Below, piece after piece: positions 1 through 64,000 of a stretch of DNA of 64,000 nucleotides. The DNA is from Zygnema circumcarinatum SAG 698-1b. Taxonomy: Eukaryota > Plantae > Zygnematophyceae. The stretch spans positions 4,497,361 to 4,561,360 of the forward strand of contig CM074805.1 in the NCBI GenBank assembly GCA_037447605.1. Reading direction: 5' to 3'. The notes beneath the pieces were generated by a model, which was not told where the DNA came from, made no database searches, and saw nothing but the letters and a program-made list of their open reading frames with translations. Numbering within the stretch: the first letter of the stretch is position 1; each line of letters starts with the position of its first letter. The translations under genes were made by a program, and so were the position numbers.

Positions 1-102
1 CCAGGACGGAACAATTTTTTGGCATTTTCTTGCAAAACACATGGGATATATAGCTTTGCGGTGTAGAGGGCTTTTCTTAGCAATCATATCGGGAAAATGC
101 AG

Positions 103-1741
103 GTGGGGTTTATGCCCAAGGAGGATATGACGCTGGAAACGGAGTGAACTACTACAATCTGCCTGGATCAAGGACAGCGAACTTAGCGAACCTGCAATAC
201 ACATCGAATGTGAACATTCCCGGAAAGTGGTGCTTCAAACTTTCCACATCAGGTGACGAGAACAACCTGAATAGAACAACCTGAATATGAGTCGCCTTTG
301 CAGGTTAAATATTTATCCTTAAGTCTGCTTTTTGGGAAGCAGTCACTATTTGAAGTCTGTCCGAATCAATCAAACGTTGGTTTGTGATCTTATCCTTTTG
401 CAGTTGTTTCCCCGTCTCCTTCACCACCACCATCATCACCACCACGATCGCCACCATCACCACCACCATCATCACCACCACCATCGCCACCATCACCACC
501 ACCATCATCCACCATCACCACCACCCACCACCACCATCACCACCACCACCACCACCATCACCACCACCACCATCACCACCACCATCACCACCATCACCAC
601 CACCACCATCACCACCACCATCACCACCATCACCACCACCACCACCACCCACCATCACCACCACCATCACCACCACCACCATCACCACCACCATTGCCAC
701 CATCACCACCACCACCATCACCACCACCATTGCCACCATCACCACCACCATCACCACCACCACCACCACCACCACCATCATCACCACCACCACCATCGCC
801 ACCACCACCATCACCACCACCACCATCACCACCACCACCACCATCACCACCACCATTTTCACCACCACCATTATCACCATCACCACCACCATCATCACCT
901 CCACCATCGCCACCAGCACCAACTCCTCCTCGTCTTCCTCCGCCTCCTCGTTCTCCTCATCCTCCTCGATCTCCACCTCCTCCTCCTCGATCTCCACCTC
1001 CGCCTCCTCGATCTCCACCTCCTCCTCGTCCTCTCCCTCCTCCTCCTCGATCTCCACCTCCTCCTCGTCCTCTCCCTCCTCCTCCTCGATCTCCACCTCC
1101 TCCTCGTCCTCTCCCTCCTCCTCCTCTGTCTCCACCTCCTCCTCGTCCTCTCCCTCCTCCTCCTCGATCTCCACCTCCTCCTCGTCCTCTCCCTCCTCCT
1201 CCTCGGTCTCCACCTCCTCCTCGTCCACTCCCACCTCCTCCTCGGTCTCCACCTCCTCCTCGTCCTGTCCCTCCCCCTCCTCGGTCCCCACCTCCTCCTC
1301 GTCCTCTCCCTCCTCCTCCTCGATCTCCACCTCCACTTCCTCCTCCTCGAAGTCCGCCTCGAAGCCCCCCCCCTCCAAGGTCACCTCCATTCCGACCTCC
1401 ACCTCCATCTCCGCCTCCATCTCCACCTCCACCTCCATCTCCATCTCCTCCTCCATCTCCACCTCCACCTTCACCTCCATCTCCATCTCCGCCTCCATCT
1501 CCACCTCCACCTTCACCTCCATCGCCATCTCCTCAAGCTCAACCAGGTTAGTTCATGCCTCAGCTCCATCACACCACATGCTATCTTCTAGACAAGGCCA
1601 AACCTACTCAAACTAGTGATGGTGAGCATGTAAGTTTCTACATGTACGGTGGAAATCGTCTTCGTGGCTTTGCCTGCTTTGAAGAACATACTTGTCATTG
1701 GATGTGCAGAGTGATGCGCAACAGCCGGAAACTTCAAACTA
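103..1741 (+). CDS. 5'-truncated multi-exon gene: C-terminal half of a NIDO (nidogen/tectorin-like) domain followed by a ~380-aa extensin-like Ser-Pro(n) region; likely secreted cell-wall glycoprotein
   Basis: Exon 103-252 (ag|...|gt, phase 1 both sides) reads GGVYAQGGYDAGNGVNYYNLPGSRTANLANLQYTSNVNIPGKWCFKLSTS, matching the NIDO C-terminal pattern AQxGxxxG..N...LPGSRT...N...T.NVN.PG.W.F. Exon 404-1546 in the matching phase encodes SPPPP and RSPPPPRPLPPPP repeats (includes ORF 694-1551). A short exon near 1591-1621 and a terminal exon near 1711-1741 are tentative, so the end is approximate. Confidence 0.8.
420..1530. repeat. (CCA/CAC)n then (CCT/CTC)n low-complexity coding repeat underlying the Pro-rich exon
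   Basis: Directly visible trinucleotide-like repeats; they generate the His-, Thr/Ser- and Glu/Val-rich ORFs in the other frames. Confidence 0.95.
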
Positions 1742-1749
1742 GCTTCCAT

Positions 1750-2480
1750 GGATGATGATATGGAAGTTGGGCCTTGAGGAGGAATGTGTGGATGGGCGTG
1801 TGGACAAGCAGCGACTCCCTCCCGAATGGTACTCAATGGATTCACTGGTTATTGAGGAAGTGGGAGGACAAGGGTTGAGAAGGCTCTCACGGGAGGGAGT
1901 TGAAAGATGGGAGATGTAGGCTGTAGGTAGAGGGAAGGAGTTGGCCTTCGGGCAGAACATTTTGGGAATGATGTGGAATTGAAGGAAAGGGTTTTCAATT
2001 GTTTACGAGAGAAGAAACACTTAACTTGAAGCTTTCAACATTTCGGATACAGATGTCAAGGCTGCCCTTTGGGGTTGAACCCAGGAACTCTGGAAACAAC
2101 ACATGCAATCTGTTTGGAAATTGGTGGAGTTGATCTTGGATATTCTGATGGGTGTGGTGGAAGAGCATATGCTTGCTGCTTGCACGCCTAAGGTGAACCC
2201 ATCTCTGTGCGTTACTTTCTTTTGAAACCATGATGCAGCATTTTTGTTGAAAGGAGTTTAATGTACATGTTCTTCGTGCGATATGGATGAGTTTTCTGTT
2301 TCAAGCTTTCCTCCTGTTGTTTATGGTCCTTGGAAGGTGATGGAATATACAGGTCGGTTTGGAAGCTGGGGATGTTAACATTGCAATGAACTTCATGGAA
2401 GGTAGATAATCGTGAGAAGATAATTGAGTCAAACAAGCTCATAAGCATTACATTGAGCACTTCTCTGTAAAGGCACTACG
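1750..2480 (+). pseudogene. Possible highly degenerate L1-like LINE ORF2 3' fragment
   Basis: Stop-interrupted translation such as ERWEM*AVGRGKELAFGQNILG and ELKER..LFTREET loosely resembles the plant LINE post-RT motif (W.VG.G....FW.D.W). No RT catalytic motif is visible. Confidence 0.25.
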
Positions 2481-3073
2481 CTGAGAAGGATAACGAGAAT
2501 GAAAATATTGAATGGATTAAGAAGTTTCAATGTTAAATTTCAGGGTAAAGAAAGCGCTGTGTTTCCATGGACAAATCCTTATCGTTTTCAGGACATCCTT
2601 CTGATGTCTTCACTCTATGCCCTAACCACAGTGATAGTGGCGATACTCGGATGGGAAGGGCGATTTTTGCACCATTTTTGCTCTGTTTCATTCTGTCTCA
2701 CGTGCTGCTTCACTTTCAATTTCCTTCATACCCTTTTTTTTTTTTTTTTTTTTTTTTGAGTTGAAGGAGAGCACCAAAGCTCGCACACTTCCCTCTTTGA
2801 ACCCGAGCAGAATGTGACGACGTGTCCTCGGCTGCCACGTGGCAGGTAAGCCGTTAAAGCGCCGGCCGAGAGACGTGGCGATCTATGTTTGGCTCAGTTT
2901 AATATGTAGTTGAACGGAGTTGGCGACGACGGGGAAAACTGGAACTGAACATGGAGGTAGTTCACGACGCGGGCCGAGGCAGAGGTTACAGTGAGGCAGG
3001 AGCGAGAGGAGAGGGAAAAGGAGAGCGAGGCAGAGCATTTGTAGCTCCGTACGAGTTAGACTGCTGGGCGGAC

Positions 3074-3682
3074 ATGGCGGGTTCCTCGCAGCAGCAGCGG
3101 GCAGCCATGGCGCATGGTGAGGGGGTCGTGACTTTCAGGCTTCCTAGTGCAGCTTCCGTCAGAGCTTCCATGGATCGGCTGAACGAGCTCCTGAACGAGG
3201 CCATCGCTCTGCAGCGGCCATGGCAGGAGCTCGCCGACTTCCATCGCTTTGCTCTGCCTCCATCTCTCCCAGACGCAGGCTCACGTGTGAAGTGTAACTT
3301 GATATACTTCAGAGGGAATTACACTTTGGCCCTGCTTGCAGTCATGTTCGCCAGCCTCCTCTTCCACCCCTTCCCTGTCTTCTTCCTTGGAGTTATCGCC
3401 GCCCTATGGCTGTACATATTCCGCACGGATCCTGTGGTGGCTCTCGGGCATTCCGTAACTGGGAACACGAGGGTGCTTGCGTTGGGAGGCGTCACTGTGC
3501 TGCTCGTATTCGGGCTTTCGCTGGTGGGATCCGTCATATTGGTAGGGTTTGTAACGGGCGCCATGGCGGTACTAGCACATTCTGCAATTAGGGTTTCTGA
3601 TGACCTCGTCCTGGACGACCAGGAAGCCGCTGGATTCCTCTCTTGGCTCTCTGCTGGCGGCGTTGCACCCTTTTCTCGGTAG
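3074..3682 (+). CDS. PRA1: PRA1 (prenylated Rab acceptor 1) family protein, intronless
   Basis: ORF 2951-3682 contains RPWQELAD...F.LP...RVKCNLIYFRGNY..LLFHP and two long hydrophobic hairpins typical of PRA1. The ATG at 3074 gives a length (202 aa) comparable to the paralogue; the ATG at 2951 is an alternative start. Confidence 0.9.
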   Translation: MAGSSQQQRAAMAHGEGVVTFRLPSAASVRASMDRLNELLNEAIALQRPWQELADFHRFALPPSLPDAGSRVKCNLIYFRGNYTLALLAVMFASLLFHPFPVFFLGVIAALWLYIFRTDPVVALGHSVTGNTRVLALGGVTVLLVFGLSLVGSVILVGFVTGAMAVLAHSAIRVSDDLVLDDQEAAGFLSWLSAGGVAPFSR

Positions 3683-4489
3683 CTGCCACCTTCGCGTGCT
3701 TGGAGAAACGTTCAAGACGCAGATTCAAAAGTATGCACGTGGGAGTTCTGATTATCTTTTTAATTAAGGTCTATTTGTCGCCTCTAGGGGCTAAGCTTTA
3801 TCTTATTATTCAAAGGTCCGCATAGGGTTGTACATTTGCGCCATCAATAAGGGACAGCTTTATCTCATCGGGGATAGTCAGTGGGGCATCGAAGCCCCTT
3901 TGGAATAAATGTAGCTTGTGGCTTATACTGGATTCAGCCTGCAGTGTGGTGAATGACCACAGAGAAAGAAAGCATTCAGCTCACATATCGGAGCTGGGCG
4001 GCCCATGGAGTTGGAGAAGCGTGAGAACCTGCTTTTGACCTTCCCTTCTGGCAGACAAAGCATGGATTGCTTCGTTGACCTCCATTTTGTGTGAGTTGTT
4101 GATTGTTCGTAGAAATTTCTGTGCGCTTTATAGACTGCATGCGATTTTGGTGCTGTTCTGCAGACAGTGGCATCGTGTTGTAGGCCAAAGTCTACTCCTT
4201 GATGTCGAGTTGTGTTCCCAATCAAATTCAATTGATCTTTTCTTTCTGCATTTGGTACTCAAATGAACTGCCCCACAGTTTTTAAACATCCCTGCCTCTC
4301 TCTCCTTGGAACGGGAGTCGGTAGGGAATCGTAAACTATCAAAGCACCTTCAGAGACTCATCTGCCACACTCTTCTAACTCATGAAGCTCGATAGAAGAT
4401 AGGCATCCATGCTCAAGTTGGGCACCAAAGCATACAGTATATGGTTTTCTCCTTACTGGTAACCAAACAATCGACATGAATAGGGATTG

Positions 4490-4600
4490 GCATTGATCTC
4501 ACGATGGCGATGCCATCAAATGTACATTGACAAAATCGTCATGGGGAACAACGAGGAACTGGTCGCGAAGGACCTAAGGACAAAAGAAAAAACCTTGGAG
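4490..4600 (+). repeat. Dispersed non-coding repeat, with a second copy at ~62300-62385
   Basis: cacgatggcgatgccatcaaatgtacattgacaaaatcgtcatgggg...ctaaggacaaaag is similar to cacgatggcgatgatgcatgccatcaaatggacatggacaacatc...ctaaggacaaaag at ~62.3 kb. Confidence 0.6.
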
Positions 4601-4872
4601 AGGAAAGCTACGCTTAGGCTCAACGACGCAGCCCTAAAGGAGAAACAGAGACATACACACGGATGTACAATCCAATTCCTGTACCTGAAGACATAAAAGA
4701 GTGACCGACGAGTACTCGCTAAATAAAAATCAAAGAATTAGCATGCAGCGATCCCAGGAAGCAAACTCCTTACAGCCTCACACAGGCGAACCCCCTCCCC
4801 TTAGAGCCCATCCAAACTGCGTACATAAAATATGAACAAAAGCGACAAAATGGGTAACGAATTTTCCAGCTC

Positions 4873-5505
4873 TCATACGCGCCCCAGGCCCAATGCAGGC
4901 TGTGGACTAGAACTGAGCCACGAGAGGAACCCTGAAGCATCTCCATCGTCCAGAACGGAGTCGTCAGGAACCTTAACTGCGGCATGTGCCGCCACCACTG
5001 CAGATCCTATTACGAGGGCCTCCAATAGGACGGATCCCACAAGAGTGAGCCCAAATGTGAACAATAAAGTGACGCCTCCGAGGGCAAACACCTTCTCCTG
5101 CTCGGTTAGGGTCCGGTTCATGATGATCACCGGCTCTGCGCGGACCATGAAGACATAGATCCACATCATGGCTATCATGGCGACGAAGAGGATGGAGAGA
5201 GGATGCAAGATGAGGCTGATCAACACCCCTGCAAGCAAGACCGCTGCGTAGTTTCCCCGAAAGTACACTACGTTTTTCTTCATACGTGCAAATGCTCCTT
5301 GAAGATTGCTCGGAAAGGCAAGCGACTGGCGATCTGCAAACTCGGGCCATGGTCGCTGGAGTGCCAGCGCCTCCTTCACGGAAACTGTTGCATTCCCTAA
5401 GAAAGCTCTTGCAGCAGCAGCAGATGGAGCACCTCCTGCTGGAACACCCTCCGTTTGTAAGGCCTCCATGGCTGTCTGCGTGGAACGACTACTGGCGACG
5501 GCCAT
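4873..5505 (-). CDS. PRA1: PRA1 family protein, intronless paralogue
   Basis: 210-aa ORF with QRPWPEFAD...LAFP...RMKKNVVYFRGNY...LILHP...AAHAAVK.PDD; aligns by eye along its length with the 3074-3682 protein. Confidence 0.92.
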   Translation of the reverse strand: MAVASSRSTQTAMEALQTEGVPAGGAPSAAAARAFLGNATVSVKEALALQRPWPEFADRQSLAFPSNLQGAFARMKKNVVYFRGNYAAVLLAGVLISLILHPLSILFVAMIAMMWIYVFMVRAEPVIIMNRTLTEQEKVFALGGVTLLFTFGLTLVGSVLLEALVIGSAVVAAHAAVKVPDDSVLDDGDASGFLSWLSSSPQPALGLGRV

Positions 5506-6962
5506 GGAAATTTACACAAAAAAAGTCTCTGCAAATACAACCCTAATTCCACTCCACTGCCTTCAAATACCTGCAAATGGAGGAGGCGGAACCTTCCTCC
5601 GGGGAGGGAGTGCAGAACTGCAGACGCTGGCGCTCCAGTCAATGCACTGAAGCTTCGAGGAAGTTTACCTCTTAATATCGAGGTGATCGTCAATATCGAT
5701 ACGTAAGACAATTATACCGATACATGGAGGTATTGTCGATACTGAGGTCCATGTAAACTGGTTTGTTGACAGAAACCGAGGTTCGTGGTTCGAACACGGA
5801 AAGGGCTTCGTCCGGAATTGGACCTAGGCGATTGGCTACGGTTCCATGTTGTCCGTACAGTTATCGTAACAGCCTACTGAACTGCTTTAAGCAGATGAAC
5901 AGGAGAACTTGCAACCATGTTTAGAGAAAAGGTCAGAAGTTCCATAAGAGCAAACTGCATGTGATGCATTGCAGAAGAAGCTTCGATTCGCCATCGTTCG
6001 GGACTCAGAGGTTCTTTTTCTCCCATTGTTCGCAGGATGGAAAGGCTGATTGGAAAGGCTTCGTGCTCGGAAGATGAAAACTTTCCCCCAGTTGACAGTA
6101 ACGAACTTCTTCATGGTTTTAACTTACATGACAAGGCTTTCTGTGACCAAGCATAGTCAACCATGACACGATGACCTGCCTCCATTGCTAAGACCCACAC
6201 AAAAAGAATTAAGCCTTGCAGTGACCGACCTGCAGCCAGCAGACACATAGGTAAGTAGAGCGGGACTTTTTTCGACCGGTCCAAAGGAATGGTCACATTC
6301 CCTTCGTCACAAGGACGGCGACTCTTACTTTGGCAGCCCCACACAGACGCCTAAAATTGTCTTCCTAGCCCTCTGGTTGACCGCAGTCAAATGCATTCCT
6401 CCCTAGCTACGCGTTTACGCCCTAAAATCCTTTCTATCTGTACTTCTAAAGCTCATTATGTCAACTTTTTTTTTTTCTTTTGGGCCTACACGACCCTTAG
6501 CACGCCCGCTTAGCCTTGAGAAGCTACCACCTTCGGAACCCACTCCTGTCCTAAGTTGTTGAAGTACACGCTAGTTGATGAAAATGCTGCCTATTGAAAT
6601 TGACCTTCATGATGGGGTCCCTCCTATTTATTACATCTTGAACACATCAGACTCACAGTCTCCCGCAACCCCCTCTGCCTCCCTACATACTCTCTCTGAC
6701 CATCTCTCCCCCCTCCCCTCCCTTTCTCGCAGGTCTGACATATAGCTAGCTACCTTTGACATCAGGCTTGCAGGAGTCCCAGCTGCTCAAGTTCCTTTTC
6801 AGCCGAACTGTCGTCAACTGACTCAACTTCAAATTGGACGGGTTCTGGAGGGCCATCGAACTGCAGATAAGCACAGATGGAATCGAAGTTAATAATACCC
6901 CTTCCGCTTTCAAAAGAGAGACTCGAGCACACTACGCAAGGTATAACCTGAGGCTCATCCTT

Positions 6963-9434
6963 TCAGGCTATGATAGGGGCAGAGGCTTGCACCTCGTCAT
7001 AGCTCGTGTAAGGCATTACTGAAGAATGCAGACGCCACCCAAAAACGCCCTGCCGATAGACAAAGCACCTGCAATGAAAATCACAATGAATCGATAGGAA
7101 ATTGAGACGATGAAGATGCTCGTACGAGTGTATGTCACCCAGAGTTTCGCAGAGCCTTCAGAAGTTAGAATGGTTAAATGGGGAACAGTTGATGCTTTCC
7201 CTTCGCTTTTTCTAGCCTTCGTAAAAGGACGGAAGATAATGTTTGAAGGTCGGGAGAGGGACAAAGGGAGGCACAAAGAACCTACGAGGAACAGAGGAGG
7301 TAGAGAGAAGAAGCAGAGGGAGAGGAAGCGAGGCAAAAGTCTTACTTTTCAAAGCCTGCATCATGGGCCAATTGAGCTGCCCATTGAGCTCGTCTGTTTG
7401 TGCGACCTGAGATAGAAAGGGTACAAATCCGTGTCAGAACTCAGCAGCCTTTGGTTTTGTTAATAACTTTGTTCATGGAACTTGGGATTAAGGAATGGGC
7501 TTACATTGCATTATAACCGTGGCCTCTTTGCTCACTTTAGCCTGCCGGAATTGTTTCTGCCACGTAGCTTCATCCGACTCCAATGCCAAAGGCAACAAGT
7601 CAACTGCATCACGCCAATGGTCGTTATATATCAGTGCTTTTTGATAAACCATTAACCAATACATTAGCCAACAGTTTTGACATCTATAAGAATGAAACCA
7701 TGAACTAAAGTGAAACTCCGGTCCAAGAAAAAACGAATGTGCTTAGTCTAGACATGAAAGGCTATCCACTCAGAGAAAAGTTCGGTAGATCTTGCATAAA
7801 TCAAGTGTACGTTCATCGATACCATGGTCTCAAACCTTTACTTGGTAATATTGGGGAAATGATTATGTCACTATTAAAACTACCAGGAGGACTTTCTTCG
7901 CCTCAAGAGGAGCTTCACACCGAGGTCCCTTATGACGGAATAGAGTCCGCTAACATGCATGATATAAATCATTTGAACCCCACTCTTGTTCCTGCTATTC
8001 TTGCTTCCTTCCAAGCTCAAGCAACGGTAAGCTTCAAAAATAACTAACCTGGAACGTGGCGAGATCCAGGAATTGATCCAAAAAATGTTCGTTCATCGTG
8101 TCTCCTCACATCAAGAAGGACAGGGGCAGCCGTTTGAATACCGGTGTTTTGATCTCCCGCAGCCAAGGTGAGGGAGTGGCGGGCTAACAGAATAGCTAGG
8201 GCATCCCTGCATAAGCCCAACCCTATAGCCCAATCGAACATTAATAAGTCTGCATAGGACTCAAAAAAACAGGAGTCCAATCCGGCTCTTCCTCCTCCAA
8301 AAAAAACATGAAAAAATAAGTGTTTAAATTCCAGGTAGCCTCCACTCTCACTTCATTCTGGAAGAGAACTCACGGGAAGTCTCAATACCCACCTATTTAT
8401 CCACTTCACCGAAGCTGGTAGGGCATCTTTCTCCAACGCCTTGAGACCCCCCCTTAGCACACAGCACCTGCCATACTCCATCGACGATTAAAAAATGTTC
8501 AGATTACAAAGCTTCATTCGTTGAATCATTTCCTATCTTTTTAACCAGTCAATTTGTATTAGTAGCGCTTAATTCTAGACGAACCAACCTGCTGTAGCCG
8601 AGGGCGGCTGCTGTAGCAGCAGCCTGTTCCTGCTTCAAGCAATCGGATGCCAGAATGACGAGAAGAAGCCGCCTATCAGGCTGCTTGGCAGTGCCAAATC
8701 TGTGTTCCCAAGCAGCAGGAGGCAGCTGAAGGGCTCCTCTCAGCTCACTTTCTGCAACCCTTGCGAGAGTTGTAAGCTCACTTTCTGAGAGTTTTGACAG
8801 GAATAAAAAACAGCTGCCAGCCAAAAGAGCAAGTCGGGGGTGGCCACGATTCCCATGTATGCAGAAAACTGCTTAAAAAAAATAAAAAATGGGGGGGGGC
8901 AGTTTAACTGCTCTAGCTCCAGCATAGTTACTTGTAAGTGGAGTCAAAGCAACTCTATGTGGTAAAAGGGTGAGTGACAGCTAGACAAAGCAACAGAGAC
9001 TCAGCGCGCAGATTACAGCAGCGAGTGAGAAGGAAATAAGCCGGGATCTAGAAAGCGATGGCTCTCCGTAACATGCCTGGAATGTTCACTACGTCTTCAA
9101 AAGGAAGCGGTGCAGCCTTTGCTTCATCTCTTGAACGCACATCCAGCAGCTGATAAGGTGCAGCATCCAGATTGATGAGGAGCTTCAGCGCCACTGAAGA
9201 GATCGTTGCATATCCAGGCGAGCTCTCTGAGCCCCCTTTCTTCCTGTTCTGGCTCCTCTTTGCCAGAATGTTCCGCAAATGCCTCACACCGAACGCGAGG
9301 ATGGCGAGCTGCAGGAGTACGGTAAGAGAGCCTCCCACTCCCTGAATCCGCACCTTCCCCCTCTTCTCGTTCCCGTCCTCCTCCGCCATGGCGTCCTCCC
9401 GGGTGACCACGCCGCCATTCTCCGGCGCCTCCAT
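6963..9434 (-). CDS. Protein with an N-terminal hydrophobic segment and two tandem rhodanese (sulfurtransferase-like) domains
   Basis: Exons ~9434-9077, 8753-8589, 8467-8393, 8207-8049, ~7594-7505, ~7388-7325 and ~7069-6963 join in frame. Domain 1 has LLDVRS..E...VNIP...VLRGGL; domain 2 has LLDVRRHDE...GSIPGSRHVP...MQCRTNRRA...VYRQGVFGW. Confidence 0.8.
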
Positions 9435-10825
9435 GGCTCCTTGCTCCCTTCACTCTCAAGCAGGCCGGAGCCTCCTTCCCTTGGAGGGGTGGCTTCAATC
9501 TCTCAAATTTGGAAGGGTACCTTCTTCTTTCAACGACAAGCCAATCACAGATTGTCACGTGGACAAAATCTGAGATTTAGCGCAACGCGATTGGTCAACT
9601 TTATAAAGTCAATAAATAGATCGTACGGTACGGAATTCGACTTGGCCTTTCTGTAAAGTCACAAGACATGCAGAGGTCACGTACGGTTACGATACCGTAC
9701 TGTACGAAATACGGTGACTCTATGGTACGGATGTAGGCCGACTGTTACCGTTGCGGTTACCGTGCTACTGGCTGTAGAAGGCTACAAGTCTTGGTGCCTA
9801 GGAGCCTAGGAGAGGGGCTACAGTACTAGTATGGCATATACCGTAGCCTAGGCCAGAGGGGATGGATGGGAGGGGGAGTGAAGGAAGTGATGAGTGTGTG
9901 CTATCCACTACGCCATCTCTCCCTCCCTCTCTCTCAGGCCCTCTGTAGGGGCGCCTCCTCTTGTGGAGGGAGAGGGGTATGGCCGTGCCGGGGGCGAGGA
10001 ACGTGGAGTAAAGTTCATTCTGTGCATTCTGGTAATGAGGGAGGTGGTAAGGAGAGGGGGAGGAAGGAGCAAACAGCATATGGAACAGGTGGTGGGGGAG
10101 GGGGGGGGGAGGCGGTTTTGGAGTGTTGTGAAGGGGAAAGAAGTGAATGTAGGGGTGGAGCAAGGACGAAATGGAGTGTGGGAAACAGTCTTTGCGGGAC
10201 TAATCGCTCAGTGGCAATCAGAATTAAGGGAAAGTGTCTGAAGACAAGCTACTGTTGTCCTTTGGTTGGATTACTTAAGCAAGGGCTTGTCACAATCATG
10301 TCCTTGATTCTGCTGATTTTAAAAAATCAGCAGGGAACCTAATGCAGTATTCAATTCTCATTTCTTGACAATATGTGCAATATGTAGTAGCTAAGCTAAA
10401 TAAACTGTAGGCGTTTTGGCTTTTTAAATCTTCAATTCAAGTGTATCTACGGTGTGCAAAACGGTCTATTTTCTTTTCATCATAACCAGCAAGGAATCTT
10501 CAACATGTTTTTTTTTACTGATAACAAATTAACAGCTCCTTGAAATGTATTTTCGACAACTTCATTACAGTAGTTTATGATGTGACTACTCATAGGCATC
10601 CTCTCATGCAATGCTATCAGTATCCCAACACTTTGAACCAAATTATTTTTCTTTTCCCCTAACTGGATGGAGAATGGAAGATTACAGCATGCATGCTTCA
10701 AGGATACGGTTCGGCTTCCGAATTTTTGGCTCCCATAATGTTTTGATTGACTTCCCATACTGTTCTCTGAGTCGAACCATTCACTCGATCAATGTCCTGC
10801 AGGCTTCAGTGTAAATATCACAAGC

Positions 10826-12124
10826 ATGGCTAAGCCGGATATCTTAGTTTGCGGCAATCAGCATCCAAAGCTTGTGAATGGCTTGTCGGAATTCGCAACT
10901 ATACACAAGGTGGGGGCGGACGGGAATGATTTCGAAGCTCTCGGAAAGATAGGAACTGCCATTCGTGGAGTCGCAACAAGCAGCTTCGTTGGCTTTCCCT
11001 CGCACCTCTTTAGTGCTCTGCCTGCTTTGGAAATCATAAGCTGCTTTGGAGTGGGCACCGACAAGATCGGTGAGAATGTCAATTCCTGCACTTGTTTCCT
11101 TTTGTCAAATTCGAAAGAAACAAACACAGTCCTTGGAGCGATTGAGGTTGTTCCAACCACGTCTGACCTTATTCAACCTTATTTTTTTTCAGTGGTTTGA
11201 GAGGCAATGTTTAATCTGCTGCTTGCCGGGAGGGGGGCTTTGACCAATATTTTGCAGATGTGAAGAAGTCCCTAGAGCTGGGAATAAAGGTGACGAATAC
11301 TCCCGATGTGCTTACGGATGATGTTGCTGACTTGGCCTTGGCTCTTATTCTCGCCACCTCACGGAGAATTTGTGAGGCAGATCGGTATGTTCGAGAGAAG
11401 CAATGGCCAGTCCGCGGGATGATGCCCCTTACAAGAAAGGTCAGTCAGTCAGCAGCAGTCGTTTTCTTTTCGTGGTTTCTTGAGGGATTGTATCGTCCGT
11501 TGCAGCATATTTCGCAGAAAGTGACAGGGCTTCTTTCCAACCATTACTGTCTGTGTTTGGCAGCAAGCATCTTAATGTTTCATAAGGTTGGGAGTGGGAC
11601 AGGTAACCGGCAAGCGAGTAGGTATAATCGGCATGGGTAGAATTGGTTTGGCAATCGCAAAAAGAGCGGAATCTTTCGACTGCAAGTTGGCTTACCAGAG
11701 TCGTTCAGAGAAACCCAACCTCCCCTACCAATTCTTCTCCACAGTGACAGAACTTGCTCGCAATTCCGACTTTCTTGTTGCTGCGTGTCCCCTCACCCCT
11801 GAAACTAAACATATTGTGAACCGAGAAGTGCTTGATGCATTAGGACCCGAAGGAGTCTTAGTTAACATTGCAAGAGGAGGGGTAGTAGATGAAAAGGAGA
11901 TGGTCAAAGCATTGGTAGAGGGCAGGCTGGGGGGGGCCGGTCTTGATGTATTTGAAGATGAGCCGCACGTGCCGGATGAGCTTTTGAGTCTGCCTCAAGT
12001 TGTGCTTCTCCCACACGTGGGAAGTGGGACGGAGGAGACTCGAGCAGACATGGCGGAACTCACACTCGCAAATTTGAAGGCGCACTTTGCGGGGCAGCCA
12101 TTGCTCACTCCTGTGGAGAGTTGA
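10826..12124 (+). CDS. HPPR: Hydroxyphenylpyruvate/glyoxylate reductase (D-isomer-specific 2-hydroxyacid dehydrogenase, HPPR/HPR2-like)
   Basis: Exons 10826-11069, 11258-11439 and 11603-12124 with GT-AG borders. Motifs: [23 protein letters not shown] (NAD(P)-binding), and RGGVVDE, DVFEDEP, PHVGS (catalytic Arg/Glu/His). Confidence 0.92.
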
Positions 12125-12600
12125 AGTTGGGTATGTTCGGAGGTGGAGAAGGGGGCTCTGCTTCCTTTGAAGGTTTGCTGAGGGGACTCGTACACAGACT
12201 CGTGGTTGAGGAGTGTATGCAGCTTCCGTTTAAGCTTGAAGAATGCAGAATTTCTGTGTCGGCAAGTTTTATGGCATTAGTTTTTGGCAGAGGTTTTTGG
12301 AGTTGGTATTGAATATGGGGAACCTATGGCTTGTTAACGATAGCTAGTCAGGGATCCAAGGAAGGTTTTGCAGATGACATGATGTGTGAGCAGATAGGCT
12401 TCAAGCAGAGGGGGAAAAACGGCCGCGTCGCCGTCTTTGCAGGCTACAGTTTAGCCTTTTGTTTTCGTTCTTGCCATTTTTGTAGTTTCCTCTCGTCAAC
12501 GTTTGTTAGATTTTCCAAAATGGCGACCGAAGGAGTTATTGTGTATCTTGTACGTTTACTCCCGGGCATTTATGCTCTCCAATTTTGGTCTCGAGAATCT

Positions 12601-12601
12601 T

Positions 12602-12647
<46 letters not shown>

Positions 12648-12657
12648 NNNNNNNNNN

Positions 12658-12688
<31 letters not shown>

Positions 12689-12724
12689 CTCTCTGCCTCT
12701 CTCGCTCTCTCTCTCTCTCTCTCT
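12601..12724. repeat. (CT)n microsatellite containing an assembly gap (N 12648-12657)
   Basis: Directly visible. Confidence 0.95.
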
Positions 12725-12982
12725 AGTACTACTTCCACATTGAACATGAGGTGATTATCGCCTTAGCTGATTTTGTATAGGAAGCAAATCGCCTCTGGAA
12801 GATGCTTGTCTCTGGACTTATGGAGCGAGAGTCCCAAGCGGACCCCGTCCTCTGCGCCTTCCTGGGCACTTCTGACGACCTCCGCCAACGGTTGGCACAA
12901 CGTGGGCTACAAAATGCGCTGGCGTAGTGCCAACGGCGAATCCGGGTGCACCTCTCTTGCAGCTTTGCAGCAACTTGCAGGG

Positions 12983-13086
12983 AAAACCTTAAAAACTCTA
13001 TACCCTAAAAACCCTACAAACTCTTAAAAACCCTATCCTCTAAAACCCTATCTTCCTGAAAATCTCTAAACCCTACAAGCCCTAGA
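12983..13086. repeat. Degenerate interstitial telomere-like tract (AAAACCCT variants)
   Basis: aaaaccttaaaaactctataccctaaaaaccctacaaactcttaaaaaccctatcctctaaaaccctat...aaaccctacaagccctag. Confidence 0.6.
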
Positions 13087-14852
13087 AATTTCCCCTCGTA
13101 TGAACACACAGGAGGGTTGTATCTCCCACTAGTCTCAACGAGGCAAGGAGTTGTTGAACAAGAGCGAAGGGATGCATGCGAAGTCATTCACATCACCATG
13201 TTGCGCAACAGCGGATGGACCGACCGACGGGTACGGCCTCGAGCTGTACGGCGATCACAATTGGCACAGTTCGATCCTGGCACGTGGGCTTCTTCGATTT
13301 GGGACATGCACCGACCGGTTTGCGGGACCATGTAAAAAATCGTCCCCTATCTAAAAATCCAGAACTAGTATTTGAAATATTAACAATACAAGACACCACA
13401 GTATTAATTCTGTACTGTGTGTACGGAGATTTCGGAGCGATTTTTATTAAGGTCCCCGTTAACGCCACGTCGGAGGAAATCCTAACGGCACAGGGCAGCG
13501 TCAGCAAACAGGAAAATACGTCATCAATTCTTAGAGCCACTGACCAATATATCTCAATATCCTTGACGTATCGAATGTGACCGGCATAACTTGCCGGTAC
13601 CGGGCTGCCGCCGCCGGCGCCGTCAGTTCATAACCATGTTCTCCGCCGGCGACTTTGCCGTCGCCGGCACGATCTGTGTCAGTCGTAGCCGCTTCGCTGG
13701 CGATATTTTCAGGCCTTTCGAGAACGACAAGCTTGCCGCCCTGTTGCACAGCCCATTGCCGTACGGACGGACACCTGTCCATCGATTTACCAATAGTTGT
13801 GGCTTCTGATTGGCTTGCGAGCTTCTTGCTGACGAGTCACTGTGCCGTTATCAGTTTCTCCGATGTGGTCCTAACGTGGTCCTTTTCTCAAATATAAAGC
13901 GGGCCTTGGCTTTGGTACGGTCAAATTCGCGAACGAGCCGCCGCGTCAGCGACATCGCGAGGGAGCCAATAGGCGAGCAGCCCGCGACAACGACCGTCAG
14001 TGAAGCTGGTTCACTCCGTTTTGACGGTGTGAACAGAGGTCCAGCCCGTCATCAGATCCTGCTGGTTTTTGTCGTTTCTAAATTTCTTGGACACGACAAC
14101 AGCAACAGCAACCGTTCCAGTACGACGAAAACGTTTTTTAAGGATTAGCATTTCGGGCATAGACGAAAGAAAAAAAATAGTGTAAATATCTACATTTTTA
14201 AATAGGACAAAATATATTCTTGTATAGGGGTTTTAGAGAAGATCTGGATTTTCGATAGATATATCATAGAAAATACTTACGAGGCATCGGGATCCGGGGC
14301 GTCCTGCACGGTCAGACGAGCAGTTTGAAGCTGGCAGCCCAAAAAAAAGGGATGGCAAAACGGGCAGACCATGTGAACGGGCAGGCACAAAAGAAAATGG
14401 GCCTGCACTCAACAAACCTGGCCTGTGGATGGTGCAAGTTCAATTCCTTGCCCGGCCTTTCAAGCTGAGTTGTCTGGAGGAGTGCAGTGAGGTCGCCTGC
14501 GACCAAGATAGTTTTGGAAACACACTTGGAGTATGTATGTCCTAATGACTCAATCATTACGCTTCTGCTTCATTATATGGTTGTGTCCATCATCTATGCG
14601 GAGATTTTTCTGGAAAATTTTCTGCATGTCACTGCCAAGTCGAAATTGAAATGGGTTGGAGGCAGCGTCGTATGGTTTGGATGAGTTTGAATGATAGAAA
14701 TGATGTGAATTTTCCTGATTAGGCTTGTCTGAAGCATGCTGAAACGTGGATGCTGCGCCTTCTGGGGGAAAGCAGGTTCGGTTTTGTCTTTGCGTTTTGT
14801 CAGTTTTCTGACAATTGCTTTCTGGATTTGACGTTTCTGGCTGGGCAGAATC

Positions 14853-16994
14853 ATGGCTGCCATCAGGATGCATGTTGGAGCCTTCAGCGCTTTCTTTCTG
14901 CTCGCCTTGACACTCCCCTTAGTGCAAGTGGAATCCAAATTGGCACTGCCACCATTTGCAACTCTTGAGAAGCTGACTTGTAAGGCGCTGAAAACGGCCT
15001 TCTTAGACACTGAGGCAGCCTTCATTGAGTTCCTGAAGGTGCACACGCGGAACTATACGGGCTCCGAATTTCTTTATCGGTTGCGAGTGTTTGAATCCAA
15101 CCTTCTGAAAGCAGTGGAGAACCAGCTGAACGATCCTACTGCCGTACATGGCGTCACCAAGTTTTTCGACTTGACGGAGGAAGAATTCGCGGAGCATTAC
15201 TTGGGATTGAAGGCTCCCAAGGGTCTTTCTGATCACCCTGTGGCTCCTCTGCTCCCCACTGACAACCTTCCTGCAGACTTCGACTGGCGAGAGTTGGGCG
15301 CTGTCACTGAAGTGAAGAACCAGGTGAAAATTTGTTTCCACAGTGTTTTTGGTTTCTTTTTGCATGATAGTTATTTGGCAGGTAGTGAAGTTAGCTTTAG
15401 GAATCTAGAGCCAGATATTGGGCTTGAGCCCCGGTCAGCATTGGAGTGAGTCTGAGTCTTCTTCCAAAATTTGCGGATTCAAGGTTGGTCAAGTGTCAAA
15501 TTTTGTCTCTGGGTGTTTGGTTCGGGCAGGGAGTGTGCGGTTCTTGCTATGCATTCAGTGCAGTTGGAGCCATTGAAGGAGCACATTTTCTCAGCACGGG
15601 GAAGCTTGTTAGTTTGAGCGAGCAGCAAATCGTTGACTGCGACCATCAGGTATGGAATATAAGTTCGAATGGACATGATTGTGACCTTCACTCGCTGTTT
15701 CGGTTCGATTTATGAACCATATTCGTAACTACCTACGCAGCCAGAAATAAAAGTGTGAGGGCTTTCTGTGCAAGTCTTTTTAACCAGAGCGGTTAAAGGA
15801 GAGGCTTGGATATGCTGGAATGTTTAGATTTGGCTAGCAATTGTTTGGCTTGTGGAACTTGCTGCACGTTCTCCCTTGTGGTGCTAGGAACAATCATTGC
15901 ATGTATGGGCTTCTGCCGTGTTCCAGCATAATTGTGTTGATACACGAAGAAAAGTGTATAGCTCTGCGTGAATGTGTCGCTCGGCCGTTGCATTCGACTT
16001 TCAATCTATCTAATGTGCTTGTTGGATGCTGGGTGGACAGTGCGACCCAAGTTATTATGATGTCTGTGACTCCGGCTGTCAGGGCGGGCTTATGAACAAT
16101 GCGATCAATTATGTTATCAGCGCCGGAGGATTGGTGAAGGAGACGGATTATCCTTATGCTGGGGTCCAAAATAAGTGCCATTTTGATAGTTCGAACACAG
16201 TGGCGGCATCGGTGGCCAGTTACCAAGTCGTGCCTACAGATGAGAAGCAGATTGCAGCCAACCTCGTCAAATATGGCCCACTTGCGGGTAAGTCGATATC
16301 ATTTTTTATCTGGATCGCTGCCTAAGAGACCTGAGTAGTCTTTTGAGGTTGTATGTTTGTGCTGACTTGTCATGGATGGAATGAACTTCTTCTTGAAATT
16401 AATGTTGTCGAGGAATGGACGTATGCTAGTGAAGCGCAAGTGTGATCGATGTGCTTCTGAAATACGGCATTTCTGTTATTGAAAATAGCCATATTGTCCA
16501 TCGTTTGTATCAGCTCTTGGTTACTCCAGAGTTCTTTTGTAAACTGAGCAGTAAGAAGTTGACAATCTTATCATGTCTGGGGAGCAGGCTTTGGACTCTT
16601 TTGTGTACTTAATCCCTGCTCCTTCAGACCTCTCACAGCTTCTACTCTTTCTTCCTCCTAACTCCTTTTGGGTTGGATGTATCTGGCAGTGGCCATCAAT
16701 GCCGCTTGGATGCAGACATATGTTCGAGGCGTCTCCTGCCCAATTATTTGCAACAAGCGGGCGCTTAACCACGGGGTGCTTCTTGTGGGGTATGGCGAGA
16801 GTGACTATTCACCTGCACGCCTGAAGAACAAGCCTTACTGGATCATCAAGAACTCTTGGGGCCCCAACTGGGGGGAGCAGGGCTTTTACAAAATCTGCAG
16901 TGGAAGGGCGATGTGCGGCATGAATACCATGGTCTCATCCGTCGTGGCGACCACCCTAGAGGCTGCAGAGGCGGAGGCAGTCCAAGTGCAGTGA
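14853..16994 (+). CDS. RD19: Papain-family (C1A) cysteine protease, RD19-like preproprotein
   Basis: Exons 14853-15323, 15530-15649, 16041-16287 and 16690-16994. Signal peptide, I29 prodomain with an ERFNAQ-type motif (E..R...F..N...A...Q), [16 protein letters not shown] (catalytic Cys), [11 protein letters not shown] (His) and WIIKNSWG (Asn). Confidence 0.93.
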
Positions 16995-18022
16995 TGATGC
17001 GGACTGGTGGGGTGATGGTTCCAGTGACCCTTCAGGAGTTTCATGGACTGTGTGGATACGAGATGTATAGAAGAATAGAGCGGTTGTATGTGGTGGAGCT
17101 GGTAGCCACTTGAGCTATGTGTGTTGTTGGTTCCGTAGCAGATGTATGGAGGAGATAGACATAACAGTTATCGCTTTGTAAAATGGTATTCCTTAGCCTC
17201 TGTTGTACAGACGCTACATTTGTGGATTGTGTAATTGCAAGCAGTTGTCTGTATTGATGTGATTTGTTGCCGTTGGAACTTCAATGGAGCGGCAGGTGTG
17301 TTTTCCAGATGAGGTTTTCCAGTTTTCCATATGATGCTTATGGCCACTGAAAGTGTGTTCTTTTTTATAAGCGGTGTTAAGGTCCTCAGGTCTGCGATTA
17401 GCTGACAAGGCATGATATCAACATCAGTCATGGGAACGGTGTGGTTTCTGGATGAAGAGAGATTCGCCAATTGCGAATTATATGCCTTCACTTATGCGAC
17501 AAGGTGGTAGCGATCTAACGCCACCGTCAAATCAATGGCATGTCGCGATTAGGCATGCCAAGTACAAGGACGCAAAAGAACCATTTCCGCATTCTGGGAA
17601 AAAGCTTCCTGCAAGCACATGATAACGTATCATAATGCCAACCTCTTACATCAACGCATCCATTTTCTGGTACAAGTACCCTCAGTTTCTCCGTTTCTAC
17701 ACCAGAGCTGGCATTGATCTCCCTCTTCTCGTAGCAAGGAAATGGCATTGATCCGTTCCGTTCAGTCGCACGGAAACCCGTCCAGTTAAGCACCGGCAAA
17801 GAGTCCCTCCCCTCCCTCCCGCCTTCAGGGCTCCCTCTCCCAGGGCGCGCCCTCGCACGTGCGAGCGCCCGCCCATGTGCTCCCTCCCTCGCGCGCCCTC
17901 TTAGGAGGACCTCTCCTCTCCACTCCCGCCCTGTCACTCCCTCTCATTCTCTCGCAGGTGCCTGCGCACGCTGCAGCGCCGCCTGCGGCTGCCACAGTCG
18001 GCCGAGCCATGCGCCCGCCGCC

Positions 18023-21000
18023 ATGGGGAGGCGCGAAAGTCTATCGAGGAGCCGCGGACGGGCGCAGCGGGGGGGGATGCTGCTGCTATGCTTGCTTCTG
18101 GCGCTGCTGCTGCTGCTCTGCACCTCGTTCCTACTGCCCCTGCGCTCCGCAGGAATGCAGGTCGTGGATGTAAGATGGCTGCCGGATCCGCCCTGCAAAA
18201 CAGCTTACTTTGTTGTATGATAGGAGTTGATGTGTAAACTGTGCCTTTATGAAGGGCTTTGGTTGTTGGATGGGTCTCATGTCTGGTTCCGCTCAGCACG
18301 GACATGTTGCGTTCTGAGATCAACCTTTGAAGCAAGGCTCGTCTTACTCCTCCAGGGTCTTGATGTGGCATCACTTACAGGGACGTAAGGCATTCATATC
18401 CTCGCGGAAACAGGCGTTTAGGGTTGGCAGCAGAAGTCGGGGATCTCCGGCTGAGGTATACGACCCTCCTGATTGCTTAACCTTTTCTGATCAATGCGGG
18501 GCTTGACTCAAGGTGCTGGAATTGTCGTTTCCTCCAAATTTTTCATTTTTCTTTCTTTTTTTTTTTTCTCGACGCGCGTCGTAGTTGTCAGCAATACTTA
18601 TGAATGTGCTTGTATCCTGCTGCAGGATCAGGTAGTCTCTCCGTTCGACGAGATATTGCATAAGGATGCGGTCGTCACAGCCGCCAGTTTTTCGCAAGAG
18701 ATGGTGGATCCGTGGTCCGTCACTCGACAGCTGAGCGATCAAATTAACCTCCTGAAGGCGTACATTGTCATTGCCAAGCAGTCTGCAAACTTCCCTTTAG
18801 CAGCCGAAATGGAGTCTGCTGTCCGTGCGACACAAGCCTTGCTTTCAAGTGCTGCTTCTAGGTGCTTCCCTCTCTCTCGCTCTCTTCTCTGCTGAGGTCA
18901 TATCACCCTCACGTTTCTCATTAGCACACATGGTTTTAAGAGTCTTAAAGGCACAATGGGGCTGGAGAGGAGTAGAGCCGGCTTGATTGGCGAGAGCACC
19001 TCTGGTTATGAGAATGAACGACTCTGTTGTTCCTGAAATAGTGAGTCAAGTTCCGCTAGCTTTAGTTAGAAGCTATGCTGATGCCTTTCCTCCCATTGTT
19101 ACTGGTTGGATTGAGAAACATTGTTTTTAACATTTTTTTTGCAGCTGCTATGTGTTCCTTTTCTGTTATCGAGTGTTGTAGCTTTCTAGTCTCAAGGGCT
19201 GCGGCGGAAGATCTGAAATGGATTGGTTTGTTTGGGTGTTTTAGAGGTGCAACAGTGGGCAGGGGTGAGGCAGAGGAGAACATACGTAAGATGTCACTAC
19301 TTGTGTTCCAAGCAGTGGAGCTTCGGTATGATAGGTAAGTCATTGTTTTTAGTCTAAAATAAGTCTCCCACAAATAAGTCTTCCTTCCCCCCCTCAAAAC
19401 AGCCGTCATTTTTTTTCCCTTTGAAAATGGTGAAAAACATAGGCATTCCATGCTGCCCCATGCTGCGTTATGCTGTGACCTCAGCATCTTTTGAACTCAG
19501 CATGAGTCATGGCTGGATTTAGAAGTCTTACGCTACCCTCGATCTTTGGTCAAACTGGTTGACGTTGCCAATCAAATGACGAGATGGCGCTTTCAATATC
19601 AAGAGCATATTCACCCGTTCTTCAGTGCATTTCCATTTTGAACTTGCGAAGGTTTCAAATGTAATCTCGATTGCTTTCCAGCAAACTCGGAATTGATGCA
19701 TGTATGATCATGAGTTAGTGCGAGTAAACCGTTTGAAGGGAATGGCTGGCAGCGCGGTGCAGCTGGTAAAGCTAACAGAACTGGTGAAGCAGCAGGAGGA
19801 GAGTATCAAGGATGCAAATACAAAGGCAGCATACTTCAGTCAGATGGCAGCTGAAGCCGTTCCAAAAGGCCTGCATTGCCTTGGGATGGAACTCTCTTCC
19901 CAGTGGGTGGAAAGTACACAACTTGCGGCACAATCACGTTTTACAAAGCAGGTGCTACCTTGTTGCCTTCAGATTGTTTCATAGTAAACTCGAACCAAAC
20001 CTCTTCGACGGTTTCTAGCAGTCATATGGTCCTTCGAGTTCTTAAATTCATAATACAACCTGCAACCTTCTTTTGCATGTGGATTTCAGACGATTGGCTG
20101 TATTAAGGAGTGTAGAGGCAATCAAACAGCTTACTCAATTGTTAGTTTGAAATGTTGTTGGTATTTGGATACCATCCACTTAAGTGGCCATCAGTAGCCT
20201 CCGACTCACCTTATCCTGCTCCTCCTTTTTAGTTAGTTTGTTGACTAGTGAAAGCTCTTCCAGGCTCTCTTCTGTATGCCTTCTGTTGGCCTACGCAGCA
20301 CTGACATGGAATTTACATATCTCTGACCTTTGCCTTTGGCAGGTGAAAGACCCTCTTTTGCACCATTTTTGTGTAATTTCGGACAATGTCTTGGCTGTCG
20401 CAACAGTGGTGAATTCAACAGTGGTGAATGCGATACGCCCAGACCTGATCGTGTTCCATGTTACTACGGATTCAGCCACAATTTCAGCTATGCAAGTAGG
20501 CAGCAATTCCCTTTGCCGTTTAATATCTTGTAAATTGCCTGAGGAACTTTATGCCGAGACTCTTGCCTTCCTGTTGTTGCTAGGCTTCTTGATACTTACC
20601 TCTTTCGATATCACTCTCAAAATAAAGGCCTTAAAATTATCAGCCTAGTTCAACTGCGGAGATGTGGGGATTGGGAGAGGATGGAGCAGATGTGGTTTAC
20701 ACTGCACCCTCCAGGAAAGGCTCATATGGAGATACAGACAATAGACTCTCTGGAATGGCTCAATGCATCGTACTCGCCCGTTATGCGACAATTGCAAGAA
20801 CCCCCATCACATGAGTATTACTTCAGGGCTCCCCTGCAGGTGGGAAATATCAATCTCATAATGCCTATGGTACCTTTCTTATTGCCCTTTTGAATAGGTG
20901 GGAGGCAGGGAGGGAAGGAGGGATGGACGCGGAGAGGGTTAGGGATGATTGGAGACCTTTTTGAGTAAGAGAAGATTTGCCTTTATGGACCTTGCAGGAA

Positions 21001-22261
21001 TCGAGCTCACTTTTACGATTCCGGAATCCCAAGTACCTTTCTTTGATGAATCACCTCCGTTTCTACCTTCCTGAAATGTACCCTTACCTCGACCGCGTCG
21101 TGTTTTTGGACGATGATGTGATTGTGCAAAAAGATTTGTCGGCTCTCTTTTCCATCGACCTTCAGGGGTAAGTGGCCCGAGCGAGGGGAGGGAAGGGGGA
21201 AAGTACTCGTGGTAGAAGAGGAAGGGAGGGAGAGCAACAATCAGGACTTGAGATGTACACTTCATCCCCATCCTTACCTCCGAAAGACCCAACAATCAGA
21301 GGAGTTTGTGGAAGTAGATTCTGTAGTACAGGCACTACTGTAGGGGACGCAGTGGGAGCCCCCTTTGAATTGCTTGAATCACTTCACTGGTTTGTTCTGG
21401 AAGTAAGGCCTCTGACTTGTGTAGGAAATGGGAGGGAGATGGGCCAACAGCAATGTGAATGGCGCGGTGGAGACGTGTCTTGAATCATTCCACAGGTTCT
21501 ATAAATATATGAACTTTTCCCATCCACTCATTAGAGACTCCTTCGATCCACATGGCTGTGCATGGGCATTCGGAATGAACGTCTTCGATTTGCGGGCCTG
21601 GAGACGGAACAATCTCACACAAGTATATCATTTTTGGCAGGAGCATGTGAGGCTTCTTCTTTTGCACCCCTCCTTTGCTCTCTTGTTTTCTTGGATTAGT
21701 TTTCGTTGGAAGCTGGGATGCAGCATGATGGCCTTCTCTTCATTCTCTTTCCACCTTCCCTCTCCACTCCATAGACCCGCCCTTCTCCGTTGCACCATTT
21801 CTCGTCTCCACCCTCGTTTCCACTCTCCTACCTAACGGCTCCCTCCCCTTCCCTCTCTTCACCTCTCTCCTCTGCTCTCCCCTCTCTCCTCTCCCATCTG
21901 GTTCCGACTTTTCCTTTCTCCCTCCTTCCATGCCCTGTTCTCCCACTGCATTCTAACGGTTTACAGTGCGTTCTTGCCTCCTTCTCAGAACCATGACCAC
22001 AACCTTTGGAAGTTAGGCACTCTCCCTCCGGGGCTCCTCACCTTCTATGGCGTAACTCTCCCTCTTAACCGCTCTTGGCACGTTCTCGGGCTCGGATACA
22101 ATGAGAAGCTGGAGGAGAAGACCCTGAAGGAGGCAGCAGTGCTTCATTGGAATGGCAACATGAAGCCATGGCTGAAGATTGCGATTGGAAGGTACAAGCA
22201 CTACTGGGACCTGTACATTGACTTCTCCGACAAAATCATACAACAATGCAACATCCACTGA
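18023..22261 (+). CDS. GAUT: Galacturonosyltransferase (GT8), GAUT10/11-like
   Basis: N-terminal type II membrane anchor (18023-18169), then exons encoding RQLSDQINLLKAYIVIAK, AAEAVPKGLHCL, DNVLAVATVVNSTV, FRNPKYLSLMNHLRFYLPE...VVFLDDDVIVQKDL (DxD), and LWKLGTLPPGLLTFY...LHWNGNMKPWL, with a stop at 22261. Confidence 0.93.
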
Positions 22262-23723
22262 TAGGGTTAGGTCTGGAGTCCATCACGCTGTTAGAATTTG
22301 TATTTAAGGGAGCTTAACATTTTTGGAGAAGTGAATTGTTTCGATTTGAGATCTCTTTGTGCATAGATAGATAGCAGGCTCTCCTGCTTTCGGGTTATTA
22401 TTTTTTATCTGTAGTAGTGCCCATGGATAGGGTAGGGCCCATTTGTGGAATAAGGTGTCTTTGATAGAACTCCTGCAATAAAGGAAGCAAAATGCTTGTT
22501 TCAGGCTTTGATTGAAATCAATATTTATCAGGAGTTGCAGCCTAATGCTTCTAGTATTCTTTTTGGTTCCTTCTGAAGGAGGAACTCCACCTGAGGGGAC
22601 TTGTGGCTCCTTTGGCAATTGCTTGGAAGATTTTCCTCCTGTCTACTGTGGGCTTTTTCAAGTATTGGGAAATGGCTTTGTGTAACTGTATCCATGTTCA
22701 ACTCAGGACGCGTTTCAGTTACACCTCCGTAACTTGATAACATGCGTATGTAGACAGCTGGCTGCTATTTATCAAGCCTGTCTCAACCGGCAATTGGAAG
22801 GTCTGCCCTTACCTACATCTGCTGTACTTGATGAATTCGAACGAAGGGGCAAGCCATCCCTGCTTAATGTATGAGTCCCAGCCTAAAAAAGGACCATGCA
22901 ATGATGATGCCATGATGCCATGGTACTGATGATGATGATGTGTTCAGACGTTGCTACATTGCATCCAAGGGTGATGGAATACGCATTGTCTGTCAAAAAG
23001 GAATGACCTCATTCATACGGCCGCAGTGGAGCCCTCAGGGACCAAAACTTGGGCTTTATTTTCTAGGAGGGGTCTCAACATTGTCTAGAAAGCTAACCTT
23101 TTCGAAGATTCAAAGCTTCGAAACTGTTCAAAGTTTTAATGGAATCCGAGTACGGTTCTGAAGGTTTCTGAACCGCCCCTCGCACGGTTGGTTTAAAGAC
23201 TCGAGGACTTAAGAATGACTGATTGACAGCCAGAGTTGGAAAAGTCGATTCGTATTCCAGAAACCATAATAAGCAAAGCCAATGCCAATCCATGAGCCGC
23301 GCTTTCTAACAAGCAGAGGTGGATGAAATTGTTATTTCTTGTTACAAAGGGGAAGAGAGAAAAGATGGAAAGGGAAAAAAATTGTTAAAGCCTTTTCGAG
23401 AGCAGGTTAGTTGCCAATTCGTTCATATTTCTCAAATGGTCGGAGCACATGTAGGCAATGACGTCACGTCACGCCACGCTGATATTTCGTCAGCGCGTGA
23501 GCCCGCGGAAAAAGGCGGGTAGGAACAATCCTTTGATTTCTCTCAGGATTGACGGGTGATGTGAGAGAAAAAGGCCTGTGACCCTATGAGAGAGAGTGAG
23601 AAGAAAAAAAAAGGGCAGTGAGAGAGAGAGAAAGGGCAGTGAGCGAGAGAGAGAGAGAGACTGAAAGAGAGACACGTGGAGAGTAGGAGAAGAGATACTG
23701 GAACCGGTCTTTTGCTGCCAATC

Positions 23724-26478
23724 ATGCGGAAACGGGAGCGGGAGAGTCCCTGCTTTGTCTGCGGGCACTATCACAAGTATGAAGAGGGAGAGATGTGCGG
23801 CGTCTGCGGGCATCGCATGATTTTTGCCACCGAGAAAGGGCCGCAGCAGAGCGCTTTCTCCACGGAAATCTTGACAGGCTTCCTCTACCTCGGCAGCTAT
23901 GATAACGCGTCCAGAGCGGAGCTCTTGAAGGCGCAGGGCATCACGCGGATACTCAACGTGAGCTGAATGCAGGCCAGGAACGAACAAATATATTTCACTT
24001 TTCAAGAGACTTTTTTTCTTCAGCTGGCCCTGCATGTTCTAATGGTGTTGCTAGCAGTTGCGCAGCCGCTTCGTGCTGGAAAGACCTATTCTTGCATTTA
24101 AGCATTTGAATCTATTTGAAATTTGACGTCTTATTGCCTAAGCCAAGCTCCGGACCGTAGAAAGGGTTGAGGTGATTGACAGAGAGCTGTGGAGCTGTTT
24201 GAAGAAGCGAGGCTAGTTTTTCTCAATCATTGCCCTTTATTTGTTTTTCGCGATGCGGCTGCAGACGGTACCGTCCTGCCAAAATCTCTACACCACCTCA
24301 TTCACGTACTACTGTGTGAAGGACGACAAGGCCCTCCCCTTCGATGAGTGCATACAATTCATTGGTGAACATCATTACAGAATTACATCAACTCCTCTGT
24401 CATCGGGCTAGACATCGTTCAGGAGCTGCGGCCTCCTGAACTTGATGAATAATCGCACGTGTAATAATGCCACCCAAGTTAGAGTTTGATTTACTGCTGT
24501 TCATAGGATTGGTTTTCAAACCGATTTAGCTACGTTTGCTGTCTTTAAAAGGATTTCAAATTGAACAGAAAATTTGGTATCTGTGATGTGCTATTTGCAG
24601 ATGACTGCAGAAAGACGGGTGAACGCGTGCTCGTCCACTGCATGTCAGGTCAGAACAGGTACGTCGCAAAATCTTGTAGCAGAAAGTTATTGAATCAATA
24701 GAGAGCTGTAGCACACATGTAAGTCTGACTGTAGCTTCTTCTTTAAATTGAGCCGCTACAATGTGCCATTGTACGGAGGAGGGACTTAAGTTGCTGGAAG
24801 TTTTATGTTTAATCTATCCACGGGGACCAGCATATTTTTCCTTTTTTTGGGTTCCGTTTTAGACAAGCCTGTGGTGTTGTGACCCTGCACATGCAATCAG
24901 ACTTGATGCAATTGTATGGTAGCTTCAGAAGTAGAAGATCATTCAAAGACTGCAATCGCGAATCAAGATGCTTATTGGAACTTGAACCGTTTATTAAGAC
25001 GTAATTATTAAAGCAATGGCACGGCCAAAAAATGGCGTTCTCTGCAACGATAGTTAGGGGAACTATTGGGTGATCGATTGCATTGCTCTGGGATCATTCA
25101 CCTCTAGGTTTTGGACAGACGGGGTATCCTCCAAGTTTAGCAGCACTGCTGCGACAAAGAATTTGAGCTCAAGTGATTGAATAAAGCAGAAAAGACTTCT
25201 GATCACGCCATTCACGTTAGGTTGGACAATTGTCATGCTACCTGATCGTGTTGGTTGGCTGGTTGGCTGGTTAGTTAGAATGTTGGTTGGTAAGCAGAGT
25301 CTTCTTTGTTAAATGAAGTACTAACGTGAAGGTAACGCTCGTTGCCGATCACAGGTCGCCTGCAATAGTGATCGCATACCTCATGAAGTGCAAGGGATGG
25401 CGGCTGTCTGAAAGTTTTCAGTGGGTGCGGGACCGCCGGCCCTCTATCCACATCACAGAAGGTACAAAGCATCAGGCAGACAGTTTTTCGTTTTTCTGAA
25501 GTCAAATTGTCACGTGTTTGAGACAATGCAACGGGATATGCATCAATAACTGGGTGTCAAAAGGTACCCAAGGCGTTCGTTGTGAAGTAAAAACCCTAAA
25601 AATCTGCAGTTCCTTCATTGTCCTTTCAGAAAACTAATTGTTTATGAAAATGCCTAGAAATTCTTAATCAGAAATAGCATTGATCACAACTGAATGTCGG
25701 GGAACGCCGTTCTGATTAGGGAGGGTCGAAGTCATTTATTGCGCGTACTTCGCATATTTAGTTCGGATGCTGGACAAACTTGAGAAACCATAGAACTTCG
25801 GCACAGGTCACATCTCCCATGCATCTGAAGCACGTAAGAGGCGGGAGAACAGTAGAGAGGCAATAGTATACCCTCTAGACGACGTGCCTAGAGAACTGAA
25901 TTAGAGTTCCCTTGATCTAAACCTTTCTTATCCCTAGTATGTGCAATTTGGGTAATGGAATTCCTAAGCCAGCCGTTTGAACTTCCTCAGCAACCCAAGT
26001 GCATGTAGTGGCGGATAGACTTCAAATTTTTTTTGAACACCCATGATGCATCATGGCATCATGGCATCATGGCATCATGGCATCATGGATGATGCATTAT
26101 GCATGGTTGCATCATGACACTGACACAATCGGGATATCTCGGGGGTGCATCTACTGCCCAGCTGTCGCGCATCAATTGCAGGAATATGAAGCCGCCGTCT
26201 TCGGGAGCGATGCTTCGAGCACCCCCGTGCTGACGTCTCCAGACGGAGGAGCCGCATTTGGGTTCGGGTACTCCTGCCCGCCCGCCCACTCGAGCCATGC
26301 CTCCTTTGGCGTCTCAGCACCCTTCCCTCCCTCTGCCCCTCCCACCCCTCTCTTCCAAGTGCCTGCAACTATACAGAACGGGAGTAGTCCGTTCGTATTT
26401 GGAGCGGGCAGCACGCATGTAAATGGTTGTTCCCAGCATGTCGCCGGTGGCAGCGAAGAAAAGATGGACGGTCCGTAA
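23724..26478 (+). CDS. IBR5: Dual-specificity MAPK phosphatase, IBR5-like
   Basis: Exons 23724-23957, 24265-24364, 24601-24658, 25355-25461 and 26162-26478. Start MRKRERESPCFVCGHYHKYEEGEMCGVCGH, LYLGSYDNASR, active loop VHCMSGQNRS, and C-terminal FGFG...MDG as recalled for Arabidopsis IBR5. Confidence 0.92.
26043..26105. repeat. 8-bp tandem repeat (CATCATGG)n in the last IBR5 intron
   Basis: catcatggcatcatggcatcatggcatcatggcatcatgg is visible. Confidence 0.85.
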
Positions 26479-27887
26479 CTGTAAATATTTTGGGTCATGG
26501 AAATGCAGTTCAAAATGAAATGTTGTATGAGACGCGTGGCTGGTCACGCCAATTTGTGGGGACTTGCTCCCTCCGTTTGTCTTCTCGGGGACTGTTCTGT
26601 GAACCTGCATAGAACCTCAAAAAGTTAAGGGGAGAGGCTGCTGACAATGTTTGCAGAATAGAAATGTTTTTGTGGGTAGATGATCTGTCCTGTGTAACTT
26701 AGTGGTAGATCCATGTGAGCCACACATGTGGAGTTGTGCGAAGTTGTGACGTCCTTCAAAACGGGAGATCACTCAAAAGTTGTCCTGCTCTTGTTGAAGC
26801 AGCGTGGCGGCTCTAGAAGTAATGCACCTCACTCCTTTGCTGCATTCACTGAGTTGGTCAAATGCGCTCGTCCTAAAAATTTGCAAAACGTCACAGAGGT
26901 ACACACCCTTCGCTTTTGAGTCTCGGGGGGCCAATTCAAATTATGTATCGACGAATGTGACGCCAACATTCTCGTGTTGTCGCTCATTCCTTTTTTTCTT
27001 GCCCATTCCATCTCGTTTCATTTCTTACATTCCGTTGCTTTACTTTTTCTCCTACTATTGTAACAGGTTTCTAAGTCTTCAGACTTCATGGCTGCTTCCA
27101 GCAGAGATTGGGACTTCACCAATCCCGCGTAATGTCTGTCCCCTTGTGGAACTTTTTTACTCGCATTAAGGACCGCCTGCAATGAATCATCAGTCTGCTA
27201 ATGAAAGTCCACCTCTCCTATGACAGTAAACAGTAGAAATTTGGTTGCAATCACGCCGCTCACAAATCAATGGGCAACAGAGGAAGCGAGAGGAAGCTCA
27301 GCACTGCCATGGTCTCAAGTTGACATGATAATGAAAACGTATGACGACGGCACAAGTACAAGAGTTCACAATCGACTCAAGGTTCAAACAACATTTCGAG
27401 TGATTTTTTATTCGAAGTAACACTACATCACCCAATCGCAGCTCGCAACGCTGGACGAAGTGTGTACCTGGGCAGCCTGAACATTGGGTGCCTTGGCAGT
27501 CAGGGCAATGGAAATCCACTTTTTGTTACAGGCGCTTATCCCCTCTCAGATAATTTTTTTTTTTTTTTTTCAATACGCCACACGGATACAGCATGTGATG
27601 GTCTCGGACTATTGGTCGACATCAGTCAACCGTAACATGGTCACCGTACAATTACCACGCCATGGTCAGTACCATGACCACATCCATCCCGTCCCTGGGA
27701 GTCGTGTACGCCAATCTCCGTTCCTCTTCTCCCACTTCCTCTCCCGCTCGTTTACTACATCCCAATCTCCACGATTCTCCCCCCCTCACGTACCTCCGCC
27801 CCCGCCTCTCAACGTCTCTACCACTTCGATTCTACTCTCCATTCACTTTCCTCTCCCGCCACTCTCTCCGCTTCCTCAAAGTGATAC

Positions 27888-30800
27888 TTAGGAAGAATGG
27901 GTCGCGTTCATAAACATCTGAAACGAAAAGAGCAACATGGTGAAACAATAGCTCACTCTCTTCAAACCCTCCGCTTCCTTTATTCCTTTCGCGGCAGTAC
28001 TTAGTGACGCTTCTTCCTTCCCTAAGAGGTCCCTCGGGAGGTGACGCTCCACCTCTCCAACTTGTGACTGCTGTACGGACACTTCTGGAAGCTAAGCGCA
28101 GAAACGTTGACAGAAACCGTGCTAAGTCTTCACACGTGTGAAAGTGTTAGCTCTCGGCTGTGAGAGCAGTTCCAAAGGCAGATTCCACTCCCACAGGGAG
28201 AGGGAGCCCTCGCGAGCGCAGAGTCTCCTCCAATGCCTTCAGCCTCTCCTTCAGATCAGTGAGAGGGACCTGCCAACGGAACGGAGCCACTTTTGCTTTC
28301 AAAGAGGCTCAAGGCATCCATGAAAAGCTCCTGAACTTTAGGAACTTCAAACGCTGTGAAACGCTAGGAAAGAGCAATAGCTGAAACTCAAAAGGTAGCT
28401 GAAAATAAAAAAGCAGCCTCAAACAAAGAAGGTCTCTGGGGCGTTTTGGGATCGTCTCCAGCTATAAGAATGCAGGAAATGAAAGTGAAGGGGGATAAGA
28501 GAGGAATGGAGGGCAAGAGAAGGGAGGGCGGAAGGGATGTGGGGTGGGAGGGAGGACGAAAGGCCGCTTACTGCTAAGCAGCCGCCATCTGCTCTCCTCG
28601 GCAATTGCTGAGGCCATGCCTCCACCATCGCTGTGAGAGCCATCCTCAATTCCTCCGACTGCTCCCCCTCCTGATGCGCCACAATATCAAGATACAGAGA
28701 ATGCTGTAAACGGGTGAAAACCTTCCATAAAATGTGTGTGTCTCTCGGTGTCACTCTCTGGGGGTGTCCACCTCCCTCCACATCTCTCTCTCCCTTCCCC
28801 TCTCCCCCTCTCCCTCTCTAAGTAGCACGCGGGCATTCTTTGTTGTTGTTAAGAAACCACCTTAGCCAGCCAGTCATCACAGACGTACTTATTTTCGCCC
28901 AGTATTCATGTGCAACAAATGACTTAGCTTCACATAACGCAAACGTTACAGGTTTCAAAGTTCTCGAGTTCTGCTTTGTTTTCTTGTTACCTGCGACACT
29001 GCAGCAAGCTCATTGGCTGCAGCCTCAACATCGCTCTCCAAAACATGTAGCTGAAAACCCATACCTCCATCACTCAATATGTCAAATGAACATACGCTAA
29101 AAACCCTAAAAACTCATCTAAGTTATCGGTTCTATCCTTAAAATGCCATAAACAAGAGCATATTCTTGACTGCAGCAACGTCTCCCCTTCCAAGCAGACA
29201 GTTAAAAAGAAACGATCAAGACAAACCTTGTCCAAACAAGCTTGCAGATACAAAAAGCCTAGAGACATAGGGCCCGCCCAATGATCACCCTAAAATACAC
29301 TACAGACTTCCTTACATACCAATGGACCCCCCCAATACCATCCTTGAATCCACAAAGGACCTCCCCAGATCCCCTTATGCCCACCCCATAACCCCCCTAC
29401 CTCCCTCTACCTCCTTAGACCTGCCTAGACCTGCAGAGACTTCCCTCTACCTGTCTAGACCAGCCTACACCTCCCTAGGTCTCACTGAACCCCTAAAAAT
29501 AACCTCAGCCGCTTAGCCCCACAAGCTCTAAGAGCTCTTTCAAAGGAAGTCTGCTAAAACTTAGCTCACCTTTGCAGTGGAGACTGCAGAAACAACAGTC
29601 GGAGATACTCCTTTCTCACACCGCCACTTTGCAAAGCCCAGACCAACCTTTGATCTCCCTGCAGAGCTCCCTCTCTCCCTCCCTCTCCTGTTCATTCTCT
29701 ACAAACTTTGGGATCATGTTGCAATGTTGTCTAACGTCAGTACCACCTCGCTAAACAGGCTGAGAGCTGTTGGAACAGTAGAATAGGCTATCTGAGCTTT
29801 TGGGGTTTCTGGGCCATTTTAAAGGTCAAGGGCTGAGCTGTTCACCTAATGCTGCTGCTGCAGTCAAGAGGCTGTCGTAAAGGTGGGCAGGTAAAGAAAC
29901 ATTGTTCAACAACATCTCTTTTCCAATACGAAGTAATCGGCTGGAATCTCCCATCTGCTCACAGGCCCTGATTTCTCCCAACAGAGCCACCCTTCTCACG
30001 ATGAACTTTAGACCTCAATTGGAAAGGGGATGGAAACCATGTTATAAGGATTGAAGTATAGATTGTACAGCTTCACTGCTCAAGCAGCATGGAGCAACGA
30101 TGCTATGTTACTGGCATTCCTGTTCTTCCATGGGATAATGGCTGTCGTTAGACGGGCATCAACTGTATGCGGAGAAGAGGGATAGTGGTTAAAGGAGAGA
30201 GAGGGTGAGGTGGCACAGCGTCTGAGAGAGGACCTTCTCTCACAACATCCTCTTCCTGCCATAGTCCTTTTTCTTACCTGAGAACTGTCTCTGCCATCCG
30301 CATGGAAGGACGTAGCCCACTCTCAATGGCAGCCCGATACACATCCATGACCAGACGCATATCCCTTGTCTCCAATCCATGTGCCTGTTTCACAGTAACA
30401 GAATAAGGATAGAAACGGAGAAGTTTTGAAGCTTAACCCTTAACAAGATATGGATTCTTAAGGCCCTACAAACGCTATCTACAAACAAAAATTCTCTTCA
30501 GCAGATTATTACTCCTTAATTTATGCTCCTTACAGCATGTGATGATGGCAGACAGCCGTACCAGGAGGGTGTGAGCTGTGGCGAGTGTGGGAGTAAGGCC
30601 GTACTCATTTCGCCGCCGTAAAGAAAGGAGAGCTGCCTTCGCCCTTTTCCAATTCAGTTTAACGGAAACCAAGAGGAGAATGCAGCAAGGCACCACCGTG
30701 TCAAGGCTCTCATGCATCAGCCTTTACTAAGCAGCTCCCCCTATTCCTCCCCCACCCCCCCCTCCTTCTCTCCCACTTTCTCTGTTTCTCTCGGTCTGTC

Positions 30801-32627
30801 TGTCTCCCTGTGTCTGAGAGAGAATGTACCTCTCCGAGCTTCCCCAACCCGGACGCATGCACGTGCCAAATCAAGTGCCACTTCATCACTGAAATTTTCC
30901 AGTTGGTTCCGTCGAACTGCGTTCTGCAAAAGATCCAACCACCACGCTCTCACCTCACTCTCTAATTCTCTGTCACTCTCTCTCCAAAGATCGACTACTA
31001 TCCTCACCTAGGTCTCTCTTTCTCGTACTCACTCACTCTCACTCACTCACTCACTACCTCACTCACTCTCTCTCCCTCCGTGAGATGCGTGCAGAATTCT
31101 TAAACGTCTTGCTGCATAACTGGTGAAAAGATCTGAGCTCCTACTGCACCCCCCCCTTCCCCTCCTCTCCCACACTCCCATCCCCCTCCCCTCCCCGCTC
31201 CTCACCTCCCTCCCCCTACCCTCTCCCTCTCCCTCTCCCTCCCCCAACCCCACTCTCCGTCACTCTCCCCCCCCCTTCTTTCACTCTTCTCTTGCTCTCT
31301 TTCTCTCTCTCTCTTTCTCTCTCTCAGCACGGCTCTTCGTTTGATTCCTCACTTTTCAACTTATTGAGGATTTAGCCATATTCTGTCTATCCAAGCGCTC
31401 ATTCCTGCAGCTTGCATGGATCTGGTGTGGATTATCGGTCGTGGAACTCCATCCTATGATTGGCATAGGAGAGAACCATTACATACCTCAATCCGAAGCT
31501 CCCGGAGCACCTTAAAGGCCAGTTCCACATGCTCAGCTGTGTGGCACAATTGCAGGAGCTCGGGCAAAAGTGAACGCTTTGGAGCGACCCCAAGGTCCAA
31601 GTCATGCTTCATTTTTTTGAAAATGTTTGTCGCAGGATCGTCCGGCGGATTGTCCTTCTCCAATTCATCAACTTCTGCACTCCCGACAACGAACTCCTCT
31701 AGCATCATCAGAACGAGTTCGCGGACATACATACGGAGGGAGGGAAGGAGAAAGGGCGGGTGGGAGGAAGGGAGGGAAGGTGGGGGAGAGAGGAGAGGGA
31801 GGGAGGGAGGGAGAGAGAGTGGGGGAGGGAAATGCAGGGTCCAGAAAACAACATCCCCAATCTGGACCTTCCACAGCTTGTCGTCCTCGTTTCATGAAAT
31901 TGTCATGATACTGGTTATATTCAGACAAGAAGACAGTGACAAGTGCAAGGAGGGGGTAAGCCTAGATCCCCGGAAACCCTAAAACGTGTAATTTCCAACC
32001 TTTGAGAAATCAAATATCTTCATTCCGCATCTGCAATGTGACAAGGCATGTCGCACTGTTTTAAGAAACATTAAAGTCACCCTAGCTTATGGAGCAAAGG
32101 AAAGGTATGAATTGTTAAACTGGATAAGTATAAAAGATAAGCAAGTTGTGTGAGGCATAAGTGGAAAAGAGAGGAAAGGGAGGGGGGAGAAGAGAGAGAG
32201 AGAAGGAGGGGGGGGAGGGGGGCAGACAGTACACAGTATAAAGAATTCATGCAGCAAGAACTATAAATTCTCACAGATTCTAAAAAAAGCAAGTAGGAAA
32301 ATGTGAAAAGGCGATGACAATTCACCTGCCTCAGCAGCTTGGACAGCTGTCGAATAATCTGCACGGGCGGCATGCGACGAAGGCAGCCAGCTGCACCCTG
32401 CCGCCATTCAATTTCAGCAAACTCAATTTATAAGTCCAACATTGTTTAAAGAATTAGCTCTAAGATGCAATTGGACTCCGTACGCAAAAGGAGGAGAGAT
32501 ACAGAGGGGAAGGAGAAGCGGGAGAGGAACGGAGACCTAAGGAGCTTGAAGAGGATGAAGGAGAAGCCATGACGACTGATGAAGGAATTTGACGCGTGAA
32601 GTGGAGGGATCGTTGGAGCACCGCCAT
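27888..32627 (-). CDS. Mitochondrial PPR-like helical-repeat protein resembling Arabidopsis At3g21465/At4g15640 (plant mitoribosomal mS83/rPPR10-type)
   Basis: Exons on the minus strand: Ser-rich presequence from the ATG at 32627; ...ARADYSTAVQAAEA; ...HVELAFKVLRELRIE (~31700-31490); ENFSDEVALDLARACVRVGE (~30900); RRNEYGLTPTLATAHTLL (~30600); ETRDMRLVMDVY...LRPSMRMAETVLR (~30340); ALTAMVEAWPQQL (~28620). These match remembered segments of At3g21465 (DISLAFDVLQNLRR; VAKTCVRVG; NVHGLTPSVASAHHMM; LVNEWP). Confidence 0.7.
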
Positions 32628-34149
32628 GGATGCTTCGTCGAAGCACGCTTCTCGCGAACTGCCTGGAAGAGGTGGGAAAGGAGCGTGGGAAGGAAGGGAG
32701 AGGGAGGGAGAGGAGAGGCGGAAACACAGTGCGCGGTAGACGCGTGGCAGCAAGCGAGGACAAACCATGGCTGCCGTCCCTCTCTACCTCCCTCCAAAGG
32801 GCTCTCTTGTCAAATTCCTGGCACAAGGTAGACGAGGGGAGGGAGAAACCTCGAGGAGCCAACATCGCCAGTATATCGATATATATATATATATGTATAT
32901 ATTCCGATACGGTGTTTTCAATGACGACACAGTATCGGCTCCTGCCTCTGCGACGAATGAATATTTCGATATATCGTCTCGATCGTCGTGTCGTGTCTCG
33001 GACACCGTCCGATTTCAGGATTACGAGTTTCTGACCGATATTTCGTACGGTACGGTTAGATACGAAATTAATTGGGATATATCGAGATATACAGGGATAT
33101 TTTTTTTCTTAGGCCTTTACCGATGGCGGCATTCTGGGGAGACAACTGGCAAGCTAGTCGTTTTCTTAAAAAAGGGAAAGGATGTGGGCTTGAGCTGAAG
33201 GTGGGTCTATGTTGAAGAGGACATTGGGGTCTTTCCCTCTCCATAGGGATTCAACTTCTTCATAAGCAGTTTTGGATAATGCATGCGCTAAATGGCCATG
33301 AAATCTTCAACAAGAATCAAACCCATACTGCAATTGCTTTTGAAAGAGCACAGTATTCACACAAGAATTGAGGCTGTAAGAGCAATCGACAAGAGAACTT
33401 AGCTAAAGAGAGGACGCAAAGGAAGTCAACCAAATCAAAGAGGAAAACGTTAAAGGGAGATTGCAACAGAGGGAAGTCACACGCTTGCATGAATAACGTC
33501 TGCCAGAAAGCAGCACAGGATCGGCTTTGGGAGCTTCTCTAGTCCATAGAAACCCTAAAACTCCAAACAGAGAGGCCAGATATAAATCACACAAGATGGG
33601 AGAGTCTTTGGGCATCGATAATTACCTGCAGGCACCGCTTGCCTCAAGGCACACAGCTCTGAACCCTAAGATTTGGGATGCGGAGATGGTGCAGTGCTTA
33701 ACCTGTGCATATACATATTACGAAGAAGCAGCAGCTCTAGCGTCCCATCCTTTAGAGCGTTCTTGCTCTCGACCGGTCACAAAATGGTCAACTTAGCCTC
33801 CAGCTGGTTCAAGCGCAAGGTCCTCTCAAGGCAAAGGCAGCCGCTGCCGGCTCTCTACACAAGACACAGCTGCCTGCAGCTGTCCCCCGCTACCACGCTA
33901 CCACAACCTACATGGAGCCTCGGCATGTGACATCTCCGTTCCGCTACACGCCGACAGGCACTCCCACCGTTCATTGCCCCACTGCCGCCATTGTCAGCCG
34001 TCACGTTGCAGCTCCATGGAGCAATTTTCCAAAGGTCTGCCCCCGACCCACCTGCAGTTTTACAACATAGGGACAAAAACTGCAGTCGTATTTGCAGTAT
34101 GCCATGTGCGAACATTTGAGCGCCGATCGAGCTCTAGCCAAAAGGATGA

Positions 34150-36773
34150 CTAATTTGCAACCCCCACATTGTTTGCACTCTGCCCAAGGCCAGCTGCCGC
34201 CTCCAGACGCTTCCACGTGGCCTCGCGATTCTCCTCAATTCCCTGCGCTCTCGCCTCCTCGTCCAAGAACCGATGCTGACACTCCTCATAAAGGGGCTGA
34301 TCCATGTCAAGGAACATCTTGCGAACATTGATCGTGAGCCCATGAACAGCCTGCCAATACATATACACAGTATAGGAGGTTTAGGTATCACAAATAACAA
34401 CCGGGAGATCGTGAAGACGGTGAGGGGGCCATCTCACATGGTGGCAAACGACAAGATTAGAGTCAAGGAATTGGGTCTTACCTGATTCCAGTGACTGCGT
34501 GCATTGCGTTCAAGAGGACTGAATATGAGTGGAAGAATAACAGCACGGTTTTGAGCAACAAGGCTCACAATGTAGTCATTGTTCCACAAGAAAAGAGCCC
34601 TTTCTGCCACCTGCATCTCAACAGTTTGCAGGATTAAGAGAGAGTGACCTTGAGTAGGACTCACACACCACCAAGCTGACCAGCAGCAGCTCTCGCCTGC
34701 TTGTCCCTTAACTATTTAAACAAATATGTCGAGTGAAACAGAGAAATGGGGGAGGTGGGGGAAGAAAGAGAGAGAGGGAGAAAGAGGGAGAGAGAGTGGG
34801 AGAGGAGGTAACCTTGAATATCTGCAATACATATGTCGAAAAGCAAGTGCTTGCCTATCAACTTATAAATTACCAAGGATCCTTCTAAATGACACTGCTG
34901 CACCTGCTATCCAGAAAAATATGCACGTTGAGCTCGAACCCTATTCAACTACCTGCAATGAACAGGTTCATCCGTCCCAGCAAAGCCTTGTGTATTACTG
35001 CTCTATCAGACGTATCTTGCACTATCACATGCTCTGTATGGAGAATTGCATCATGCATACCAAGAAGACGAATTGAAAAATCAGTTCTGCCAGTAGGTTC
35101 CAACCCTAAGAAACTCAGTTTGACAGTTTCGGTAGTCCTAAAAAATGATGAAGAACTTTGTAACTCAATGCACATATATCAAAAATGGAATCAAAAGTTT
35201 AGCTGCCTCAACAATGATGTGAAGGATAAATCAACTGCCTAGCCCGCGGAAGCATGCGCTGCCCTTCTCCTAGTCAATGCCAACAAGCAGAGCAGTGCTG
35301 CAACTGCTTACCGAGCAGAAGCAGGTTCTATCACTGTTCTCCCTATGGTAAAAGCTAAAGCTGGAACAGGACTAGCATTTTCACTCACATTTGACATACC
35401 TTGTAAGTGGGACACAACACATTGAAGGGCAACTAAAAAAAGAATATTCTAAAGTGATCCCATGCTACATATATGTCGATAGGAGACGAGCATACCTGAA
35501 AGTGAGAGCTGTTGAGACAGCGACCAATCTGGCGGAACAGCGGGCCCATAACTTGCTGAAACTCGGTTGCCTGCGTGAGCTCAAGGATCTCCTCCAATTC
35601 GCCCAAAAACAGAACCTCCTTCTGACTGTTTGTAACTGGCCAATACTTGAGCAGGCCCCTGATGACAATGTCTGCAAGCTTCGTATCCTTTTCGACAAAC
35701 TGCGTTATGCAATAAGAAAGCTGTTGATGGTACATAGAGACGCACTTCGGCTTGTGCAAGGGAATCAAAGCTCTATTGAGAAACAACTTGTGCTCTTCCT
35801 TCAGAGGAAGGGCGAACCCGTTAATAATGCTACCAAGGATCTCCAGCAATTCCGCAATTCCGTTGTGCCGCTCTGTCTCAAAGATGAAGCGATAAAAGAT
35901 ATTGTTGATAGCTTTGCGAATGAAAGGCCGGTGTACCATGAATTTTCCATAGATTCGGTGAAGAATGGTCTTCAAGTAGTCTCTCTCTCGCGGGTCTTCT
36001 GAATCAAAGAGGTCAAGCAGTCTCAGTACAAAGCTTTGGTCAATGTACTTCTTGGCAACCTTGGCATCCGTCTCATTTGAGACAACGTATCGCAGGAGGA
36101 ACTCATAGACAATCTGCAGGTGCGGCCAGGCCGGCTCCATTGTGGGTTCCTCCTCTTCTGGATCAAAGGAATCTGTGGCGGAGTTTTCATGCGACGAGGG
36201 CGGCAAGCTGCGGAACAGATTGGCCACCAGCATCTTTGTAATGTCCTCGAATACTGCTTCATTGAATTTCCCTGTCCCTGAGGCCACATAATCCACTAAC
36301 TCCAGCAATGTCTGCCTCTTAATTTCTTTCTCCCTCACGTTTTTCGCCTGGTCGGTGAAGTCAAATGTGTAGGTGCAAAGGTTTAGCTTCCTAATGAACA
36401 GATTCTGCCTTTCTTGGCTCGACACTTCTCGGAAAGATAGTAATGGCTCTGCAAACATGGCTGCTTCACTATTCATTCCCGCAACCGCCAATCCCGCATC
36501 CTTCCCCGGCCCTCCCACTGCTCCCACTCCTCCTACCCCTCCCACTCCCGCCCCGCTTCCTCCTACCCCTCCTGCTGCTGCCGGCCTAGCTGTCGCCGGC
36601 AAAACCGGCGCCACTGCACCCTTATGTGCATTGTTGGCGCCTGCAGGGGCCTTCCCTGAAGCCGTCCCTCTGCCTGAGCTCTTCCCCGCCCCGGCTGAGC
36701 CAGCCGCCTGCTCCGTCGACGCATCCGACTTCTTCCTCCCTCCTCCCAACCTGTTCCTCACGTTCTGGAGCAT
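34150..36773 (-). CDS. Protein phosphatase 2A regulatory subunit B' (B56)
   Basis: Exons 36773-35496, 34610-34482 and 34350-34150. Canonical B56 sequence: [62 protein letters not shown]|[15 protein letters not shown]|AVHGLT. The likely start is MLQNVRNRL at 36773. Confidence 0.96.
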
Positions 36774-37942
36774 GCCGAGATGCCCACTGCCGCCCCTCCC
36801 TTCTACCTGCGCATGCGCTCTTCTCTCCCCCTCCCTCTCCCTCTCCCTCCTTTTCTCCCCCTCTCTCTCTCTTGTCACCCCTCCCTCCCCTTTCTATCCC
36901 TCTCTCTCGCTCTCTCTCCCCCCTACCACGCGCTCCCCATGGCTCCCCCCCTGGTAACCCTAACGGCGCAAGCTATGGCAGAGGCAGGTCGTCCCGCCAA
37001 CCCAGCCCAACCCAACCCAACCCTAGCCAGCCGGCCAGCCAGCCAACGTCCCTGCCTCCCTCCCTCTCTCCCTCGCCCCGGCCCTTCGCAGGCAGGTCTC
37101 CATGGGTCCGTACCGTACGGCGGGCGCAGCTGGCACACGGAACTACATCACAGTTCCGTTCAGAAAGTACGGCGGTTCGCAAATGTTGCACGGGAACGCA
37201 GCCACATGCAACTAGCAGTGGTTCTAGGGCGTGAGGGGTGCGCGTAGCGTGCTGTAATTGCTTGCTGGAAACGTGGAGGGGGAAGATGTAGAATTGAAAA
37301 CTTGGAAAGCATTTTGGAGTGGGATGAAGGGCATGAATTTGTGGTCGTAGATGGTGGTTTTAGGGTTAAGGGCACATGCAGTGTAAGCTATCACGATGTG
37401 CATAACCATGTGTATGTTGCCATGATGTATGGAGATGTTCTTACAACGATGCTTGATGTAAAAGGGGGATAACATGGCGATGATTTTCATGAAGACGTTG
37501 TCAATGACCTCGACAATGCATGTGTGCATGACCGCGCGGCTGACATGACCTGTGATGTGACTGATGTCACTGATGTGCATGCTATTCATGGTCATGGTGC
37601 GCATGTTTGACAATATACCGCATACCGTACAGTGAGACGTACCGTACGGTAAGGTACGAATAAACCTGTTCTACCGGACCAGTAGAGATGTAAGAAAAAA
37701 TAACAAAACTGCCCACACAGATTTCTGAGAACTGAGACCTCGGCAGATGTGCATCCAGATTCACCGTTACTTTAGGGGTGATGCGATCGCTATCGGGAAA
37801 GTCGAATGAAGGCATTTGGTGCTCGAATGCCGGTCGGCGCGGGGCCTTTCTTTGGTCAGCGCCCTGCTGAAGTAACGTGCTCATAAAATGTCAAGGGCAA
37901 GTCGCCGACAGCCAGACGGTGCGATCTGTGGCCTGTCAGGAC

Positions 37943-38325
37943 TAGGGATGGCCCGCGTTATAAATTCCGAATATATTATATAATTTACAACGGGTTTAAA
38001 ATTAGTAATATATTACAAAGTAAAACACTTTATTACATATATTATACCCACCCGTTTTGGACAATTAACGACCGTACGACCGTACGAGTAAGGTCGTACG
38101 GTCGTACCATACCAAAATTAGGTCGTTTTGGCGTTGGCGTTGCGAAATGCGTTCGTCTGGTTTTCTGTCTGCTCGTGCTCGGGCCGCATAATACCGTACA
38201 ATCGTACGACCGTACGACCGTACATGTTGTAAAGGCGTTGTAAATTAATATATATCAGCCGTTATCTATTCGTCACAGTTGTATAATATAATATATAATA
38301 TATAATCGTAACTAATCCATCCCTA
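37943..38325. mobile_element. Non-autonomous hAT (Ac/Ds-like) element, 383 bp
   Basis: TIRs TAGGGATGG...CCATCCCTA (Ac-like) and a perfect 8-bp TSD GTCAGGAC at 37935-37942 and 38326-38333. AT-rich subterminal regions and internal CGTACG palindromes. Confidence 0.92.
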
Positions 38326-38583
38326 GTCAGGACCATGCCATGCCATGCCGTGCCGTGCCACATGCCATGCCATGCATTATACGTTACCATGCCGCACCTT
38401 ATGCGGTGGACCCACAGACTGCACGAACCCATCGGTTTTTCGAAATAGCGACTCGTATTCTCGATACAGAGATATGAATCAGAGCGTACAAAAATCTTAG
38501 ATAGATCTCATATAAATTCTTAAGATGTTGTGTGCATGCAGCAGCCAGTAAAAGAACGGCCGCTCGAATCTATCTGCAGATTT

Positions 38584-39489
38584 TGTGAGAGGGGCAGAGG
38601 GATGAGAAGCAAATTCACCTTCCACCCTTTCTCCCTCTTCACTGTCCATGGAAACTTCCCTCCTGGTGCCCGCAGCACTCTCACTCATTTTTCACTCACG
38701 TGCATACACAACACACGAGAGGCGGAATAGAAAAACGTAGGAGAAAGCTCCCAGCCTAAAACTCCTTTATGATGACAAGCTTTCCAACTCAAGCCCCCAT
38801 AAGCCTAGTCAAGCTTTCACCACATGATCACTTCACCTTCACGTGAGGCAGCTCTCCACACACGGAGACTCCTCACAAAGGTCCACCTCCTGTTGCCAAA
38901 GCCATGCCTTCAAACTGCCATAGCCTTGCAATGCATATCAAGAAGGTTTCTAACTTACACACCCACTCTCACTATATAGTATGGGGTCGCGGACGTGACC
39001 ATGTCACGCCACACGCGTCGACGCACGCAACAACCTTATTCAAACAACCTAAATAAACTACTGTCTTGCTATGCATGGCATTAACGTACCGCAACGCATC
39101 TCAACACTCATTTAACCCAGATGTATTATGTACTCTACCGCCGGAAATTAACTTCCCGCTGGCCACCCACAAGGACTATCTTCCAGACAAGAAAGTACGC
39201 CCGGCTGACTCCACCGATTTCGCCACCTTTTGCCGCCGCATCAGTCCACGATTCCGTACGCCAGGACCGATTCCTCGGCGCGGTACCAAATGTCGGACTC
39301 TCGGCCGTACTGTCCGTACCGACCGTACGGTCCGTACGGTCCACACTATCCGTACGGTTGCGCGGTGGTCGGTCTGCCACAAGACGCTGAAGTAAGTCCG
39401 TCCCCATACATGTCACACCTAGAAGCACACCCCTAGGAACTAAGCGCCAACACAAACATGCTAATCTGAACTAACTATGTACACTAACA
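38584..39489 (-). repeat. Copia LTR A (3' LTR)
   Basis: TG...CA ends; preceded on the minus strand by the PPT AAAGAGGGGGAA; homologous to the other two LTRs. Confidence 0.88.
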
Positions 39490-42400
39490 TTCCCCCTCTT
39501 TGGCACTTTAGTTCCCCGAGAGGCCCCAAAATTTCACGAGACTGAATTAACTGGTTGTCTCACCATCGACCGCCTCACAAGATATCTACCGCTTCCTCGG
39601 GTTCCAATGAACTTGATAATGATAAGTCTTCACCTCCCGCCTCAATGTAATGCGTTGGACGTTCCGCTGCCCGCCAGGGAACACCGGATTCTCCATGAGA
39701 GCAATAGAGGATTGATTGTCTGTGAAGAGTGGTAAGGGGAGTTGAGGCCGCTCACACTCCCCAAAGAAGTTCCGCAGCCACACACACTCCCTGGCTGCAT
39801 GGCAAGCTGCCATATACTCTGCTTCAGTGCTGGAGAGAGCCACTGAAGACTGCAAGGTGGAATTCCATGTGATGGCCCCACCTGCATTCAAGAAAACGTA
39901 TCCAGATGTGGAGCGGGATGAATCCAAATCCCCTCCCCAGTCAGCGTCTGTATAGCCATAGACCCGGCTGCGAGTCCCCCTCTCAAACCTGAGGCCATAA
40001 TCCACGGTTCCCTTCAGAAACCGAAATATACGCTGACTCCTTCCCAATGCTCCTCGCCGGGGTTCTCCATGAATCTGCTTGCCGTGCTCACGGCTTTCGC
40101 AAGGTCAGGCCTCGTGCCTGTCATCAAATACATGAGGCTCCCAATCGCAGATCGATATGGCACTCCTGCCATTGCCTTTGCCTCCTCCTCTCAGACACGT
40201 AATATCTCCTTCGAAGCGAATCAGCCCAGGGGACTTGCATGGCCTGACTCCCACATGTCAACTTCCTAAATTAATATCTTCTCTCAGATATTTCTGGCCA
40301 AAGAATAGCGAACTATCCGCCCCTCTTCACCGGATCCCCAAGAGATACCGGCTTCTTCCAAGATCACCATTCGAAATTCCTCCCCGCAAGAGCCCAACTC
40401 AAGTAACGCCAAGCATTCTTGCCGACGCGACAAAGTCATCCACATAGACCCCAACAAACAACTTATCATCATCTTCGCCAACTGAGTACACACAAGTATC
40501 AGTCTCAAAACGATCAAACCCATAGCCCTGTAAGAGTTCATCGATCTTCTCATACCACACGCGAGGGGCCTGCTTCAGCCCATACAAACTCTTCACGAGT
40601 CTGCACACAAGGTTCTCCTTTCCCTTCTCGCACTTCCCCTCCGGCTGCTCCATGTATATCTCTTCATCAAGATCTCCATACAAGAAAGCAGTCTTTATGT
40701 CCAACTGGTGGACATGTATCCCCACGGCCGCAATAGAAATGAGGGAGCTGGAGGGAGTTGAACTTCTCACCACCACAGAGCAAAGGTCTCGTAGTCAATC
40801 CCTCCTTCCTCGATCAGAGTCTCTTGGCCACAAGTCGCCTTGTACCCATCGCATGCCGCCATTCTTTCCTCTAACCTTGAAGACCCATTTGCGGTACCGA
40901 TGGTATCGCCTCCCAGCGGAGCTTCCAGTTGCCAAGTCTCGATTCTCAATCGTGACCGTTTCCACTCACTATCAATGGCCTCCCCGCCACTGATCCGACC
41001 GCCCCTCACCTTCCCTCAAGAAGTCTCGGTGCTCAACAAGACGTGGGCCATGTAACAACGGGCAATCATGTCCATGTCACCCGAGAATGATGCAAGTAAT
41101 GATCCCGGCATTCTTTTCGTGCTTTCTTCCTCGCATAGCGCTTCAGAGGCACAGCCTCGATCGAAACGATTTCGAGTCGCTTGGTCCTCCCACTTGTCTT
41201 CCATCACGTAGTGGATGCTCAGCCGCCCACAAAATGCGACGAGCCGACACTTCTCCTCTCGCTCATCACCCATCTCCCCAAAGAACTCTTCATTCGCCAG
41301 CCGCACGTGGTTTTGAAGCTGGCTCAACTTATGCGCATGCCGGCCGCCTCCTCTCGCAGGAACCGGAGGTCTCCCCAGACTTCGTGAGTCGACATGCCTT
41401 CCCCGATGGTCCTACCTGACTCCCTCGCATGTCTCCCCAATGTGGAGAACCCAAGGGAGTAAAGGTCACCGGTTTTGTCTCATCATCACTCTCTCGACTC
41501 TACGTGCCGCCGTGGACGAATGGGCGTGGCACCTCCCTCCGCCTGAGCTTCGAAATACACCGGGCACCTTCTCCCGCCGTGGTGACTCACAATCACTTCA
41601 CCTTCATAGGTGAACTGAGGACACGCACTCCACAAGACGCCCATGAGTGGGTAAAGGGACGGGGCAAGTAAGATCCTCATCCACCTCACGCCCTCGCTGA
41701 TCTCTACCTTTCGTCTCGCTATACACCCCGTAAGCTCCCGCAATCACCGGGCGCATCCAGCAAGAAAGAAGCCCTCCTTGCCCCTTGGGAAAAACTTCCC
41801 TCCACGCGCGACATTCGGTATCGCATACCAACACTTTGATCCAAATGCTTTCAAGTGTCCCACAGTGGGCTTCGTCCCACTCCACACCTCATCAGGCACT
41901 CGATCCTCCAAGACCGGCGCGACTCGGACACCTGCTCTCACATAAGCTGCGCCACACCGCTTCTCCCCAAAATGTCACAGAAATGCGTACTACGCAACAT
42001 CGCTCCCAAGCAAGTCTCCAAGAGTCTTGTTCACTCTCTCTCGCAGCCGGCCATTCCGCGCGAAGATGCAAGCAGAACTCCCGCTTGATTCCTAAGCCTC
42101 TCAAATACTCAATCGAACACCTTGTTCTTGAATTCCTCCTCCATCGGTTCAACGGAGGTTCTGAGTAGATGTCGCCTCCCGCCCGCACGCGATCTTCCAA
42201 GCTCGGCCGGATAAGCCAGTCGACTTCCGCGGCCGGGCATATACACCACCTACCTTTTCGTGGAAAGTAGGGCCATCATGGTTGATGAAATATCGACTTC
42301 CTTCCAAGCTCGGGTGATGGGGCCACATGTCTCAGGTGTGTACAAGCGCCAACGGCCCGCGCCTTCCATCTCCTCTTCGCACGCACGGGCCCACTATGGA

Positions 42401-43899
42401 TCTTCCCTAATGCGCCGCCAGAAATCCTCCTCAGGATCAATCAAGACCTCCAAGTCCAAGCCTCGACCAACCCCTTTCTCGAGCTAACTCCCCTGCATGG
42501 CTCAAAAACTCACATGCCCAAGCCTCCTATGCCACCTCTCGCATCTTCATCTGGGTCATAAGGCAAACTCACTCTCCTTCTTCTTCTTCGTGCTTACTCC
42601 ATCAGAAGACGCATAAAGCCTCTTCGGTGCGCCCCCTTTAAATAAGACATTCCCGCTTAAGTGTCTAGCCACGCAATTTGCTATCAAAAGTGATCGAGTA
42701 ACCCTCGTAATACTTGTCCCATTGCATAATAAAGTTGTGCCGCGAAATCCCGTGGGTATAAAGCACGTTACCAATCATGGTAGCCGCCTTCACCTCTCCT
42801 CCTAAGACGATCCTCACGCGCCGCCTCCGCCATGCTGGTCACCTTCACTTCCTCACCGCCGACCGAACCGGAATCTAGGGGCCTCGGAGCCGGCCCGGTC
42901 TCGTAGAACAACCCCTGGGCCTCGCGACACATGCGCCGACGCCTCAATCAATGAGCCACGGCCGTCCTTCACACACATTCTCCCCACAACTCCACACGCC
43001 AAGCCAAAGAAACATCAAGTTTGTATCAAGTAGCTACAAAGCATCTCCCAATCAATGCCTTGTGACCTCTTCTTGCACTTGAAGCAAGCGCCAGGAACTC
43101 CTTCTGCTCGGGACTTCGCTCTTGGCTGCCCCTCCCCCTTCACTTGGGCCTTTGCCGAACGCACTCGCTGGGAGAAGCGACTGCTTTCCTCATTGGGTGG
43201 CATGTCCCTTGGACATCTCCGCCACCTTCCCTCCTCGCTTTGCCTTTCCTGTGCTTCCCTTCATCGCCAACACGCCTACCAAGACGGAGCGCGCCATGAA
43301 GAGCGCCCTTCACGTAATCCGCCAGCTTTCACCGCTCAAAGGTCAGCAAGAAGAAGTGGTAAGAACTGCTCGGCGGGCGCCGCGATGTGCCGCCAAAGCC
43401 ACCGGGTAAACCAACCAAGAATCAAGGCCGATCTTATGATCCACTCAAGACCCTTGCCCATCACCACGGCGCTGCATGAGATCACAAAGCGCCCCCATGT
43501 AGTCGCCGCCTTCTCATCCAAGCTCATCTTTCACTTCCGGAAGCTCGCAGGCTGCACCATCGCGGACGCTGCTGTCCTCGTGATCGCATATGTCCTCCAA
43601 ACACTTCCACATCTCGTAGACGGCCGAGGTCGTGAGCATGCGTGAAGGCTGCCCTTCAAACTCATTGCACTGAGCGATGGCCTTGTTGTCACGGCCTAAT
43701 TTGCAGCTCCTCCACCTGATGTAGCCGGCGGCGCCTTCTCACCTTCCCGCCACATGACCAAGCAAAGTCCTTCCTTCAAGTAGGAGTCACCGCCATTTCC
43801 ATCCTTTTGTAGTCTGCCCCATCAAAATGCAGGACATTAAACTTCACACTAGCCCTCGTTTTCCTTTCTTCTTCTTTCACCATGAGCTTCGATACCACT
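39490..43899 (-). pseudogene. Copia internal region 1 (frameshifted gag-pol)
   Basis: Gag start MVKEEERK...FDGADY at 43883; RT fragments HQLDIKTAFLYGDLDEEIYMEQPEG, LVKSLYGLKQAPRVW, VYVDD; RNase H YTDADWGGDLDS.RSTSGY...SSTEAEY. Confidence 0.9.
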
Positions 43900-44801
43900 T
43901 GCGTAGAGGGCGTAGGACGAAGCAAATTCACCTTCCACCCTTTCTCCCTCTTCACTCTCCATGGAAGCTTCTCTCCTTGTGCCCTCAGCACTCTCATTCA
44001 TTTTTCACTCACGTGCATACACAACACACGAGAGGCGGAATAGAAAAACGTAGGAGAAAGCTCCCAGCCTAAAACTCCTTTATGATGACAAGCTTTCCAA
44101 CTCAAGCCCCCATAAGCCTAGTCAAGCTTTCACCACATGATCCACTTCACCTTAGCATTGAGGCTGACTCTCCGCATGCGAGACTCCTCAAGGTCCCTCA
44201 TTGCCGAAGCCATGCCTTCAAACTGCCATAGCCTTGCAATGCATATCAAGAATGTTTCTAAATTACACACCCACTCTCACTATATAGTATGGGGCTGTGA
44301 CGTGACATTGTCACGTAACACGCGCCGGGACCATGCATGCAACAACCTTATTCAAACAACCTAAATAAACTGCGCCGTGTCTTGCTATGCATATTACACC
44401 CAGCGGCAAGCATTAACACCACCGCTCTAACCCGGATGGCCCATGTACTCTACGCCCATTTGAACTTCGCCCGTCACCCACAAGGACTATCTTCCGTACG
44501 CAAAGTACGCTCCGCCGACTCCACCGACTTCGCCACCTTTTGCCGCCGCATCAGTCCACGATTCCGTACGCCAGGACCGATTCCTCGGCGCGGTACCAAA
44601 TGTCGGACTCTCGGCCGTACTGTCCGTACCGACCGTACGGTCCGTACGGTCCACACTATCCGTACGGTTGCGCGGTCGGTCTCGCCGCCGCGCGCACGCT
44701 GAAGTAAGTCCGTCCCCATACATGTCACACCTAGAAGCACACCCCTAGGAACTAAGCGCCAACACAAACATGCTAATCTGAACTAACTATGTACACTAAT
44801 A
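43900..44801 (-). repeat. Copia LTR B (shared middle LTR)
   Basis: Has a PPT on one side and a PBS on the other, so it serves both internal units; its minus-strand 5' end reads TA instead of TG. Confidence 0.88.
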
Positions 44802-47800
44802 TTCCCCCTCTTTGGCACTTTAGTTCCTGAGAGGCCCCAGCCCAATGAGATCCGAATTAATCTCAAGGTCTCTCCACCCACTTACATTTTGCGCCTTAAG
44901 TCCCGACATATCGGTACACTTGCCTGCTCCACGGTTCCAATGAACTTGATCTTGCAATGAGTCCCTCTCACCTCTGTCTCAGCGTAATGGTATTGGATCA
45001 GAATGCTTGTAAAACGTGGAACACGGATTCTCCATGAGCAATAGTTGATTGTCTGCAGTGGTAAGGGGAGTTGGTAAGCTCACACTCCCCAAAGAAGTTC
45101 CTTGACACACTCCACTGGTGCATGGCAAATTTGCCATATCTTTACCTTGATGCTGGAGAGCCAGCGAAGGCCTGGGTGGGCCATGTGATGGCCCCACACG
45201 CATTCAAAACATTAATCAGATGTGGGCGGGATGAATCCAAATCCCCTCGGTCGACGTCTGTATAGCCATAGACTTCATTTTGCGAGTCCCCTCTGGCACG
45301 GTGCAATCAGTTCCCTTGAGAAACCGAAATATAAACGGCTCCTTCCCAATGCTCCTGCTTGGGGTTCTCCATGAATGCAACTGGGTGCTCCGCGTACACC
45401 ATGGAGTCGGGGCACCAGTGCGTCATCAAATACATGAGGCTCCCAATCGCAGATCGATATGGCACTCCTGCCATTGCCTTTGCCTCCTCCTCTGTAGACG
45501 GGGACATCTCCTTCGTGAAGCGAACTCGACCTCCATGGGACTTGTCGCGTAGCTTGCAAACCCAGCATGTTGAACCAGCCAGCCATCTACTGCATACTTC
45601 CTTTGACAAAGGAATAGCGAACCATCAGCCCCTCTTACATTTGGATCCCAAGAATCTTGGAGCTTCTCAAGATCGATCATGGAAATTCTCACTAGAGCTC
45701 CTTCTTCTGCAATCTTTGAAGAGACTTGCTTGATCATGGTCGAGGTCATCCACATAGACCCCAACAAACAACTTATCATCATCTTAAGCGAATTACGCTG
45801 GAAGTGTCGGTCTCAAAGCGATCAAACCCGCCCAGCCTGTAAAGAGTTCATCGATCTTCTCATACCACCGCAGTTTTGCCCCGGCCATACAAACTCTTAG
45901 CGATGCGCACCGCAGGTTCTCCTTTCCCGCTACCGCGCCCTCTCAGAACGCTCCGCGTATATCTCTTCATCAAGATCTCCATACAAAAGCTGATCTTGAT
46001 GTCAAGCTGAGTGGACATGCATCCCCTCTCACGGTACAGTAGAAATGAGGGGCGGAGGGGAGTTGAACTTCACAGCGGGGGCAAAGGTCTACGTGTAGTC
46101 AATCCCCTCCTTCTGACTGTAGCCCTTGGCCACAAGTCGCGCCTTGTACCTATCGATGCTGCCGTCCGCCTTCCTCTTAACCTTGAAGACCCATTTGCAG
46201 CCGATGGCACGCCTCCCAGGTGGGAGCTTCTCCAAGCGCCAAGTCTGATTCTCAATCAGACTGTTCCACTCACTATCAATGGCCTCCTGCCACTTGATCT
46301 GATCTGGCCCCACAACAGCTTCCCCGTAAGTCTGAGGCTCAACANNNTNNGNCANNNNACANNGGGCAATCNTGTCNNTGTCACCTGAGAATGATNCAGA
46401 ATGATCCTGGGCATTCTTTCGTGCTTTCTTCCGCATGCGCTTCGTAGGCACAGCCGGACTGAAACGATTTGGAGGCCGCCTGGTCCTCCCACTTGTCTTC
46501 TCCATCACGGAGAGATGCTCTTGAGGCTGCTCTACAACTCGCATTGGAGCTGGTGCATCCTCCTTTGGCTCAACAGCCATCTCCTCCAGCAACTCTTCAT
46601 TCGCCGCTGCACGTGGTTCTGAAGCCACCAACTTATGCGGCATGCTGGCTGCCTCCTCTCGTGAACTGGAGGTCTCCTCCTGAGACTTCGTAGCTGATGC
46701 CTCCTTCGATGGTCCCACGGACTCCTGCATGTCTCCCCAATGTGGAGAACCCAAGGGAGTAAAGGTCACCGGTTTTGTCTCATCATCACTCTCTGACTCT
46801 ACAGGCCGTCGTGAATGAATGGGCGTGGCACTCTCCTCCGTCTGAGCTTGAGTGGCCACTGGCACCTTCTCCTGCTCAGGGTGACTCACAATCACTTCAC
46901 CTTCATAGGTGAATCGAGTGGAACCGCGACTCGCTCCCGTACGCCTCCATGAGTGGGTAAAGGGGACGTGTGCAGCATCCTCATCCACCCTCACGTCCCT
47001 GCTGATCTCTACCTTCTTGGTCTCAAGGCTATACACCCTGTAAGCCCTGCAATCACTGGCGTATCCAAGAAAGAAGCCCTCCTTGCCCCTTGGGAAAAAC
47101 TTCCCTCCACCTTGGCGACCTTGATTGCTCGCATACCAACACTGATCAAATGCTTTCCAAGTGTCCCGGTGGGCCGTCCCCTCCACACCTCATCCCGGGC
47201 ACTTTCGATCCTCGGGCCGATGGCAGACACATTCTCACATGAGGTCATCCTTCTCCCCAAAATATCCCGCAGGAAATGGTGAGTCATGCAACATCGTCCT
47301 TGCCATGTCTCCAAGAGTCTTGTTCACTCTCTCTGCAGCTCCATTACTCTGCGGTGAGTATGCAGCAGAGAACTCCTGCTTGATTCCCAAGCCTCTCAAA
47401 TACTCACTGAACACCTTGTTCTTGAATTCTCCTCCATTGTCTGAACGGAGGTTCTTGAGTAGATGGCCGCTCTCCCGCTCTGCACGCATCTTCCAAACTC
47501 TGAAAATTTGGATAGCGTCGGACCGTATCCAGAGCACCACCCAAATCTTTAGGTAATTAGTCATCAAGAGAAGTGATGAAATATCGACTTCCTTCAAGCC
47601 ATTTGGTGATGGGGCCACCTGAAGTGCAGTATTGCTGGCATACTTGGCTCCTTGGTAGCGCCCTCTCCATCTCCTCTTAGCGAATGGCCCACGATGGATC
47701 TTCCCTTTAATGCGGTCTTATGCAAATCCTCGTGGATCGACCGCACCCTCAGTCAAACCTTGGACCAGCCCCTTCGAGCTAACTCCCGCATGGCTCGAAA

Positions 47801-49144
47801 ACTCACATGCCCCGAAGCCTCTATGCCATACGCACCTCATCTTGGGTCATAAGCCAAAGCTGACTCTCCTTCTTCTTGAGGCTTACTCCAGCGTAAGGCG
47901 GTCTGAGGCCCTATGATTGCCTGAAATAAGACATTCAGTTTCTTATGTCTAGCCGCATAATTACCTTATCAAAAGTGGTGAGTAACCTGTTGCTACCTTG
48001 TCCCACAGAGACACAAAGTTGTCTTTGCAGCGAGGGTATAAACCTTTAGATTACCAATCGCCGGTAAACGCCCTTCACTCTCTCCTCCCAAGACGATCCT
48101 CCGTCACTCATTTGGTCGCCTTATTCCTCACCGGTCGGTAATTTGGCAGGCTGAGCGAGGGCTGGGCGATCTCATCTCGTAGAACAGCCCGGTCTGCACA
48201 CATGTGCGTCGACGCCCTGAATCAATGACCCCGCGACTGCCGGGTCCTTCAGCACATTCTCCGCCGCTCAGCGTCTTAACAATGAGTATCAAAGTTTGTA
48301 TGTTAGCAGCGCCAATCAATGCTCTTGTGACCCTTCTTCTTGCGCAAAGCCAGCTGTGAATTTCCTTCTTGCTTTCGACTTATCTTGGCGTCCCTCCACC
48401 GCTTGGGCCGCGCTATAGCAGGAGCGACGCTCGTTGGAGTAGTGACACGGCTTCCCACAAATTGAAGCATGTCCCTACTGGGGCGATCTCCGCCACCTCC
48501 TCTTTGCTTACTTGCTCCCAAAAACCCCTTCCTCGTAACTTACGCTCTCTCACTTTCGCATCGTCATGGCGTCCTCTTCAGCGAATCAAACAACCGCTTT
48601 GCTCAAAGGTCGAAAGAAAGTGGTAAACTGAACCGAAGAGCATTTAAGTAATGCCGTCCATGTTGGGCAAACCAACCAAGAAGCTGGTGATCTTATGATG
48701 CGACTCAGACCACTTGCCCATCACAGCGCATAGAGGCATCCGCCCCATGTAGTGGTCGACCACCATCGAAGCTTCGTCTTAAATCTTCAGGAGCTCGATA
48801 CGGGTGCACCAACTGTATTTGTCGCCGCGTCGTACATGTCCTCAAACACTTCCACATCTCGTAGACGGCCGAGGTCGTGAGCATGCGTGAAGGCTGCCCT
48901 TCAAACTCATTGCACTGAGCGATGGCCTTGTTGTCACGGCCTAATTTGCAGCTCCTCCACCTGATGTAGCCGGCGGCGCCTTCTCACCTTCCCGCCACAT
49001 GACCAAGCAAAGTCCTTCCTTCAAGTAGGAGTCACCGCCATTTCCATCCTTTTGTAGTCTGCCCCATCAAAATGCAGGACATTAAACTTCACACTAGCCC
49101 TCGTTTTCCTTTCTTCTTCTTTCACCATGAGCTTCGATACCACT
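44802..49144 (-). pseudogene. Copia internal region 2 (frameshifted gag-pol)
   Basis: Integrase LRSDNGGEF...SPQSNGAAERVNKTL (47235-47618); ORF 46089-47186 with GFFLGYASDCRAYRVY...W.EAIDSEWNSLIENQTW...GCKWVFKVKRKADGSIDRYKARLVAKGYSQ. Confidence 0.9.
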
Positions 49145-50065
49145 TGCGTAGAGGGCGTAGGACGAAGCAAATTCACCTTCCACCCTTTCTCCCTCTTCAC
49201 TCTCCATGGAAGCTTCTCTCCTTGTGCCCTCAGCACTCTCAATTCATTTTTCACTGAAGTGCATACACAACACACAAGAGGCGGAATAGAAAAACGAAGG
49301 AGAAAGCTCCCAGCCTAAAACTCCTTTATGATGACAAGCTTTTGGCTCAAAAATTTTACCAGCCTAGTCAAGCTTTCACCACATGATCACTTCCTTCACG
49401 TGAGGCGGCTCTCTCCCGCATGCGGGAAACGGGGTGCATACTGTTGCCAAGGCAGCCTTCCAGCTGCCGCCTTACTTGATGCATATCAAGAAGGTTTCTA
49501 ACTTACACGCACTCTCAGCATATAGTATGGGGGCGTGGCGTGAGCCATCGCATCACGCGTCACACGCCTTGCGAGACACATCACGTCGCGACGACGCTTA
49601 TTCAAGCAACCTAAATAAACTACTTAGGTAATGTAGCATGCATAGTACACCCGGCGGCAAACAGCGATACCACCAACACCACGAAACTCTAACCGGATGG
49701 CCTGCTTGCTCTACCGTAGAAGTACGGAACTTCCGTCGCCCCCACAAGGGGCCCATCTCTTACTTATGGCGCAGCTCCAGCGGAACTCACATGGAAACTT
49801 GCCGCGCACGCCGCCGCATCAGTCCACGATTCCGGCGCGCCGGGACCCGATTCCTGCGACTAGCGGTACCAAATGTCGGACTCTCGGCCGTACCGTCCGT
49901 ACCGTCCGTACGGTCCATACTATCCGTACGGTTGCGCGGTCGGTCTCGCCGCCGCACGCACGCTGAAGTTAGTCCGTCCCCATACATGTCACACCTAGAA
50001 GCACACCCCTAGGAACTAAGCGCCAACACAAACATGCTAATCTGAACTAACTATGTACACTAACA
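49145..50065 (-). repeat. Copia LTR C (5' LTR)
   Basis: TG...CA ends, followed on the minus strand by a 2-nt spacer and the PBS; the TSD GATTT is adjacent. Confidence 0.88.
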
Positions 50066-51774
50066 GATTTTAATCCGTGACCAATCTACTGGGATCGCCA
50101 TTGCGTCACGACGGCAGGATGGCGGATCCCAATCTTATCGGCCTTAAATGCGTGAAGGCCTGGGCTTGGGTGTCCGTACACATCCTCGCAAAATTCCAGC
50201 CAATGGAGCACATCCACCTGACAAACAATCTCTGGTCAAGATTGGTCCTTGAAACATATTTTCGGACCGCCTCAAAAGCGCCGCGACGGAGAATTTTTAA
50301 TTATAAAATCTGCCCGACTGTGTGTCGATCCAAAAAGGGGGTGGATTTATCCGTTCCCTTTAAAAAACTAGTACTGTAACAAGCCTTGAGCTCCAAGCCC
50401 AAAACCTGCTAGAGACTAAGTCACATGAATGTATAATGCTGGTTTCCAGAGTGTATGCAAGTGCCGCATCTCTGATACAATTGCATACGCTCCACGCCCC
50501 TTTATACGCTCCCCCCGTCGAACCCTCTACCAGCGTGAGGGACCGGGAGCAGGGCTAGCCAATAGCAAAATGCCATGTGGCCAACATTGGAAAAAAGTCA
50601 ACGACCTTTCATTGCCGCTAGCTGAGTCCAATATACGTACACGACGAACCACGCCGCACGAGATTGGATCGCGCGCCCTTGACGAACGCGACACGTCGCG
50701 TTGAAAAGTCGCCGACAGTCCGTACCATCCGTACCATCCGTACAGATGCGTACGGATCCGTATGCCTGAGCGGTACGGTTGTACGGAGGCCTTGTACGGC
50801 CGAACCGCACAATTAATCTCCAGAATGCCGGCGGCATTATGGTAACGGTCTCCATGACGCGCAGGGCATCATGGTGTCTGTAGCGTTCAGTTCGCTACAA
50901 GTACGGTCTGGGGGTCGTCAGCGGAAGCACTTGCACTGCAGCCAATCAGGAGCACCGACTACCCGAACGAAAAGACAGTACGGTTAATTTGTCGCTTAGC
51001 ATAATACCAAGCCGACTCCCTTGTCGTGTAGGACAGTTTCACAGGCCCCCATAAGTACGGCCGGCGCCGGCAGCCAGCAACGGCAAGTTCTGCCGGTCAC
51101 GGCCGATACGTCAGCATTGTGGCGGTATCACCATCCTCGAGGAACCGCCGTCGATATTATTTGGCCGCGCTGGAAGCGCATTTTTGCTATCGAAACACAC
51201 CCCAAATCGAATGGCAGCCAATCACGGTGAGCAGAAACATGCACTATTGACGTGGCAAATAATGGTACGCGTGCCCTGCTGGCAGAAGACGCCGCACTTT
51301 TTTGTCGTACTAACCCGGCGCCAACGACGGCCGTCGACTCGTACGGTTCCCCAGATGCGGATTTTACCGTACCAGTTACCGTACTGAAGAGAAACGTCCG
51401 TCGGTCTAAAATGAGAAAACATACCGTGCTCCAAACTTCTTTTTTGAATTTTCCCTGTTAAAGAATACTCCATCTAGAATGTCTCTAGCATTATTGCGGA
51501 CGAGCAAACGTCCCGTTGACATGCTTAACCTTTCAGATACCAGTAAGTGATACTGCATGTGTGACCATTAGGGATGGATTAGTTACGACTATATAATATA
51601 TATTATATTATACAACTGTGACGACTAGATAACGGCTGATATATATTAATTTACAACGCCTTTACAACATGTACGGTCGGACGGTCGTACGGTCGAACGA
51701 CTGTACGGTATTATGCGGTACGGATGCACGAGCAGACAGAGTGAACCAGACGGACGCATTTCGCAACGCCAACG

Positions 51775-52952
51775 TGTAGCGTAGTGGAGCTGCGCTCAAC
51801 GGATCCGCGTCAGTTCAGTTGTACTTGATGTATGCCTCTTCAGTGTCACGGATCAGCAGAATCCAGGAGCTGCCAACGGAGGATGCGAGAAGGCAGTGCC
51901 ATGTGTTGGCGGCCCACGGAACAGCACATCATCNNNNNNNNNNCCGTCACTCTCTCCCTTACTCTGTTCACTCTGACAATGGCTCAGAATACAAGGGGGC
52001 GTTTGCCGAGCTCATGCAAGACTTTCGCATCCATCACCGCACCTCTAGCCCCTACTCCCCCTGGCAGAATGGGCTTGCAGAACGTACCATACAGACCGTC
52101 AAAGACGCGTGCGTTCGCGGCTGCGCGGAGCTGGAGGCGGACAGGCGCGAGGTCGTTCCCTCCCTCTTCTTCACTTACAACACGTCTGTTCACTCCTCCA
52201 CTAGCTTCTCTCCCTACGAGCTCCTCTATGGACGTAAGCCCCGCATTCCCCTTGACCTCCTCTCTGCTGAACCCCTCTTTTACGATGATGCGCCTCCCCT
52301 GGATCGGGTAGCGCAGCTTCAGCTCTTGGCCCTACGCTTCCAAACCCTAGATTCCATGGCCTCCCATCAACTCGAACGCGCGCACAGACGCCAACTCACC
52401 GACTTTGGGAGGCGCCGACGCGCTGCTCTCCCGCCCAATCAGGTCGCGCCACGTCAGCTTGTTTGGCTCAGGAATCTCGCCAAACCGACTCAACGGGCCT
52501 TTCCTTGGTTGGGCCCTTTCATCTGTGTCGGTCCGTCCGACATTCCGGGCTGGGCCATCATTTCGGAAGGCCCTGACTCTAGTGGGAACGCCCGGCGCTG
52601 GCGTTCCCACTGGATCGACATTCGTGCCGCCACGTCAGCTGTTCCTCCCCCCCGCGATGGCTGACCGTTTGCGACCGACAGCGCGATCTCCTCCGTACCC
52701 CCCCTGCCATGACGACTCCTTATTGGTCCATTTCTACTTCCCGCCACTTTTTGCCACTTCGCCAACATTTCGCCAGCCGGTCGTCCCTTTCGATTNNNNN
52801 NNNNNATCCCCCGGTTCCTGGCTATATGCTGCAGGCAGACCCACAGCCCCAATCCAACCCTTCATTAGTTTCAGGACAGATGCACTAGTTGCCGTACATC
52901 ACCTTCAGCTAGACCAGCAGTCTCCTCTTAACCCCACTTATCTTGTGCTACA
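51775..52952 (+). mobile_element. Gypsy-type integrase element with TGTAGC...GCTACA termini and a 4-bp TSD (true length hidden by two gaps)
   Basis: TSD AACG at 51771-51774 and 52953-52956, recognisable by comparison with the uninterrupted hAT copy. Gaps at 51934-51943 and 52796-52805. Confidence 0.85.
51944..52664 (+). CDS. Retroviral/Gypsy-like DDE integrase, C-terminal part (rve core plus GPY/F module)
   Basis: VHSDNGSEY...SSPYSPWQNGLAERTIQTVK...SPYELLYGRKPRIPLD...PWLGPF; open frame from the gap to the stop at 52664; no chromodomain. Confidence 0.85.
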
Positions 52953-53475
52953 AACGCCAAAACGACCTAATTTTGGTATGGTACGACCGTACGACCGTAC
53001 GAGTACGGTCGTACGGTCGTTAATTGTTCAAAACGAGTGGGTATAATATATGTAATAAAGTATTTTACTTTGTAATATATTACTACTTTTAAACCCGTTG
53101 TAAAATATATAATTTATTCGGAATTTATAACGCGGGCCATCCCTAGTGACCATGCGACAGCCAGCTGCCGCCCGGTACGTCAGCTGGCTGGAACACGGAA
53201 TGCGTACGGTTTGTTGGATTATCGGCCATTTCGGATGGCCACACTCTGATTGGCGGCCTTAAGATTTGGGATGTGCTTGGAGTGGTTTGCAGTGCGCCTC
53301 CAGCGTGCCTTCTTTGGTCAACCATTTCGATACCCTATCGGTATAGTATCGCCGTATCGGGCTCCAAAGCCTGACAATAATATCGACCAATTATCAGGCT
53401 CTTTTGTTACAAACCAGTTTCCTAACTAAAAGCCGAGTTTGTTAAATAAAATAAATAACTAAAAGTAGGAAAATG

Positions 53476-53605
53476 CTATTTACACACCCTTTTTGTCTAG
53501 ATGTACACCTTTTTTCCGCCGGTCAGATTTTTTTTCCGAGTTCTATGGGTACAGTATCGGTTTTTTTTCAAGGTGTGTATCTAGAAAAAAAAGGTGTGTA
53601 AATAG
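53476..53605. repeat. ~130-bp hairpin (MITE-like inverted repeat) upstream of CYP38
   Basis: Left arm ctatttacacacccttttgtctagatgtacacctt (53476-53511) pairs with right arm aaggtgtgtatctagaaaaaaaaggtgtgtaaatag (53570-53605). Confidence 0.75.
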
Positions 53606-53975
53606 TGATTCCAAGAAAAAAAGATACGTTATCGTCAGGATAAGGCCGCCTTTCCTGGAACTACGCTGAGGCGGCCACGTGGCCCTATATAAGTCGTTGT
53701 TGGTGGTCTGCCACGTCAGCCCTAAATTTGCAAGCACTCCCCCTTCCTGCAGTGCAGCTCCCCTCCCTACATTGGACGGCCTCCTGCAAATAATTAGGCA
53801 CTCCCTCCCGGGCTCTTGTAGGCCCTGCTAGCGCTTCAACAGGGGAAGATTAAAAGTTTTTTGCTGCAACATTAGGGCGTGTGGAAGGGTGGTAATCAAA
53901 GGGGCAGTAGAGGAGAGAGACGGAAGCGTTTGAAAGGAGGTTTGGAGGTTGCAGGGCTGCGAACAAGAAGTATCT

Positions 53976-56900
53976 ATGGCTTGTCAGAGCTATTCAGTTT
54001 TGCAAGGAGGCGAGATATCCCGCCTGAAGGATGGCTTTTCAGAAGCTAAGCCATTTCATCAGAAAGCATTTTATGGCTCCCTGGTGCCCAGGAAGGCAAG
54101 CGGGAATGGAGAGAGCAGGCTGCAGGCGCCACTAAAATGTCAAGCAAGCATTTTGGTAGGATATTCCTCTAGCCTTATATTTGTTTGTATTGCGTTTCTA
54201 CCAGCTGAAGAGCCGGATGTTTACCACATTGAGCTGAAACCTACACCTTCATTGTTGTTCAAGGCATCTGGCATGTCGGCAGCATTTCTGCACTTTGCAC
54301 GTTTCACAGTGAACGTTGCTGAACAAGTAAATTTGTAGGAATGCCTCTCAGGCTCGCTATATCCAGGTCAATAAGTCTTTGATTATTTTTGTCAAAACCA
54401 CAATCCATTCAGCATTCCGTTAAAGGTGCTCTCACAAGCGTTCTAACGGCACATTGTTGAACTTGCAGAACGAGGAAAGTAAAAATAATGCCTACTCCGC
54501 CGTTAGTCATTTTCAGAAATGTGCTCTTGCTCTTGGAGCTGCAGCAAGCATCATGCTACCTCCGAGCGTAGATGCCATAGCAGGTGAATATGCCGCAACC
54601 AGCAACGCTAATAAAGCCGTTTCCGAGCTTTCAGTGCTGATCGCCGGACAGCCCGTGAAGGACCCTTACGCACTGCTCCGCTACTCTCTGCCCATCAGCA
54701 ACAAGCCCATCAGAGACATCCAGTTCCCACTTGAACTTATCACGGAAGACCTCAGGCTACCTGGCTTGAAGGCGCTAGACCCTGTGGAGAAGGTGAGGTG
54801 TGGCAGCTGCATGTATGCATTTGCCTGACAGGGAATGCAAGAAAAGTGATGGGAGGAGGGGGAAATGTGGGGAAGTGGAGGGTGGGGAGAGGGAGAGAGG
54901 GGGAGGGAGGAAGGGAGGGGGCAATGCAGGCAGGGATGGGGAAGGGAGTGAAGGAAGTAGGGAATAACCGGCTTAGAATGGCGAAGGGCGGGTGGGAGAG
55001 TGGGAGGGGTGTGGATTGGAGTGTTTTAAGGACGGGAATGAGAGAGTAAGGGCCCTGGAACGTAAAGATACTGCCATGGAAGGATGAAACACAGCTTTGG
55101 CTGTGCAGGCATTTCATATGGAGGTGGTACGATGTAAAGATATTGTGCACGTAAAGAAATTTGTTTTTGGTCAGTTTGAGGGGTCCATTGGGGTTGTTGT
55201 CAACTAAACTCTTTCGGATTATTCTCCTCCTTAATTTTCTTGTGTTTCCCTTTTTTTTTCTTTTTTCCTTCCTTTCTGGGCTTGTGCATTGACTTGCGAT
55301 TTAATACGTTCTCTTGCTCTGTGTGGCTTATGAGAGTCTTGCAGAATATTCGCCAGGCCACCAGGGTCCTCAACCAGAGCAGGGATGCCATTCTAGCAGA
55401 TGTTGCGCCGGCAAAGAAGGAGAATGCGAAGGTGCTGTTGGGACAGTTGAGTGACAGTCTCCAGGAGTTTATGGAGATTATTCGCAACAAGAACAGGCTT
55501 GCCATATTGCCCAAGCAGAAAGAGCTACTTGCGATTGTGGGCGAGTAAGTCTCTTGAAGTTGTCTTTGACGGAATACTGGAAAGCCTTAAATGTATGCTT
55601 GGTTCCTTGCTGGAATATATACTGTCATCTTCATTCAAAGTGTGTGTCTCGATTGAACTAGCTAGAGAAGTCCGCTCTTGACAATTATAGTTGACACATG
55701 GAAAAGTAGGAAAAGTATTCTTTTTCTGGAGAAATGTTTGATTTGCTTGCGAAAGGAATATGCCAGTTTAACCCACTCACTCGTGCATTCCTTATGTGCA
55801 GCATCCAAGAGGATATGGTCGCCAGCTTCCCTTATCAGATCCCGGAGGAATTCGCCAACAAGCCATTGCTAACAGGCCGGGCAAGAGTAGAGATGAAAAT
55901 CAGGCTGGTTGACAACCCTAACTTGAAGAACGTAACTTTGGAAATGGTTATTGATGGCTATAATGCGCCCGTCACTTCCGGCAACTTCATTGACCTTGTG
56001 GAGAGGCACTTTTATGACGGCATGGAAATTCAAAGAGGTCAGTTAGTGTCTGTAAGGCAATACTGCAACCAAAGAGCTTCCTGAATCAAAATCTCTTTAC
56101 TAGGATTTGAAGCCCAGCCCTGATTTGAATTGAGGGAAGGCAAATTTCATCCTCTAAAATGTGCAAAGCTGGCATGTGCTTGACATTTTTGCAGCCGATA
56201 ATGGATGCAGCAGGCATGGGGTGAATATAGCAGAACTCGAGCACTAGAACTCAGCTCAGACATCTTTTTGTAAAGTTTGGAATGATTGAAGCCCGGCCAG
56301 CGTGGCAGATGAAGGTCATTCCCAACATTATCTTTGCAGACCGAAGTTCCAGTTACAAGTAGGTGACTACAGTCAAGATCAACATATTGAACAGTTTTGT
56401 ATGAAATTGCTGTGCAGCGGATGGCTTCGTAGTGCAGACTGGAGACCCAGATGGCCCTGCCGAGGGTTTTGTGGATCCCAATACGGGGGAACTTAGGACT
56501 GTTCCTTTGGAGATTTTTGTAGAAGGGGACAAGGAGCCAATCTATCACGATAGTCTGGAGGTATTTCTTTCTGAACGAACCGATCTAATGGACTTGATTG
56601 CGGTTTGCCTCTTCTTCCACGATTATTGGATTAAAGTGAATGTTTGGAATGGGGTATGGAGCTCCATGATTATTCAGATGATGTTGAAGTTTGGGTTTTA
56701 AATTGAAGGTGGGTTCAAAAGTCAATCGGTCGCCCTTTTCTTACAAAAGCTGAGAGGGTGCTCTTTAACAGGAGAGACAGCTGGATCTTGGATCGAGTAA
56801 GATGAATTTGAACGTTAAGCCCTTCTCAAAAGAATGAAGAACAAGTGTAGAACCATAAGAAATTTACTCTTTTAAATATAAAGGTAGATAGAGCTGAGGA

Positions 56901-57554
56901 GCAACATATCTTGGGAGGAAAGCCTTCTTGACTCATGAAATTTTGTCTTGAATAAATTCCAGGAGCTCGGTCGCTACAGAGCAACTGTACGATTACCATT
57001 CAACGCCTTCGGCACACTTGCTATGGCCAGAGAGGTGTGTGGAACTATCCCTTTTTTCCCCTCTCAATCTATAAGCCAAAAGGAGTGCCTCCCAGTCAGA
57101 GCAATAGTCAGCTAGCAGTTCATTCCCGTAATCCTCATGCCTATAATGAGACCCAGCAATGTTAAGGGCACCAAGCCTCCTATTCCTCCCTCGCACTATT
57201 CCTCTCCGCTCCTCATCTCGGTCGTAATCTTCTACCTGCCTCGCTGATATTCTTCGAAAGCCTCTATAACTTTGAGAAGGCAGTCGTTAGTTCAATAATA
57301 AATGACTGAGTTCAGGATTGGCTTTTCCGCCTGCGCAGGAGTTCTCGAACGATTCGGCTTCAAGCCAAGTATTCTGGCTGCTGAAGGAGAGCGAGTTGAC
57401 TCCAAGCAATGCCAACATATTGGATGGCCGCTATGCGGTTTTTGGATATGTAGTGGAGAATCAGGACCTCCTGGCAGACTTGAAGGTGGGCGACGTCATT
57501 GAGAGCATGAGAGTGGTGCAGGGGCTCGACAATCTTGTCAATCCCACCTACAAG
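53976..57554 (+). CDS. CYP38: Thylakoid lumen cyclophilin CYP38/TLP40 precursor (last few codons not located)
   Basis: Exons 53976-54155, 54469-54792, 55345-55544, 55802-56037, 56418-56560, 56963-57034 and 57339-57554. Motifs: [99 protein letters not shown]. Confidence 0.93.
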
Positions 57555-57900
57555 GTGTGCCCTCAACACCCTCAAAACTGTAAAGATTATACCTGTCAAG
57601 GTGTCCCCATTACCTTCAAACCCTTAGAAGTCCTACTATAAGGTGCCCCAGATACACACAAACTCTAAAGGTCTTACCTACAAGGTGACCTCAGCACCCT
57701 CGAACCTAAATATTCTACCTACAACCCTCGATACCTCAAACCCTACGAATCCCACCTGCAAGGCAACTCAATGATACCTTCGAGCCCTACAGGTCCTATT
57801 TACAAAGTGCCCTCAAGCCGTAAATATCCTACCTATCGAGCGCCCTCATTACCCTCAAGCCCTAAAAACTTATCTACAAGGCTCCCTCAAACCCCAAAAA
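57545..57900. repeat. Degenerate ~35-45-bp minisatellite beginning at the last recognised CYP38 donor site
   Basis: Repeated units such as cctacaaggtgtgccctcaacaccctcaaaac and cctacaaggtgacctcagcaccctcgaacc. Confidence 0.7.
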
Positions 57901-59415
57901 ATCGTACGGACAAAGACGAATTACAATGTACTGTAGGTACAATTTCTAGTTGCAAGAATCGTACTTTCAAGATGCCCTCAATACCCTCAGGCCCTAAATT
58001 TCTGACTAGCTACTGAAAATGACATCATCTTCGTTCTATGAGTGCACTAAGGACTCAACTGTATGTCTTATTGGTTCTTTCTTTCTCTATTTTTTTTCAC
58101 CTCTTGCAGTAACGTCGCAACGAGTCTCCAACCTCTTAAAAACTGCAATGAAGCTCTTGACTTCAATCCGATTATCCGTGTTGCGAGTTTGTGGTAAACA
58201 TGATACCTTTCACATGGGAGAAGTGTTTATGCGGTTATTATGTTATCAGTTTGTTGGGTTTAGGGTTTAGCGTAACCCGATCAAGTTTTGGTACCACTTT
58301 TTGATCTTGTAGGTCCATTTTTGATAGGATTGGAGGGGGGAGCCCTTCGAGAGGCTCCTTTGGATCAGCAGGCGGTGAAGTACCCCATGCTGTCAGAGTA
58401 GGGCAGTCAAACTGAGCACATGGAACTGAGCGCATGGAACATTGTATTTTTGTTGATAAAAATTAGAAAGTTGAACGCAAATGCCTTGTTGTTGATAGAG
58501 TTATCGTGACTGTTTCCGTTCAATGCAAAAATGACGTTCTCGGTTATGGACAGCATGGAACTGGTCATTGAGAATGTCCAATCACCGCGAATGCAGGTAG
58601 TAATCTGCAGTACATCTGTCAGCAAACTTAGTCGACAACATCTGCATTATTTCAAAAAAAAAAAAAGAAAGACTAAGATAATGTCACGCATCACTTTATT
58701 GTGGCATTCAGACCAATCAAACGAACAGCCCAGCTATACATTTGGACCTTTTAGAATTCTTTAAGTTTCTTAACCAATGGCGAGAAAATTTTGAAGTAGA
58801 AAAGTCCAGGGAAACAATCCTGGAAAGAAATTCCACTAGGGGATGCAATAACAACCGTAAAGTGACATCCGAGAAAGTTACAACAGCACCATCTCGTCAA
58901 AAGGAGAAGAAACACTCGTAAAATTTAGGAACTGGAATAAGACAAGAAAATGCACAGAAAAAAAAGGACAGTGATGCCTTAGAGCTTCTTCAACTGTAGC
59001 ATCAAGAGCACAGCTACCGTGCTTGCGCTTGTAATTGGCAGGACTTGCATTAGCTTTCACTAAAAAGCAGACAATGCGCCTACCATAAACCCCGCTTCCT
59101 GTTCTTGATGCAAACAAGGCAGCTTTCAATAACAGCGCAAACTCGTCCTTATTCGCCTGATGACACCAGATATACTAATGAACTCGAATGAAAATGCAGG
59201 TACTGTTACGTTTTTTTGAAGACTGAGCTTCCTCCTTGCGGCAATCCGCGATCAGCACCGCCACGCTTGGCTTCCCTCCCTCGCCAAGAGCCACTCGCTC
59301 AGAGCGCAGCAGATATTACGCCCCACATCCTTCTCCGCTCCCCTCTCTCAACACAAATCCCCCTCCTCCTTCCCCCTCCCCCTCCCTCAACTTCCCTGCC
59401 CCCCCACTCTCTCTC

Positions 59416-59447
<32 letters not shown>

Positions 59448-59466
59448 CCTCCCCCATCCTCATCCA

Positions 59467-59619
59467 CTAGAGCTCCAGCTTGAGCTCGTCCGAGTCCTTG
59501 GAGAGCAGGTGCAGCGCGAAGGGCAGGAGGCGCACCACCACGAGCCACGCGCCCACCATGGCCAGGTGCTGCTTCAGCTGCCTGTGCGCCACCGCCTTGT
59601 CGGGCCGCCGCGGAAACAT
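59467..59619 (-). CDS. TOM6: Mitochondrial import receptor subunit TOM6 (50 aa; below the ORF-track cutoff)
   Basis: ATG at 59619 to TAG at 59467 gives MFPRRPDKAVAHRQLKQHLAMVGAWLVVVRLLPFALHLLSKDSDELKLEL, matching the remembered plant TOM6 pattern MFP...R.PDKA.A..QL..H....G.W.V..R..P..L......EL. Confidence 0.88.
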   Translation of the reverse strand: MFPRRPDKAVAHRQLKQHLAMVGAWLVVVRLLPFALHLLSKDSDELKLEL

Positions 59620-59635
59620 GGCTACCGCCCTGCAC

Positions 59636-59735
59636 AACCCTAAAACCCTGAACCCTAAAACCCTGCAAGCCCTGCCTCCGCAAAACCGCAGTAAGCGACT
59701 ACCCCGGCGACCGCACCCCCCTTCGAAACCCTAAA
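59636..59735. promoter_or_regulatory. Telo-box-like (AAACCCTA) motifs immediately upstream of TOM6
   Basis: aaccctaaaaccctgaaccctaaaaccctg and gaaaccctaaac. Telo-boxes are known near plant housekeeping-gene starts; function here is inferred only. Confidence 0.45.
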
Positions 59736-60486
59736 CGCTGTACGGACCGCTCGTGTGTGGACGCGCGCCATGGAATGGGGGCCCGCCAAGTGTACTCAAA
59801 TGTCTACGTGGCGAACCGCCATTGGTGGAACTTGACTACTTTGTTTGTTTCACCTTAGGCCCTAGGGTCTAGGGTCCAGGGTCTAGGGTACAGGGTCTAG
59901 GGCCTAGTCTAGACCTACGACCGTACAGGCAAAGTCCAGAATTGGATTTTTTCTTACAAATCAAATTTGCTAGCCAACAGTTAGCTTTTTTTTTTTTCGT
60001 TTTTACTGTTCGCTAACAGCCAGACTGACCAAACTTTACCCAACTGACTAAACTGATAACGTTAACTAGTAATTGACTTAACTAAACTTTAACTAATGAT
60101 TGACCAATATCTGCCGACTACAACGGTCCGAGCTTGTCGCAAGTTGCGACTCGCAACCGCCAGAAACCTCCAAAAAGGAAAAAACGACAGCGGGACCACC
60201 CTTTTGGCGGTTAGCCGCTTGCGCCGCCCAAGCCAGGTGGCTGTCCACCACGTGGCGCTACGCGGTTGGCTTCAGGCGGCAACAACGGCGGCGGGCCGAC
60301 CGTACAAGGACTCGCCGGCGGCTCGTGTGGGCGCGCTGATGACGCATGCGGTTTATACGGCAGGGTGAATATGATGTCAGCAACCAAACGCCTCTCAATC
60401 TCTCGAAGCAGCTGCCAGCTCACATAACCCTAAAAACCCTAAAAGCCCTTAAACCCTTTTTGCGTTGCAGTAGGCAAAAGCTTTGT

Positions 60487-61990
<1,504 letters not shown>

Positions 61991-62852
61991 ATTCAGCTTA
62001 TGTGTTCGATCAGTTTCCGTTTCAGTTCACTTCACATAATTAAGGTTCGAAGACATTTCTATAAAAAGGCAACGCACGAGGATCTTGATCCGTAGCCTGT
62101 TATTTTTTGTCTCTTTGATGCCATCGTGAGATCGAGGGAAGCAAATTTCTTTCCTCAATCGCCAATGGAATAATGAAAATCGCTCATCACAATTATTCAG
62201 TCCCTAGAGAGAATTGAGAAACGGCCTAGCAAGCCCTAGTGTCTCCTAGGGGACACTATCAAGAAGGATACTTTTTGATTGGAGAGATGCGCCACTGACC
62301 TCACGATGGCGATGATGCATGCCATCAAATGGACATGGACAACATCAGCATCATGGGAAACCACAAGGAACTAAGGACAAAAGGAATTTTTTTTTGAGGT
62401 TGAGGTGTGACAGATGATTCAAATGCCGTGGAAAATTCTCCTACTCAGACCGTATTAAGGGTTTTTAGGGTTTCGGGGGTGTCAGACTTTACAAAATCTT
62501 ACGAAAAGCATAACGGAAAATAAAGTTACGAAAGTACTCGTTTTAGTGTCAAACTTACAAACTGACACACTGACGTTTTTTAAGCATAAAAGCATAAAAA
62601 TTGTGAATATTGTTGATGTATAGATACATCAAGGTTGTTGGTACTTAGTTCCTCGCATGAGTGTTGTCCACGAGAACAATATTGTGTTGGGACAATGTCA
62701 TGCATGAAAGGTCATGTTTGGTGTAGGACCAAACATGGGGGGGGGGGGTGCCCGTATCGTTAGGGCACGGTACGACAGGTCTAGGGAAGGTCTAGAGTCG
62801 TAGGGTTACGGCTTAGGCTTAGACCGTACCAAAGGGGGTGCGCGGAATGCGC

Positions 62853-63447
62853 TGTAGCGTAACGGAGCTGCGTTCGACGGATCCGCGCCCGTTCAGTTGT
62901 ACTTGACATGTTCATATTCAGTGTCACCGACCGGCCTGATCCAGGAATTGCCGACGGAAAATGCGAGACGGCGGCGCCATTTGTTGGCGGCCCACGGGNN
63001 NNNNNNNNGAGGAAGGAAAAGAAGAAAGAAGAACAAGACAACAAACCACACAGCAAATACAAATACTAAGCCCAGCACTAAAAGACAAACAAGCATCACT
63101 GACATCCCATCTACTTAACACTGACAATAGATCTTGAGTCTTGGTAGTGACAGTCCCTGATTGGCCAACTGCCCACTGAGAGGCCTGACTGACTACGTGG
63201 AGCCTTCGGATAGGTCAACGAATGATAATCGGCGGCCTTAGGCGGTGTTCCCGAGTGCGCCTTGCTGGATAGTGTGCCGTTCCGTGGACCGCCAACGCAT
63301 GGCGCCGCCTTCTCTCAATCTCCGTTGGCAGCTCCTGGATTCCGTTGATCCGTGACACGGAAGAGGCATAAGTCAAGTACAATTGAACTGACGCAAATCC
63401 GTCGAACGCAGCTCCGTTACGCTACACCCCACTTATCTTGTGCTACA
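62853..63447. mobile_element. Second member of the TGTAGC...GCTACA 4-bp-TSD family, with an internal inverted ~150-bp copy of the left end
   Basis: Left end is similar to 51775-51930; right end ccccacttatcttgtgctaca is identical to 52932-52952. TSD GCGC at 62849-62852 and 63448-63451; gap at 62999-63008. Confidence 0.82.
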
Positions 63448-64000
63448 GCGCCCTCATTGGATGGAGCGCGACCGTACGGACGACGCGTGACTGTACGGAT
63501 AAATCGGAAATGTACGGACTCGGTGATTTGGACCGGAGGACCAAACTGGGCAAGAGATTCGTACGGTGAGAAAATGTCGGTAGAAAACGAAGGAAACAGT
63601 ACTGAAAATTGATGTTTGGCGAGCTTGGCACGTGATCAGTGCCACGCTTGTCGGACAAAAAAAGGACATTGTACAATAATTTGTTATGGGGGGCGACTAT
63701 TTACAGTGTACGTTTTCTGAATGTAGTGTACGTTTTCGGGGGGCAGCAAAAAAATCCTTTTTTTGGCTGCCCGGCGCTGTTTCATACTTTTCAGAATAGA
63801 TACAGACCTTTTTTCGTCGGATGTACGGATGGTGATTTGAAATGTACGAAGCGCGCGCGTCGACAAGGTATAAGGGCGCAACACGTGGAGCGACATGATT
63901 GGTCGCGGCAACATATGACGTGACAAGTATGTTTGGGACCGTGACGTGACGAAACGAGACGCGACAAAAGTGGAGTCCGTGGACGGCAGTCGGAAATGGC

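Follow-up and report, generated by a model that had tools for sequence, protein, structure and literature searches.

A NIDO-domain exon with a candidate in-phase join to a basic, tyrosine-free Ser-Pro rod in Zygnema circumcarinatum: the probable 3' end of a chimeric extensin-type gene

The window considered here is a stretch of 64,000 nucleotides from Zygnema circumcarinatum SAG 698-1b, and it opens inside an intron of a gene whose front lies upstream of the first base. The part of that gene found within the window comprises the end of a NIDO domain and a long proline-rich tract, and is followed by two PRA1-family genes and, farther along, by an open reading frame for a regulatory subunit of protein phosphatase 2A. 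The features of the locus are listed below, with positions counted from the first base of the window.

1-102, forward strand: 3' end of an intron, with stops in frame at 51-53 and 78-80 and the acceptor ...aaaatgcAG at 101-102
103-252, forward strand: exon for the C-terminal end of a NIDO domain, 150 nt, phase 1 at both ends, identified by its match to Pfam PF06119
253-403, forward strand: candidate intron of 151 nt, GT...AG, with donor GTGACG at 253 and acceptor ccttttgcAG at 402-403
404-1546, forward strand: proline-rich exon for an extensin/HRGP-type rod, 1143 nt, 381 codons counting the split ones, with phase-1 boundaries on both sides provided that splicing uses the donor at 1547
511-648, forward strand: register-slipped stretch within the rod, reading TITTT plus 41 His in the frame of the gene (46 codons), recognized from translation and composition
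923-1345, forward strand: 39-nt unit encoding RSPPPPRPLPPPP, repeated in tandem (TRF period 39, 10.8 copies, 90% matches)
1547-1552, forward strand: candidate donor CAG/GTTAGT, recognized from the sequence and containing an in-frame stop, TAG, at 1549-1551
2951-3682, forward strand: PRA1-family gene (Pfam PF03208, E about 6e-36)
4873-5505, reverse strand: PRA1-family gene, tail to tail with the gene at 2951-3682 (Pfam PF03208, E about 6e-36)
35433-36878, reverse strand: open reading frame for PP2A regulatory subunit B56

The exon at 103-252 encodes the peptide quoted in the initial annotation of this DNA, and the assignment of that peptide to the NIDO family is borne out by profile comparison. 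Scanned alone, the exon matches positions 140-185 of the 186 in PF06119 with an E value of 1e-10 and a score of 42.4 bits, the curated cut-off being 25. The matched segment is the C-terminal quarter (the last 46 profile positions) of one NIDO domain, and the first codon of the exon is split by the upstream intron. Since the profile ends (185/186) three codons short of the end of the exon, the boundary of the module coincides with an intron. No further copy of the NIDO piece turned up when the 64-kb window was searched with tblastn. The initial annotation had pictured a globular NIDO head on a rod; that picture is incomplete, as the window holds only the last quarter of one NIDO domain.

The connection between the NIDO exon and the rod depends on the candidate intron at 253-403. 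Without splicing, the NIDO frame runs into a TGA at 282-284. With it, G252 and the first two bases of the next exon, T404 and T405, would form one codon in phase 1, and 380 full codons follow to position 1545 without a stop. An in-phase join between NIDO and a rod of about 380 SPPPP-type residues had been proposed earlier, and as a prediction from the DNA it is upheld in its canonical GT-AG ends, its phase and its 380 codons, but not throughout the rod, of which 46 codons (511-648) do not read as SPPPP. We infer from these signals that the intron is used, and so read NIDO and rod as parts of one protein.

Whether the proline-rich tract is coding deserves separate consideration. Over the exon at 404-1546 the base composition is strongly skewed (57% C, with G only 4.4%), and none of the three forward frames contains a stop, so that the length of the open frame is no evidence of coding. 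The initial annotation had overlooked that three frames are open. These same properties underlie an alternative in which the NIDO exon is the terminal one: translation would continue into 253-284 and end with the tail STSGDENNLNRTT at the stop directly past the NIDO exon, and 404-1546 would be 3' untranslated region or a non-coding, microsatellite-like tract. A tract of 57% C and 4% G that is open in three frames is what simple C/A/T-rich DNA would look like. However, such a tract would not account for the canonical intron ends and the in-phase join at its border, nor for three features of the repeats themselves. The periods detected by TRF within the rod (6, 12, 15, 18, 39, 42, and 117) are all multiples of three. 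Among the eight full 39-nt units, 8 of the 10 changed cells fall at codon position 3, as do five of the seven distinct variant sites (binomial P 0.045, for only seven sites). The sequence Arg-Ser-Pro-Pro, moreover, is kept at 1348-1380 across codon families, with Ser written as AGT, AGC, or TCA and Arg as CGA or AGG. The case for coding is made up of these three features, namely the repeat periods, the third-position variation and the codon-family switching within RSPP. Together they give moderate support to translation of the rod in the predicted Ser-Pro frame, and a terminal NIDO exon followed by non-coding repeats appears unlikely.

If the rod is translated, its exon may end at the candidate donor at 1547, a very good one by its sequence, or translation may stop at the TAG that lies within it. 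Phase-1 acceptors compatible with this donor lie at 1590/1591, 1709/1710, and 1711/1712, each of which would give a different tail. The short polar tail running to 1741 in the initial annotation is at odds with the splice phases: it would call for an acceptor at 1710 in phase 0, which none of the GT donors closing the proline-rich exon can provide. The downstream open reading frame at 1555-1752 contains no Pfam family. The NIDO exon and the proline-rich exon are probably the last two coding exons of the gene, possibly with more after them. Both have phase-1 boundaries (the proline-rich exon on condition that the donor at 1547 functions), and their lengths, 150 and 1143 nt, are both divisible by three. 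Phase-1 exons of a length divisible by three are characteristic of the extracellular modules that have been shuffled in animals.

The translation of 404-1546 is dominated by proline (59.7%), followed by serine (15.5%), histidine (11.1%), and arginine (6.6%). It contains 37 motifs of serine followed by three or more prolines, together with 25 Arg and 42 His, and is devoid of Tyr, Lys, Cys, Asp, and Glu. The central array repeats the 13-residue, Arg-containing unit RSPPPPRPLPPPP. A Pfam search of the rod found no family. The lack of tyrosine cross-linking motifs and the abundance of arginine remarked upon in the initial annotation are thus both confirmed, with 0 Tyr in 380 codons and 25 Arg.

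Most of the histidine is concentrated in a single stretch, 511-648, which the initial annotation had overlooked. Here a (CCA)n-TCA repeat shifts its register three times, by one base each, which is why the frame of the gene reads TITTT and 41 His; another forward frame (open reading frame 384-1616) reads SPPP repeats over the same bases. The three one-base slips sum to one codon, create no stop, and leave the Ser-Pro frame to resume after 648. Judged from the DNA, the stretch may be a real poly-His insert that arose by repeat slippage, an error of assembly, or a sign of decay. The last of these belongs to a broader alternative, in which the locus is a decaying duplicate, a pseudogene or pseudo-exon cassette, of a gene with NIDO and a proline rod, and the slips at 511-648 are its first lesions. 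The conversion of SPPP repeats into Thr, Ile, and His by three one-base shifts would fit such decay, as would the failure to find an identical or near-identical protein in the collections searched. Yet the net effect of the shifts is a single codon, after which the frame is regained without a stop, the splice sites are intact, and the repeats farther downstream are still under constraint at the level of the protein. The missing database record carries no weight in either direction: the collections searched contain no identical protein for B56 either, and an exact look-up of both PRA1 neighbours (four start/strand variants) found no identical sequence on record. As the absence extends to neighbouring housekeeping genes, it is uninformative on the gene with NIDO and rod. 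A decaying copy is accordingly improbable in our estimation, and a working gene is the reading carried forward here.

The identity of the host bears on a further concern, that the arrangement is an artefact, either of a contaminant contig or of the misassembly of low-complexity sequence beside an unrelated NIDO exon. The initial annotation had placed the gene in a streptophyte, and the B56 reading frame agrees with this placement. Its best named relatives, at about 66-87% identity, come from Chara braunii, Marchantia and other bryophytes, Closterium, Mesotaenium, and Spirogloea. Relatives of this kind make the contig that of a streptophyte, of charophyte-alga or bryophyte grade, rather than a contaminant. 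Parts of the segment 1-2400 were found in 20 public sequencing runs, 15 of which (from six studies) carry one organism label. In the Logan contigs built from such runs, the share of sampled words of 1-2400 that was present was 0.70-0.77 for the DNA-like sets and 0.32-0.47 for several smaller sets. That short-read DNA contigs contain at most 0.77 of these words, and that more than 1 kb of low-complexity repeats is hard to assemble, are points in favour of misassembly. They are outweighed by the presence of the stretch in runs of several studies under the same organism label, by neighbouring genes of streptophyte type, and by splice signals on either side of 253-403 that match each other in phase. 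An artefact is therefore very improbable, and the locus is treated below as genuine streptophyte sequence.

NIDO domains occur, so far as is known, mainly in proteins of the animal extracellular matrix. Searched against 1.84 billion representative proteins, the 49-residue NIDO piece gave 576 matches at E<=0.001, and the best-ranked matches that were scanned were NIDO proteins. The best 150 of the 576 representatives are mostly animal, among them frog and fish proteins with several NIDO domains as well as tectorin-, SNED1-, and MUC4/SUSD2-like proteins; the remainder of these 150 are metagenome fragments, some of them bacterial-looking. Identities per domain range from 40 to 61% and do not separate the groups, and 49 residues are too few for a meaningful tree. 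Among animal NIDO proteins (nidogen-1/2, alpha-tectorin, SNED1, MUC4/SUSD2, mesh, DEX-1, and the multi-NIDO proteins of frogs and fish), the C-terminal ends of the NIDO domains are 40-57% identical to the Zygnema piece. In these proteins NIDO is paired with EGF, VWD, AMOP, Sushi, fn3, ZP, or trypsin domains. None of the best 150 of the 576 representatives has a Ser-Pro rod after NIDO.

Other collections added little. No close relative of the NIDO piece was found in bacterial and archaeal genomes, the ESM Atlas gave no usable match, and a protein search with the open reading frame of the NIDO exon (range 37-117 aa) had one candidate and gave no match. Matches to sequences in the PDB were set aside as chance similarity to designed Kelch-like repeats. 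In metagenomes two loci are about 50% identical to the piece; these, JAAUXT010065506.1 and JAAUYG010206202.1, were considered as algal relatives and rejected, as their NIDO-like exons adjoin calcium-binding EGF-like exons and they are probably animal DNA.

A NIDO domain in Zygnema is in keeping with what has been reported for the genus. NIDO is among the top Pfam families that are present in filamentous Zygnema and missing from three unicellular Zygnematophyceae and from land plants (Feng et al., 2024; PMC11096116). These authors prefer loss to gain as the explanation, given that algae beyond the Phragmoplastophyta also have such families (PMC11096116). Of the two origins offered in the initial annotation, horizontal transfer or ancestral retention, this published view sides with an old presence. 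No NIDO architectures are given in that study (PMC11096116), and NIDO is not mentioned in those of its supplements that were searched. In the literature searched, streptophyte-algal NIDO was found mentioned only there (PMC11096116). The remark in the initial annotation that NIDO is not known from angiosperm wall proteins agrees with the absence from land plants reported in the same work (PMC11096116). Even animal NIDO domains have no established function (bioRxiv 10.1101/2020.07.27.223107).

The rod, for its part, can be compared with the extensins of plants. Liu et al. (2016; PMC4769139) count a protein as an extensin when SPPP occurs in it two or more times, and the 37 S-P(3+) motifs of the rod place it among extensins on this measure; the extensin-type SPn module named in the initial annotation is accordingly well founded. 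In the same study Tyr-X-Tyr is all but confined to classical extensins, the extensins of green algae are without exception chimeric, and 76% of EXTs have a signal peptide (PMC4769139). With 0 Tyr in 380 codons and a NIDO exon upstream, the predicted protein is not a classical extensin. Nor is it an LRX, since NIDO, and not LRR, immediately precedes the rod, and its resemblance to LRX is functional only. Chimeric extensins at large (LRX, PERK, formin-EXT, and "other chimeric EXTs"; PMC4769139) likewise combine a non-extensin globular domain with a Ser-Pro(3-5) block, which in LRX is C-terminal, as it is in the predicted NIDO-rod protein. Non-classical and algal extensins are also without Tyr-X-Tyr, like the Zygnema rod. 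The predicted Zygnema protein differs from chimeric extensins in its NIDO partner, in the Arg-containing 13-residue unit, in the run of 41 His, and in having no acidic residues.

A more distant likeness is offered by the volvocine algae, in which hydroxyproline-rich glycoproteins (the pherophorins and the GP1-type wall proteins) carry globular domains on long Ser/Pro rods and build the extracellular matrix. These belong to the chlorophyte lineage and have other globular domains, and they are likened to the NIDO-rod protein by description and not by sequence.

Taken together, these observations make it probable that a real streptophyte gene has its 3' end here and that its product is a secreted mosaic glycoprotein of the wall or matrix. 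This protein would be of the chimeric-extensin type, with a NIDO domain leading, through an in-phase splice, into a C-terminal basic rod. After entry into the secretory pathway, the Ser-Pro(3-5) blocks would be hydroxylated and O-arabinosylated and their serines galactosylated, as in other extensin modules, and the modified blocks would adopt the form of a stiff polyproline-II rod. By analogy with the C-terminal extensin domain of LRX, the rod may moor the N-terminal globular part, with its NIDO domain and whatever that domain might bind, in the wall or the mucilage. Lacking Tyr, it would not be retained through isodityrosine links. Ionic binding to pectin had been proposed earlier on the strength of the absent Tyr motifs and the arginine content. 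The first of these arguments falls away, as Tyr-free rods are normal for chimeric and algal extensins and the missing Tyr alone does not point to ionic binding; the second keeps some force, in that the strongly basic composition may allow it. With 25 Arg, 42 His, and zero acidic residues, the rod could conceivably be retained by electrostatic attraction to anionic pectin-like polymers, a step that we infer purely from composition.

A more elaborate scheme is also possible, although we put it forward only tentatively and think it less likely to hold than to fail. Here the full gene would encode a secreted subtilisin-type protease followed by tandem NIDO domains and the basic, Tyr-free rod, the whole being moored in the algal wall; it would form part of a lineage-specific kit of phase-1 NIDO modules shuffled onto rods, kinases, and proteases, in parallel to the matrix proteins of animals; and the run of 41 His, a product of repeat slippage, would be a genuine insert that responds to metal or pH. 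Peptidase_S8 sequence is absent from the part of the gene inside the window, and a subtilase motif occurs in 0 of the best 150 of the 576 NIDO representatives. A literature search yielded no paper in which NIDO is mentioned alongside terms for subtilases, extensins, or hydroxyproline-rich proteins.

Chimeric extensins, LRX among them, keep domains for sensing or binding fixed in the plant wall. One with a NIDO head in a streptophyte alga would, if real, add a module of animal-matrix type to this scheme. It would also place the unexplained expansion of NIDO in Zygnema (PMC11096116) in the setting of an actual protein, in a lineage near the origin of land plants, and it would provide a tractable system for asking what NIDO binds. 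Since the locus holds only the tail of the gene, its own weight in these questions is modest.

Repetitive DNA of other kinds occurs elsewhere in the window. Between 38600 and 50100 lie three tandem copies of a unit of about 5.3 kb, and neighbouring copies are 97-100% alike over the blocks sampled. Pieces of Ty1/copia elements lie inside this array (RVT_2, 46089-47186, reverse strand) and just past it (integrase, 51819-52664, forward strand). Near the far end of the window, at about 61170-61850, a (CA)n microsatellite of about 700 bases is open in all six frames, which accounts for the cluster of overlapping open reading frames at that position.
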